DNA from: Gammaproteobacteria bacterium
Lineage (GTDB): Bacteria; Pseudomonadota; Gammaproteobacteria; HIGHO2-12-38-15
Direction of reading: 5' to 3'
Assembly (NCBI GenBank): GCA_016218405.1
Contig: JACREE010000022.1
Coordinates: forward strand, 1 to 59,523
DNA length: 59,523 bases
Both the position numbers and the translations under genes were made by a program. Shown piece by piece: positions 1 through 59,523 of the stretch (positions are counted from its first letter, which is position 1; every line of letters starts with the position of its first letter). A model generated the notes under the pieces. That model did not search any database, was not told the origin of the DNA, and was given only the letters and a program-made list of their open reading frames with translations.

Positions 1-71
1 CATTGAACATGTTTTACTCGAGTGCTGAGGCGTAATTTGTAGGCCGGGGGCCAGTTGAGAGTCGTATTCAT
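1..71 (-). CDS. 5' end of a gene running off the window, possibly YgjP/M48-like (DUF45) metallopeptidase
   Basis: ATG at 71 opens MNTTLNWPPAYKLRLSTRVKHVQ to the window edge; the Y-x-L-R-x-S-x-R-x-K pattern resembles YgjP-family N-termini; only 23 codons visible. Confidence 0.35.
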   Translation of the reverse strand, partial: MNTTLNWPPAYKLRLSTRVKHVQ

Positions 72-139
72 GTTGAAGTAGATCTTGTCTTTCACTTCTA
101 TCTAAAACCCAGTATCATCGAAAATATTTATCAAATAAA

Positions 140-286
140 TAGGGCCTGCTTATATTTCTACTAGGTTGGTCATAAAACCTCGATTTTTTGTGGTCCGTTG
201 CTCACATACAAACAACGTATGCTCTGCTACGGTCCTCAAAAATCAAGTTTTTCTGACTCAGTCTAGCGAAATATAAACAGCCCCTA
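140..286. repeat. Nested palindromic element (RPE/MITE-like), copy 1
   Basis: Imperfect terminal inverted repeats TAGGGCCTGCTTATATTTC / GAAATATAAACAGCCCCTA, TA at both ends, inner CATAC...GTATG hairpin; colinear with 57176-57324. Confidence 0.8.
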
Positions 287-310
287 TCTTTCTTAAAGAG
301 GGATATCAAC

Positions 311-1138
311 TTGGCTAAGATCATTGTTGTTACGTCAGGGAAAGGGGGCGTGGGTAAAACCACCAGTAGTGCGGCGATTGCCACCGGACTTGCATTGCGC
401 GGCCTTAAAACCGTTGTGATCGATTTTGATGTGGGTTTGCGCAATCTTGATTTAATCATGGGCTGCGAACGCCGCGTTGTGTACGACTTGATTAACGTTG
501 TCAATGGTGAGTCAAATTTAAAACAAACATTGATTAAAGATAAGCGTACAGAAAATCTTTATATTTTACCTGCGTCGCAAACGCGTGATAAAGATGCGCT
601 TACCAAAGAAGGCGTGGAGCGTGTCATCAATGAATTGCATCCCGACTTTGATTATATTGTGTGCGACTCACCTGCGGGTATTGAAAAAGGCGCGATGATG
701 GCCTTGTATTTTGCAGATGCAGCCATTGTGGTGACTAACCCCGAAGTTTCTTCTGTGCGAGACTCTGATCGTATCTTGGGTATCTTGGCCAGTAAGTCTC
801 GTCGTGCAGAACAAGGTCTTGAACCTGTCACGGAACATCTTTTGCTGACGCGTTATTCGCCCGAGCGGGTTGTGCGTGGCGATATGTTGAGTGTGGAAGA
901 TGTACAAGAAATTCTTTCTGTGCCGCTGCTGGGTGTGATTCCAGAGTCACAAGCGGTGCTGCGTGCTTCTAATTCAGGTGAGCCCGTTATTTTGGATAGT
1001 GTGAGTGATGCGGGTCAAGCGTATTCGGATGCAGTGGGGCGATTTTTAGGTGAAAACATCCCTTTCCGATTTGTGAAGCCGCCAAAAAAGGGATTGTTGG
1101 GCCGGTTGTTTGGCAAACGTGAGGAGGCGACCCTATGA
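311..1138 (+). CDS. minD: Septum site-determining ATPase MinD
   Basis: Deviant Walker [22 protein letters not shown]-terminal amphipathic helix KGLLGRLFG; TTG start with GAGGG upstream. Confidence 0.97.
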
Positions 1139-1425
1139 GTCTGGTGAGTTTTTTAGAAAGATTATTGAATGCAAATTCAAAACAAAACACGGCGAGAATT
1201 GCCAAAGAGCGTTTGCAAATCATTGTGTCGCATGAACGAAAAAAGAATAGCCCCGATTTTTTACCTATGTTACAGCAAGAGTTAATCGATGTGATCGCCA
1301 AATATGTCAAAATTGACAAAGATCAAGTGAAAGTTGAATTAGAGCGTACGGGCGATTGTTCTGTTTTGGAATTAAACGTAACCCTGCCATCACAGACCCC
1401 CACTCCTGTGATGGAGGATTTGTGA
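1135..1425 (+). CDS. minE: Cell division topological specificity factor MinE
   Basis: [17 protein letters not shown] and VLELNVTLP motifs; ATGA overlap with minD. Confidence 0.95.
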
Positions 1426-3081
<1,656 letters not shown>

Positions 3082-3108
3082 GCATACCCCTGTGATAGGA
3101 TAAAAATC

Positions 3109-3675
3109 ATGTTAAATATACTTGAATCAATCCATGAACATCAACAAGTAATTAAAGGGTTGGAGGTGCTTGTCCCCCAAATAGAACAAATTTCACAACG
3201 AGTGACGCAGGCGGTACAGCAGGGTGGAACGGTGTTTTGGCTTGGAAATGGGGGAAGCGCAGCGGATGCCCAGCATTTAGCGGCTGAATTAATTGGGCGT
3301 TTTACCCAGGAACGTCGTGCTATTCCTTCCTTGTCTCTTTCCACGGATACCTCTGTGTTGACCTGTCTTAGCAATGATTACGATTACTCGCTTGTTTTTG
3401 CTCGTCAGTTAGAGGGCTTATGTCATGCTCAGGATGTGGTAGTGGGTTTATCCACCTCAGGCAATAGCCCTAATGTCTTAAAAGGCATGGAAGTAGCCAA
3501 GCAAAAAGGGGCTTGTACAGTAGGTTTAACAGGTCAGCAGGGCGGTAAATTAATGGCTTGCACGGATTTTTGTTTAACTGTGCCATCAAAAATAACGGCG
3601 CGTATTCAAGAAGCCCATATTTTGATAGGCCATATGATATGTGAATGGGTAGAAAATGCAGTCGCTAAGCAATGA
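3109..3675 (+). CDS. gmhA: Phosphoheptose isomerase (SIS domain)
   Basis: GNGGSAADAQHLAAEL, STSGNSPNV, TARIQEAH. Confidence 0.93.
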   Translation: MLNILESIHEHQQVIKGLEVLVPQIEQISQRVTQAVQQGGTVFWLGNGGSAADAQHLAAELIGRFTQERRAIPSLSLSTDTSVLTCLSNDYDYSLVFARQLEGLCHAQDVVVGLSTSGNSPNVLKGMEVAKQKGACTVGLTGQQGGKLMACTDFCLTVPSKITARIQEAHILIGHMICEWVENAVAKQ

Positions 3676-4375
3676 AAAACAAGTAAAAACAGCGGCTATT
3701 TTGGTGGGGGGCAAGGGAACGCGTTTGCAACCCCTCATTTCTCACGTGCCTAAACCACTTGCACCCGTTGGGGATGAGCCTTTTTTATTTCTCTTGATTC
3801 GGGCTTTGTTGAAAGTAGGTTATCAAAATATTGTACTGCTGACGGGCTATCGTCATGAGGCCATTGTGGAGGCTTGTCAGTCAGATAATGCGCCCAAAGC
3901 AAATTTTTATTACTCAAGGGAGTTGACCCCCCTAGGCACAGCAGGTGCACTGAAGCAGGCGCAAAAATATCTTTCTTCTTGTGCTGAATTTTTGCTTTTA
4001 AATGGCGATACCTATCTAGATGATTTTGTTACCTTGGCTCGTACTCCTTTAAAAGATAATTTTGGTTTGATGGGTGTGATCAAACCTAAAGAAAATGATC
4101 GTTATGGCAGTGTTTTGTTTGATGCGGAATCAAAACGTATCTTAAGCTTTCAAGAAAAAAATCCCTTAGTGCAATGTTATGTTAATGCAGGTATTTATAA
4201 ATTTTCTCCTGCGATTTTAGCGGAGATTCCGCCACACCAATTTTGTTCTCTAGAAAACGATATTTTACCGTTATTAATTTCTCAGCATAGATCCTTGTGT
4301 GCATTGCCTTTACATGGGCAATTTTATGACATTGGGTTACCAGAAAGTTATCTTCAGTTTGTAGAAGCACATTAG
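3656..4375 (+). CDS. Sugar-1-phosphate nucleotidyltransferase, HddC-like (heptose-1-P guanylyltransferase)
   Basis: GGKGTRL...PKPLAPV, PLGTAGAL, LNGDTY, FYDIGLPESY; overlaps gmhA. Confidence 0.75.
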   Translation: MQSLSNEKQVKTAAILVGGKGTRLQPLISHVPKPLAPVGDEPFLFLLIRALLKVGYQNIVLLTGYRHEAIVEACQSDNAPKANFYYSRELTPLGTAGALKQAQKYLSSCAEFLLLNGDTYLDDFVTLARTPLKDNFGLMGVIKPKENDRYGSVLFDAESKRILSFQEKNPLVQCYVNAGIYKFSPAILAEIPPHQFCSLENDILPLLISQHRSLCALPLHGQFYDIGLPESYLQFVEAH

Positions 4376-4417
4376 GGGCTGTTGATGTTTCTGCTGGGCT
4401 CCTTGCAAGGATAGAAC

Positions 4418-5467
4418 ATGTTAATTTTGGGATGTTTAGTGGGTGTGACGGTGACCGTTGTATGTATTCGTGCATTGTATCCTTTGGCGGGTCGTTTAAA
4501 TTTAGTGGATTATCCGGGTGGGCGGAAACAGCATGCCCAAGCCAAGCCTCTCATTGGTGGGCTGGCTTTGTTTATTGGTTTTACTGCCGCCATGCTTTCT
4601 TTGCCTATTTCATTAATAGGGTATCGTCCTTTTGCTTCCGCGGGTTTGTTATTGGTGTTGATGGGAGTGTTTGATGATATGCATGAGCTGTCACCGCGCG
4701 CTCGCTTAGCGGGTGAGATAGTGGCAGGATTGATCATGACCCTGCTGGGTGGCGTGAGTTTATACCATCTGGGTAATTTATTTTTTACGGGGGATTTAAC
4801 CCTGGGTTGGTTTGCCGTCCCTTTTACTATTTTTGCAACAGTAGGGTTAATCAATGCGGTTAACATGTTGGATGGCAGCGATGGTTTGGCGGGAACACTG
4901 GCTTTTGTGCACTTAGGCTTGCTGGTCATATTGGCTTGGCAAGCGCATTCTTTTGTACAGGTGAGGGTGTTCTTGTTGTTAATGAGTGCTGTGCTGGGTT
5001 TCCTTCTTTATAATTTCCCTTTTTTCAAAGATAGACCTGCTCGTTTATTTATGGGTGATGCAGGTAGCATGTTTTTGGGGTATGCCTTGAGCTGGTTTTC
5101 CATCAGTTTATCCCAGCTACCTAATGGCGTTATTTGTTCCGTGAGTATTTTGTGGGTATTGGGATTGACGCTATGGGATGCTTTCCGTGTGATTATAGTG
5201 AGATTGTTGGCGGGCCGTTCTCCTTTTAAGCCCGACAGAAATCATTTGCACCATCTTCTGCAAGAGGCAGGCGTGATGCCTCGAGAAATTTGTTTGTTGA
5301 TGGGGGCCACCAGTGTCATTCTAGGTGGAATAGGCATTGTTGGGCAGCGTATGGGTTTAAGTTCTGCTACTTTACTGATTACTTATTTAGGCGGTTTTTG
5401 TTTTTATTGTTTTTTGGTTCACTTTTTCTTGGGTCGCGACAGCAGTGTCGATCAAGAAATGGCGTAA
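4418..5467 (+). CDS. wecA: Undecaprenyl-phosphate GlcNAc-1-phosphate transferase (WecA/MraY family)
   Basis: Polytopic membrane protein with GVFDD, NAVNMLDGSDGL, FMGDAGS, PDRNHLHH. Confidence 0.88.
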   Translation: MLILGCLVGVTVTVVCIRALYPLAGRLNLVDYPGGRKQHAQAKPLIGGLALFIGFTAAMLSLPISLIGYRPFASAGLLLVLMGVFDDMHELSPRARLAGEIVAGLIMTLLGGVSLYHLGNLFFTGDLTLGWFAVPFTIFATVGLINAVNMLDGSDGLAGTLAFVHLGLLVILAWQAHSFVQVRVFLLLMSAVLGFLLYNFPFFKDRPARLFMGDAGSMFLGYALSWFSISLSQLPNGVICSVSILWVLGLTLWDAFRVIIVRLLAGRSPFKPDRNHLHHLLQEAGVMPREICLLMGATSVILGGIGIVGQRMGLSSATLLITYLGGFCFYCFLVHFFLGRDSSVDQEMA

Positions 5468-7381
<1,914 letters not shown>

Positions 7382-7452
7382 TGATCACCATTCCCCCGGG
7401 AGCGTCATTGCTAAGCAATCCACGTCGATGACTATAGAATTGCAAACAGTCT

Positions 7453-7620
7453 CTATGCTTCGACCATCTCGAAATCATCTTTGGTGGCGCCGCAATCAGG
7501 GCATTGCCAGTTGGGTGGCACATCATTCCAATGTGTGCCGGGTTCAATGCCTTCGTCTGGCCAACCTAGAGATTCATCGTAAATTAACCCGCAAATCAAA
7601 CAAATATAACGTTTCATCAT
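7453..7620 (-). CDS. Rubredoxin (55 aa, below the ORF-track cutoff)
   Basis: Hand translation [55 protein letters not shown]; CxxCG and CPxCG iron knuckles; ATGA overlap with the upstream HPt gene (alternative start 7617). Confidence 0.95.
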
Positions 7621-7967
7621 AGTACTCCGTTTGCTAATAATCTTTTGTACTCTTCTTGAACTGCTTGTGCTGTTTCATCTATTTTTATTTGAAGCGAATT
7701 TAATTCAGTCCACTGTTTTAAATCTAATGCCGATTGTAATTTAACCAAGACCGCGCTTAACAAGGGGACGGCACAATAACAACAAGCCCCGTAAAGTTTA
7801 TGAACATGCCCCGCGAGTGCTGAGTAATTTTGTTTCTGGCAGGCAAGTTGAATGTCTCGTTGTGCCTCAGGAAGATGTTTGATGAATAATGACAATAATT
7901 CTTTTGCGAGCGCTGCATCGCCGTTGGCCAAGCGAAGGGAAGCTGCCCAATCAATCGGATTCATCAC
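7617..7967 (-). CDS. Stand-alone histidine phosphotransfer (HPt) protein, BarA/GacS/LetS-HPt-like
   Basis: IDW...[15 protein letters not shown] and [10 protein letters not shown] resemble the C-terminal HPt domain of BarA/GacS kinases; AGGAGG upstream. Confidence 0.82.
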
Positions 7968-8079
7968 CCCTGCCTCCTAAAAATGACGCTATTTTACCCA
8001 AAAATATTTAAAATAACAGCTCTTTTAGAGCGTTTTATTCAAAACAAAGTTGTTGGGTGTTTTGTGATCTCCAAAAAAC

Positions 8080-8108
8080 TTCCGAAAAGAAGCAGTTTAA
8101 GGTATGCT
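8080..8108 (+). promoter_or_regulatory. Candidate sigma70 promoter for tRNA-Ser/letA
   Basis: TTCCGA-17 bp-TATGCT, about 40 nt upstream of the tRNA. Confidence 0.3.
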
Positions 8109-8149
8109 CATAGGTTGTGTACCTTCTGAAAAGCAAAGGTATGTGAGCG

Positions 8150-8238
8150 GGAGAGGTGGCTGAGCGGTCGAAAGCGGCGGTCTTGAAAACCGTTGAGGGG
8201 TCTCCCCTCCCAGGGTTCGAATCCCTGCCTCTCCGCCA
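8150..8238 (+). tRNA. tRNA-Ser (anticodon TGA)
   Basis: Acceptor stem GGAGAGG/CCTCTCC, anticodon loop CT-TGA-AA, long variable arm, GGTTCGAATCC T-arm, encoded GCCA end. Confidence 0.97.
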
Positions 8239-8313
8239 ACATCAAATACAATAATTCTTTTCTTATAAATGGGGTGTTGAACGTATTTCTCAAGAACATA
8301 AGGAGCTGGCCAC

Positions 8314-8994
8314 GTGATAAAAGTAATGTTGGTCGATGATCACGAGTTAGTACGTACGGGTATTCGAAGTTTTCTTTCCCAAGCTAAAGACATCAGCATT
8401 ATTGCTGAAGCAGCCACGGGTGAAATTGCACTTCGTTTATCCAAAGAACGTCATCCTGATGTTGTTCTCATGGATCTGCAGATGCCTGGTATGGGTGGGC
8501 TTGAAGCAACGCGTAAATTGGTGCGCAGCTCCCCTGATATTAAAGTGATCGCCGTCACGGCACATGATAAAGATCCCCTGCCTTCTCGGTTACTTGAGGT
8601 GGGTGCGGCCGGTTTTTTGACAAAAGATTGTCATCTTGAAGAAATTTTACAGGCGATTCGTAAGGTATACTCTGGGCAGTATCATATGAGTCCGGCCTTG
8701 AGCGAACGTTTGGCATTGAAGCAAGTCAGGAGTCCGCACACAAAATCACCTTTGGAGCAACTTTCAGCGCGTGAGCTGGAGGTCATGACCATGATCACGA
8801 ATGGTTCTAAAGTGAAGGAAATTTCAGAAACCTTGCACTTGAGTGCAAAAACCATCAATAGTTATCGTTATCGAATTTTTGAAAAACTGAGCATCGACAA
8901 TGACGTTAAGCTCACTCATATCGCCATTCAGTATGGATTACTTAAAGTAGGCGGATTTGAAGGTCTTGAAAACGTCATGGAAGCGACTTCATAA
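8314..8994 (+). CDS. NarL-family response regulator, UvrY/GacA/LetA type
   Basis: VMLVDDHELVRTGI, VVLMDLQMPGMGGLEATRK, LuxR HTH ending KTINSYRYRIFEKL; AAGGAG before GTG. Confidence 0.92.
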   Translation: MIKVMLVDDHELVRTGIRSFLSQAKDISIIAEAATGEIALRLSKERHPDVVLMDLQMPGMGGLEATRKLVRSSPDIKVIAVTAHDKDPLPSRLLEVGAAGFLTKDCHLEEILQAIRKVYSGQYHMSPALSERLALKQVRSPHTKSPLEQLSARELEVMTMITNGSKVKEISETLHLSAKTINSYRYRIFEKLSIDNDVKLTHIAIQYGLLKVGGFEGLENVMEATS

Positions 8995-8997
8995 CTC

Positions 8998-10923
8998 ATG
9001 CCCACGCTATCTTCTCGAGAACTGACCTTTCGTGCTGTTTTGCTTGGCATGGTACTGGCTGTGTTACTGGCTGCCTCTAATACGTATTTAGCACTTAAAA
9101 TTGGTATCTTAACCTCTGCTTCTATTCCTGCCGCTGTGCTTTCAATGGGAATTTTACGTTTTTTTAAACGTGTTTCTATTTTAGAAAATAATTTAGTGCA
9201 AACAGCAGCTTCTGCAGGTGAAGCCATTGCAGGTGGAATTGTATATACGATCCCGGGCTTGATTTTAATTCACTATTGGCAAGGTTTTGATTATTGGGAA
9301 AATTTTTTTATTGCGCTGATCGGGGGTAGTCTCGGTATTTTATTTTCTATCCCAATTCGACGTACCTTGGTTCACGACGAAAGTTTACGTTTTCCAGAGG
9401 GGCGCGCGATTGCACAGGTGTTGCAAATGACGTCGCAAGAAAAGTCACAGCATTTTAAGTATATGGTTCAAGGCGGGGTATTGGGTGCGATCATTGAATT
9501 TTTGCAAAGTGGCTTACATGTGGTGTCGGCGAGTGCGCAATCATGGTTTCGCGTAAAACAAGTGGTGCTGGGTGGAGGGCTGGGGTTTTCAGCCACCCTG
9601 GTGGGCGCTGGTTTTTTGATGGGTATTCGCTTGGGATCGAGTTTACTCATAGGTGCTGTCGTGGCATGGATCATAGGTGTGCCTATTCTTTCATTTCAAC
9701 AGGGTGATATTCATTCTTCGGCTGCTCAAGTGGTCGCCACGTTGAGAAATGAAAAAATTGCCTATTTAGGAATAGGCGCCATGTTAACAGGGGGTGTGTG
9801 GGCATTAGTGTGTTTTATAAAGCCATTTTATATCAGCTTGGCGGGGACGTTCGCTGAGTTTTCACGCAGAACAGTGCGTAGGAGTACACTACCCCGTACA
9901 GAACGTGATATTCCTTTTTCTTATATCGTGCTGGGTTTGTTGCTTTGTTTTGTGGGATTATATTTTTTATTTCAACATTTATGTCAGTTATCGTTGATGG
10001 TGCCGAGTGCCCTTCAGCAAAATATATTTTTGATGATCATATTGGCTTATTTATTATTGTTAGGCTTCGCGGCTTCGACTATTTGTGGTTATTTTTCTGG
10101 GATGGTGGGGGTCACGGCCAGTCCAGGTTCTGCTGTTGCGATTGCATCTGTTTTATTGAGCGCATTGCTTGTTCGAATGATGTTAGGTTTTGTTCCTGCG
10201 AGTAATTTGTTGCCTGCCTTATGGCTTAAAGAGGCCAGTGCTATCGTGATCATCATGACGTGTGTGATCATGGGGGGAGCCGCTATTGCAAATGATAATA
10301 TTCAAGACCTAAAGGTGGGATACTTAATTAAAGCCACGCCTTGGAAGCAACAGCTGATGTTGTTTTTGGGTGTGCTGATGGCGTCTGCAACGGTTCCCGT
10401 GGTCATGCAGCTCTTGTTCTCAGTATATGGTATTGGCGATGTTCTTCCTCGTGCAGGTATGAACCCCGCGCAAGCGTTGGCTGCGCCGCCCGCGATGATC
10501 ATGGCAACCCTCGCTCAGTCTGTTTTTAACCATCAACTTCCGTTTGTTTATTTTGGTGTAGGTGCATTGGTCGTATTTTTCTTTATTCTTTTTCAAAAGC
10601 GATTTAATTTGTCTGCATTGGGAATAGGCATTGGCATGTATTTACCTCTTAGCACGTCTACCCCGTTAATTTTAGGGAGCTTTTTTTCTTATTTGCATGA
10701 TCGTGCTCGAAAAAAATCGGGAATTCAAACACAGTCCGGTACGCTTAAGGCGTGTGGTATTGTGGCGGGTGCGGCTCTTATGGATGTATTGATTGCTATC
10801 CCGCTTGCGCTGAATCCTGATGTGACTATGTTTACGCTTTTCCCTTCTTCGTGGGAGATTATGTCTGTCTTTTTAGGTTTTGTTGTTTTATTTATTTTGG
10901 GCAAGTGGTTAAATAGCCGTTAA
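8998..10923 (+). CDS. OPT-family oligopeptide transporter
   Basis: ELTFRAVLLG, ILENNLVQTAASAG, LRFPEG, NDNIQDLKVGYLIKATPWKQQ; many TM segments. Confidence 0.92.
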   Translation: MPTLSSRELTFRAVLLGMVLAVLLAASNTYLALKIGILTSASIPAAVLSMGILRFFKRVSILENNLVQTAASAGEAIAGGIVYTIPGLILIHYWQGFDYWENFFIALIGGSLGILFSIPIRRTLVHDESLRFPEGRAIAQVLQMTSQEKSQHFKYMVQGGVLGAIIEFLQSGLHVVSASAQSWFRVKQVVLGGGLGFSATLVGAGFLMGIRLGSSLLIGAVVAWIIGVPILSFQQGDIHSSAAQVVATLRNEKIAYLGIGAMLTGGVWALVCFIKPFYISLAGTFAEFSRRTVRRSTLPRTERDIPFSYIVLGLLLCFVGLYFLFQHLCQLSLMVPSALQQNIFLMIILAYLLLLGFAASTICGYFSGMVGVTASPGSAVAIASVLLSALLVRMMLGFVPASNLLPALWLKEASAIVIIMTCVIMGGAAIANDNIQDLKVGYLIKATPWKQQLMLFLGVLMASATVPVVMQLLFSVYGIGDVLPRAGMNPAQALAAPPAMIMATLAQSVFNHQLPFVYFGVGALVVFFFILFQKRFNLSALGIGIGMYLPLSTSTPLILGSFFSYLHDRARKKSGIQTQSGTLKACGIVAGAALMDVLIAIPLALNPDVTMFTLFPSSWEIMSVFLGFVVLFILGKWLNSR

Positions 10924-12141
10924 AGCAATAAATTTTTTTATTTCTTGCAATCGCTGTTCTCGTATTTTTTCTTTAATTTGATCGCCGTTCCTATTTTTTA
11001 TTGAATGTGTGTTTATGGGAATAGATTTAATTTTATTAAAAAGCGTCAGCAAATACGTTTTCTGTGGGTAAGTTTTTTCTTCTACATTGTTTCTGCCAAA
11101 AAAATCTGCTTCACACGCTAACAACAAGAGTTCAAAACGTTCAGGACGACGAAAGGCGTCTGTTTTTTCGAATAAAGTGAGTAGGGTGGCGGCTTTTAAT
11201 GTTTGAGCGCGATGAATATGCGTATGATATTCGGCTACTAAAAGCGCCAAGGCTTGATAATCTTTAGGTACTTTATAACGTTGGCAGAGTGTTTTGATGA
11301 GAGGGAGGCTTCTTTTTTCATGATCATGATGTGCGGGCCACGCAGATGCGAGCGTATTTCCTTTACCCAAATCATGCAGTAAAGCTGCAAAACACACGAT
11401 AGGTGAAGCATGAAGTGAGGCAGCATAGGCTACAACCATGAAAGTATGTATGCCTGTATCTATTTCGGCATGATATTGAGGTGGAGCGGGTACGCCAAAT
11501 AAGGCATCTATTTCAGGAAATAAGATGTTTAAGGCACCGCATTCGCGTAAAACTTGTAGAAACACCTGCGGCGCAGAAGTGGAAAATGACAATTGCCATT
11601 CTTGCCAAACACGTTCAGGTACCAAGGCATTGATTTCGCCAGCGCGTACCATTTTTTTCATCAATGCTTTAGTTTCTTCTGCGATAGTAAAGCCTAGCGA
11701 AGCATAGCGTGCTGCAAAACGCGCAATACGTAATATGCGTACAGGATCTTCGACGAAAGCATCAGACACATGTCGTAATAGTTTATTTTCTAAATCTTGT
11801 TTTCCATGGAAGGGATCGATGATGTGACCTTGTTCATCCATCGCCATGGCATTAATGGTTAAATCACGACGCTTTAAGTCTTCTTCTAGGGTGACGCTGG
11901 GATCGGCATGAAAAACAAAACCAGTGTAACCCTTGCCTGTTTTGCGTTCTGTCCGCGCCAAGGCATATTCTTCTTTGGTGTGGGGATGTAAAAATACCGG
12001 AAAATCTTTTCCAACGGGTTTATATCCTTTTGCGCGCAAGGCATCGGGTGTGGTACCTACCACCACATAATCTTTTTCTTGAACGGGTAATCCCAACAAC
12101 TGATCGCGTACGGCGCCCCCCACTAAATAAACAGTCTCCAA
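10909..12141 (-). CDS. cca: Multifunctional CCA-adding tRNA nucleotidyltransferase with HD domain
   Basis: YLVGGAVRD, EYALARTERK, RRDLTINAMA, EDPVRILR, LLHDLGKG. Confidence 0.96.
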   Translation of the reverse strand: METVYLVGGAVRDQLLGLPVQEKDYVVVGTTPDALRAKGYKPVGKDFPVFLHPHTKEEYALARTERKTGKGYTGFVFHADPSVTLEEDLKRRDLTINAMAMDEQGHIIDPFHGKQDLENKLLRHVSDAFVEDPVRILRIARFAARYASLGFTIAEETKALMKKMVRAGEINALVPERVWQEWQLSFSTSAPQVFLQVLRECGALNILFPEIDALFGVPAPPQYHAEIDTGIHTFMVVAYAASLHASPIVCFAALLHDLGKGNTLASAWPAHHDHEKRSLPLIKTLCQRYKVPKDYQALALLVAEYHTHIHRAQTLKAATLLTLFEKTDAFRRPERFELLLLACEADFFGRNNVEEKTYPQKTYLLTLFNKIKSIPINTHSIKNRNGDQIKEKIREQRLQEIKKFIALTAI

Positions 12142-12233
12142 GGATGACTCCAGTTATTCGATAGAAGCCTTAAGTTTACAGCAAGAACAGATATGGTAGC
12201 ATTATCCAACCTAAACAAAGCCCTGCCTATGAC

Positions 12234-13079
12234 ATGCCCTGCCCTGTTTCCATTTTAAGTCATCACTGCTTGCCTCAGCATGCTATATCGCGATGGGCGG
12301 GTCGATTGGCGCACGCGAAAACTCCTTTTGTTAAAAATGCACTCATTCGTTCATTTGTTCGTCGCTACCCCATCAATATGGTGGAAGCTGCAGAGCCTAA
12401 TTTAGACGCTTATGCTTCATTTAATGATTTTTTTACACGTACTTTAAAGCCTGAGGCGCGGCCACTTGATTTGCGCGAAGACAGTATCCTTTCTCCTGCA
12501 GATGGTACGATCAGTGAAATAGGTGACATTGAAAATAATACCTTGATTCAAGCCAAAGGCAGGTATTTTGATTTAGATCAATTGCTCGGACAGCAAACTT
12601 ATTTGAGTGCTTTGTTCCAAAATGGAAAGTTTGCAACCATTTATTTGGCGCCGAGTGATTATCATCGGGTGCACATGCCGTTGGCAGGACAATTGCGAGA
12701 CATGATCTATGTCCCTGGTCGATTATTTTCTGTTAACTTTAAAAGCAGTCAGCATATCCCCCAGTTATTTGCGCGTAATGAACGTGTGATTGCTATTTTT
12801 GACACCGTGGCAGGCCCCATGGCCATGATTTTGGTCGGTGCTATGATTGTGGCGAGTATTCATACTCAATGGGCAGGCCAAGTTGCACCGAGTTCACTTC
12901 GTACCATCACTGTCAGAAAATACACGGATGTTACCTTAGAAAAAGGGCAAGAGATGGGGTATTTTAGTTTAGGTTCCACCGTTATCGTTCTTTTTGGTCC
13001 CCAAAAAACACAGTGGAATCCTGGTTTGCAGACTCTTTCTACGCTCAAAATGGGTGAATCGATAGGTAAGATGTTTTAA
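12234..13079 (+). CDS. psd: Phosphatidylserine decarboxylase proenzyme
   Basis: SFNDFFTR, SPADG, YLAPSDYHRVHMP, LGST autocleavage motif. Confidence 0.95.
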   Translation: MPCPVSILSHHCLPQHAISRWAGRLAHAKTPFVKNALIRSFVRRYPINMVEAAEPNLDAYASFNDFFTRTLKPEARPLDLREDSILSPADGTISEIGDIENNTLIQAKGRYFDLDQLLGQQTYLSALFQNGKFATIYLAPSDYHRVHMPLAGQLRDMIYVPGRLFSVNFKSSQHIPQLFARNERVIAIFDTVAGPMAMILVGAMIVASIHTQWAGQVAPSSLRTITVRKYTDVTLEKGQEMGYFSLGSTVIVLFGPQKTQWNPGLQTLSTLKMGESIGKMF

Positions 13080-13090
13080 AAGGATTTTAA

Positions 13091-13768
13091 ATGAAACGAC
13101 TTCTACTGCTCTTATTTTTTCCCCTCATGGTGCTAGCTGAGCCTGTGACAAAATCGGCTGTTTATATGGGTATTGGTGGGGGGGTGAGCATTTTAAATGG
13201 GATGGATATCAATCAAAATTATTATAACTATACTGTGCCTAACTCACCTGTGACACGTCAATCTATCTCGCAAACTTTCAGCCTAGGCGGGCAGGCTAAT
13301 ATCGCCATTGGATATCGCTTCCTCTATGATTATCGAACAGAGTTTGAAGTGGCCTACCTCACGAACAGTCGTTCTTCGGATCGTGTGTTGCCTAATGGAA
13401 GTAATTTATTAAGTTCTGGTCACTCTGATTCAACCGCATTCATGATAAATGCCTACTATGACTTCACCAGTTTTAGTAAATTAACGCCTTATTTAGGAGG
13501 GGGTTTGGGTTGCTTGATTAACAACTCTCCCTATACGGATGGTCAAACTGATTATTCTCAGGTAACTAATGCCACTTACTTTGCTTATCAAGGAATTGCT
13601 GGATTTAACTATGCTTTTAATCAAACAGTGTCAGGATTCATTGATTATCGACGTTTAGGGACAGGCCCTAAAACAGTCCAATACCGTAGCGGTGATATTC
13701 AGTATGACAATGCGGGGCAACAAGTCATTGCAAATTTGGTGACTTTAGGTGTGATATTTGAATTTTAA
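13091..13768 (+). CDS. Outer-membrane beta-barrel protein (opacity/OmpA-like transmembrane domain)
   Basis: Signal peptide, RTEFEVAY, MINAYYDF, TPYLGGGLG, FAYQGIAG, C-terminal Phe. Confidence 0.8.
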   Translation: MKRLLLLLFFPLMVLAEPVTKSAVYMGIGGGVSILNGMDINQNYYNYTVPNSPVTRQSISQTFSLGGQANIAIGYRFLYDYRTEFEVAYLTNSRSSDRVLPNGSNLLSSGHSDSTAFMINAYYDFTSFSKLTPYLGGGLGCLINNSPYTDGQTDYSQVTNATYFAYQGIAGFNYAFNQTVSGFIDYRRLGTGPKTVQYRSGDIQYDNAGQQVIANLVTLGVIFEF

Positions 13769-14198
13769 GCGGAGTACCCCCTGGCAACCGCAAATTTTCA
13801 TCAAGTTCTAGCAGGGGATAAATAACAAATGCGCGGAACAGTATCCCGGGATGGGGTAAAATCAGTGAAGCCGTATTTATAACAAGTTGATCAAATAACA
13901 ATAGATCTAAATCCAAGGTCCGCGCCTGCCAACGCTTGCCATCACGTACCCGCCCCTGTTTTTCTTCCGTTTTTAACAATGCGGCTAGCAACTCAAGCGC
14001 TTCTAATGCTGTTTTAATTTTTGCAACGGCATTCACATAATCAGGTTGATCACTGCCATCTAGAGGTGGACTCGTATAAAAAGAGGAAGAGGCAAGCAGT
14101 ATGGTGTTTGGTAAGTTCGCCAGTGCTTCTAATGCTTGATTTAATTGCACAACAGGTTGATTTAAATTACTACCCAAGCCAATGTATGCGGTATGCAT
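13725..14198 (-). CDS. folK: 2-amino-4-hydroxy-6-hydroxymethyldihydropteridine diphosphokinase
   Basis: AYIGLGSNL, QPDYVNAV, RTLDLDLL, LPHP; canonical position after pcnB. Confidence 0.95.
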   Translation of the reverse strand: MHTAYIGLGSNLNQPVVQLNQALEALANLPNTILLASSSFYTSPPLDGSDQPDYVNAVAKIKTALEALELLAALLKTEEKQGRVRDGKRWQARTLDLDLLLFDQLVINTASLILPHPGILFRAFVIYPLLELDENLRLPGGTPLKIQISHLKSPNLQ

Positions 14199-15539
14199 CT
14201 ATTTTCGCCGCCTACGCCTACGTCGTGACTTCGAGCGCTTTGCTGCTTCTTCTGCCGGCAGGGCCGCGATCATTACCTGTTGTTCTTCTTCTGAAGCGAT
14301 TTGAAACACTTCCCACCAATGCACAATTTCTTCATATTTTTCCCCCGTCTTTGCGCGCAGGGCTAAGAAATCAAATGCAGCTCGAAAACGCTTATGTTGT
14401 AATAAATGCGAAGCATGTGGGCCACGATGAAGAAGCTGATGTTGTAAATGCCAAATTTCATGTGCGCCTAAAGAAATACGACGGATGATAGCCACTTGCC
14501 GACCTTGTTGTGCAAGTACTTTGGCGATGGCTTTTTCATAAGCGCTAACATCAGGCAGGCCTTCACCCTGGTATTGATAATAAAGCATCATCATGGGGGG
14601 CCATAATAAAGCTGCAAATAGAAAAGAAGGACTGGTAGAACGTTTTTGATGAAATCGCGCATCCATGTCTTTAAGTGCTTCATTGACTAAATGGGTGTGG
14701 ATGAAATCCGGTTCATGTGATAGGCAGTGTGCTGTTTGTGCAAGTAGCCACTGAAAAAGTTGATATTTCTGTAGTAGCATCAAAGCACGTTGTGAAAAAC
14801 CAAATAAAAAGAATTTTTGTATTTCATCAAATAAACGTGCAGGGGGAATATGTTGCAACAATTCACCCATCGTAAATAAAGGGGCTTCTGTTTTTTCTTC
14901 AATTGCAAAATTTAATTTTGCAGCAAAACGAACAGCACGTAATAAGCGCAGAGGATCTTCATGATAGCGTTGGTGAGGATCACCAATCAAACGGACCACT
15001 TTGTGGTGGATATCATCTAAACCGCCGCAATAATCGACTAAAGAAAAATCTGCGATGTTGTAATACAGTGCATTAATTGTAAAATCACGGCGAAAGGCAT
15101 CTTCTTCTAAGGTGCCATAGACATTGTCCCGCATCACCATACCCAGCTTGCTTTTGAGATAATGTTTTTTATTGAATAAACCGGTTGAAGCGCTAGCGCG
15201 AAAGGTGGCAACTTCAATTTTATCAAAGCCAAAGTGTACGTGGGCTAAACGAAAACGCTTGCCGACCAAAAAGCAACGACGAAAAAGTGTTTTGACCTGT
15301 TCAGGTTTGGCATCCGTGGCGACATCGAAATCTTTGGGGAGTAAACCCACCAAAAGATCGCGTACGCACCCGCCTACTAAATAGGCTGCATACCCCCCTT
15401 CTTTTAAGCGATACAGCACCTTCAAAGCATGAGGATGAATGTTTTTACGAGAAATGGGGTGTTCTTCTCGAGGAATGATGCAAAGTTGCCCTTTGGGAGA
15501 GGGTTTTTTTCTAAATAACTGTTTAAGCCGCGTAATAAT
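14199..15539 (-). CDS. pcnB: Poly(A) polymerase I, probable ATT start
   Basis: LVGGCVRD, KDFDVAT, LVGKRFRLAHV, basic C-terminal tail; frame stays open 38 codons above the TTG at 15425 and encodes the conserved IIPREEHPISRKNI segment; only ATT codons (15539, 15536) are plausible starts before the upstream TAA. Confidence 0.93.
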   Translation of the reverse strand: MITRLKQLFRKKPSPKGQLCIIPREEHPISRKNIHPHALKVLYRLKEGGYAAYLVGGCVRDLLVGLLPKDFDVATDAKPEQVKTLFRRCFLVGKRFRLAHVHFGFDKIEVATFRASASTGLFNKKHYLKSKLGMVMRDNVYGTLEEDAFRRDFTINALYYNIADFSLVDYCGGLDDIHHKVVRLIGDPHQRYHEDPLRLLRAVRFAAKLNFAIEEKTEAPLFTMGELLQHIPPARLFDEIQKFFLFGFSQRALMLLQKYQLFQWLLAQTAHCLSHEPDFIHTHLVNEALKDMDARFHQKRSTSPSFLFAALLWPPMMMLYYQYQGEGLPDVSAYEKAIAKVLAQQGRQVAIIRRISLGAHEIWHLQHQLLHRGPHASHLLQHKRFRAAFDFLALRAKTGEKYEEIVHWWEVFQIASEEEQQVMIAALPAEEAAKRSKSRRRRRRRK

Positions 15540-15683
15540 GGTCGTATCTCTTCTAAATTAAAAAGTAAAAACGAAGATTATACCTTGTAGGGATAAAGAT
15601 CTGGAGTTTTTTAATAGACCTCTTACCTAAGCTCAAAATTGCACTATACTTAGGCAGGGCATTTTTTAATCAATGAGGCCATT

Positions 15684-17501
15684 GTGCGAGAAGAATATCC
15701 AGCACCTGAGTTAGCTAACCATCCGAATAGGCAAGGGATTCAGCCCAATCCTTCCCCTGCCGGGCAGGTCACGAAAGGCGATCTTCACGGTAATGTCATC
15801 AACTTACTGTACTTCTTGGTTCGAGAAGGCGTCTTACTCATACACGAAACCGCCTACAGTGAACTTTTTAGAATTTACGAAAAAATACAATTCAATATGG
15901 AAAAACAAGTCCACACGGAACTCGATGTGGATGATCTGAAAAGATTTAACGATATCATCGTTAACTATATCCTTATTAATCCCCAGGCAAAAACAAATGG
16001 GGTGCTCGTCCGTCTCATTGGAGATGTGATGGCCGATCGTGGTAATTCTGATTTTTTAACGCTCTTACTGCTGAATAAATTGTATCAAGAAGCGGGACTA
16101 CCTAAACCTGAAATCCTTTTTTCTAATCATGATGCCGGGTTTATTGAAGGCCTCGTTAAAATTAAATTATTGGATCCTCAAAGCCCTTCTTACCTTCAAG
16201 ACGTACTCGGAACCCTTAAGTTTTATGCAACAAACTGTGCTCCCAACGCCTCCATGATTGAAACAATCAATCTGCTTGAACAAAGAATCATTAGCCCACA
16301 AACCTTAATCCAGTATGCAAATCCCTACCTCGCCTCATTAAAATTGCTTTCCTATTCTGATCTCAGTGATCACGGCATTACACTGTATACCCATGCACCT
16401 GCGGGCTTAGAAACTGTTGAAGCCTTGGCTAAAAAATTTAATATCCCTTGCAGTGCACAGAATGAATCCACCCCTTATGAACTGGCTAGAACCATCGATG
16501 CCATCAACGTCGCCTTTCAAACATCACTTTTCAATGGCAGCTTCGAAAAACTATACCAGGATGAGAGGGATGCCATGCAGGATCACGCAGACCGGGGAAC
16601 TGTTCAAATGAATGCACCCCCAACCGATTACCCCTTGATGAGGCTTGCCTGGAATCGTTCAGCAGGAACCGGAGACCCCAAAACAGCTATTCGGGGAGGA
16701 AACAATTACAAGGTATCAAATGTGCACGGCCATATTGGTCCGGAGGTACTACAGGCAGATCTTCTCAACTATGAATCTATTAATTTAGATAATAATTTAG
16801 GTAAAGATATAGGGGCCTGCAAGTTAGCAACCCCCCCGTATGACCCAACCGGCCATGCTTTCACTTACCTTGTTCATAAGGCGACAGTGGCGCCCCAAGC
16901 AGCTGCAGTACAAGCCGTACTGCCAGCACAACAACAACTACACTACGCAGCACAATCATCACAAATATTTGCACCTTTACCGCAGCAAGCACAGCAAGTA
17001 TGGCAGCAGCAACCTGCGCCAGCACAGCAGTTTCAACAACCCTTAAGCAGGCTTCCCTCTCAACAACATCAAGTTTTTTTTCAAACAGCAGCATCCACTA
17101 GACCCGTTTTTGATGCACGTGATGAGCAACACTACCCGTTGGAAACCATTCAGCAAGACTTTATGAATTTTTTTCGTCAAGCTTTAGACTTAGATAAACT
17201 CCGTATTCCAGGAGAGTGGTATCAATTCATTAAGCAAGTTTCTTTCGTTATGCAACCCAACGAGACCTCACCGTCTTTTCAGATCGACTTCCACTCTCCC
17301 CTGCACCTTGGGCAAATTTTACCTGCATTCATCCATCTCGGCGTTGTAGCAAGACCCACGGCCTCTCTGCCAGACACCCTTTCCTCACTGGTATTATCAC
17401 CTAGAGCCTTTCCTGTTTTGAAAGAGAGGTTAGCGCGGGTGTCAGGCAGATCTAGCGAACAGCCTCCAACACCCCCTCCAAGCAATCGGGGACCTTATTA
17501 A
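15684..17501 (+). CDS. WipA/WipB-like metallophosphoesterase-fold phosphatase, candidate Dot/Icm (T4BSS) effector
   Basis: GDLHGN, GDVMADRG, SNHD, THAP, WNR, HGH, LDNNLGK motifs; Gln/Ala/Pro-rich linker and an unrecognised C-terminal domain. Confidence 0.72.
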   Translation: MREEYPAPELANHPNRQGIQPNPSPAGQVTKGDLHGNVINLLYFLVREGVLLIHETAYSELFRIYEKIQFNMEKQVHTELDVDDLKRFNDIIVNYILINPQAKTNGVLVRLIGDVMADRGNSDFLTLLLLNKLYQEAGLPKPEILFSNHDAGFIEGLVKIKLLDPQSPSYLQDVLGTLKFYATNCAPNASMIETINLLEQRIISPQTLIQYANPYLASLKLLSYSDLSDHGITLYTHAPAGLETVEALAKKFNIPCSAQNESTPYELARTIDAINVAFQTSLFNGSFEKLYQDERDAMQDHADRGTVQMNAPPTDYPLMRLAWNRSAGTGDPKTAIRGGNNYKVSNVHGHIGPEVLQADLLNYESINLDNNLGKDIGACKLATPPYDPTGHAFTYLVHKATVAPQAAAVQAVLPAQQQLHYAAQSSQIFAPLPQQAQQVWQQQPAPAQQFQQPLSRLPSQQHQVFFQTAASTRPVFDARDEQHYPLETIQQDFMNFFRQALDLDKLRIPGEWYQFIKQVSFVMQPNETSPSFQIDFHSPLHLGQILPAFIHLGVVARPTASLPDTLSSLVLSPRAFPVLKERLARVSGRSSEQPPTPPPSNRGPY

Positions 17502-17591
17502 CATTTTTTGCACACCTCCGCCTCGTTTGATCAAATTAAATTCACACAAAAAACTAAAGTTGTTTTTTCTCTTGTTTTTTCCTTAAAAAAC

Positions 17592-17621
17592 TTGCAATCC
17601 TTCATTTGTTACGTATAAATT
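17592..17621 (+). promoter_or_regulatory. Candidate sigma70 promoter of the MNIO cluster
   Basis: TTGCAA (17592) followed after 16 bp by TATAAA (or after 18 bp by TAAATT); A/T tracts upstream. Confidence 0.4.
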
Positions 17622-17624
17622 AAG

Positions 17625-17750
17625 AGAGTTGTCTAACAGGTTGTCAGCAAAAGCAGATATCATTGCTGAAGCTGTCAGCCAGCAACTTTAGATTCCAACC
17701 TTGAATAGTATTTAATCGGATAATATTCAACCAGTTGGTTTTTTTTCGTT
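17625..17750 (+). promoter_or_regulatory. Structured 5' leader or small RNA ending in a terminator-like hairpin
   Basis: Nested pairings TCTAA/TTAGA, GTTG/CAAC, TCAGCAA/TTGCTGA; then CCAAC-TTGAATA...TATTCAA-GTTGG followed by 8 T (17739-17746). Confidence 0.4.
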
Positions 17751-17776
17751 AATCTCTAAATGAGGAAAGAGTAACT

Positions 17777-18073
17777 ATGAAGACCGGTCTAGTTATCGCA
17801 GCTGCAGCTGCAGCGCTCTTTGTTGCAGGTTGTGCAACACAAGGAACATGTGGAACTCCCGCGGCTCAAGCCCAAGCAGCTTCTTGCTGTAAAGGCATGA
17901 GCTCTTGCAAGGGTGCAAGCTGCTGTAAAGGTACAAGCTCTTGTAAAGCGGCTTGTCCTACTAACACTTGCCCTACCACCACGTGTCCTACTAAGAAACA
18001 TCACAAGAGTCACCACAAAGCTAAAGCCGCTGCTGCTGCATCTGCCGCCAGCACTGAAGCTGCTGCACAATAG
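17777..18073 (+). CDS. Cys-rich MNIO (DUF692) precursor peptide, bufferin-like, predicted lipoprotein
   Basis: Signal peptide ending VAG-C19, 11 Cys, repeated CKG motifs, directly upstream of DUF692/DUF2063 genes; GAGGA RBS. Confidence 0.82.
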   Translation: MKTGLVIAAAAAALFVAGCATQGTCGTPAAQAQAASCCKGMSSCKGASCCKGTSSCKAACPTNTCPTTTCPTKKHHKSHHKAKAAAAASAASTEAAAQ

Positions 18074-18086
18074 TTGTTGTCGCTGT

Positions 18087-18125
18087 ATAAACAAAAAGGG
18101 ACACGATGTGTCCCTTTTTGTTTAT
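18087..18125 (+). terminator. Perfect 18-bp hairpin (intrinsic terminator or mRNA stabiliser) between precursor and enzyme genes
   Basis: ATAAACAAAAAGGGACAC-GAT-GTGTCCCTTTTTGTTTAT; GC core flanked by A and T tracts. Confidence 0.85.
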
Positions 18126-18178
18126 CTTTTCCCGTGTTAATCTAGCTCACCTTTCCCCTTCTTTTCTCGGTTCAAACC

Positions 18179-19045
18179 ATGAACGCTTCTTTTCCTTATC
18201 TTGGTTTTGGATTAGGTTTACGCACCGATCATTACGCTTATATTCTTGAGCATCGTCCGTCATCTGTGGATTGGTTTGAAGCATTAACTGAAAATTATTT
18301 GGTGCCAGGAGGGCGTCCGCTGCATTACCTCACACAAGTGCGTGAACATTATCCTGTGGTGATGCATGGTGTGTCACTTTCTATTGGTAGCACAGATCCT
18401 TTGAATCAAACTTATCTCAAACAAGTGAAAGCGTTGGCGGATCAGATTCAACCCCAGTGGATTTCTGATCACTTGTCATGGGCGGGTGTGGAAGGGATTA
18501 ATTTGCATGATTTAATTCCACTGCCCTACACCGAAGAAGCCATTAAACATGTCACTGAACGTGTTAAACAAGTTCAAGATTATTTGGGACGTCAAATCTT
18601 GCTTGAAAATGTATCGAGTTATATTACGTACAAAGCTTCTTGCATGCAGGAGTGGGAGTTTTTATCTGCCATTGTAGAGGCTGCAGATTGCATGATGTTG
18701 TTGGATGTGAATAATGTGTATGTCAGTAGCTATAACCATGGTTTTGATCCTCTTGATTTTATTAAAAATGTACCCGCAAACAGGGTAAAACAAATTCACT
18801 TGGCGGGGCATCTTAATCGCGGTAATTATATTATTGATACGCATGATCATCCGATCATTGATCCCGTTTGGTCTTTATATGAAGATACCATTCGTTTGCT
18901 CGGTCCTGTTTCAACGATGATTGAGCGAGACGATAATATTCCTAGCCTGCCTGTTTTGTTGGAAGAGTTGGCGATTGCCAAAAAGACAGCGGCAGTGGCG
19001 CAAAGCACGCGTTTGGGTGAACAAGTTTCTGTGGGGGTTCTCTAA
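18179..19045 (+). CDS. Multinuclear non-heme iron-dependent oxidative enzyme (MNIO, DUF692/UPF0276; MbnB/BufB/HvfB family)
   Basis: GFGLGLR, HGVSLSIG, SDHLSW, LLENVSSY, LLDVNNVYVS, QIHLAGH, IDTHD, IERDD. Confidence 0.95.
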   Translation: MNASFPYLGFGLGLRTDHYAYILEHRPSSVDWFEALTENYLVPGGRPLHYLTQVREHYPVVMHGVSLSIGSTDPLNQTYLKQVKALADQIQPQWISDHLSWAGVEGINLHDLIPLPYTEEAIKHVTERVKQVQDYLGRQILLENVSSYITYKASCMQEWEFLSAIVEAADCMMLLDVNNVYVSSYNHGFDPLDFIKNVPANRVKQIHLAGHLNRGNYIIDTHDHPIIDPVWSLYEDTIRLLGPVSTMIERDDNIPSLPVLLEELAIAKKTAAVAQSTRLGEQVSVGVL

Positions 19046-19810
19046 ATGACGACACTTAAAACTTTACAGCACCATTTTCAACAATTCTTATTGATGACGA
19101 TGCCTCATATTCGCGAAGAGGTAGCCACGCCTCAAAAGGGCAGTGCGACGGAGCGTCTGAGTGTGTACGGTGAAGGTTATTACCTCCGTTTGTTTGAAGC
19201 GCTAGGCATTGAATTCGGTGCGCTTGAAAAATTTATGGGACATGCTCGTTTTATAAAAATGGCGCGTGCTTACCTAGAAAAACATCCCTCCCAGTTTTAT
19301 TGTGTGAGGTATATCGGTACTCACCTACCCTCTTTTTTAGCAGAGTATGATCCTGCGCGACCCTACCTGCGTGAATTAGCTTTATTTGAAATGGCATTAA
19401 GTAATGCAATTGATGCGCGAAACGCATCTATTAAAACGACTCAAGATTTGGCAGGTATTCCTATTGAAGCATGGGGTAATATGCGATTTGTGCTTCATCC
19501 CTCGGTGGCTTTGCTTGAGTTTGATTGGAACATTCCTGTTTTATGGGAAATGGCGACTAAAAAAACAAGACACAAACCTTTACATGTGCCTACACAAGTG
19601 ACTGTGTGGCGAAAACAATTGATGCCTTATTATTTTGCTAAAGAAAAAAATGAAGCACGTATGTTATCTCAGTTGCAGCAGGGAGAGAATTTTGCCACGA
19701 TTTGCCAATCGCTTACCGATTTTTTCCCAGATGAAACCGCTGCCGCGCAATATGCTGTTAATGCACTGACACGCTGGCTCAATGAAGAAATGATCAGTGA
19801 TATTGTGTGA
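19046..19810 (+). CDS. MNIO partner protein (DUF2063; BufC/HvfC-like)
   Basis: RLSVYGEGYYLRLFEAL, ARAYLEKHPS, PYLRELALFE, LHPSVALL, VWRK; starts on the base after the DUF692 stop. Confidence 0.85.
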   Translation: MTTLKTLQHHFQQFLLMTMPHIREEVATPQKGSATERLSVYGEGYYLRLFEALGIEFGALEKFMGHARFIKMARAYLEKHPSQFYCVRYIGTHLPSFLAEYDPARPYLRELALFEMALSNAIDARNASIKTTQDLAGIPIEAWGNMRFVLHPSVALLEFDWNIPVLWEMATKKTRHKPLHVPTQVTVWRKQLMPYYFAKEKNEARMLSQLQQGENFATICQSLTDFFPDETAAAQYAVNALTRWLNEEMISDIV

Positions 19811-19820
19811 GTGCCCCAGT

Positions 19821-20597
19821 TTAACGAATGATGCCGCGGTCTGCATTTTTCAGGCCGGTGATCAGGGGTTCGATTTCGGGGCAACTGCCTACCATTTCAT
19901 AGAGTTCTTCTAATGCTTGTTCGACGGTATTGCCTTGGCGAAAAATAATTTTATAGGCTTGTTTTAATTGTCGAACTGTTTCTGTGCTAAAGCCACGTCG
20001 TGATAAACCACGGCTATTAATTCCAAATGTGCTGGCATCTTGTCCTGAACCAGAAATCAAGACATAAGGCAGCACATCTTTCGGCACCATGGTGGCGCGT
20101 GCGATGAAGCTGTGCGCTCCGATATGACAAAATTGATGGACAGCAGAAAAAGCACCGATGATGGCGTAATCGCCCACGACGACATGGCCAGCCAGAGAGG
20201 CATTGTTGGTGAAAATGGTGTGATCGCCAATCTTACAATCATGTGCAACATGTGAATAAGCCATGAACATGTTGTCATGACCGATTTCAGTGGTGCCCCG
20301 TCCTGTTGGAGTACCGCGATGTAGGGTGCAAAATTCTCGTACAATATTATTGTCACCCAAGGTCAGGTAGGTTTGTTCATCAACATAACCTTTGTCTTGT
20401 GGATCTTCTGCAACAGAAGCAAATTGATAAATTTTATTATTTTCACCTATTTTTGCAGGACCATGGATCACCACGTGCGGTCCTATCCAAGTGTTGTCAC
20501 CAATTTCAACATTGGCACCAATCACGGTCCAGGGACCAATTTCAACGTGATTCGCAATGACTGCGCTAGGATGAATAACAGCGGTAGGATGGATCAC
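19821..20597 (-). CDS. lpxA: UDP-N-acetylglucosamine O-acyltransferase
   Basis: [11 protein letters not shown] hexapeptide repeats, PQDK, HVAHDC, HQFC. Confidence 0.96.
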
Positions 20598-21031
20598 GAT
20601 AATTCCTTTCTGATGCTCATTAAATCAGCTGAACAAGCGAGTTGTCCGTTGACGGATGCTTCTCCATGTAATTTCCAAAATTCACGTTTAGAGCGAATGA
20701 CAGTGAGGGTTAAAATCAGTTGATCACCTGGCTCCACAATTTGTTTGAAGCGTGCATTGTCGATACCTGCGAATAGCCACAAACCCGCTGGCAAGTTGAG
20801 TGCCTCAGTGGATTTGTGCGCCAGGATGCCGCCTGCTTGAGCAAGGGCTTCTAGGATGAGTACACCTGGCATAATGGGACGTCCAGGAAAATGACCCACA
20901 AAAAATTGTTCATTGATGGTGACATTTTTTAAAGCTGTGATGGATTGCCCAATTTCTATGCTTAAGACGCGATCAATTAAAATAAAAGGATAGCGGTGGG
21001 GAAGAGACTTCAAAATGGCTTCTATGTTCAT
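20594..21031 (-). CDS. fabZ: 3-hydroxyacyl-ACP dehydratase
   Basis: [32 protein letters not shown]. Confidence 0.96.
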
Positions 21032-21067
21032 GAAAAATCCTCAGTAGACTTCTTACAAAACCTGTGT

Positions 21068-22141
21068 CTATTTTGCTCCTTCTTCTAGCGCTTTTACGCG
21101 CAAGGCGAGTTCATTTAGGTGTCGTAAACGAACAATATTTTTTTTCCATTCTTTATTGGTGAAAAGCCCTGTACCCGAAGAATACAGCCCAGGTTCATCA
21201 ATGGATTTGGTGACCATTGCCATGCCAGTGATGGTGACATTGTCCGTGATGTGGAGGTGCCCTGCAAAGCCCACTCCCCCAGCAATGATGCAATTTTTAC
21301 CAATTCGTGTGCTGCCAGAGATACCCGTGCAAGCCGCAATGGCTGTATTTTCACCTATTTGGACATTATGTGCAATTTGGATGAGGTTATCGAGTTTAAC
21401 GCCGTCAGCAAGGGAGGTGGCTTCAAGGGTGCCTCGATCAATGGTGGTATTGGCCCCAATCTCAACGTGATTACCAATCACAACACTACCTAGCTGAGGG
21501 ACTTTTTGCCAACCTTCTGGGCTGGGTTGGTAACCAAAGCCATCGCTGCCAATGACGGCACCGCTGTGGATGGCGGTGTGATGACCTATGCTGACAAAGG
21601 AGTAACAGGTAACGCGGGGCCAGAGAATGCAATGAGCGCCGAGTTGGCTGTGGTGGCCAATGAGGCTATGAGCATGAATGGCGGTGTGTTCTCCAAGGGT
21701 GACATGGTCTTCAATGATGACATAGGGACCAATGTAAACACTGGATGGAATCACGCAGTGTTGACCGATTTGGGCGGTGGGGTGGATGCCAGGTGTAAGC
21801 GCACAGGTGTGTGAGAAAAGCGCGGCCACCTTGGTAAAACTGAGATAAGGTTGTTTGCTGATCAGGGCATGAGTGGGGCAATGCGGCAGATCCTCTTCTG
21901 TCAAAATCACCGCCGAAGCTTGAGTATTTTTTAAGTGTTGCGTGTGTTTGCCGTTTTCGCAGAAAGTCAGGGCTCCCGCCTTGGCATTTGTCAAAGAGGC
22001 AACAGTGGAAATAACACAGCTGCCGTCACCTCTTAGCGTGGTGCCTATTTTCTGATTGATGTCTGCCAAGGTGAAAGAGGGCTGACTTGTTATATTTTTT
22101 TCGAAGTCTGCGTCATTTGCCTTGTTGTTACTCCGCGACAT
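21068..22141 (-). CDS. lpxD: UDP-3-O-acylglucosamine N-acyltransferase
   Basis: IGSDGFGY, IGANTTIDRG, KLDNLIQIAHNV; start placed at ATG 22141 just after the skp stop. Confidence 0.95.
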   Translation of the reverse strand: MSRSNNKANDADFEKNITSQPSFTLADINQKIGTTLRGDGSCVISTVASLTNAKAGALTFCENGKHTQHLKNTQASAVILTEEDLPHCPTHALISKQPYLSFTKVAALFSHTCALTPGIHPTAQIGQHCVIPSSVYIGPYVIIEDHVTLGEHTAIHAHSLIGHHSQLGAHCILWPRVTCYSFVSIGHHTAIHSGAVIGSDGFGYQPSPEGWQKVPQLGSVVIGNHVEIGANTTIDRGTLEATSLADGVKLDNLIQIAHNVQIGENTAIAACTGISGSTRIGKNCIIAGGVGFAGHLHITDNVTITGMAMVTKSIDEPGLYSSGTGLFTNKEWKKNIVRLRHLNELALRVKALEEGAK

Positions 22142-22142
22142 T

Positions 22143-22661
22143 TTATTTTTTATCCAAGATAGCGAGCACAGGTTCAGTGACATCTAACTTAGATGTGCTA
22201 TAGGCAGCGGCTTGTTTTAAGAGAACAAGATCATAGTGTTGTTCGGTAGCCACTTTGTTAACGGCAGCTTTGAGTGTTTCCATGAATTTAGCCATGGCTT
22301 GATCTTGTGCGGAATTAATAGTTTGTTGAAAATTATCTTGTTCGCCACGTAAATTACTGCGGTCGGCCAAGATTTTGTCTTGTAGGCTGCTGCGTTCTTT
22401 TTCTGTCATGGTGGCGTTGTCACGATTGAGCTTGTCAATTTCAGCTTGGACGGCTTGTTGTTCTTTCATGATTTTGTCATGGATAGGGCGAAAACGTTTT
22501 TCAAGATCTTTATTGATCACTGCAATTTGAGGTGCAGTACGCAATATTCTTTCTGCATCCAAAATACCAATTTTCATGCTAGACGGTGCATCTGCTGCAA
22601 AAGCCGCAGCGGAAGTGAAGAATCCAAAAGCAAGTAATAATAAACAAGATAATTTTTTCAT
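22143..22661 (-). CDS. skp: Periplasmic chaperone Skp/OmpH
   Basis: Signal peptide, KIGILD, coiled coil, YDLVL, DVTEPV; between bamA and lpxD; GGGAG 6 nt before ATG 22661. Confidence 0.9.
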   Translation of the reverse strand: MKKLSCLLLLAFGFFTSAAAFAADAPSSMKIGILDAERILRTAPQIAVINKDLEKRFRPIHDKIMKEQQAVQAEIDKLNRDNATMTEKERSSLQDKILADRSNLRGEQDNFQQTINSAQDQAMAKFMETLKAAVNKVATEQHYDLVLLKQAAAYSTSKLDVTEPVLAILDKK

Positions 22662-22671
22662 TAACATCTCC

Positions 22672-24963
22672 CTAGTCGAGATTGGTTCCGAGTGAAAATT
22701 GAAAAGGTTGAGTTTCATCTCCCGTGCGCGAATTTAACGGCAGGGCGGCGCTTAAGTTAAGTAAAAAATTGAGCATAGGAACTTGCCATTCAGCGGCTAT
22801 ACCGGATGAATAACGAAGTTGACTCAATTGGACACTGCCGTGGTAGGTATTATAAACGTTACCGCCATCAATAAATACAGAGGTTCTGAGGTTTTTGACA
22901 GGGTTGGGGAAAATAAGTGCTGCTGTGCCTGTGAGTAAGGTGTTGCCGCCTAAGGGCACGCCGAGTGAATCACGGGGACCCAGTGAGTTTGTGTCATAAC
23001 CTCGCACGGAGCCGAGGATGCCTGTTCCCCCTGCGTAGTAGTTTTTAAAGAAGGGCAGCTCAGCTGAACCACCATAACCAAAACCATACCCGGCATTGCC
23101 CACGAGTGAAGCCGTGAAAATATGATTGAGTTGATGATAGTAATGGGCATGATAGGTAATTTTCATGTAATCAAGCGGCGTGCCTACCAAGGGGCCTGAA
23201 ATTTCACTGTTAAGCGATTGGTATAATCCTTTGGTGGGGAAGAAGGCTTTGTCGTAACCGTTGCGTGACCAGCCTAGGGTGAATAAAGCTTGGTTAAAAT
23301 AACGACCATTCTGTTGGATAAAATAAGAAACTTGTTCAGCCACTAATCCGCCAGGATTTAACTGTGTATTTTGTAAGCCAAAACCCAGGTGGATGGCATC
23401 ATCGAGTGGGCTGATGGGAATGACGTAGTTGACGTTACCACCAAAAAGATCAGTGGTGTAATTAACTGTGTTGAGGCGTCCGGGAGTGTTACGTGTGTAG
23501 AAAACATTAAACCCGCGTTGTACACCGTCTAGGGTGTAATACGGATTATTGTAGGAAATACTGTAATTTTGCCCCATGAGGCTGGTGCTGGCATTGATGC
23601 CTAGGTATTTTCCCGAACCTAGGAAATCATTTTGATTGAGCTGTGCGCTGAGCGTCAGACCGTTCGTACCATACCCTGCTGAGAAAAGTGCTTGAGCAGA
23701 AGGGCCTTCTTTAACGTGATAATTTAAGTCAACTTGATCGGGTTTGTCTGGGACGGGCACCGTTTTTAAGTCAACGTCTTCTAAGTAGCCCAGGAGTTTT
23801 AAACGTCGTGTCGATTGTTCTACTTTTTTGATGGCGATGACCCCCCCTTCTGGTTGTCGCATTTCACGGCGCAATACCACCTCGGAAGTTTTTACATTGC
23901 CTGAAAAATTAATTTTTCTTACATAAATACGCTGACCTGGTTCAATGAAAAAAGTCATGGCAACGGTTTTATTTTTTTCATCAATTTTAGGGATAGGGCT
24001 GACTGATGCGAAGGCGTACCCTTTATTTCCCAGGGCTTCTGAAATGGCTTGGGCCGTTTCTTGAATGGTGATACGAGAAAAAGTGTCATTTGCTTTTACT
24101 TTAGAAAGGGACGTTAATTCTTTTTCAGAGAGGATGGGTTTGCCCGCCCAGTTGACTTGGGTGAGTCGATAGACAGGGCCTTCATTGAGTTTGAAGTTGA
24201 TGTAGACATAATTATGATCAGGGGTAACGGTGACTTGAGTTGATTCCACTTTGAATTGAACATAGCCGTGATCAAGGTAAAAATTAGAAAGGTCGGTGCT
24301 AGCAGTGGCGAGTTTTTCTTGAGAGAACAGGTTTCTGTGTTTAATGAATGAAAAAAAGCCGGTATTGAGGGGGAGTTCACCTAATAATTTTTTGCTAGAA
24401 AAAGCCTGATTACCGACGAAGGTGATGTCTTTAATCACGGCTGTGCGACCCTCTGAAACAGTGATGATGATTTCAACGCGATTGCGAGAAAGTTTATTAA
24501 CGGTGGGAGTGATTTTAACGTTATATTTTCCGTGATTTTCATATTCAGCTTGCAAACTTGCGATGAACTTATCGAGCGCAGCTTGGTTGAAGGTGAGGCC
24601 ATCAATTAAGCCAATATTTTTCAATACATTGTCGATTTGTTCTTTTGAAATGTCGCTGTTGCCTGACACTGTGATGCTTGCGATGGTGGGGCGTTCGACA
24701 ACGTGGATGATAAGCGTATTGTTGCTATGGCTGATGCTGACAGATTCAAAAAAGCCTGTTTCGTAGAGTGCATTAATAATTTGGGCTGTTTTTTGAGAGC
24801 TAAGGGTATCACCTGTTTTGATGGGCAGGTAGTCGCTGGCTGTTTCATTTGAAATACGCTGTAAACCTTCAAAGCGAATTGAGGAAATGGTAAAGCGGGT
24901 TTCTGCATGAGCCAAGGCCATACTGAATAATAAAATGCTAATAAGGATGCTTCTGAATTTCAA
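22672..24963 (-). CDS. bamA: Outer-membrane protein assembly factor BamA
   Basis: POTRA repeats (IRFEGLQRIS, VVERPTI, VLRREMRQ), VRGY motif, C-terminal FQFSLG. Confidence 0.96.
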   Translation of the reverse strand: MKFRSILISILLFSMALAHAETRFTISSIRFEGLQRISNETASDYLPIKTGDTLSSQKTAQIINALYETGFFESVSISHSNNTLIIHVVERPTIASITVSGNSDISKEQIDNVLKNIGLIDGLTFNQAALDKFIASLQAEYENHGKYNVKITPTVNKLSRNRVEIIITVSEGRTAVIKDITFVGNQAFSSKKLLGELPLNTGFFSFIKHRNLFSQEKLATASTDLSNFYLDHGYVQFKVESTQVTVTPDHNYVYINFKLNEGPVYRLTQVNWAGKPILSEKELTSLSKVKANDTFSRITIQETAQAISEALGNKGYAFASVSPIPKIDEKNKTVAMTFFIEPGQRIYVRKINFSGNVKTSEVVLRREMRQPEGGVIAIKKVEQSTRRLKLLGYLEDVDLKTVPVPDKPDQVDLNYHVKEGPSAQALFSAGYGTNGLTLSAQLNQNDFLGSGKYLGINASTSLMGQNYSISYNNPYYTLDGVQRGFNVFYTRNTPGRLNTVNYTTDLFGGNVNYVIPISPLDDAIHLGFGLQNTQLNPGGLVAEQVSYFIQQNGRYFNQALFTLGWSRNGYDKAFFPTKGLYQSLNSEISGPLVGTPLDYMKITYHAHYYHQLNHIFTASLVGNAGYGFGYGGSAELPFFKNYYAGGTGILGSVRGYDTNSLGPRDSLGVPLGGNTLLTGTAALIFPNPVKNLRTSVFIDGGNVYNTYHGSVQLSQLRYSSGIAAEWQVPMLNFLLNLSAALPLNSRTGDETQPFQFSLGTNLD

Positions 24964-24976
24964 AATAATCTCCAGC

Positions 24977-25777
24977 CTATAGAAGTGTTAGCCATATTAT
25001 CCCTAATGTAAAAAACGGCGTGGCAGCCAGTAGTCCATCAATGCGATCCAATAATCCTCCATGCCCGGGGAGGAGTGTACCGCTGTCTTTAACTTTATAA
25101 ATGCGTTTGATCATACTTTCGTACAGATCGCCCACTACACAAATACCACCCGTCAACAAGCTGAGGAAGCTTAAGGCCAGCAGCATGGTGGGGGATAGTT
25201 TTAACAAAAAACCGCTTACTATACCAACGCTAAGGGAAGCTAACAAAGCACCTACGAGGCCTTCTATGGTTTTTTTGGGGCTGATGCCTGGGGCTAAGGG
25301 GTGTTTACCCCAGCGTCGTCCTACAAAGTAAGCACAAGAATCGGAGGCCCAGACGACGACAAGATTAATTAAAACGAAAAAAGGGCCCAGGGCGCCTAAT
25401 CGTAATAAGTTCAAACCAAGCCACGCCGTGAGTAAGAAAAAGCTACCCACAGCAGCATGTAGATAGGGATGTTGCCAGTGCGCCTGAGGATGTTGTTGGA
25501 AACGAAATAATAAACCTGGAATAAATAGCCAAATAATAGCGCTAGGTGCTAAAAGAAACAGGGCATTGATAAAACCTGATAAGAAAAAGGCGATCACAGT
25601 AAGGAGTAAATAAAGCAATTGTTGTTTTTTCGAAAAGCCGAGCAGTTTTCCCCACTCAAGCGCACCATAGAGAAAGATAAGCGCAGAGATCAGTGCAAAC
25701 CACGTGGGTGAGGTGTAAAAAATAGCCAGTAAAACGAGGAGAATGAGGGGAACAGCAGTGAGAATGCGAATGTACAT
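24977..25777 (-). CDS. cdsA: Phosphatidate cytidylyltransferase
   Basis: WASDSCAYFVG, ISPKKTIEG, KDSGTLLPGHGGLLDRIDG. Confidence 0.95.
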   Translation of the reverse strand: MYIRILTAVPLILLVLLAIFYTSPTWFALISALIFLYGALEWGKLLGFSKKQQLLYLLLTVIAFFLSGFINALFLLAPSAIIWLFIPGLLFRFQQHPQAHWQHPYLHAAVGSFFLLTAWLGLNLLRLGALGPFFVLINLVVVWASDSCAYFVGRRWGKHPLAPGISPKKTIEGLVGALLASLSVGIVSGFLLKLSPTMLLALSFLSLLTGGICVVGDLYESMIKRIYKVKDSGTLLPGHGGLLDRIDGLLAATPFFTLGIIWLTLL

Positions 25778-25807
25778 AAGGGAACTCCTTCAACAGGCTC
25801 TGTTTGT

Positions 25808-26554
25808 TTAAGCTTGTTCGGCAGCCGCCACGACCTTGCCATAGCGTCGATCGCGTTGCGAATAAGTGCGTAATGCGTCATCCAGTGCGGCTTCATCAAA
25901 ATCAGGCCAATGTTTCGATGTAAAATAAAGCTCTGTGTAAGCCAATTGCCAAAGTAAAAAATTACTGATGCGTTGCTCGCCACTGGTGCGGATAAAAAGA
26001 TCGGGTTCGGGCAAGTTGGCGGTACTCAAGTATGATGCAAAGAGATCAGATGTGACCGCTTCAGGTGTTAAAAGCCCCGCTTGTACCTGGGCCGCAATTT
26101 TTTTAGTGGCTTCTAGAATATCCCAGCGGCCGCCGTAGTCGATAGCCAAATTAAGTTTTAAGCCTGTGTTACCTGAGGTGAGCTGAGTTGTTTTGTGGAT
26201 CCAACTGAGCAAATCAGAGTGAAAATGAGTGGTATCGCCCATGAAACGAATTCGAACCTGATTTTTATGCAGTTGATTAATTTCTCGCTGTAAGACCGTG
26301 AGGAAAAGTTTCATCAGGTGAGCTACTTCATCTTCTGGGCGTGTCCAATTTTCACTGCTAAATGCAAAAAGTGTGAGGGCTTCAATGCCCCTTTCAGCGC
26401 AGGCTTGCACCACTTTGCGCACGGCCTTTACCCCCGCATGATGACCCGCAATGCGAGGCAAGCCTTTTTTTTGAGCCCAACGGCCATTGCCATCCAATAT
26501 AATAGCAATGTGTCGTGGTAACCTAAGTTGTGTGTGTTCGAGATGGGGCGCCAT
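25808..26554 (-). CDS. uppS: Undecaprenyl diphosphate synthase
   Basis: HIAIILDGNGRWA, FSSENWTRP, IRTSGEQRISNFLLWQ. Confidence 0.96.
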   Translation of the reverse strand: MAPHLEHTQLRLPRHIAIILDGNGRWAQKKGLPRIAGHHAGVKAVRKVVQACAERGIEALTLFAFSSENWTRPEDEVAHLMKLFLTVLQREINQLHKNQVRIRFMGDTTHFHSDLLSWIHKTTQLTSGNTGLKLNLAIDYGGRWDILEATKKIAAQVQAGLLTPEAVTSDLFASYLSTANLPEPDLFIRTSGEQRISNFLLWQLAYTELYFTSKHWPDFDEAALDDALRTYSQRDRRYGKVVAAAEQA

Positions 26555-26634
26555 AAATTTAAGAGAAAATCCATTTATTATTGAGTACTAGGGTGGGGAG
26601 TATACCTCTCGCTTTAAAAGTTTCAAAACATCGA

Positions 26635-27387
26635 TCAGCGCTGGGCGGGATCCTGGCGCTGGCGGTTAACTTCGAAAAGGGAGACGGCACAGGCGTTGGA
26701 AACATTGAGGCTTTCAACTTGACCGCGCATGGGGATATGAATGAGAAAATCGCAGAGCTCTTTGGTGAGGCGGCGCATGCCACTGCCTTCTGAACCTAAA
26801 ATAAGGCCAATAGGGCCTTTTAGATCGATATCATAAAGGCTTTGTGTGGCGCTTCCCTCTAGCCCAATGAGCCAAAGCCCTGCTTCTTTGAGCTGACGCA
26901 GTGTGCGAGCCAAGTTAGTTACCGTGATGAAAGGGGTGAACTGATCAGCGCCGCAAGCGACTTTGCGGACGGTGGGGGTGAGTGCGACAGCATTGTCTTT
27001 GGGGGCGATGACGGCCGTGACGCCTGCGGCGTTGGCGCTCCTTAAGCAAGCACCCAGATTATGAGGATCTTGTACGCCATCTAAGATGAGAAACAGGGGA
27101 TCGGTTGTCTGCTGAAAGAGTGTTAGGATGTCGCTTTCTTGATAAGAAGGCGTGTCTTGAATATAAGCGAGTAGACCCTGGTGGACGGCGTCTTTGTCGA
27201 GTTGTGCTAAAAATTGATCCTTAGGTAAAACGTGAATAGTGATGTTATTTTTTTTGGCAAGGCCGATTACTTTTTGTAAGCGTGGGTTGGTGTTGTGTTC
27301 CAGTATAACGAGTGATTGGATTTGCTTTGCATCCCGTGTTAACAGGGCTTCGATGGGATGTAAACCATAAAGAGGAGAGGTGCTCAT
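26635..27387 (-). CDS. rlmB: 23S rRNA (guanosine-2251-2'-O)-methyltransferase
   Basis: HQG, LDGVQDPHNLGACLRSA, GSEGSGMRRL, SLNVS SPOUT motifs. Confidence 0.92.
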   Translation of the reverse strand: MSTSPLYGLHPIEALLTRDAKQIQSLVILEHNTNPRLQKVIGLAKKNNITIHVLPKDQFLAQLDKDAVHQGLLAYIQDTPSYQESDILTLFQQTTDPLFLILDGVQDPHNLGACLRSANAAGVTAVIAPKDNAVALTPTVRKVACGADQFTPFITVTNLARTLRQLKEAGLWLIGLEGSATQSLYDIDLKGPIGLILGSEGSGMRRLTKELCDFLIHIPMRGQVESLNVSNACAVSLFEVNRQRQDPAQR

Positions 27388-27405
27388 GGGGACCTATTTT
27401 TAAAT

Positions 27406-29223
27406 GTGGATAAGATGATTGATATTAATGCTTTTTTGAAAAATGTCACGACTCAACCGGGTGTGTATAAAATGCTGGGTGAGGGTGGTGAGGTTTTGTA
27501 CGTTGGGAAAGCAAGAAATTTAAAAAAACGCTTGAATAGTTATTTTCATAAATCACACGAGGATATCAAAACCCAGGCTTTGGTAAAAAAGATTTTCCAG
27601 GTGGAGGTGATGATTACAAAAAATGAAACGGAGGCATTGTTATTAGAAAATAATTTAATTAAACAATATAAGCCACGTTTCAACGTGCTATTGCGTGATG
27701 ATAAAAGTTATCCGTATTTGTTTTTGTCTACCCAGCATCCTTTTCCACGACTCGATTTTTATCGAGGAGCTCAGAAGTTACCCGGGCGTTATTTTGGCCC
27801 CTATCCTAGTACGCAGGCTGTGCGTGAAAATTTATTATTGTTGCAGAAAATTTTTAAATTAAGAAACTGCAGTCATAGTTTTTTTGAAAACAGAAGTCGG
27901 CCGTGTTTGCAGTACCAAATTGAGCGTTGTACAGGACCCTGTGTGGGTTTGATTTCTCAGGATGAGTATGCGATAGATGTCAAACATGTTTTATTGTTTT
28001 TAGAGGGAAAAGGGCAGTCAATTTTATTAGATTTAGTGAAACGTATGGAAGATGCGTCTGAAAAATTAGATTTTGAGGCGGCGGCTCGATTTCGAAATCA
28101 ATTGGCAAGTTTGCGTAAGCTGCAAGAGCAGCAGCATGTGATGAATGTGCGTGATAAAAATGTGGATGTGGTGGTGGTAGCGCAAGCGCATGCAGAAATA
28201 GCCCTTCAAGTGTTGATGGTGCGTAATAACAGAGTGTTGGGGAATAAAACGTATTTTCCAAAAACGCCCGCTGATACGGGCTCAGAGGAAGTGCTGGAGG
28301 CATTTTTGAATCAGCATTATGTGAATTTGAATGGGTATGTGCCTTCCGTCATCATTGTGAATGAAAGATTAAAAAATAAAAAAAACATAGTGGAAGTGCT
28401 ATCTGATTATGCTCAGCATCGTGTCGCGATTTCTGATAAGGTAAGGGGAGGCAGAGCGAGTTTACTCGAAATTGCTTTGCGTAATGTCAAACAGGCTTTA
28501 ACCTTGCAGCTGGCCGATAAAAATAATGCCTATCAGCGTTTTTTGAGTTTTCAACAAGCGTTAAATTTGCTGGATATGCCTAAAAAAATAGCTTGTTTTG
28601 ATGTCAGTCATACTCGGGGCGAGGAAACCGTTGCTTCTTACGTGGTGTTCACTCAAGAGGGTGCAGCAAAATCAGAATACCGTCGATATAACATTGAGGG
28701 CGTGACGCCTGGCGATGATTATGCAGCGATGCATCAAGTGATGATGCGACGATTTGGGCAAATGTCACCTGAACTCAGGCCGGATGTGGTGTTAATCGAC
28801 GGCGGTTTGGGACAATTGCATCAAGCAGAAAAAGTATGCCATACCTTGAATATCCATGATGTGTTGTTAATCGGGGTGGCAAAAGGAAGGGAACGCAAAT
28901 CAGGGAAAGAAACACTGTGGCTGAGCGGTCAAGATTCACCCTTGGAATTGGCGTCCACTTCTTTGGCATTTCACCTTATGCAGCAAGTGAGGGATGAGTC
29001 ACATCGTTTTGCGATCACGGGGCATCGCATGAGGCGAGAAAAAAAGCGGCTTCATTCGGAATTGGAACAAATTCCAGGGGTGGGAGCAAAACGTCGTAAG
29101 GCATTATTAAATTATTTTGGTGGATGGCAAGAGGTAAAGAAAGCAAATCGAGAGGAATTGTTGAAAGTGCCTGGAATGAGCCATGCTTTGGTTGAAAAAA
29201 TTCTTGCTTATTTTGAATCATAA
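27406..29223 (+). CDS. uvrC: Excinuclease ABC subunit C
   Basis: GIY-YIG (PGVYKM, LYVGKARNLKKR), RPCLQYQIERC, IDGGLGQL, RDESHRFAI, HhH tail; start GTG 27406 or ATG 27415. Confidence 0.97.
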   Translation: MDKMIDINAFLKNVTTQPGVYKMLGEGGEVLYVGKARNLKKRLNSYFHKSHEDIKTQALVKKIFQVEVMITKNETEALLLENNLIKQYKPRFNVLLRDDKSYPYLFLSTQHPFPRLDFYRGAQKLPGRYFGPYPSTQAVRENLLLLQKIFKLRNCSHSFFENRSRPCLQYQIERCTGPCVGLISQDEYAIDVKHVLLFLEGKGQSILLDLVKRMEDASEKLDFEAAARFRNQLASLRKLQEQQHVMNVRDKNVDVVVVAQAHAEIALQVLMVRNNRVLGNKTYFPKTPADTGSEEVLEAFLNQHYVNLNGYVPSVIIVNERLKNKKNIVEVLSDYAQHRVAISDKVRGGRASLLEIALRNVKQALTLQLADKNNAYQRFLSFQQALNLLDMPKKIACFDVSHTRGEETVASYVVFTQEGAAKSEYRRYNIEGVTPGDDYAAMHQVMMRRFGQMSPELRPDVVLIDGGLGQLHQAEKVCHTLNIHDVLLIGVAKGRERKSGKETLWLSGQDSPLELASTSLAFHLMQQVRDESHRFAITGHRMRREKKRLHSELEQIPGVGAKRRKALLNYFGGWQEVKKANREELLKVPGMSHALVEKILAYFES

Positions 29224-29270
29224 ATTATGTTAAATTTTCGAGTTATGAACGTAATGACTCGACATGAGAA

Positions 29271-29831
29271 ATGGGATCAATGATGAAAATTCCGAATATT
29301 ATTACGATGTCACGTATCGTGTTAATTCCTGTTTTTATTGTGGTGTTTTATTTGCCATTGAGTTGGGGTAGCAACATAGGCAGTGCGCTTGTTTTTGCGC
29401 TGGCGGCGATGACGGATTGGTTGGATGGTTATTTGGCGAGACGTTTGTCGCAAACATCCGCCTTTGGAGCTTTTTTGGATCCGGTCGCAGATAAATTATT
29501 GGTGGCGGTGGCTTTGGTATTGATTGTGGGGCACCGACATATCCCTGCATTAGCGTTGCCTGCAGCCGTGATCATTGGGCGAGAAATCATGATTTCAGCG
29601 CTCAGAGAGTGGATGGCCGAAGTAGGCAAGCGTACCAGTGTGGCCGTGTCTGTCGTAGGGAAAATAAAAACAGTGTCACAGATGGCCGCCATTTTATGTT
29701 TGCTTGCTTACACACCGCACGGCAATTTAATGTTAGGCGTATTCGGCGCTGTCTTACTTTACGTCGCCGCTGTTTTAACCATATGGTCAATGTGTGTTTA
29801 CATGAAAGCAGCCTGGCAAGATTTGCGGTGA
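29271..29831 (+). CDS. pgsA: CDP-diacylglycerol--glycerol-3-phosphate 3-phosphatidyltransferase
   Basis: IPNIITMSR, TDWLDGYLAR, GAFLDPVADK, ISALREWMAE; follows uvrC. Confidence 0.96.
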   Translation: MGSMMKIPNIITMSRIVLIPVFIVVFYLPLSWGSNIGSALVFALAAMTDWLDGYLARRLSQTSAFGAFLDPVADKLLVAVALVLIVGHRHIPALALPAAVIIGREIMISALREWMAEVGKRTSVAVSVVGKIKTVSQMAAILCLLAYTPHGNLMLGVFGAVLLYVAAVLTIWSMCVYMKAAWQDLR

Positions 29832-29943
29832 GGGTGGATTTATGCTGACAGACTTTTTATTTAGGTGATGCTTTTTAAAAAAGGGAGAAGAGATTAGAAT
29901 GAGGCAGGTTAGTTGAGAGTGGTATTTTACAAGGATATGTTCA

Positions 29944-30885
29944 ATGAAAATATTGGTTACAGGTGGTTGCGGTTACAAAGGCAGTGTGTTGGTGCCTAAA
30001 TTATTAGAAAAAGGTTACTCTGTTCGTGTTGTTGACATTATGTGGTTTGGTAACTTCCTGAGGCCACACGCCAGTCTAGAAATTGTTCATGCAGATATTC
30101 GTTTTCCTCAACAAATATGGGTTCAAGATGTAGACGCGATTATTCATTTGGCTTCTGTGGCAAATGATCCTTGTAGTGATCTTGCGCCAAAATTAACATG
30201 GGAAATCAGTGCCTTAGCCACCATGCAATTGGCAGATTTGGCAGCGAAATGCGGTGTGAAGCAAGTTATTTATGCTTCGTCTGGGAGTGTGTATGGCGTC
30301 AGTGATGAATTACATGTCACGGAAGAGACGGCGCTTAATCCCATTTCTGAATATAATAAAACCAAAATGGTTGCGGAACGTGTGTTGTTAAGTTATGAAA
30401 AGGAATTTGCTTTACAAATTGTGAGGCCTGCCACGGTGTGTGGTTATTCTCCCCGCATGCGCTTGGATGTATCGGTGAATATGATGGTTATGCAAGCCCT
30501 GACTAAGCATGTGATGACGGTGTTTGGAGGAGCACAAACGCGTCCTAATATCCATATTGATGATATTACTGATTTATATTTATTTTTATTAGCACACCCA
30601 GAGATACGTGGAATATATAATGCGGGTTTCGAAAATTTATCTATTTTAAATATTGCGGAACGTGTTGCAGATCATGTGTCAGCAGAAATAAAAATAACAG
30701 AGTCCAATGATCCTCGTTCTTATCGTTTAGACTCTAAAAAACTTCTTCAAACAGGGTTTCAACCGAAGAAAAAAGTGGAAAATGCGATTTATGAAATCAT
30801 ACAAAGATTTCGTGCGGGCGAGTTGAGGGAAGAAGATCGTTGGTACAATATTCGCACGATGAAATCCGCAAAGGTTTGCGTGTGA
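29944..30885 (+). CDS. NAD-dependent nucleotide-sugar epimerase/dehydratase (extended SDR)
   Basis: TGGCGYKG, SSGSVYG, YNKTK (YxxxK), RPNIHIDD. Confidence 0.88.
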   Translation: MKILVTGGCGYKGSVLVPKLLEKGYSVRVVDIMWFGNFLRPHASLEIVHADIRFPQQIWVQDVDAIIHLASVANDPCSDLAPKLTWEISALATMQLADLAAKCGVKQVIYASSGSVYGVSDELHVTEETALNPISEYNKTKMVAERVLLSYEKEFALQIVRPATVCGYSPRMRLDVSVNMMVMQALTKHVMTVFGGAQTRPNIHIDDITDLYLFLLAHPEIRGIYNAGFENLSILNIAERVADHVSAEIKITESNDPRSYRLDSKKLLQTGFQPKKKVENAIYEIIQRFRAGELREEDRWYNIRTMKSAKVCV

Positions 30886-30911
30886 TGAAAAAATAAAGGA
30901 GAAAGTAAAAA

Positions 30912-32480
30912 ATGACGGAGCTACTTGAGGAAAGAATCAGTGAGACAACAGAAATTACGCATTATTTGTCTAAAATAGTCAGTTTTGAAGAATTTTTAAA
31001 TAAGATATCGGCGAATAGAGCATATAAACAAATTTCCCATTGCCATGGTGTGTTTGATTTGTTGCACATAGGGCATATTAAGCATTTAAATGAAGCGAAA
31101 TTGTTTGCGGATATGTTGGTGGTGAGTATCACGCCTGATCGATTTGTCAATAAAGGGGCAGGGCGTCCTTGTTTTACTGAGAAATTGCGTGCGGAAGCAT
31201 TGGCTTCCTTGTCTTGTGTGGATTATGTCATTGTAAATGATGAGCCGACGGCAGTGAATGCAATAAAAACAATAAAACCAGATTTTTATGTGAAAGGAAT
31301 AGAATATCAAACTGTCAGTAATGATATCACAGGCAAAATCACGGAAGAAGAAGAAGCAGTAAGAGGGGTTGGCGGGAAATTACGTTTTACAGACGATATC
31401 GTGTTTAGTTCATCTGCTTTGATTAATAAATTTTTTTCGCCTTATTCAAAAGAAGTTAATCTTTATTTGGATAATTTTAAAAAGAAGTTCAAGGGATATG
31501 AAGTATTACAATATCTTGAAAATGCAAAAAACCTAAAGGTTTTGTTAATAGGAGAAGCCATTATTGATATTTATCATTATGGCGAGGCTATTGGGAAAGC
31601 GGGTAAAGAACCTATTCTAGTAACTAAATATCACCGAGAAGAAATGTATGCAGGTGGTGCCTTAGCGGTGGCTAATCACTTAAGCAGTTTCTGTGGAAAG
31701 ATAACGTGTGTGACGATGCTGGGCGAAAAAGGAGAGTATGAGTCTTTTGTTAATGAAAAAACAAACCATAATGTTGAGATGAAGTTATTTTATAAACAGG
31801 GCGCGCCTACTATCGTTAAAAGACGTTATTTAGAAGAATACACATCTCAGAAGTTATTTGAAATTTATGAAATAGAAGATGGCTACCTTGAGGAAGAGCA
31901 AAAGAAATTGTTTTTAAATGAAGTGAAAAAATTAATGGATGAACATGATGTAATTTTAGTGGCTGATTATGGTCATGGATTATTAGACGGTGAATTTGCG
32001 CAAATGGTGAGTGAGAGCGGAAAATTTTTAGCAGTTAATACGCAGTCAAATGCGAGCAATCACGGGTTTAATTGTATTTCAAAATATAAAAGAGCAGATT
32101 ATGTGTGCATTGCTATGCGTGAGCTCCAACTCAATTACAGGCAGCGTCACATTTCAGTGATGGATCAAATTAATCATTTAGCATCAGATTTTGATTATAA
32201 AAATATTACCATTACTAGTGGGCGCACGGGCTCCTATGTTTATTCGAGGGGAGAAGAGGTTTGTGAAACTCCCGCATTTGCAAGAGAAATTAAAGATCGT
32301 GTAGGTGCAGGAGATGCAGTGCTTGCTATTACCAGTCTGTGTGTGGCCCAAGGTTCACCCCCTGAAATTGTGGGTTTAGTGGGGAACGTAGTAGGCGCGG
32401 AGGCAGTGAATGTTATGGGTAATGAGCGTTATATTGATAAAACGAGCTTGATGAAACATATTTCTCACTTGTTAAAATAA
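30912..32480 (+). CDS. Bifunctional nucleotidyltransferase (N-terminal) / PfkB sugar kinase (C-terminal), HldE-like with reversed domain order
   Basis: HGVFDLLHIGH, KGAGRP, SSSALI in the first third; IGEAIID, ADYGHG, DRVGAGDA in the remainder. Confidence 0.85.
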   Translation: MTELLEERISETTEITHYLSKIVSFEEFLNKISANRAYKQISHCHGVFDLLHIGHIKHLNEAKLFADMLVVSITPDRFVNKGAGRPCFTEKLRAEALASLSCVDYVIVNDEPTAVNAIKTIKPDFYVKGIEYQTVSNDITGKITEEEEAVRGVGGKLRFTDDIVFSSSALINKFFSPYSKEVNLYLDNFKKKFKGYEVLQYLENAKNLKVLLIGEAIIDIYHYGEAIGKAGKEPILVTKYHREEMYAGGALAVANHLSSFCGKITCVTMLGEKGEYESFVNEKTNHNVEMKLFYKQGAPTIVKRRYLEEYTSQKLFEIYEIEDGYLEEEQKKLFLNEVKKLMDEHDVILVADYGHGLLDGEFAQMVSESGKFLAVNTQSNASNHGFNCISKYKRADYVCIAMRELQLNYRQRHISVMDQINHLASDFDYKNITITSGRTGSYVYSRGEEVCETPAFAREIKDRVGAGDAVLAITSLCVAQGSPPEIVGLVGNVVGAEAVNVMGNERYIDKTSLMKHISHLLK

Positions 32481-32482
32481 AT

Positions 32483-33094
32483 TCAGGTGATTATAGGAGC
32501 ATCTATTTTTTTCTTTAACAAAGAAATCATGTGTTCTGGGTGGGGTGTGTCTGCATCAAGTTGATTGGCTACCCAGCCTTCGAGCGGTAACCCGCGTTGT
32601 TTGATATTTTCGTATGTTAATAAAGCATGATTTAGGCAACCTAAGCGTAAGCCTATGACCAGTATAAGAGGGCATTGAAATAAGGTGGCCACATCTGCCA
32701 TGGTTTCAGTGCCATTGATGGGGGTTAACCAGCCGCCCGCGCCTTCGATTAGACAAAAATCAAATTCTGTTGATAACGCGGCTTGACAGGCTGAGACAAC
32801 ATCGCATGCTTGAAAAGAACGCTGCTCTAATTCAGCAGCAAGATGGGGTGAAACGGGTGCTTGAAATAAAAAAGGATTGATTTGATCATAAGGGAGTTTT
32901 ATAGAAGAAGCTTGAGAAAGATGTAGCGCGTCTTCGTTATAATAATTTAGCTTATGTTGAATCGTGCCACTGGCAACAGGTTTGATGCCCAGTGTGCGCA
33001 GCTGAAGTTGATTCATTCTCATTAAAAGATTGCAACTTACGTATGTTTTGCCTACGTGAGTGTCGGTGCCTGTGATAAAAAAACATTTCTTCAT
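32483..33094 (-). CDS. bioD: Dethiobiotin synthase
   Basis: FITGTDTHVGKT, KPVASG, IEGAGG, LGCLNHALLT. Confidence 0.96.
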   Translation of the reverse strand: MKKCFFITGTDTHVGKTYVSCNLLMRMNQLQLRTLGIKPVASGTIQHKLNYYNEDALHLSQASSIKLPYDQINPFLFQAPVSPHLAAELEQRSFQACDVVSACQAALSTEFDFCLIEGAGGWLTPINGTETMADVATLFQCPLILVIGLRLGCLNHALLTYENIKQRGLPLEGWVANQLDADTPHPEHMISLLKKKIDAPIIT

Positions 33095-33882
33095 TTTTTT
33101 ACGATACCAAAAAAAACATGATAGTGTAGAGGAACACCTTTGTCTTCTATTCTAAATTGCTCATAGTGTTCGATGACTCGTTTTAGTGCTTGTTTTCCTA
33201 ATAATTTTGTTCCTTGATCCAATTTACGATACGTGACGCCCAGTTTTTTTAGATGAAGCATCGCTTGCATTGCATCAGGATAATAGAGTGTATAGGTTTT
33301 TTCTAGAAATAAAATAAGTTGAAATTTTTTTTCTAAAAATGAAATAAGCGTTTCTTTGTCTATAAAATCATGAACATGAGGGCGTTGATCAATCAAAAAC
33401 CAGCTTTGCCGAAGCTGCGATAGAGAGTGTGGGCCTAATGTTGAAAAGACAAATAGACCAGATTGCGCTAAAATACGATTAATTTCATCTAGCGTTTCTT
33501 CTAACTTCGTGCTCCACTGTAACATTAAGCTTGAAAAAATAAGTTTAAATTGACCTTCTTTGAAAGGCAGCTTGTCTGCATCTGCGCAAATGCAAGAAGC
33601 TTGAGTGAATTGATTTTGAAGATGCTTGAGCATGCCAAATGAAATATCTAAATTAATCAATGTAAAACCTATCTGTTTTTTAAGTTGTTTTAATATAAAA
33701 CCTGTGCCTGAGCCGAGATCTAAGCTAGGATAAAAATCATCTCTGAAAGAATCAGTTACAGTTGTTTTAAAAAACAAATCAACCAAGTCGGTGGCGACTT
33801 GTCGCTGAAGTTCCGCTTCTTGATCGTAATCTGACGCAGCGGAAGAAAAAGTTCGAATCAGTTTGTTTTTATAATTCATCAT
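33091..33882 (-). CDS. bioC: Malonyl-ACP O-methyltransferase
   Basis: FSSAASDYD, LDLGSGTG, SSLMLQW; position in the bio operon. Confidence 0.92.
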   Translation of the reverse strand: MMNYKNKLIRTFSSAASDYDQEAELQRQVATDLVDLFFKTTVTDSFRDDFYPSLDLGSGTGFILKQLKKQIGFTLINLDISFGMLKHLQNQFTQASCICADADKLPFKEGQFKLIFSSLMLQWSTKLEETLDEINRILAQSGLFVFSTLGPHSLSQLRQSWFLIDQRPHVHDFIDKETLISFLEKKFQLILFLEKTYTLYYPDAMQAMLHLKKLGVTYRKLDQGTKLLGKQALKRVIEHYEQFRIEDKGVPLHYHVFFGIVKK

Positions 33883-35038
33883 TTTTATTTATTAAAAAAT
33901 AAGATAAACAGCTGAGTAAATAATCAAGGTGTGAAATTTGATGATGAGCATTCAGTGTGATGCGTAGTAATGAACGACCGGGTGGCACCGTGGGTGGTCT
34001 GATGGCCGCCACCCATACCCCTCTTTTTTTTAATTGTTCAAAGCATATCATCGTTTTTTTATCTTCTCCAAGCAAGATAGCTTGAATGGGTGTGCTTGAT
34101 TTTAAAATAGTTAAGCCAAGTGAGTTGGCCTGCGTTTGGAAGTAAGCAATTAAATTATTTAAATGCGTTCTTCGCCAAGTTTCTGATTCTAATAGTTTCA
34201 AACTGGCTCGTGTTGCTTCACATAAGGCGGGTGCTTGAGCTGTGGTATAAATGTAAGAGCGTGCGTACTGAATGAGCGCTTCAATAGACACATCGCTGCC
34301 TGCAACGAATGCGCCTGACGTACCCAGGGCTTTGCCAAAAGTGCCAACCAGCATGGAAACAGCGTGTTGCTTTCCTTCGGTGCTGCCCTGTCCTTTGTTT
34401 CCTATGACGCCTATGCCATGCGCATCATCCACAATTAATACACCTTTTGTTTCATTTTTAATGGAAATTAATTTTTCTAAACAAGCCAAATCACCTTCCA
34501 TGCTAAATACCCCTTCTGTAATAAGAAAGGGTATTGCATGAATCGATTTTTTTAATTTATGTTTTAAATCGATTGTATTGTTATGTTTATAACGAAATAA
34601 AGCAGCAGGACTTGAGAGTGAAGCATCAATTAAAGAGGCATGTGCGAGTTTGTCGATAAAAATAGAATCTTTTTTTTGTGTTAAGGCGTGAATGACCCCT
34701 GAATTGGCCATAAAACCGGATGAAAATAAAAGACATCGGGGGTAATTAAAAAAATGAGCCAGTTCTTCTTCAAGTGCATGGTGAGCATGCGTGTAACCAC
34801 CCAAAAGAGCAGAAGCACCACTGCCCACCCCATATTGATCCACGCCTTTTTTAAAGGCATGGATCACGTGGGGGTGATTGGCAAGACCTAAATAATCATT
34901 GCTTGAAAAATTTAAATATTTTTTTCCATCCACAATGACGTCAGCCTCAATAGGCGTGCTGCGCTTGAATCGTTGGCGAAACAAATTTTTTTCAGTGCGT
35001 TCTTTTAGTTTATGCTGAAGTGAATTTTCTAAAATCAT
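33869..35038 (-). CDS. bioF: 8-amino-7-oxononanoate synthase
   Basis: [33 protein letters not shown]; start set at ATG 35038 (ATGA overlap with bioB). Confidence 0.95.
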
Positions 35039-36000
35039 GAGATGTTTGTCTCGCAAATAGCTAATCCCAGTCGATTTAAGAGATCGCGGTCTTTGCAAGC
35101 TTGAGGGTTGGATGTCACCAACAATTTTTCACCATAAAAAATGGAATTAGCGCCTGCGAAAAAACACAGGGCTTGTGTTTCATCCGACATGGTTTCACGA
35201 CCTGCTGACAGCCTGACTTTTGACGCAGGCATCATTATTCTGGCCACTGCAATGGTCCTGACGAAATCAAGCGCTCCCAGTTCGGGTGTGTCTGCTAAAG
35301 GTGTACCTTTAACCGCAACCAAACGATTAATAGGCACGCTTTCGGGGTGTTGGGGTAAATTGGCCAATTGTTGTAAAAACGAAACACGATCATCTTGAGT
35401 TTCGCCCATGCCCACAATGCCTCCGCAACAGACCTTCATACCTGCTTCGCGTACATGCTGCAACGTGTGTAGACGATCATCATAGCTGCGTGTAGAAATA
35501 ATCTGTGTGTAATACTCAGGAGAAGTATCTAAATTATGATTGTAATAATCTAAACCGGCTTCTTGAAGTGCTTGTGCTTGTTCTTTAGAAAGCATACCCA
35601 AAGTCATGCAAGTTTCTAAGCCCAGAGTTTTTATTTCTTTGATAATATTGATAATTTTATGAAATTCTTTTTCAGGTGGGTTGCGCCATGCCGCGCCCAT
35701 GCAAAAACGAGTGGCGCCACTCTCTTTCGCGGCGATCGCTTTTTCTTTAATATTGGCTAAAGACATCAATGCTTCTTTTTTATAAGCTGTTTCATGATGT
35801 CCGCTTTGTGGACAGTAGGCGCAATCTTCAGGGCAAGCACCGGTTTTGATACTCAAAAGTGTGCTGAGTTGAATTTTATTATCAGGAAAATACTGTCGGT
35901 GTGTGGAGTGTGCCAAAAACAATAAATCAAAAAAAGGCATTGAAAACAAATGATCAATTTCTACTTTCTGCCAGTTATGTCGAATTTTTTCTGTTATCAT
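35035..36000 (-). CDS. bioB: Biotin synthase (radical SAM)
   Basis: [26 protein letters not shown]; start set at ATG 36000 with GAGG RBS. Confidence 0.97.
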
Positions 36001-36029
36001 TTTATTTTCCTCAGTGGTTGGGCGTGTAA

Positions 36030-37361
36030 ATGAGTGATGCATTACTCGAAACAGATTTAAAACATGTTTGGCATCCTTGTTCGCAAATGAAAGATTACGA
36101 ACACTGTCCCCCTTTGCTTATTCAGGGTGCGCAAGGCCCTTATCTTGAGTTAAAAGGGGGAAAAAAAATAATAGATGCCATTTCAAGTTGGTGGTGTAAA
36201 CCGCTTGGGCATGGTCACCCCCGCTTAAAGCAAGCATTATTAGCGCAGTTGGACTGCTATGAGCATGTAATTGCAGCGCATACCTGTCAAGCACCCTCCG
36301 CCTTATTGGCAGCGCAACTTGCTCAGTTATGCGCACCCTTAGATAAGGTTTTTTTTGCGAGTGAAGGTTCAAGTGCGGTCGAAATAGCCTTGAAGATGAG
36401 TCTTCATGCACACCTTATTGAGGGTAATACGCAGCGCACACAGTTTATGGCACTCGAAAATGCTTACCATGGTGAAACAGCTTTAGCGTTAAGTGTAAGC
36501 GATTTAGGTTTATATCGAAAACCTTATGAAAAAATATTGACCCCTGTTCATTTTTTAAAAAATCTACCCTATGTTAAACGCGAAGGAGAGCCGCTTTGGC
36601 AAGACTGTGGTGCTTATTGGCCGGATATTGAAAGGCAGCTGGACGCTGTGTCTGACACGCTTTCTGCCATTATTGTGGAACCTATTGTGCAAGGTGCAGG
36701 GGGGATGTTGATTTACAGTCAAGATTTTTTGAAGCGTCTGCGTGCCTGGACAAAGAGGAAAAGCATACATTTGATTGCAGATGAAATCATGACGGGGTTA
36801 GGTCGTACAGGCCGCTTACTGGCTTGTGAGTACGCCAATATCGTGCCAGATTTTATGTGTTTGGGTAAAAATATAACGGGCGGTTTTTTGCCGCTGAGTG
36901 CCGTTGTGACGCGAAATGAGATATATCAGCTGTTTTATGATGATTATCATCGTGATCGTAATTTTTTGCATTCTCATACCTTTTCAGGCAATGCATTGGC
37001 GTGCAGTGTTGCTTTGGAAGCAGTGTCTATTTTGTCTGAGGAGGGGATGCGGCAACAGTGTCATCAGCGCGCTCAGCAGATGGCCATATTAATGGAAGAA
37101 GTGGCGGAAGAAACAAATCAATTAATGAATGTGCGTCATATCGGTATGATTGCAGCGGCAGATTTAATCTTAACACCACCACAACAGCAAACCCGTGCGG
37201 GCTATGCTGTTTATCAACAGGCTTTAAAATTAGGCGCGTTGCTACGTCCTTTAGGTAATACGCTGTATTGGCTCCCCCCCTTTATTTGCGAGGAGGCTAC
37301 GTTAGCTGAATTAAAAGAAATCACCGTAAAAGCGATTAAGATGTTTGCGTTGTCTGGGTAA
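36030..37361 (+). CDS. bioA: Adenosylmethionine-8-amino-7-oxononanoate aminotransferase
   Basis: [45 protein letters not shown]. Confidence 0.95.
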
Positions 37362-38301
37362 GTGGTATATCTCCCCTATTTTCTAAAAACCAGCGATAGG
37401 TATCGCGTACACCTTCTTCAAGCCCTAGGCTGGCGTGCCAACCCAATTGAGTAAGGCGTGAGGTATCGAGTAATTTGCGTGGCGCACCATCAGGTTTGCT
37501 CGAGTCGAAAACGATGTCACCAGAAAAACCAACGACCCCTTGCACAAGTGTAATTAAATCACGAATGGTAATTTCCTGCCCTGTCCCGATGTTAATGAGA
37601 AATTCGGCATGCTCTGTGTTTGTTAAAAATAAACAGGCTGAGGCCAAATCATCTGCATGAAGAAATTCTCGGTAGGCAGCGCCTGTGCCCCAAAAGCTGA
37701 CATGAGTATCACGCTTGATTTTTGCCTGATGCAATTTGCAGATGAGCGCGGGCAGCACGTGTGAAGTGGCTAAATCAAAATTGTCATTCGGACCATAAAG
37801 ACTGGTCGGTATGAGTGAAATAAATTGTGTACCATACTGTGCATTATAGGCTTCGCACAACTTCAGACCTGCTATTTTTGCAATAGCATAAGGTTCATTG
37901 GTGGGCTCGAGGGGACCTGTGAGCAAATACGCTTCTTTCATAGGTTGAGGACACAAACGAGGGTAAGAACAAGAACTTCCGAAAAAAACTAATTTTTTTG
38001 CGCCAAAGCACCGCGCGGCTTCAATCACATTAAGTTCAATGGCCAAATTATTAAAAATAAACTCCCCACGATATGTGTTATTGGCATGAATTCCCCCCAC
38101 TTTCGCGGCCGCCAAAAAAACGTAATCCGGTTTTTCTTGAGCGAAAAAATCATAAACCTGCTGCTGTTGTGTCAAGTCCAATTCAGCATGTGTGCGCAAA
38201 ACCAAATGGGTGTAGCCCTGTTTACGCAAGGCGCGTACTATAGCGGAACCGACCAAACCGCGATGCCCAGCAACATAAATCTTATCAGAGAGATTCATCA
38301 T
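37336..38301 (-). CDS. fcl: GDP-L-fucose synthase
   Basis: YVAGHRGLVGSAI, AAAKVGGIHAN, LEPTNEPYAIAKIAG, SHVLPAL; start at ATG 38301 or 38298. Confidence 0.93.
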   Translation of the reverse strand: MMNLSDKIYVAGHRGLVGSAIVRALRKQGYTHLVLRTHAELDLTQQQQVYDFFAQEKPDYVFLAAAKVGGIHANNTYRGEFIFNNLAIELNVIEAARCFGAKKLVFFGSSCSYPRLCPQPMKEAYLLTGPLEPTNEPYAIAKIAGLKLCEAYNAQYGTQFISLIPTSLYGPNDNFDLATSHVLPALICKLHQAKIKRDTHVSFWGTGAAYREFLHADDLASACLFLTNTEHAEFLINIGTGQEITIRDLITLVQGVVGFSGDIVFDSSKPDGAPRKLLDTSRLTQLGWHASLGLEEGVRDTYRWFLENRGDIPLTQTTQTS

Positions 38302-38407
38302 AATAGCGATATCCAAGAGGGAGGGTTAAAAACCAGGGTTTTTGGGTGTGGGGAGTATAGGGTATAACAGATGAAAATCCCAGTTTGGGTTTTTTAAATG
38401 GCGTGAT

Positions 38408-39148
38408 TCAGCGTAAATTTTTTAGTGGGATGCCCGGTTTATAACGAAGAGAACGAACTTTCAGAGTTTGCCAAAATGTTTGCCAGTACACTTGTAAACG
38501 TTTTTGAGACCAACTCGATTTACCTTCACGTCGATCGTGAAAAGTGACTGGTACTTCTTCAATAATCCAACCATGAGTTCGAGCAATAGCAAGTATTTGT
38601 ATATCAAACACAAAAGTTTTTGCTCGCTCGGCAGGAATTAAATCCATTAAGTTACGATGAAACATCTTAGGCAAACCATTGACATCTTTGATGTGAAGAT
38701 GAAGCAGCTGATTAGCTAAAAAAGTATAACATTTACTAATTAATTTAGTTTGCATGGGGTCATGACGAATGGTTCGATAGCCCTTAACAAGTAATTTATT
38801 TTTTGATGTAAGGTTAGATAAAAAGGCATGATAGACCTTAAGAACATCTTCAGGCATAACCTGCAGATCGCCAGGGATATAGCAAAAAATATCACATCGT
38901 GCATATTTAAATCCCTCATAAACACCACCACCATAATTTTGATTTTGTTCTAAGTGTATTGGCACGATCCATGGATGTGATTTTGCTGCTTCATCGATAA
39001 GTGTGCCAGTATTATCACCCGAGGCATTATTAACCAGTATTAACTCCTTCATTCCAATCTGTGGTAATTTACTTTCTTCAATAGCTCGAATTAATTTAGG
39101 CACGCTCGCACTTTCATTCCAAAGAGGAATAATCAAACTAAATTTCAT
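38408..39148 (-). CDS. GT2 glycosyltransferase, polyprenol-phosphate glycosyltransferase (DPM1/GtrB-like)
   Basis: SLIIPLWNE, LVNNASGDNT, NQNYGGGV, EVPVTFHDRREGKS; the DxD position reads PGD. Confidence 0.75.
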   Translation of the reverse strand: MKFSLIIPLWNESASVPKLIRAIEESKLPQIGMKELILVNNASGDNTGTLIDEAAKSHPWIVPIHLEQNQNYGGGVYEGFKYARCDIFCYIPGDLQVMPEDVLKVYHAFLSNLTSKNKLLVKGYRTIRHDPMQTKLISKCYTFLANQLLHLHIKDVNGLPKMFHRNLMDLIPAERAKTFVFDIQILAIARTHGWIIEEVPVTFHDRREGKSSWSQKRLQVYWQTFWQTLKVRSLRYKPGIPLKNLR

Positions 39149-39162
39149 AAAAAATTCCTTTA

Positions 39163-39867
39163 TTAATTTTCATGAAACAGGGTGCTCATATCTTCAACTT
39201 GAGTCACTTTTATGGCACGGACCTGTCGATTTTGACTTATAAGCCCATTAACTGACGGACATATGAAAAATGATGCGCCAATTTTACATATATCAAGGTG
39301 TTGAAAGCAGTAAATCATTGCCTGTAAATAGGCAGTGACATTTCTAAAAAAATAAACTCCAGTTGAAGCATGTGTGGAAATAAGTTGTTTTTCACGTGCT
39401 TTAGTTACAACATCGCCATCTAAGCTGATATAGCTAAATTTAGGATTGCTGGAGTCAAAATACGGTACTACTGCATCAACATACGGATTACTATAAAAAT
39501 AAGCGCATACATCCTGCGGCATTGTAAAGACGATATCCGCCAAATCGATAATTACGGGGGTATCGTATTGTTTGGCAAGTGCAAGCCCAGCAAGCGCTGA
39601 TAAAGGTGCGCCTGCGCTGAGATCACTTAAAATGACTGTATGGGCCGAGGGAAAGCGCTTCATGATTAATGTTTGCACTTGTTTGGTATGAATGCCTTCA
39701 TCACGCAAAATAAAAACCAACTGGTTACTGTCGTGATCATTTATCCATGGCCGATGGGCTAGTACATGCTCTATTAATGTTGTGTGTCCAACAGGATAAA
39801 GGGGACGGATTCCGAATTGTTCTGTGTAAAAATCTGGGCCTGCTAACGGAATTAGGATAAGACACAT
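39163..39867 (-). CDS. BcbE-like nucleotidyltransferase-fold protein, divergent paralog 3
   Basis: ILIPLAG, NPKFSY, REKQLISTHASTGVYFF, FFICP; start at ATG 39867. Confidence 0.7.
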   Translation of the reverse strand: MCLILIPLAGPDFYTEQFGIRPLYPVGHTTLIEHVLAHRPWINDHDSNQLVFILRDEGIHTKQVQTLIMKRFPSAHTVILSDLSAGAPLSALAGLALAKQYDTPVIIDLADIVFTMPQDVCAYFYSNPYVDAVVPYFDSSNPKFSYISLDGDVVTKAREKQLISTHASTGVYFFRNVTAYLQAMIYCFQHLDICKIGASFFICPSVNGLISQNRQVRAIKVTQVEDMSTLFHEN

Positions 39868-40592
39868 GAGCGATCCTTGATAAAACGAGTAAGATCCTCT
39901 GGTGTACCTAGCCCGTGCATACATGTAGCATCAATATTATAAATGCCGATACGAAGACCGGCAGATATGCAATAGTTATAGACCGGACAGGTATAAAACT
40001 CACCATTAACACGATCATTGGCTATTAGCATATCGATGGCTGCGTCAACAAAATGTTTACCTTGAGAAAAATAATATAATCCAACCGTTGCATAAGCTGA
40101 AATGGGTTGTTTTTCTTTAACTTCGAGCACTAAATTTGTTTCATTAAGTCTTGCAAAGGACCATTTGGGATCGCGCATAGGATCGATGAAAGTTAGGATG
40201 GAGCCATCCAACTGACGATCTTGGCAATCTTGAATGAAATCAATAATGTTTGCATCGATATATTGATCTGAATTTGCCAGTAGTAATGGGACGCTATTGT
40301 TAATGAATCGATGCGCATGTAAAACGGTGCAAGTGGCACCTTCCGTAAGTCTATCAACAGCAATGATATGGGCATTGAAATTGTTTTGAATTCTATTGAA
40401 AATTGAAGCATGAGATTCAATATGTTCGGTGCGTGCTAACAACAAATAGTGCGCATCTTTGATATAAAGATTTTTTAAAACGAGTTCAATGAGCGTAGTT
40501 CCATTTACCATAATAAACGGCTTGGGTGTTGAATATCCTGCTTTAACAAAACGTGAACCTTGGCCCGCCATGGGGATGACAATATTGATCAT
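39852..40592 (-). CDS. BcbE-like sugar nucleotidyltransferase, paralog 2
   Basis: IVIPMAGQGSRF, PKPFI, LLANSDQ, PKWSFA, EKQPIS, NGEFYTCPVYN, GLGTPEDL. Confidence 0.82.
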   Translation of the reverse strand: MINIVIPMAGQGSRFVKAGYSTPKPFIMVNGTTLIELVLKNLYIKDAHYLLLARTEHIESHASIFNRIQNNFNAHIIAVDRLTEGATCTVLHAHRFINNSVPLLLANSDQYIDANIIDFIQDCQDRQLDGSILTFIDPMRDPKWSFARLNETNLVLEVKEKQPISAYATVGLYYFSQGKHFVDAAIDMLIANDRVNGEFYTCPVYNYCISAGLRIGIYNIDATCMHGLGTPEDLTRFIKDRSCVLS

Positions 40593-41335
40593 ATTTGTAT
40601 TCCTTCCCTAAATCTTTGTTCGAATTCTTGTATTTTTTCAGGGGAATAAAATGAGTGATATTCGCTTGTTTCAATCCTATATGTTTTAAGTTTTTTATTA
40701 TCCAAAATCATTTCATTTAAGACTGAGGAGGTATAATACATTCCTTCATGACTTCGATCTTTAATAACGACACACATGGCACTTTGGATAAAATGGGTTC
40801 CTCGCTTAAAATAATATAATCCTGCTATGGCATCACGGCTGATTGGTTTTTTTTCGGTTGTTTCAATTAGAATTTGATCTTCTGTCACCCTTGCATAAGA
40901 CCATTGTGGATGAATCGAATCAAAGCAAATTACACCGCCATCAATATTTGGTTTACTAAAAAAATTGATAATAGGTTCGAATGAGTGGTTAATGACTTGA
41001 TCGGCATTGGCAATTAAGAGAGGATTGTTATGGTTAAGAAATTTAATGGCCAACAATAAACTGCACACAGCTCCTTTGGTTGGCGATTTTTGGACGACGA
41101 TATCACAATTATCAAAAGTCAGCATTTTTAAAATATTATCTAATTGGTATTTTTTTAAATCTGTATCATTGATAATGAATAGAAAGCGCTTGTTTACTGG
41201 GATCTGCATTAAGTTTTCAATAACAACTTGAATCATTGGTCGACCGAGAATTTCTTGAAATACTTTAGGATAGTGATGTAATTTTTCTGGATAAAAGAGA
41301 GAACTTCCTGCCATAGGCACGGCAATAGTTAGCAT
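40589..41335 (-). CDS. BcbE-like sugar nucleotidyltransferase, paralog 1
   Basis: IAVPMAG, YPK, LLIANADQ, HPQWSYA, EKKPIS, AIAGLYYF. Confidence 0.8.
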   Translation of the reverse strand: MLTIAVPMAGSSLFYPEKLHHYPKVFQEILGRPMIQVVIENLMQIPVNKRFLFIINDTDLKKYQLDNILKMLTFDNCDIVVQKSPTKGAVCSLLLAIKFLNHNNPLLIANADQVINHSFEPIINFFSKPNIDGGVICFDSIHPQWSYARVTEDQILIETTEKKPISRDAIAGLYYFKRGTHFIQSAMCVVIKDRSHEGMYYTSSVLNEMILDNKKLKTYRIETSEYHSFYSPEKIQEFEQRFREGIQI

Positions 41336-41970
41336 TAATTGGCCCCCATGTTAAGTGAATCAATGCGTGCTTTAATATTAAAATAGGTAACATCATTAAC
41401 CGTTTGAATAGGCAGCAGATGTGCTCCGCTCGCAATAGCCGCTTTTATCCCATATTCATTATCTTCAAGAATAAGTGTTTCGTGTGGCTTTACTCCCAAT
41501 TTATCCATGCATTTAATATATATTTCCGGATCGGGTTTTCCCTTTGTAACGTCTTGATTAGAAAATACGGCATCAAAATATTGGATAAGCATTGCTTTCT
41601 CAAGCATAATTCTGACTGTATTTCGGATGGAATTAGAACAAGCAGCCAGAAGTTTTCCCTCATTTTTTAATCGAGAAAGTGCATATTCATGAATAAACAT
41701 GGGTTTGCATTTTTGATAAACTTCTTCCAGTGTTCGTTGTTGTTTTACCTCATTGAGGAAGGCATGAAGTTCAACGGGTAACCCCCGCTCTACTGTCAGC
41801 ATTTCAAGTTTCTTCCTTGTGGGTAAACCATCGTATGTTCCAAGGTGATCGTATAAACTTATTTCCATGCCAAACAAACTTAAGGCCTTATTCAATGCTT
41901 CATAATGCCAATCTTTTGCATCAATCAACACCCCATCGATATCAAATAGAACAGCTTTAATTAGATTCAT
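41335..41970 (-). CDS. HAD-family phosphatase
   Basis: VLFDIDGVL, CSNS, KGKPDPEIY, ILED; start set at ATG 41970 (ATGA overlap). Confidence 0.88.
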   Translation of the reverse strand: MNLIKAVLFDIDGVLIDAKDWHYEALNKALSLFGMEISLYDHLGTYDGLPTRKKLEMLTVERGLPVELHAFLNEVKQQRTLEEVYQKCKPMFIHEYALSRLKNEGKLLAACSNSIRNTVRIMLEKAMLIQYFDAVFSNQDVTKGKPDPEIYIKCMDKLGVKPHETLILEDNEYGIKAAIASGAHLLPIQTVNDVTYFNIKARIDSLNMGAN

Positions 41971-42602
41971 GTAAAATGCCTTTTTGCATAAGAAGGGAAG
42001 TCTGTACAAATCAGTAATTTGTTTGATAAATTTTCGACACTTAAGGCATTCGTGATATATTCCCATTGCTTGTTGTATGAACGTCCGTGTAGTTCGGCTG
42101 AAACGATACAAACTGAACCGACAATACTTGTTTGAGAAATGATAACTTCTGTATTTATCCACGGTGTAAGCAATTCATCTAACCAAATTCCTTGAGCACT
42201 TAACATGAGCTTAGGATAATACTCCACATCGCTACGTCTGATAAAAGTAGGCATACCCCATTTAAAATAACCAAGGGTATCTGGTACTGACATATCAAAA
42301 ATAAAATAGTTTTTTATTGCATATTTTTGTAGTTGATCATGCAGCAGCTTCTGCAAACCATCGGATTTAATATTTAACGCCAATGTGGAGGTAAAATTAC
42401 CGTCAGTGTAATAATGCAACAATTGCTCGAGTGGAATTGCAGAACCATGTGTGGACACGTCATGAGAAATAATTAAGCGGCCATTCAAATCACGAATATC
42501 AGTTTCTAGGCCATAACCTTCATCCAGACCTTTAAATAACGCCGTTAACGTATTTTTTTCGTCTGGTTGGCACCACAGGCCTCGATGGGCTAGAATTTCC
42601 AT
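41967..42602 (-). CDS. Glycerophosphodiester phosphodiesterase-like protein
   Basis: ILAHRG, EKNT, GLETDIR, ISHD, LALNIK, ICTDFP. Confidence 0.78.
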   Translation of the reverse strand: MEILAHRGLWCQPDEKNTLTALFKGLDEGYGLETDIRDLNGRLIISHDVSTHGSAIPLEQLLHYYTDGNFTSTLALNIKSDGLQKLLHDQLQKYAIKNYFIFDMSVPDTLGYFKWGMPTFIRRSDVEYYPKLMLSAQGIWLDELLTPWINTEVIISQTSIVGSVCIVSAELHGRSYNKQWEYITNALSVENLSNKLLICTDFPSYAKRHFT

Positions 42603-42611
42603 GACGCTCCT

Positions 42612-44846
42612 CTACAAGCTAGGCATTATTTCTTTGACGGCAGGTACGTACTTTTTTGTTAGTTCTTGATTGACTGAATAATTGATCGGATATTTTTCAA
42701 TAAATCGAAATTCTTTTTCATGGATATTTTTTATAAAAATTTCATAAATCCGTGCACTCACAAATACACTAAAAATGCGATCAGGGAAGGAAATAGTAAC
42801 ATGTTGGTACCCCATCTTTTCTAAAGCCTTGAATGAGCCCACTCGATAATAAGCAATGTTCACCTTGGAGTTATCGAATAGATAGTTTTGGACAGAGTAT
42901 TTTACTGAATTTTTTGGAGAAGCTTGGCTGCTAAAATTACCCAGTATTACCGGTTCAAGAAGGGCAATGATGTCTGGCCGAACATGATAGACCGATGCGT
43001 AACCTCGTTTACGATGAAGAACGTCACCTGGGAGAAGCGGTTGAAATGGCATCGCAGTTATAGCGGGGTTACTTACGCCAAGTAGTCCTAGCATTTCACG
43101 ATTTGAAAAATACATGATGGTCGCTTCCTCGGGACTTGAAACAACAGCATCCTTTGGTAAGGTTTCATCTAAAAACTGACCCAAAGAAGCAAGGTTATCA
43201 ATCCTTTGCCAGGTGTTTTCTGTAGATTTGAAGCTTACTTGATTTACAAAAGATTGTAGTTTTTTACTGCTTAACAAACTTGCTATCGTTAAGCAAATGA
43301 TCACCGCGCAAATTATTATGAAATACTTGTGATTAAGCCATTTCTTTAAACCATTGAAAACTGCGCCATAAAGCAAGACCATAAATGTTAAACGAAGGAT
43401 CAAACCGAAGGGTAAACCATACCTATTCCAGGTAAGTGGAAACCAGTCACCACCCCCAGCAAAGTAGGGCAATATAAAGATAAAAATAATCACATTTAAA
43501 GCAAGCAATGTGTTGATATGAATTTTCCATGCAATTAACCGGCTATCTCTTTTCCAAGCAATCCAATTTATAAGATATAAAAATAATATTAATAACACGA
43601 AATAATGGAGTTTATTGCTTATTAATAAAGTATCGAGAAAATTTGTAAAGCCTGCTGAAAAATAGCCCGCATCAAGCGCAGTATTTTTAAATAAAATAGG
43701 ATTTGGAATAGCATGTCCATAGATGGCATATCTTAGGATAAGCAATACGATAAATGGAAAAAAAACAATGCTACCATGCACAGCCATACGTTTGATCGAC
43801 GATAACCCTATTTTTGTATGTGTTATGTAAGACAAGGGCTCAAAAATATAAACATACGTCATAAGAAGGGCTGCAAACAAAATTCCTTCTGTGCGCACTA
43901 ACGTCAATGTCGATAAAAAAATAAGCCCGAGTATTCGTTTTTCAGTAAACAAGATTAGGTAGCTACTTGCCAAAATCCACCCGCTGAACAGGACGGCTGA
44001 AAAGCCTGTGGCTCCAACGCTAATAACGTTAGGAGATATGCCAATAGTTAAAGCTGTTAATATCGCCCATGCTTTACTTTTAGTTAAATTGAAAACAAGA
44101 GAGTACGAAAAGACGATGACGATGATGTTTCCTAGAAGAGATGCCATGATTGAGGCATCCATGAGGTTTATTCCAAATTTTCCAAGAAGTGTAGTTATCA
44201 TCAGAGGAATAAAATCAACAGTTGCTTCGATCATCGAATGAGCGTTGATACTATAAACTCCATAGTGGAGGAGCATGTAAGCATGACGTAAATTAATAAA
44301 AAACTCATCCCATCCAGTAGAAGCGCGCATGCTGAGTAATATTGAAAGAATAGATATCAGGCTGAGTGAGGTGGGGGTGGGCCATCGTGATAGTGGATAT
44401 CTGTTTGATAATAACAGAATGCTCCCGATGGCAACAAAGAAGGCAATCATGATGCAATAAAGTTGTCGAAAAGGTATATGTTGAATAAAGTACATTTTTC
44501 CGCCAAGCAAACTTGTGGATACTGTTGTAAAAACAAGTTGATGGTCTATGCGGTAGAGGGTTGATTCAAATGTACCTGAGCAGGTTTGTAACCGATCTGG
44601 AACTAAGTCGTTTATTTGCCTATTAGGTAATACCTTACCTGGCAAATCATTTTTTATTAGTGAACAAAAAGTTTCAATTTTCTCAAAAACAATGTGGCTA
44701 AAACCAGAAGAAGGGTTGGAAAAACCATTAGAATTGTTTAGCCAGTGGACACTTACAAAAGCCATGCCCAGCAAAAAAAACCATTTTAGCTTTTTTTTGC
44801 TAAACATAGTTGAAGATAGGTTTTTAATGTATTTGTAAACTAACAT
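42612..44846 (-). CDS. Large polytopic membrane protein, probable GT-C glycosyltransferase (AftB-like loop)
   Basis: About 12 TM segments; WDEFFINLRHAYMLLHYGVYSIN...IEAT loop, LVRTEG, PNPILFK, GGDWF...RY. Confidence 0.6.
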   Translation of the reverse strand: MLVYKYIKNLSSTMFSKKKLKWFFLLGMAFVSVHWLNNSNGFSNPSSGFSHIVFEKIETFCSLIKNDLPGKVLPNRQINDLVPDRLQTCSGTFESTLYRIDHQLVFTTVSTSLLGGKMYFIQHIPFRQLYCIMIAFFVAIGSILLLSNRYPLSRWPTPTSLSLISILSILLSMRASTGWDEFFINLRHAYMLLHYGVYSINAHSMIEATVDFIPLMITTLLGKFGINLMDASIMASLLGNIIVIVFSYSLVFNLTKSKAWAILTALTIGISPNVISVGATGFSAVLFSGWILASSYLILFTEKRILGLIFLSTLTLVRTEGILFAALLMTYVYIFEPLSYITHTKIGLSSIKRMAVHGSIVFFPFIVLLILRYAIYGHAIPNPILFKNTALDAGYFSAGFTNFLDTLLISNKLHYFVLLILFLYLINWIAWKRDSRLIAWKIHINTLLALNVIIFIFILPYFAGGGDWFPLTWNRYGLPFGLILRLTFMVLLYGAVFNGLKKWLNHKYFIIICAVIICLTIASLLSSKKLQSFVNQVSFKSTENTWQRIDNLASLGQFLDETLPKDAVVSSPEEATIMYFSNREMLGLLGVSNPAITAMPFQPLLPGDVLHRKRGYASVYHVRPDIIALLEPVILGNFSSQASPKNSVKYSVQNYLFDNSKVNIAYYRVGSFKALEKMGYQHVTISFPDRIFSVFVSARIYEIFIKNIHEKEFRFIEKYPINYSVNQELTKKYVPAVKEIMPSL

Positions 44847-45300
44847 ATCTTATTAACCTTGAAGCACTAATAAAAGCTGACGCATAACGTCAAGTTTAAA
44901 CTAGCTACTTTCATCCCTTTCCTTTCAATTGTATTTATTGCCAACGCAAAAATACCGCATGAAAAATTCTAAACATCCGTATAAATTTCTATGTTGTTTC
45001 AAACGAGTTGACTCTATACTAATCGATTCCAACTTTCAACCATCTTTTCCACCAGCTTCCTCATACGCTTCAGGCTAACTCAGGACCGCTTTTTTAGTGA
45101 TTTGCAAGAAGTTCAGCGCTGTTTTTTTAATGATGGGTCTATTTCTGCGCCCCTTGACAGTTTCAGTAATCCATTTAAGATTCCGTATACTCGCGGGAGC
45201 ATTTCAAAGCAATATGATCACCGTTTGGATGATTAAATTAGTCAAGATTATTGGGGATACATATACGTAAATTAATCCTCTATGGCTAGCACAATTAGAA

Positions 45301-46791
45301 ATGTTAACAGCCACCAGGTTTGATTCAAGGATGAATGAGATGCAAAGCGGGCTTGCAGAATCGAAGTTACCATTGGTGGTGGACCTGGACGGCACGTTAA
45401 TCAAGACCAAATTACTGTTTGAGTTAGCCAATCAATATCTTATATCTAAACCATTGCATTTTTTTAAAATGGCGTATTGGTTTTTGAAAGGAAAAAAGGC
45501 GCTTAAACACCATCTTAATAAGATATCAATTGACATTTCAATGTTGCCATACAACCAGAAACTACTTGATTGGATAAAAACTCAAAAAAATGAAAAAGGG
45601 CGAAAAATTATTTTGGCTACCGCAAATCATTTTTCGTTGGCTGAGCAGGTAGCTGCTTATCATAAATTATTTGATGAAGTTTTTGGAACGGATTCTAATA
45701 CAAACCTAAAAGCCGAAAAGAAACGTGATTTTCTTGTCGGTAAATATGGTGAAGGAGGGTATGATTATGTTGGTGGCAGTGTGGCTGATTTGCTTGTTTG
45801 GGAATCAGCAGCCAATGCCGTTGTAATCAGTAATAACAAAACGCTCATAAAAAAAATTCAACAATATAATAACTGTGTTTCGGTATTTAGTTCAGATAAG
45901 CCTGCTGTATTATTTGCATTACTTAAATTACTGCGACCCCATCAGTGGTTAAAAAATTTATTGGTCATGTTGCCTTTATTTGCAGCACAATTATATTGTA
46001 ATGAAGCTAAGCTTATTAGTGCGATCATGGCATTTGTTATGTTTAGTCTGACAGCCTCTAGTGTTTATGTGCTTAATGATTTAATAGACCTTAATAATGA
46101 CAGGCGTCATGAACGAAAAAGATGCAGGCCTTTTGCATCAGGTAATCTCAGTATAGTCATTGGATGGATAATATGGCCTTTACTGCTTTTAAGTTCGTTT
46201 GGACTAACTTATTTTATGCTGCCAGTGAGTTTTCTGATAACGTTAGCCGTTTATTTCTTGCTTACATTTGCTTATTCATTAAAGTTGAAACAAATTGCGG
46301 TGTTAGATGTGTTAACACTGGCAGGTTTGTATACCATGCGAATTATCGCTGGTACAACTGCGATTGCAGTAAGTTTTTCATTTTGGTTGTTAACTTTTGC
46401 AATGTTTGTTTTTTTCAGTCTGGCGCTTATTAAGCGATTTAGTGAGCTAAAGGCTGCGCAAGTAAAAGACAAAGAAGGTCTACTGCCTGGGCGTGGTTAT
46501 TATCCTGGTGATTTAGAACTGGTTGCAAGTCTGGGCGCAGCCTCGGGATATATCTCCGTTTTGGTGTTGGCGCTTTATATTCAAGACAATACGGCTCTTT
46601 ATCTTTATCATGTACCCCAACTGCTTTGGTTAGCATGCCCATTATTGTTATTTTGGATTTCATTTAGTTGGCTAATTGCCCATCGTGGACAAATGCATGA
46701 TGATCCTATTGTATTTGCAATGAAAAATCCCGTGAGTCTAATTGTTGCATGCTTATTTGTTGGAATATTTGTACTTGCAAAATTTATTTAA
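45301..46791 (+). CDS. HAD-UbiA fusion: polyprenyl-phosphate phosphoribosyltransferase with N-terminal phosphatase domain
   Basis: PLVVDLDGTL; LRPHQWLKN; NDLIDLNNDRRHERKRCRPFASG; HDDPIVFA; true start may be ATG 45340. Confidence 0.88.
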   Translation: MLTATRFDSRMNEMQSGLAESKLPLVVDLDGTLIKTKLLFELANQYLISKPLHFFKMAYWFLKGKKALKHHLNKISIDISMLPYNQKLLDWIKTQKNEKGRKIILATANHFSLAEQVAAYHKLFDEVFGTDSNTNLKAEKKRDFLVGKYGEGGYDYVGGSVADLLVWESAANAVVISNNKTLIKKIQQYNNCVSVFSSDKPAVLFALLKLLRPHQWLKNLLVMLPLFAAQLYCNEAKLISAIMAFVMFSLTASSVYVLNDLIDLNNDRRHERKRCRPFASGNLSIVIGWIIWPLLLLSSFGLTYFMLPVSFLITLAVYFLLTFAYSLKLKQIAVLDVLTLAGLYTMRIIAGTTAIAVSFSFWLLTFAMFVFFSLALIKRFSELKAAQVKDKEGLLPGRGYYPGDLELVASLGAASGYISVLVLALYIQDNTALYLYHVPQLLWLACPLLLFWISFSWLIAHRGQMHDDPIVFAMKNPVSLIVACLFVGIFVLAKFI

Positions 46792-46797
46792 ATAAAG

Positions 46798-48126
46798 GTG
46801 ATTTGTGTATATGAAAATAATTTTATGTTGATGCAAGGTTGGGGGCGTTACCCAAAAATAGAAGCGGAGTTATTGCAACCTTTGACGATCACCGATTGCA
46901 AAAATTTTGTTAAAAATACTTCATCTCTGATAGCTCGTGGATTGGGACGAAGTTACGGTGATAGTTCTCTTGCGAATAATATATTGGGAATGAAATATTT
47001 AAATCATTTTTTAACTTTTGATAAGATTGCGGGTGTTATTTGTTGTGGCGCTGGCGTGTCGATTAATGAATTATTAAACACAAGCATACCTCATGGCTGG
47101 TTTTTACCGGTAACCCCAGGTACGCGTTATGTTACGATTGGGGGTGCTATCGCAAGTGATGTACATGGTAAAAATCATCACCATGAAGGGGCGTTCAGTG
47201 GATATGTAATAAATTTACAATTATTACTGAGCAACGGTGAGATAGTCACTGCATCGGCCACAGAGCATAGTGATTTATTCAAAGCAACTTGTGGAGGCAT
47301 GGGTTTAACGGGCATCATTTTGTCTGCAAATATTAAGCTTAAACCCATTAAATCTAGTTGTATTTTGCAAACAACTATCAAGAGCTATTGTTTAGATGAA
47401 GCTTTGGAGAAATTTGAACAATGTTCTAAAAGTTCATATTCCGTTGCATGGATTGATTGCTTGGCAACCGGCAAACACTTAGGGCGTTCCGTGCTTACCT
47501 TAGGCGAACATGCTGAAAATGGGACGCTAACTAGAGAAAAAAGCAGCACCATCCCTGTTTTTTTTGACTTGCCTGGATGTTTCCTCACTAGTAAGTCGAT
47601 AAAAGCATTCAACCTATTTTATCACGGAAAAATTAGTCAAAAAACCGAAACTAAACTAATTAAATTTAATTCTTTTTTTTATCCTTTAGATAACTTACGT
47701 AACTGGAATTACTTGTATGGTAAACAAGGTTTTATACAATACCAATTTGTTTTGCCAAAAGTGGCTAGCGCTGTGGGTCTTAAGCAAATATTAGGTCGCA
47801 TTGCTCAATCAGGAAAAGGTTCCTTCTTGGCAGTGCTTAAACTACTAGGAAAAGAAAATAACAATTTTATTTCATTTCCAATGGAGGGTTACACTCTTGC
47901 TCTGGATTTTAAAATAACAGCAGGATTGCTGGAATTATTAGAGGAGCTTGATAGGATGGTTTTAAATTTTGGTGGCAGAATTTACCTTGCAAAGGATGCA
48001 AGAATGACTGAGAAAACATTCAAATCAAGTTATCCTTGCTGGATTGATTTTGAATCAGTTCGAGAAAAATATGGTGCAATCGGAAAATTTTCATCACAAC
48101 AATCAAAACGTATTGGACTACAATGA
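46798..48126 (+). CDS. DprE1-like FAD-dependent polyprenylphosphoryl-ribose 2'-oxidase
   Basis: GWGRYP, IARGLGRSYGD, PVTPGTRYVTIGGAIASDVHGKNHH, YSVAWID, GGRIYLAKD; start may be ATG 46825 or 46831. Confidence 0.9.
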   Translation: MICVYENNFMLMQGWGRYPKIEAELLQPLTITDCKNFVKNTSSLIARGLGRSYGDSSLANNILGMKYLNHFLTFDKIAGVICCGAGVSINELLNTSIPHGWFLPVTPGTRYVTIGGAIASDVHGKNHHHEGAFSGYVINLQLLLSNGEIVTASATEHSDLFKATCGGMGLTGIILSANIKLKPIKSSCILQTTIKSYCLDEALEKFEQCSKSSYSVAWIDCLATGKHLGRSVLTLGEHAENGTLTREKSSTIPVFFDLPGCFLTSKSIKAFNLFYHGKISQKTETKLIKFNSFFYPLDNLRNWNYLYGKQGFIQYQFVLPKVASAVGLKQILGRIAQSGKGSFLAVLKLLGKENNNFISFPMEGYTLALDFKITAGLLELLEELDRMVLNFGGRIYLAKDARMTEKTFKSSYPCWIDFESVREKYGAIGKFSSQQSKRIGLQ

Positions 48127-48863
48127 AAAAAATACTAATCATTGGTGCTACATCGGCAATAGCGGAAGCAACAGCGCAATTATGGGCCGCTGAGGGAAAC
48201 TCTTTTTATTTGATAGCTCGCAATAAGGAGCGATTATCATCCATAGAAGCTGATTTAATGGTTCGCGGTGCAAAGTCAGTACAGACTATGACGCTTGATT
48301 TAAATAATTTTAAGCAACATGATGCTGTTATTAAAGAGGCATTTATGGTTATGGAAGGGATTGACATTGCTCTGATTGCACATGGCACATTAAGTAAGCA
48401 AAAAGAGTGTGAAAAAGATTTCGATAAAACATTATTTGAAATCAATACAAATGCCATTAGCACTATCTCGTTACTGACTCATTTGGCCAATCATTTCGAA
48501 TCACAAAAATATGGTACGATTGCTGTGATTAGTTCTGTCGCTGCAGATAGAGGACGAGCTTCAAATTATGTGTATGGTGCTGCAAAAGCCGCGATAAACA
48601 CATATTGTTCTGGTCTTCGCGCCCGTCTTTTTAGAGATAATATACATGTTCTTGTTATCAAACCTGGGTTTGTTTCTACGCCTATGACTGCTAATTTAAA
48701 TTTACCTCGATTACTTACTGTTAGTGCCAGGTATGTAGCAAGAGATATTAAACATGCAATAAGAAAACAAAAAAATGAAATTTATACACCTTGGTATTGG
48801 GCTTGGATAATGCTGATTATTCGTTGTCTGCATACTGATATTTTTAAAAAAATACGCTTGTAA
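48123..48863 (+). CDS. DprE2-like short-chain reductase
   Basis: LIIGATSAIA, SSVAADRGRASNYVYGAAKA, KPGFV; ATGA-coupled to the DprE1-like gene. Confidence 0.85.
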   Translation: MKKILIIGATSAIAEATAQLWAAEGNSFYLIARNKERLSSIEADLMVRGAKSVQTMTLDLNNFKQHDAVIKEAFMVMEGIDIALIAHGTLSKQKECEKDFDKTLFEINTNAISTISLLTHLANHFESQKYGTIAVISSVAADRGRASNYVYGAAKAAINTYCSGLRARLFRDNIHVLVIKPGFVSTPMTANLNLPRLLTVSARYVARDIKHAIRKQKNEIYTPWYWAWIMLIIRCLHTDIFKKIRL

Positions 48864-48883
48864 CTATCTTAAAGAGGAATGCT

Positions 48884-50455
48884 ATGATGAATACTATCAG
48901 GTTAAACATCAGATTTTTTGATGTAGGAGCAGCATTTTTAATAGCATTTCTTTTAGGGTTGGCAACCATATTTTTCGCTACTGAATCTGATTCTGGGTAC
49001 TTTTGGCTAGGTGCAAAGTTAGTTAGAGAAGGGTATGTTCCTTATCTTGATTTTTTCCAATTTCAATACCCGCCAGGCGAGCTTTATTTTTTCGCACCAT
49101 TCGTTAATTTATTTCCATCGATCATCACTCAAAGAATTTTGTTTGTGATTATACTAGTTGGAGCTATTTTTTGGGCTGGTCTACTTTTATCTAACAACTT
49201 AAAAATCAGGATGCAATCTTTTGCTTCTACTGCACTTGTTCTTTTATTTTCAAATTTCATAATAGTGGCACAGTTGATTCAACTTGGTTCAAAAACAGCG
49301 GTAACAGCTGCCTCTTTGACATTAATGACAGTTTATGTTTATAGGTATCTATATGGATTAGGAAATCAAATCCACAACACCTTTGGATTGATTTTTTTTA
49401 CATTTTTATTTTCGAGTTTCAAATTAACTCATTTGTTCATTGTGCCTATTTCTTTTTCTCTTATTTTTATTTTTAGTCAAACAAGCAAACAAGCAGTAAA
49501 AGTGAAAGCAACTCAAGCATTAATAGGTGCGTTTTTGATTTCCGGGGCATTTACGGCCCTTTTCTTCTTGGAGCCTGGTGGGTATATAAAAGAACAAGCT
49601 TATATTGCTCTAACAATGAATTTCCCGCATCCAACATCCAGGTTTTCTTTTATAAATATCGCGAATGCAATTTTAATATTGACAGAATATTTTGGTGTCA
49701 TTGCTATCTACCTTTTTATTTTATTAAAAAACGATGAAGAAAAAAATTGGTCATTTCTAACGGTATTTTTAATTTTTATCTTTACATATGTTTTTGTCAC
49801 TACTTTTTCATCACCTGGTTTTAATCTGTCATATATTGATGCCAGCATGCTCCCATTAACTATTTTAGTCGCTTCTGAGCGCTCAAAGCTTTTGAGTAAA
49901 AGTAAAAAAATATGTTATCGTGGGTTTTGGGGGTTGATAGCTTTAATTATTATCTTAAATTTTGTCATTGCATCAAGAAGAACTTACAGTGTTGAACTTT
50001 TTGGTCACCCAGCTCTATACAATCCATCTGAATCTATAACTAGTTACGGTGGTATAGGCCAGCAGAATGATTTTAATAAAGCAGCTAATTTTATCAAACA
50101 ATTTTCTAACAAATATGACCCTTGGGATCAGTTGGTGTATGTTGCATTGAGATACCCACAACCTGTTCTGATGGCAAACAAAAAAATGTCTTTTTTCTCC
50201 GTGTCAGGTAATAATTTTTATCAAATTCCTATGAATGTGAATTTTGCTCAAAAGAATCATATTATAAGTGACGAAGTCCTTTGGGATTTGATGTGCAGCG
50301 ATAAGATCCTTGCTTTTGTCGTAAGTGCTTCTATGGATATGGATAGACTTGAACAGATAAATCATATGCACCATGACCAGTTAAAATTACGACTTCTTTT
50401 TTCGAATAATACAATTAATATTGTAAAGATGGAAAAAAAGGTGCATAAAAAATGA
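48884..50455 (+). CDS. Polytopic membrane protein, probable GT-C pentofuranosyltransferase
   Basis: First loop DSGYFWLGAKLVREGYVPYLDFFQFQYPPG is typical of GT-C enzymes; about 11 TM segments plus a soluble C-terminus; operon context. Confidence 0.62.
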   Translation: MMNTIRLNIRFFDVGAAFLIAFLLGLATIFFATESDSGYFWLGAKLVREGYVPYLDFFQFQYPPGELYFFAPFVNLFPSIITQRILFVIILVGAIFWAGLLLSNNLKIRMQSFASTALVLLFSNFIIVAQLIQLGSKTAVTAASLTLMTVYVYRYLYGLGNQIHNTFGLIFFTFLFSSFKLTHLFIVPISFSLIFIFSQTSKQAVKVKATQALIGAFLISGAFTALFFLEPGGYIKEQAYIALTMNFPHPTSRFSFINIANAILILTEYFGVIAIYLFILLKNDEEKNWSFLTVFLIFIFTYVFVTTFSSPGFNLSYIDASMLPLTILVASERSKLLSKSKKICYRGFWGLIALIIILNFVIASRRTYSVELFGHPALYNPSESITSYGGIGQQNDFNKAANFIKQFSNKYDPWDQLVYVALRYPQPVLMANKKMSFFSVSGNNFYQIPMNVNFAQKNHIISDEVLWDLMCSDKILAFVVSASMDMDRLEQINHMHHDQLKLRLLFSNNTINIVKMEKKVHKK

Positions 50456-51381
50456 AGATAATATTGCCAGGCGGGGCAGGTTTGGTGGGGCAAAATTTGG
50501 TTATACTCCTAAAGGCGCGTGGATTTACTGATATTGTTGTTTTAGATAAGCATCGTGTTAATTTGGCAATTTTTCAAAAATTGCATCCTGATGTTATTGC
50601 TCACTATGCCGATTTTGCTGAACAAGGTAACTGGACATCTCAGTTTAAAGACGCAGATGTTGTTGTGATGTTGCAGGCTCAAATTGGTGGCAATAACCCC
50701 CAGCAGTTTATCAGAAATAATATAGACAGTACTCGACTGATACTCGATCAAATCAAATACTATAAGATTAGTCGATTGATTCACGTTAGTTCATCTGTTA
50801 CTGAGTCTAGCGCAGATGATTTCTACACTAACACAAAAAAAGAACAAGAAAGTTTGGTGGTTAAGAGTGGTATTCCGAGTGTAATTCTTCGACCAACATT
50901 GATGTTTGGTTGGTTTGATCGCAAGCATTTAGGATGGTTATCTCGTTTCATGCAAAAATCGCCTATTTTTCCGATACCAGGAAAAGGACAATACCCAAGA
51001 CAACCATTATTCGTGCGTGATTTTTGTAATATTATTATCAGTTGTATTGAGAATAAAAATTATAATGGTATTTATAATATTTCCGGATACGAGTACATTA
51101 ACTATATTGATGTGGTGTTTGAAATTAAAAAAGCCATTAAAGCTAAATCCAAAATTCTCAAGCTGCCGTATAAATTTTTTTATGCATTACTCAGAGTGTG
51201 GGAATTTTTTGATAATAACCCTCCTTTTACTACCCAACAATTAGCTGCTTTGGTTGCTAAAGATAATTTTGAAGTAATTGATTGGCCAAGTATTTTTAAT
51301 GTTTCACCCACCCCATTTTCAATGGCAATTCATGAAACATTTAACGATTCAAGATATGGGAAAATAGTTTTGGAGTTTTAA
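50452..51381 (+). CDS. NAD(P)-dependent epimerase/reductase (SDR)
   Basis: LPGGAGLVGQN, HVSSS, YTNTK, LRPTLMFG; ATGA-coupled to the GT-C gene. Confidence 0.85.
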   Translation: MKIILPGGAGLVGQNLVILLKARGFTDIVVLDKHRVNLAIFQKLHPDVIAHYADFAEQGNWTSQFKDADVVVMLQAQIGGNNPQQFIRNNIDSTRLILDQIKYYKISRLIHVSSSVTESSADDFYTNTKKEQESLVVKSGIPSVILRPTLMFGWFDRKHLGWLSRFMQKSPIFPIPGKGQYPRQPLFVRDFCNIIISCIENKNYNGIYNISGYEYINYIDVVFEIKKAIKAKSKILKLPYKFFYALLRVWEFFDNNPPFTTQQLAALVAKDNFEVIDWPSIFNVSPTPFSMAIHETFNDSRYGKIVLEF

Positions 51382-51383
51382 AC

Positions 51384-52706
51384 GTGATTGATTCATTAGA
51401 AATTTCAAATTCTAAACAACAAGTTGCGGTGCTTGGTGCGGGACCAATGGGATTAGCCGTTGCTTATCAATTGATATTAGATGGATATCAACCCATTGTT
51501 TTTGAAGCCGATGATCGTGTGGGAGGTATGACGGCTGCTTTCGATTTTAATGGTTTGACCATCGAACGTTATTATCACTTTCACTGTACTTCTGATAACG
51601 ATTTTTTTCAAATGCTAGATGAGTTGGGCTTGGCAAGTCAAATGCGGTGGATCGAAACTAAAATGGGTTATTGGTACCAGAATAGGTTACAGTCTTGGGG
51701 AAACCCCTACGCTCTAATCAAGTTCAAAGGATTGAACTTGATTTCAAAATTTCGCTATGGCCTACATGCTTTTTTAGCGACAAAACGAAATGATTGGCGT
51801 TCTCTCGATCATAAAAATGCATCAGCTTGGATTAAACGTTGGGTTGGTAAAAAGGCGTATGAAGTATTATGGCAACGATTATTTGATTATAAATTTTATA
51901 ATTACTCGGATAACTTGTCTGCCGCATGGATATGGAGTCGAATTCGTCGTCTAGGCCGTTCACGATATAATTTATTTCGAGAAAAATTGGGTTATCTAGA
52001 AGGAGGATCTGAAACTTTGCTTCAAGCCATGGTAGAAGCTATCGAAAATGGTGGAGGTAAAATTTGTTTGAAGACGCCTGTTACAAAAGTAGTGATTGAT
52101 AAAAATCATGTGCAAGGTATAGAAATACGTGGAAAATTTCAACCATTTGACAGGGTTATTAGCACCATCCCATTACCGTATATTTCAACACTAATACCTG
52201 ATTTACCTCGCGAAATTTCAAAGGCATTTCAATCGATACAGAACATCGCAGTGGTTTGTGTTATTGTCAAATTGAGTAAATCCATTACTGAAAATTTTTG
52301 GCTCAACATAAATGATCCTGAAATGGATATACCAGGTTTGGTTGAATACAGTAACCTGCGACCACTTGACTGTCACTTAGTTTACGTTCCCTTTTATATG
52401 CCTGGTGAGCATCCTAAGTATCAAGAGCCTGATCAATCATTTTTGAATAAAGTTCGATGTTATCTTAAAAAAATTAATCCCAGTTTAACTGATGATGATT
52501 TTATTGATCTACGAGCAAGCCGCTACCGATATGCCCAACCTATTTGTGAACCCGGATATTTAAATAAATTACCGCCTCTGAAGTTACCAATCAAAAATCT
52601 TTTAGTTGTTGATACATCCTATTACTATCCTGAAGATCGAGGGATATCTGAAAGTATTGGTTTTGGTAGAAAACTAGCAAAAATAATAAAATCAGAAAAT
52701 TTATAG
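51384..52706 (+). CDS. FAD-dependent oxidoreductase (amine oxidase/protoporphyrinogen oxidase-like fold)
   Basis: VAVLGAGPMGL, FEADDRVGG, ERYYHF, LGYLEGG, YYYPEDRG. Confidence 0.82.
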   Translation: MIDSLEISNSKQQVAVLGAGPMGLAVAYQLILDGYQPIVFEADDRVGGMTAAFDFNGLTIERYYHFHCTSDNDFFQMLDELGLASQMRWIETKMGYWYQNRLQSWGNPYALIKFKGLNLISKFRYGLHAFLATKRNDWRSLDHKNASAWIKRWVGKKAYEVLWQRLFDYKFYNYSDNLSAAWIWSRIRRLGRSRYNLFREKLGYLEGGSETLLQAMVEAIENGGGKICLKTPVTKVVIDKNHVQGIEIRGKFQPFDRVISTIPLPYISTLIPDLPREISKAFQSIQNIAVVCVIVKLSKSITENFWLNINDPEMDIPGLVEYSNLRPLDCHLVYVPFYMPGEHPKYQEPDQSFLNKVRCYLKKINPSLTDDDFIDLRASRYRYAQPICEPGYLNKLPPLKLPIKNLLVVDTSYYYPEDRGISESIGFGRKLAKIIKSENL

Positions 52707-52746
52707 TTATTCTCAAATTTTATCAATTAGTACAGAATAACAATTT

Positions 52747-54543
52747 TTAGATATTTAACAAGAACTGTACCCACTGATTTTTCCAATCTATGGATACATT
52801 GGCAGCAGATTTTTTGAATGCTTCTCTAGCCTTGATAACTTGACTACTAGACCACCACCTCCATGGCTCTGACCAAATACAGTTGATATGTTCTGCGATG
52901 GATTTAGGATCATGAAAAACAATATTGGCTTGATGCAATATATCCAACAAGGGTTGAGTAGAGGGATGTCTTTCATAAAATTCTTCCGGATAAAACATGA
53001 CTGTGGGTATGCCTGAGGTCATGGCTTCAGCGAATGTTGTTTCCGGGTATGTGCAGACGATGAGTTTAGCAAGTTTAAACACCTTATCTACAGTTGGCTC
53101 AGATAACACATGATCTTCTCCCAGTATATCCTTGAATCTTTGTTCAGTGTTGAGCGCTAGATATGAGCTGTATGGGGGAGGCTTTATTTTGACATGGCGC
53201 CCGATAGATTTATCCAGGTAGTTGTATAGCTGTACAGTCATATCAAATGATCGCAGACATTGAGCGGCCATTGGGTAAAAATGAATACGGTGTACCCATC
53301 TTGGATGCTCGTTTCCAATAAAACAACAATATTTACCATGATAGTGAGGTGACAAGTCTCTGTACTTTTTGATTAATCTAGATGGGGGAACTTGTTGATG
53401 TTTTTTGTGGTAGGGAGAGAACCAAGTACCTTTTAAATCGGATATATCTTCTTCAAAATCAAATAATTCTTTATGAGCGGGTAGGGAACCTCCATGCTCT
53501 AAAATAATAAGCCTTACACCTTTTTGTATTTGTTCGGCAAACCAAAATTTAGCCACGATATTTCCCCAGTGAGCATTGGCCGTCACAATGGCTTTGGTTT
53601 TTATGGGTATTTTTTTAACATATTGAGATAAATGTTCGTATCCCTCAATAATAGAAACGGGCATATCGTGAAAGATAAATTTTTTAATAAATGTTTCAAA
53701 TGATGATTTTGCTGCAAAGTCAATTTGCAGATTATTCCGTATGGATTCACTAATTTTTAAATCTGAGAGTCCATTTACTCGATTTTGATCAAATTCATTT
53801 ACAAATAAGCGGGGAATTTGCCCAATAGAGACGTTCAGACTGATTAATTCGAAGAGATCAAAATAGGACCAATAAAAAACTACGTTATAATTATAAACAT
53901 ACTTACCAATGAGTTGATCTAAGAGGTTAGCTGCCTTCCCAAAAAGATTTTTTAAATTATAGATTGATTTTTTATTACCATTCGACTTGGAGGAAACTTT
54001 AGGACTGGTACACGATGCTTTAGCTTTTCGTATGATAGATTTTTTTAGAGGGCTATTTTCAATAATTCTTTGGTATATGATCTGATTCCACTCATCAGAA
54101 AAAATTTGAGTCAAATAATCATCATAACTAAATGATGGCTTTATTGTTTCAGTTGTAAAATAAATCTTATATTCATCAAAAAATTCAAAAGCATACCGTA
54201 AACATTCCCATCGATCAAAGAGAACGCTGATATAGCTCATTAACCATGGATCTAATAAAATTTGCCAATAACGCGTAGAGTAATTAACTCCATGAAGCCT
54301 GTTCAATGTATCAGTTAAACTGGTCAAAAGTGAGTGGTGTAGCGATTCTAAATAATCATAATCCTTTTTTAATTTTTCTCTGTCGTCCCAATGAAAAGGG
54401 ATAGTCTCATGATGCCGAGCACCCCAGACATGCTTTCGCTCATAAAGCTTACACCATTCGCCAGAAAACACGATATCTTCTGAATTTCCCCAGGTATTCT
54501 CAAGTGCTGTTAGAGCCAATAGTTTAACGTTCTTAGTGGGCAT
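52747..54543 (-). CDS. LIC12162-family putative transferase (surface-glycan loci)
   Basis: TALENTW...FSGEWC, HWDDREK, LNRLHGVNYSTRYWQILLDPWL, EHGG, TTFAEA. Confidence 0.72.
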   Translation of the reverse strand: MPTKNVKLLALTALENTWGNSEDIVFSGEWCKLYERKHVWGARHHETIPFHWDDREKLKKDYDYLESLHHSLLTSLTDTLNRLHGVNYSTRYWQILLDPWLMSYISVLFDRWECLRYAFEFFDEYKIYFTTETIKPSFSYDDYLTQIFSDEWNQIIYQRIIENSPLKKSIIRKAKASCTSPKVSSKSNGNKKSIYNLKNLFGKAANLLDQLIGKYVYNYNVVFYWSYFDLFELISLNVSIGQIPRLFVNEFDQNRVNGLSDLKISESIRNNLQIDFAAKSSFETFIKKFIFHDMPVSIIEGYEHLSQYVKKIPIKTKAIVTANAHWGNIVAKFWFAEQIQKGVRLIILEHGGSLPAHKELFDFEEDISDLKGTWFSPYHKKHQQVPPSRLIKKYRDLSPHYHGKYCCFIGNEHPRWVHRIHFYPMAAQCLRSFDMTVQLYNYLDKSIGRHVKIKPPPYSSYLALNTEQRFKDILGEDHVLSEPTVDKVFKLAKLIVCTYPETTFAEAMTSGIPTVMFYPEEFYERHPSTQPLLDILHQANIVFHDPKSIAEHINCIWSEPWRWWSSSQVIKAREAFKKSAANVSIDWKNQWVQFLLNI

Positions 54544-55942
54544 TTGTTGTGGTTGTCTTATCGTTATTAGTATCTAAAAAAGTATCACGACGAGGAATAA
54601 TGGCTTGACTACCTTCTGGTAGAAGTCCTTTTTCTACTAAGGTTTCTATACCCTGTAGCAGCAAATAATCATTCCATTTGCGGGCGATAAATTGCACGCC
54701 AAAAGGTAAATTATTGAGGCATCTAAAAGCTGGTGCCGCAACTGTGGGTACATGGCATAATGTCCATATCAATGATGGATCGGGTAACTCTTCAATATTT
54801 CTAAGTGGAGCAGAACTTGATGTGCCCATTGTCAATACTAAGTCATAGTCTGCAATTATTTTTTCAAGAAGATGAGTCAAGTGTACTTGTTGATCTAGTG
54901 CGAGCTTGAATCGGCTGGAACTAATGGATTCCCCTTCCTGAATCATTTCACTCATGATAGGTGTAATGTGAGAACTTATTTGTTTTTCATTTTGAAAATA
55001 ATAAGCCAGTGATTTGGTATAAATCACCGAATGAATTTCATGTGCCTCGCTAAAGAGGGTTGGCAGTTCAATTTCTTCTAAAGTGAACCCAGGTGTTGAA
55101 TCAATTTGTTTAGCCAGTTTTTCAACGGAATGCTTCACATACGTTTCTGCACCCGACCAGGTATGCGTTTTTATAAAACCAATGCGCCATTGTTCACTTT
55201 GTTTTTTAGGAAAAGCGCCCCGCGAATCAACTTTTTTATAAACAAAAGGGTAGTTGGGTCCTCGAACGCGCACTTGATCAAGAATGACACGCAAACTTTT
55301 AGCATGTGCAGCAATAAAGCCGATAGTATCCAAGGAATCAGTTGTTTTTAATACACCCGTACGAGGAATCATACCAAAAGAAGGTTTCATGCCCCATACG
55401 CCGCAAAAACTTGCAGGGCGCACAATGGATCCTGCAGTTTGTGTAGCCAATGCAAACGGTACCATACCCGTGGCCACTGCGGCTGCTGAACCACTGGAAG
55501 AAGTACCGGGTGTGCGTGTAGGGTCATGAGGATTTAAAGTTTCATTCAGTGAATGAACCGCAAATTCTGCTGTCACTGTTTTTCCAACGATCAAACCACC
55601 CGCATTCAATAGGGAATCAACGATCCTTGCATTATTACCAGGCGTGAACCCCTTCCAAATCGGAGAGCCCATTTCGGTTGGATAATATTTGGTATTAAAA
55701 ATATCCTTAATACCAAAGGGTATACCCTGAATAAGTTTTAATTTTTCTGTGTAAACCATTTGTAACGCGCTAGATTTTAAATGCGCTAAGTCATAACGCA
55801 CCCAAGCTAACGTATTTTTCTCATGCATCTCTACAGCTTTAATTGTTTCATCTGCTAAATCGCTAAAAGATAACTTTTTTTGACTTAGTTTGATATGTAA
55901 GTCGGGTAATGAATAGTTTAAAAATAAGTTATTCATCGTCAA
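54533..55942 (-). CDS. Amidase-signature (GatA-like) enzyme
   Basis: GIPFGIKD, GKTVTAEFA, TPGTSSSGSAAAVA, TQTAGSIVRPASFCG, LPFGVQ. Confidence 0.9.
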   Translation of the reverse strand: MTMNNLFLNYSLPDLHIKLSQKKLSFSDLADETIKAVEMHEKNTLAWVRYDLAHLKSSALQMVYTEKLKLIQGIPFGIKDIFNTKYYPTEMGSPIWKGFTPGNNARIVDSLLNAGGLIVGKTVTAEFAVHSLNETLNPHDPTRTPGTSSSGSAAAVATGMVPFALATQTAGSIVRPASFCGVWGMKPSFGMIPRTGVLKTTDSLDTIGFIAAHAKSLRVILDQVRVRGPNYPFVYKKVDSRGAFPKKQSEQWRIGFIKTHTWSGAETYVKHSVEKLAKQIDSTPGFTLEEIELPTLFSEAHEIHSVIYTKSLAYYFQNEKQISSHITPIMSEMIQEGESISSSRFKLALDQQVHLTHLLEKIIADYDLVLTMGTSSSAPLRNIEELPDPSLIWTLCHVPTVAAPAFRCLNNLPFGVQFIARKWNDYLLLQGIETLVEKGLLPEGSQAIIPRRDTFLDTNNDKTTTTNAH

Positions 55943-57161
55943 GGCCCTTATCTCTTGCTATTCTTGGATCGGGTTTATGCAGATGTTTTTGAATAATTTG
56001 CTCAACGAAGGGGACGATGCGCTCGGCATTGGGTCTTGATTTAGCATGAATGGGCAATTGAATATCTTTCAGCGCGTCAATTTTTTTATTTTTCATTGTG
56101 GCATAAAATGCTTCTTCTGATAGCCCTGTTATTTTCAGATAATAATCCAATGCTTCTGGTCGCTCTTGATCGTGTTGCTTAATTAACTCAAAGCCTTCTT
56201 CTCTGCTTAATAAACCATTGCGGACATCGACGGCCGCTTGCCAGGTGGCTCGCCCAAATCCTCGTTTTAAATAGCAGGTAAAATCATGCATACCAGACAT
56301 GATACACTCTGCACTTTTATAACCTTTATAGGTTCCTTCCATTTCTGTTTCTCGCCAGCCATAGACGTTTCGTATCCACTCCGTTTGTCGTTCTTCATCC
56401 CAAAAAATAAAATCTCCTAAATGTATACCCCAAACCCCCGTATTATTTATTTCCTCGTAGCTGGGCAGTTCAAAAGGATGCAAGTCTTTTTTAGATAAGG
56501 TGTCATCCGCCATCTCTTTAGCGGTAAGTCTTGCAGATACTTTTGTAAAATAATCGCGATCAAATTTGTGGCAGGGGGTACTGTAAGAAGCCCTGCCATC
56601 GTTTTCAGCAATAGACTCACCCCATACCAACAAAGGTATGTTAAATCTTGTGGCCACTTGTAGCGGGAATGCTCCCACGCCTGAATGACAATGCCAACAC
56701 GAATCGCCAATAGCCCCCAATGATTTTTTTGCTAATTTGTTCACTAATCCACGAGCAGGTGTGAATTGTAAATGGTCTAAATTAAATACTTCGAGGCAAC
56801 GTTGTAAATTATAAAATCCAGTTTCTGAAAACCAATTGTGACTAAATGTGACAGCCAAAGGTTTTAATCCATATATTTTGGTTAGGACATGCGCCTGAAA
56901 GAAACTGTCTTTTCCTCCAGAAATAGGTAATACACAATCATAGTTATTTCCAGCTTTGGTTTTAGCTTCATTCAGGATTTTTTTTAGCTGTTCTTCACGT
57001 TTTGCCCAATTGATATGCATTTTATCTTCCGATGAGCGGCACGCTGTGCATATTCCCAGTTCATCAAAATTAACGCCTTCTTGTGTTTCTGGCACACAGC
57101 AACGAATACAATATTGAATACCTTCGATTGGCTTGGTTACCGAATGATTAGTATCGTTCAT
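55929..57161 (-). CDS. N-acetyl sugar amidotransferase (WbuX/PseA family, PP-loop)
   Basis: CIRC...CTAC, YDCVLPISGGKDS, CWHCH, LVWGE, HDFTCYLKRGFGRAT. Confidence 0.9.
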   Translation of the reverse strand: MNDTNHSVTKPIEGIQYCIRCCVPETQEGVNFDELGICTACRSSEDKMHINWAKREEQLKKILNEAKTKAGNNYDCVLPISGGKDSFFQAHVLTKIYGLKPLAVTFSHNWFSETGFYNLQRCLEVFNLDHLQFTPARGLVNKLAKKSLGAIGDSCWHCHSGVGAFPLQVATRFNIPLLVWGESIAENDGRASYSTPCHKFDRDYFTKVSARLTAKEMADDTLSKKDLHPFELPSYEEINNTGVWGIHLGDFIFWDEERQTEWIRNVYGWRETEMEGTYKGYKSAECIMSGMHDFTCYLKRGFGRATWQAAVDVRNGLLSREEGFELIKQHDQERPEALDYYLKITGLSEEAFYATMKNKKIDALKDIQLPIHAKSRPNAERIVPFVEQIIQKHLHKPDPRIARDKGLDDE

Positions 57162-57175
57162 GTTTTTCCTTGTAC

Positions 57176-57324
57176 TAGGCTCTGTTTACAATTCTAACTA
57201 TGCTGGTCATAAACCCTTGATTTACTGTGCTCCACTACTCACATACCCACCCACGTATGCTCCGTTGCGGTGCTCGAAAATCAAGGGTTTATGTTTCAGC
57301 CTGGCGAATTGTAAACAGACCTTA
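57176..57324. repeat. Nested palindromic element (RPE/MITE-like), copy 2
   Basis: Perfect 14-bp IR TCTGTTTACAATTC (57181-57194 / 57306-57319), perfect 16-bp IR CATAAACCCTTGATTT (57208-57223 / 57278-57293), central CATAC/GTATG; TA at both ends. Confidence 0.85.
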
Positions 57325-58197
57325 CACTATAGACTGTAAATGTATGATTTCCGAGTGTGGTAAATTACACTTCGCCCCTCCGGGTGGTATGGAACAGATA
57401 ACGTGTTTTTTTGCTAAAAGCCCCACAACCATTGCCATGGTCTGACAGCCAACAACCATATCGCTGTTTATAATTTCTTCTAATAACGTTTGATTGCCTA
57501 TTTCTATAGGTAAACCAAATTCGTTTTGTACCCACCGATATTTTTCTCTCGGTTCGGACGGATGGGGACGTATTACAATGCGACTAATACGTTTATGTAC
57601 TTTATTGCAATGTGTAAGAAAATACTTCAACGCTTCTTCTTCAGTGTAACCCCAATAATGCTGATCTCCATATTGTTTAAAAGCATGGTCACGAATGGGT
57701 TCGCAAACATATAAAACAACAATTTCATCTGACAAACGCTCTTTAATGGGTATATTAGATAATATCTGTTTTATTTCTTTCAGATAAGGATTATCAATCA
57801 TTTTTATAACGATATCTGGAAAAACAGTTTTGGCAAGCGTTTCTGCAACGGCATCTCCCACCCATATTTCATCAGGCAAACAAACTTCATCATTTCTAAT
57901 GAAGCGTTCTTTATAATTCACCCAATGATCAAGAAAAGCAACTGATCGTTTGGATTGAGAGCGTGCATATTTTATGGCGTTGAATTCTAATTCAGATTGC
58001 CAGCTTGTTCCGCATAATATTTGTTCTGATTGTTGAATGGCTGCATATAAATTTTCTTGTTTTGTTGGTCCTAATTTTGATTCAAAAATTTTTTTTGCAG
58101 GTCCATCTAATACAAAGAGACAGTCAATGTTCTGTTGACGTATATAACTGCTGATTATTTCGGCCCCACCCGCATCATGCGAAACGACAGTATACAT
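57322..58197 (-). CDS. Hypothetical protein of a nonulosonic-acid-type locus, possibly GT-B-like
   Basis: VSHDAGGAE, FLDHWVNY, IRPHPSE; function not recognised. Confidence 0.55.
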   Translation of the reverse strand: MYTVVSHDAGGAEIISSYIRQQNIDCLFVLDGPAKKIFESKLGPTKQENLYAAIQQSEQILCGTSWQSELEFNAIKYARSQSKRSVAFLDHWVNYKERFIRNDEVCLPDEIWVGDAVAETLAKTVFPDIVIKMIDNPYLKEIKQILSNIPIKERLSDEIVVLYVCEPIRDHAFKQYGDQHYWGYTEEEALKYFLTHCNKVHKRISRIVIRPHPSEPREKYRWVQNEFGLPIEIGNQTLLEEIINSDMVVGCQTMAMVVGLLAKKHVICSIPPGGAKCNLPHSEIIHLQSIV

Positions 58198-58201
58198 TTA
58201 A

Positions 58202-58735
58202 TTAATCCATTTTGAATTCAGTATGCAGAATTCCATACTCTAACATATCGACTCTTTCACCATTAAGAAATAAATGTTGCCGTCTTGTTCCTTCATGCTT
58301 CATTCCCAATGTGTGTGCTAGTTTTATCATCCCTTTATTGGTGGCGCTGGTGCCACAATAAATTCGCGATAAATTTAATTTATAGAAACCATGTTCCAAT
58401 AATTTTTTTCCAGCTAATAAACCCAGGTTTTTCCCCCAATGGTGTTTATTACCTAAAATAATGGCGAATTCAGCTGTCCTGTTGATAAAAGAAATTTCCT
58501 GAAGACTGATGTTACCTACGTGGCCATCTTTGTTATGACAGATGGCCCAAACAATTTGGTCATTTTGATTTAAAGTATGGAGATATTCTCTAAAATAGGT
58601 TTTTGTTCTAAAAAATTTCCCATGCGAATTGTATAAACAAACTTCTTGATCAGAAAACCAGTTTGGATAAGGGCCATTGAGGTCATTTTCATCTAAAGTT
58701 CGAACAAAATATTCATCACTCAGTGCATAAATCAT
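58202..58735 (-). CDS. GNAT N-acetyltransferase (RimJ/PseH-like)
   Basis: HVGNISL, AEFAIILG...WGKNLG, LNLSRIY, LGMKHEG. Confidence 0.85.
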   Translation of the reverse strand: MIYALSDEYFVRTLDENDLNGPYPNWFSDQEVCLYNSHGKFFRTKTYFREYLHTLNQNDQIVWAICHNKDGHVGNISLQEISFINRTAEFAIILGNKHHWGKNLGLLAGKKLLEHGFYKLNLSRIYCGTSATNKGMIKLAHTLGMKHEGTRRQHLFLNGERVDMLEYGILHTEFKMD

Positions 58736-58800
58736 CGTAACTCACCTGGATTATCCTATGCTTCTTGGGATATTTTTCGTCTTGAAGAAACATGTACCAC

Positions 58801-59523
58801 TCATGTATTTCCCTTGCGCTGAATATGTTGGTTTAGAGCCACCCAGTCAGGATTTTTACGCAATAATTTCACCACATCCAAACAACTAAAATGCAAATTA
58901 TCCTTCCCAAAATATTCGATGATGCGTTTGATGAGGTCGTAATCAGCCTGTTCATCTAAAGTTAAACCTAATTCAGGCCAATGAATTTCAGGAGGGGCAA
59001 CGACATGAATAGGAAAAAATAATTCTGGATGGTTGCGAATATGTAAAGTCACATGCTCATGATCCAAGGAATCGTTAGTCATAGCAGCAGATCGCTTCAA
59101 CGTTTCTAGTCTAAAAACCTGGGTGTCCATACCATCTGGATAACTTCTAATGTGCCCATTGCTCACATAATCTGTTTTGTTTTCCTTAAATATTCTAATT
59201 GTTTGTTCAACAATTTGAGGATCTATGATAGGGCAATCCCCTGTAATTTCAACAATGACTCCGGCATTAACTGATTCGCCTGCTCCTATGACCCGTGACA
59301 TAACGTTATCTTCACTGCCACGAAAACAGTGAATATTTTGTTGGAATGCGAATTTCTCAAGCACATCATCTGTGCTGTTAGTGGTTGTTGCTAAAACAAT
59401 ACCATCCAATGAAGGTACAGCCTTTAAGCGAGAAACCAAATAATACAGCATGGGTTTTTCGAATACCGGCATTATCACTTTACCCGGTAAGCGTGAAGAC
59501 GTCATGCGGGCTTCAATTGTTGC
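58801..59523 (-). CDS. SpsF-like cytidylyltransferase (5' end outside the window)
   Basis: Frame open to the edge (ATIEARMTSSRLPGKV), RGSEDNV, ITGDCP, EHVT, LTLD. Confidence 0.88.
   Translation of the reverse strand, partial: ATIEARMTSSRLPGKVIMPVFEKPMLYYLVSRLKAVPSLDGIVLATTTNSTDDVLEKFAFQQNIHCFRGSEDNVMSRVIGAGESVNAGVIVEITGDCPIIDPQIVEQTIRIFKENKTDYVSNGHIRSYPDGMDTQVFRLETLKRSAAMTNDSLDHEHVTLHIRNHPELFFPIHVVAPPEIHWPELGLTLDEQADYDLIKRIIEYFGKDNLHFSCLDVVKLLRKNPDWVALNQHIQRKGNT

What the first reader, a model, noticed from the sequence alone, without database searches (positions are those of the whole stretch)
17777..19810. Minimal MNIO (DUF692) RiPP system with a precursor predicted to be a lipid-anchored lipoprotein
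Seen: a Cys-rich 98-aa precursor, a DUF692 enzyme with its His/Glu/Asp iron-ligand motifs present, and an abutting DUF2063 partner. The signal peptide ends in VAG-C19, a lipobox match. Known: MNIO/partner pairs (MbnB, BufB/BufC, HvfB/HvfC) convert precursor Cys into copper-binding heterocycles, and the characterised bufferin and HvfA products I know are soluble exported peptides. Inference: the product here would be doubly modified (lipidated Cys+1 plus heterocyclised internal Cys), forming a membrane-tethered metal sponge. That could help a probable amoeba-associated bacterium facing phagosomal copper.
Basis: partly seen in the sequence, partly recalled or inferred. Interest (0 to 1): 0.85.

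Follow-up and report, generated by a model that had tools for sequence, protein, structure and literature searches.

The report
Lipid-anchored minimal bufferin-type copper peptide operon
Three adjacent genes encode a small cysteine-rich lipoprotein and the two-protein iron enzyme that most likely turns its cysteines into copper-binding rings; the idea of such lipid-anchored peptides is already published, but this short precursor family is rare and fits no existing family model.

Summary
The genes are a 98-aa precursor with 11 Cys (17777-18073), a BufB-type MNIO (18179-19045) and an abutting DUF2063 partner (19046-19810).

The precursor's signal peptide ends in VAG-C19. That lipobox Cys is invariant in all 16 aligned relatives, and the genome encodes Lgt and LspA.

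The enzyme groups with BufA2-linked ("Cys-Lys") MNIOs. It keeps every conserved metal-site residue and has the Asp that marks Cys-Lys specificity. The precursor fails the BufA2, DUF2282 and HvfA models. Profile comparison shows it keeps only the BufA2 signal peptide and the central C-K-G-x-x-x-C-K loop. To these it adds short tandem repeats and a Lys/His tail.

I read it as a derived, probably unstructured, lipid-anchored bufferin (captophorin).

The novelty claim fails. Antoine 2025 predicted lipoprotein signals on about 16% of Buf2 bufferins. The 2026 DAG-RiPP paper showed a peptide that is both triacylated and MNIO-modified (NedA), and proposed copper capture at the membrane. This scan has also met lipobox bufferin-like precursors on other DNA.

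What remains is a rare new variant. A side observation may matter more: the genome's only MNIO coexists with a second bufA1-bufC-doxX cluster that has no MNIO.

The parts
17762..17769 (+). Shine-Dalgarno-like GAGGAAAG, 7 nt upstream of the precursor's ATG
   Evidence: Read directly from the sequence.
17777..18073 (+). bufA-like precursor gene (98 aa, 11 Cys); a short lipobox-bearing derivative of the BufA2 (Cys-Lys) type
   Evidence: ORF. No Pfam or NCBIfam family at E<=10. Six homologues. Profile-profile match to BufA2: 97.7%, E 1.7e-12. Mature parts only: 88.5%, E 2.8e-6, against 0.2% for the reversed control.
17777..17830 (+). Signal peptide (aa 1-18: K2 n-region, Ala-rich h-region, lipobox F-V-A-G)
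   Evidence: Sequence. The h-region resembles BufA2 signal peptides.
17831..17833 (+). Codon of Cys19, the predicted diacylglyceryl-modified +1 Cys; Ala at +2
   Evidence: G18 and C19 are invariant in 16 of 16 relatives. Lgt and LspA are in the genome. BamE, LptE and BamD of this genome carry LTGC, LTAC and LAAC lipoboxes.
17887..17948 (+). Tandem array of an 18-nt unit (3.4 copies, 68% matches) encoding the hexapeptide units that carry the four Cys-Lys motifs (C38-K39, C44-K45, C50-K51, C56-K57); predicted MNIO target sites
   Evidence: TRF. Motif positions. C38 (nearly invariant), K39, C44 and K45 (invariant).
17952..17994 (+). Tandem array of a 15-nt unit (2.9 copies, 75% matches) encoding three C-P-T-x-T units (C60, C65, C70)
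   Evidence: TRF. Positions. Whether Cys-Pro sites are modified is unknown.
17993..18025 (+). Lys/His-rich tail KKHHKSHHKAK (aa 73-83)
   Evidence: A comparable basic His-rich stretch follows the core in most aligned relatives and in P0007, P0010 and P0011. Its role (extra metal site or recognition element) is inferred.
18087..18125 (+). 18-bp hairpin followed by a U-rich stretch, between the precursor and MNIO genes; intrinsic-terminator/attenuator-like
   Evidence: Fold of -25.6 kcal/mol, z -7.62, 0 of 200 shuffles as stable. A GC-rich stem plus U-run lies at the same place in 6 of 6 relatives folded.
18179..19045 (+). bufB: MNIO (DUF692) enzyme of the BufA2-linked/Cys-Lys type
   Evidence: PF05114 at 374.3 bits; NF050167 at 379.9 bits, above the 310 cut-off. 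Invariant metal-site residues, and D252 after the catalytic D251. Nests in the BufA2-linked clade. PDB 3BWW matches at E 1e-52.
19046..19810 (+). bufC: DUF2063 partner (PME-type 1 / RRE-like)
   Evidence: PF09836 at 59.8 bits, above the 27.2 cut-off. HvfC NF050145 at 55.5 bits, below the 142 cut-off. A partner gene follows the MNIO gene in the 69 loci where both could be delimited.

Best explanation
This is a three-gene bufABC-type (captophorin) operon.

Shown here:
- The enzyme is a BufB-type MNIO with a complete metal site and a DUF2063 partner.
- It belongs to the branch that works on BufA2 ('Cys-Lys') precursors.
- The precursor is a derived BufA2. It keeps the family's signal peptide and the central C-K-G-x-x-x-C-K loop, and it lacks the six-Cys scaffold.
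- It carries a strictly conserved lipobox.

Inferred mechanism:
1. In the cytoplasm, BufB and BufC oxidise Cys of the Cys-Lys motifs to 5-thiooxazoles. The invariant C38 and C44 are the likely minimum; C50 and C56 are probably modified too.
2. The peptide is exported by Sec.
3. Lgt, LspA and probably Lnt lipidate Cys19 and remove residues 1-18.
4. With Ala at +2, the product is probably carried to the inner face of the outer membrane.
5. There the tethered, largely unstructured 80-residue peptide chelates copper. The remaining thiols and the His-rich tail may contribute.
6. The hairpin between bufA and bufB would keep precursor mRNA in excess over enzyme mRNA.
For: Enzyme identity:
- Family scores over the cut-offs.
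- Ten conserved metal-site/catalytic residues in 109 of 109 aligned MNIOs.
- Asp at the position after the catalytic Asp, as in 67 of 71 canonical BufA2-linked MNIOs. It is Phe in 5 of 5 EGKCG-linked enzymes. Gadgil et al. tie this position to Cys-Lys versus Lys-Cys substrates.
- The tree places the enzyme inside the BufA2-linked clade.

Precursor:
- It occupies the syntenic position upstream of the MNIO gene.
- Invariant G18, C19, K39, C44 and K45.
- hhalign to BufA2: 97.7% full length and 88.5% for mature parts, against 0.2% for the reversed control.

Lipidation:
- The lipobox is conserved in 16 of 16 aligned relatives.
- It is also present in 5 of 5 family-like hits of a search whose profile held no signal peptide.
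- Lgt and LspA are present.
- Bona fide lipoproteins of this genome carry similar lipoboxes.

Published precedent:
- 5-thiooxazoles in Buf1 and Buf2, and copper protection (PMC11626156).
- Triacylated and MNIO-modified NedA (PMC13056109).

Hairpin.
Against: - There is no experimental or expression data for this locus.
- The lipobox call rests on a pattern and its conservation; SignalP/LipoP could not be run.
- The window's own precursor scores only 4.1 bits on my BufA2 HMM. It has no hit in NCBIfam or Pfam. The link to BufA2 is visible only at profile level, and it partly rests on the signal peptide.
- No copper gene or sigma/anti-sigma pair lies nearby, so the metal and the inducing condition are inferred from relatives.
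- Which Cys are modified is unknown, and so is whether Cys-Cys or Cys-Pro contexts are tolerated.
- The +2 sorting rule comes from E. coli.
Confidence: 0.7

Rival explanations
1. The peptide is modified by BufB/BufC but is not lipidated. Signal peptidase I cuts it, at G18|C19 or further down, and it acts as a soluble periplasmic bufferin like Buf1, Buf2 and HvfA.
For: Most canonical BufA2 precursors beside related MNIOs lack a lipobox (55 of 72). V-A-G also satisfies the -3/-1 rule for signal peptidase I (sequence; the rule is recalled).
Against: The Cys directly after the [AGS] residue is invariant in 16 of 16 relatives. It is also present in 5 of 5 family-like hits of a profile that held no signal peptide. 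The next AxA-like site (AQA, residues 31-33) lies about 15 residues past the h-region. The lipoprotein pathway is present.
Confidence: 0.1
2. The precursor is a decaying remnant of a BufA2 gene that is no longer a good substrate. In that case the single MNIO mainly serves the Buf1-type precursor encoded on contig C51.
For: The precursor has lost the six-Cys scaffold and fails the BufA2 models. AF2 gives no confident fold (pLDDT 52.8). The genome is small (1.67 Mb) and holds an MNIO-less bufA1-bufC-doxX cluster.
Against: The core C-K-G-x-x-x-C-K is kept across 16 diverged relatives. In the window it has been amplified by tandem duplication. The gene keeps its ribosome-binding site, its position and an attenuator-like hairpin shared with relatives. 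The MNIO carries the Cys-Lys-type Asp rather than the variable residue of Buf1-linked enzymes.
Confidence: 0.1
3. The product is lipidated and modified, but copper buffering is not its main job. It could bind another metal through the His-rich tail and the Cys-Pro thiols, or act as a redox or thiol buffer at the envelope.
For: The His/Lys tail and the three Cys-Pro units have no counterpart in BufA2. No copper genes lie nearby. Antoine et al. note bufferin fusions in mercury-resistance clusters.
Against: Gadgil et al. write that the products of MNIO-PME1 clusters 'generally bind Cu'. Buf1 and Buf2 protect against copper.
Confidence: 0.1

Closest known systems
Buf2 bufferins (BufA2-BufB2-BufC2 of Caulobacter vibrioides; Buf_6/12Cys family, NCBIfam NF050166; PMC11626156, PMC12452194)
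   Same: Gene order A-B-C without DoxX. A BufB-type MNIO in the same clade with the same Asp determinant. A DUF2063 partner. A Sec signal peptide with a similar Ala-rich h-region. The central N-x-C-K-G-x-x-x-C-K-G loop that carries modified Cys. About 16% of Buf2 precursors are predicted lipoproteins.
   Different: No six-Cys scaffold and no CysI-CysVI disulfide pair. The window's precursor gets no hit on NF050166 at E<=10, and two related short forms score 16.5 and 12.4 bits, against 88.7 and 93.4 bits for two canonical neighbours. There is no confident fold. The core is built from tandem hexamer and pentamer repeats. A Lys/His tail is present. The lipobox is present in every member seen.
DAG-RiPPs, in particular lipo-NedA of Neisseria dentiae (PMC13056109)
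   Same: A precursor with an SPII lipobox encoded beside an MNIO and a DUF2063 partner. The product was shown to be both triacylated and modified at -4 Da per Cys. The authors proposed copper capture at the membrane.
   Different: NedA is an EGKCG (Lys-Cys) oxazolin-type precursor. Here the motifs are Cys-Lys and the enzyme has Asp, not Phe, at the specificity position. Nothing has been shown experimentally for this locus.
Captophorins, 'Cys-Lys' precursor group (Gadgil et al., bioRxiv 10.1101/2025.11.18.689057)
   Same: An MNIO plus PME1 (DUF2063) cluster. Multiple Cys-Lys motifs (four here). Predicted 5-thiooxazole chemistry.
   Different: In the main text the words lipoprotein, lipobox and signal peptide occur 0 times. 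I could not see Dataset S2, so I cannot tell whether this family is listed there.
Oxazolin HvfA/HvfB/HvfC of Haemophilus influenzae (PMC11252979)
   Same: An exported Cys-rich precursor modified by an MNIO with a DUF2063 partner; a copper-binding product.
   Different: No EGKCG repeats and no hit to the HvfA models. The MNIO scores below the HvfB cut-off (291.8 against 360). HvfA is cut by signal peptidase I.
Methanobactin MbnA/MbnB/MbnC
   Same: The same enzyme superfamily acting on Cys.
   Different: The MbnB model scores 66.9 bits against a 325 cut-off. MbnA has a leader peptide and no Sec signal, a different partner and oxazolone-thioamide chemistry (partner and leader are recalled).

Membership tests
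MNIO, BufB type (PF05114; NCBIfam NF050167) | Family HMM score above the curated cut-off | tested here: met
   PF05114: 374.3 bits against 25. NF050167: 379.9 bits against 310.
MNIO, BufB type (PF05114; NCBIfam NF050167) | Complete set of conserved metal-binding residues and the catalytic Asp | tested here: met
   H63, H98, E143, D176, N179, H207, D220, H222, E249 and D251 are invariant in 109 of 109 aligned MNIOs and aligned with PDB 3BWW. That these positions are the ligands is recalled from MbnB work. Gadgil et al. name the Asp as the proposed catalytic base.
MNIO, BufB type (PF05114; NCBIfam NF050167) | Adjacent DUF2063 (PME-type 1) partner gene | tested here: met
   19046-19810 scores 59.8 bits on PF09836 against 27.2.
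Cys-Lys (BufA2-linked) MNIO subgroup | Asp directly after the catalytic Asp (BufB2 Asp251 position) | tested here: met
   The window has D251-D252. The D-D pair occurs in 67 of 71 canonical BufA2-linked enzymes, D-F in 5 of 5 EGKCG-linked enzymes, and the position varies in the 9 Buf1-linked enzymes.
BufA2 / Buf_6/12Cys precursor family (NF050166) | Family HMM score above the cut-off (60 bits) | tested here: not met
   No hit at E<=10. It scores 4.1 bits on an HMM built here from 53 canonical cores, whereas canonical members score 57.9 bits or more.
BufA2 / Buf_6/12Cys precursor family (NF050166) | Six (or twelve) conserved Cys, with the first and last as a disulfide pair on a small folded domain | tested here: not met
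   Only the central loop aligns. AF2 shows no strands and no residue with pLDDT of 70 or more. A canonical neighbour gives a sheet plus helix, though also at modest confidence (58.6).
BufA2 / Buf_6/12Cys precursor family (NF050166) | Central C-K-G...C-K-G loop and the family's signal peptide (homology) | tested here: met
   hhalign gives 97.7%, E 1.7e-12 over 50 columns. For mature parts it gives 88.5%, E 2.8e-6, against 0.2% for the reversed control.
DAG-RiPP (RiPP-lipoprotein hybrid) | Lipobox with an invariant Cys at the end of a Sec signal peptide, encoded beside a RiPP enzyme | tested here: met
   VAG-C19. G18 and C19 are invariant in 16 of 16 relatives. The lipobox is present in 5 of 5 family-like hits of a profile without a signal peptide. 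SignalP 6 was not available.
DAG-RiPP (RiPP-lipoprotein hybrid) | Host encodes the lipoprotein pathway | tested here: met
   LspA PF01252 at 130.1 bits. Lgt PF01790 at 273.7 bits. Lnt was not searched.
DAG-RiPP (RiPP-lipoprotein hybrid) | Diacylglyceryl/N-acyl Cys on the mature, enzyme-modified peptide | not testable with these tools
   This needs mass spectrometry of the expressed product.
Oxazolin / HvfA (Lys-Cys, EGKCG) | Repeated E-G-K-C-G motifs; hits to the HvfA models | tested here: not met
   There is no K-C dipeptide in the protein and no hit to NF050137 or NF050188. The MNIO has Asp, not Phe.
CxxxxC precursor family (Antoine 2025; cluster X of the DAG-RiPP paper) | Conserved C-x4-C motif; clusters often hold Lactamase_B_2 and DoxX genes | tested here: inconclusive
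   The invariant pair here is C38-x5-C44, and no Lactamase_B_2 or DoxX gene is adjacent. The family's HMM and logo are in supplements I could not see.

The most novel reading that the evidence does not exclude
In this reduced genome a single BufB2-type MNIO may serve two different substrate-recognition partners and two different precursors. One pair is its own DUF2063 neighbour and the lipid-anchored minimal loop peptide. The other is encoded on contig C51: an intact bufA1 (DUF2282) - bufC - doxX cluster from which the MNIO gene is missing, with the bufA1 stop and the bufC start overlapping as ATGA. That would make the DUF2063 partner, not the MNIO, the element that selects the substrate. It would give the cell one soluble and one membrane-tethered copper buffer from one enzyme.
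Probability: 0.25. Interest if true: 0.55.

Novelty: new variant of a known kind. Interest (0 to 1): 0.3.

Why it matters
The main idea, a copper-binding RiPP tethered by a lipoprotein anchor, is already published and was shown experimentally for a relative. The finding therefore does not open a new category. It adds three things.

1. A natural minimal substrate. The BufA2 modification loop appears without its folded scaffold, always on a lipid anchor. This could simplify enzymology of BufB2-type MNIOs and help define what they need to recognise.

2. A pattern in this sample. Every scaffold-less precursor carried a lipobox (14 of 14), against 17 of 72 canonical ones. The lipid anchor may stand in for the folded domain.

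3. A genome with one MNIO and two partner/precursor sets. This is a natural test of who determines substrate choice.

The host carries a Dot/Icm-type secretion system, so a link to metal stress inside a host cell is plausible. It is untested.

Tried and rejected
- Complex prediction with BufB, BufC and the mature precursor: score 0.02 against a mark of 0.32, no verdict. I do not use it either way.
- The look-up of sequencing runs: no RNA holder listed. One DNA holder may be the source sample.
- The protein-atlas search: best feature score 0.83 and all structural TM below 0.5, so leads only; nothing used.
- The search of earlier findings by place and by sequence: nothing.
- The built-in terminator scan did not list the 18087-18125 hairpin; direct folding did.
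- My first regex classing of precursors misfiled several canonical BufA2 and Buf1 sequences. I replaced it with HMM scores.
- Considered and rejected as families: HvfA/oxazolin, Buf1 (DUF2282) and methanobactin.
- A single origin of the short lipobox forms is neither shown nor excluded. The tree needs 9 label changes, but starred branches force only 1.
- The literature search 'bufferin' + 'lipoprotein' was swamped by 'buffering'. The only relevant hits were the two versions of the DAG-RiPP paper.
- Synteny: the same-genus record keeps pcnB upstream but has neither the WipA-like gene nor lpxA beside the operon. The position is only partly conserved.
Full report
OBSERVATION

The three ORFs are exactly as described: a 98-aa ORF at 17777-18073, a 288-aa ORF at 18179-19045 and a 254-aa ORF at 19046-19810, all on the plus strand. 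The last two abut (TAAATG).

The small ORF has a GAGGAAAG ribosome-binding site 7 nt upstream of its ATG. It has 11 Cys, and its N-terminus reads MKTGLVIAAAAAALFVAG-C19.

The middle gene scores 374.3 bits on Pfam PF05114 and 379.9 bits on NCBIfam MNIO_BufB (cut-off 310). It stays below the cut-offs of the HvfB (291.8 against 360), ApyH, MbnB and ChrH models. The third gene scores 59.8 bits on DUF2063 (cut-off 27.2). The precursor itself matches nothing in Pfam or NCBIfam, even at E<=10.

SURROUNDINGS

Upstream lie pcnB and a WipA-like Dot/Icm effector gene: PF21663 at 162 bits, and NF043030 at 221.9 bits, below its 300 cut-off. Downstream on the other strand lie lpxA, fabZ, lpxD, skp and bamA. 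No copper gene and no sigma/anti-sigma pair is nearby.

The genome (1.67 Mb, 85 contigs, 97% complete) has a single MNIO gene. It also has DotI/IcmL, Lgt and LspA.

In the same-genus record, pcnB is kept upstream of the operon. The WipA-like gene and lpxA are not beside it.

THE ENZYME

I aligned 109 MNIOs: the window plus 108 of 109 surveyed loci. L054 was dropped because its frame was under 230 residues or held a stop or X.

H63, H98, E143, D176, N179, H207, D220, H222, E249 and D251 are invariant in all 109. The nearest solved structure is the Haemophilus DUF692 protein 3BWW (E 1e-52).

Gadgil et al. (bioRxiv 10.1101/2025.11.18.689057; outline, passages and sections 12 and 13 read) report that the residue after the catalytic Asp is Phe in 'Lys-Cys' (EGKCG) enzymes and Asp in 'Cys-Lys' (BufA2) enzymes. 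The window has D251-D252. In my alignment the pair is:
- D-D in 50 of 54 + 17 of 17 canonical BufA2-linked enzymes;
- D-D in 13 of 15 enzymes linked to short lipobox precursors;
- D-F in 5 of 5 EGKCG-linked enzymes;
- variable in the 9 Buf1-linked enzymes.

A quick maximum-likelihood tree (LG+G4, SH-aLRT only) puts the window's enzyme inside the BufA2-linked clade of 92 rows (support 92). It is next to its same-genus homologue, and apart from the Buf1- and EGKCG-linked enzymes.

THE PRECURSOR AND ITS RELATIVES

A word-based search of 5.8 billion proteins gave only 6 hits at E<=0.01. All six share the signal peptide ...ALFVAGC[AS]T, a C-K-G-M-x-S-C-K core and, in five of the six, a Lys/His stretch.

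I then examined the ORF upstream of the MNIO gene in 109 loci. Of these, 29 came from 40 relatives' genomes and 80 from named public genome records. L003 and L032 are the same record, and L011 comes from the unpublished genome G039.

My filter asked for a K/R n-region, an 11-residue uncharged stretch and at least one Cys. Precursors were then classed by an HMM built from 53 canonical BufA2 cores:
- 55 canonical BufA2 without a lipobox;
- 17 canonical BufA2 with a lipobox;
- 14 non-canonical short forms (at most 22.3 bits, against 57.9 or more for canonical ones), all 14 with a lipobox;
- 9 Buf1;
- 5 EGKCG;
- 9 with no candidate.

Of the 9 without a candidate, five sit at contig edges. Four have upstream sequence but no convincing ORF, and one of those four shows a Buf1-like fragment. 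Two of the 14 short forms (L045, L056) are doubtful and may be truncated.

In a 16-sequence alignment of the short forms, G18, C19, K39, C44 and K45 are invariant, and C38 and G40 nearly so.

A profile of the mature parts only, without the signal peptide or the lipobox Cys, was searched against 1.84 billion representatives. It found 6 proteins at E<=0.001. One is an unrelated repeat protein. The other five all carry the lipobox. The family is therefore rare, and the lipobox is a fixed feature of it.

RELATION TO BufA2

- The window's precursor is not a BufA2 member by model score: no NF050166 hit at E<=10, and 4.1 bits on my HMM.
- Profile-profile comparison links the short family to BufA2. 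Full length it gives 97.7%, E 1.7e-12 over 50 columns, covering the signal peptide and the second C-K-G...C-K-G loop. For mature parts only it gives 88.5%, E 2.8e-6 over 18 columns, against 0.2% for the reversed control.
- The Ala-rich h-region resembles that of BufA2 precursors with either kind of cleavage site. In the canonical family, lipobox and non-lipobox forms are interleaved on the enzyme tree (8 label changes).
- AlphaFold2 gives the window's precursor no strands and no residue at pLDDT of 70 or more (mean 52.8, pTM 0.19). A canonical neighbour gives a small sheet plus helix, but itself at modest confidence (58.6, 0.36).
- The window's core is made of two short tandem arrays: an 18-nt unit x3.4 carrying the four Cys-Lys motifs, and a 15-nt unit x2.9 carrying three Cys-Pro-Thr units.

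LIPIDATION

No signal-peptide predictor was available. The case rests on five points:
- the fit to the lipobox pattern (the rule is recalled);
- its invariance in relatives;
- the presence of Lgt and LspA;
- the similar lipoboxes of this genome's BamE, LptE and BamD;
- the lack of a plausible signal-peptidase-I site near the h-region.

Ala at +2 suggests outer-membrane sorting by the E. coli rule (PMC13056109).

REGULATION

An 18-bp hairpin followed by a U-rich stretch lies between the precursor and enzyme genes (-25.6 kcal/mol, z -7.6). A GC-rich stem plus U-run lies at the same place in 6 of 6 relatives folded, with unrelated sequences. The whole-stretch z-scores run from -1.4 to -8.1, and 5 of 6 are below -3. 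I read it as an attenuator that keeps precursor mRNA in excess. This is an inference.

WHAT IS KNOWN

- Leprevost et al. (PMC11626156; passages read) showed that BufB/BufC make 5-thiooxazoles on the central Cys of Buf1 and Buf2, that the products bind copper, and that the signal peptide is dispensable for modification.
- Antoine et al. (PMC12452194; sections 13-15 and 19 read) state that about 16% of Buf2 bufferins are predicted lipoproteins. They also report hundreds of small unclassified Cys ORFs with signal peptides preceding MNIO genes, listed in a Table S2 that I could not see.
- The DAG-RiPP paper (PMC13056109; abstract and passages read) mined MNIO-associated lipoproteins including bufferins and oxazolins. 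It showed triacylated, -12 Da lipo-NedA and suggested copper sequestration at the membrane.
- Gadgil et al. unify these products as captophorins, with a 'Cys-Lys' precursor group.
- This scan had already reported lipobox-bearing bufferin-like precursors on other DNA. One of those notes gave me the captophorin lead.

SIDE FINDING

Contig C51 of the same genome carries, on one strand:
- a DUF2282 (Buf1-type) precursor (39.8 bits);
- a DUF2063 gene (45.4 bits) whose ATG overlaps the precursor's stop as ATGA;
- a DoxX gene (52.7 bits).

No MNIO gene is present in this cluster. The two DUF2063 proteins of the genome are about 16% identical.

All 17 non-self matches to the C51 partner in relatives lie beside an MNIO match. 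With this query the same-genus genome gave no match. This leaves two readings: one enzyme shared by two partner/precursor sets, or a remnant cluster.

VERDICT

The operon and the lipobox are real. The most likely product is a lipid-anchored peptide carrying thiooxazoles that binds copper (confidence 0.7). It is a rare new variant of a known and already lipoprotein-linked kind, and interest is modest.

Claims that include the unpublished genome G039: L011 is one of the 55 non-lipobox canonical rows, and one row. No conclusion depends on it.

Noticed in passing
Own genome contig C51; locus L113 147-1779 (minus strand): A second, MNIO-less bufferin cluster. It holds a DUF2282 precursor (L113 1444-1779), a DUF2063 partner (671-1447) whose start overlaps the precursor's stop as ATGA, and DoxX (147-614). 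The genome's only MNIO is the window's. All 17 non-self matches to this partner in relatives sit beside an MNIO match.
   Followed up: partly
window 18087-18125; L003, L036, L043, L095, L008 and L006 intergenic stretches: A terminator-like hairpin followed by a U-run lies between the precursor and MNIO genes in the window and in 6 of 6 relatives folded. The sequences are unrelated, so it looks like a conserved attenuator of these operons.
   Followed up: partly
window 15684-17501 (+): A 605-aa protein with a WipA-like phosphatase domain (PF21663, 162 bits) and a Gln/Pro-rich middle part. It sits directly upstream of the operon and is absent from that position in the same-genus record L032. The genome also has DotI/IcmL (contig C31).
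   Followed up: partly
Precursors in L003-L111: BufA2-type signal peptides share an unusually conserved Ala-rich h-region (G-h-x-h-A-x-A-A-A-x-L-F), whether the cleavage site is a lipobox or not. Lipobox and non-lipobox forms differ mainly by a Cys right after the S/T/A-G. This would make switching between soluble and tethered forms easy.
   Followed up: partly
L083, L102, L063 and L050, L044: Some lipobox-bearing canonical BufA2 precursors are duplicated (13 Cys, two domains) or have an expanded central loop (11 Cys).
   Followed up: no
window 10909-12141 (-) and 14199-15425 (-): Two poly(A) polymerase/CCA-adding-type genes (PolyA_pol head domain) lie within 4 kb. One has an HD domain (cca-like). 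The other has the arginine-rich PcnB C-terminus.
   Followed up: no
window about 30000-59500: G+C content drops from about 0.43-0.45 to 0.34-0.40 in the second half of the window. I did not examine it.
   Followed up: no
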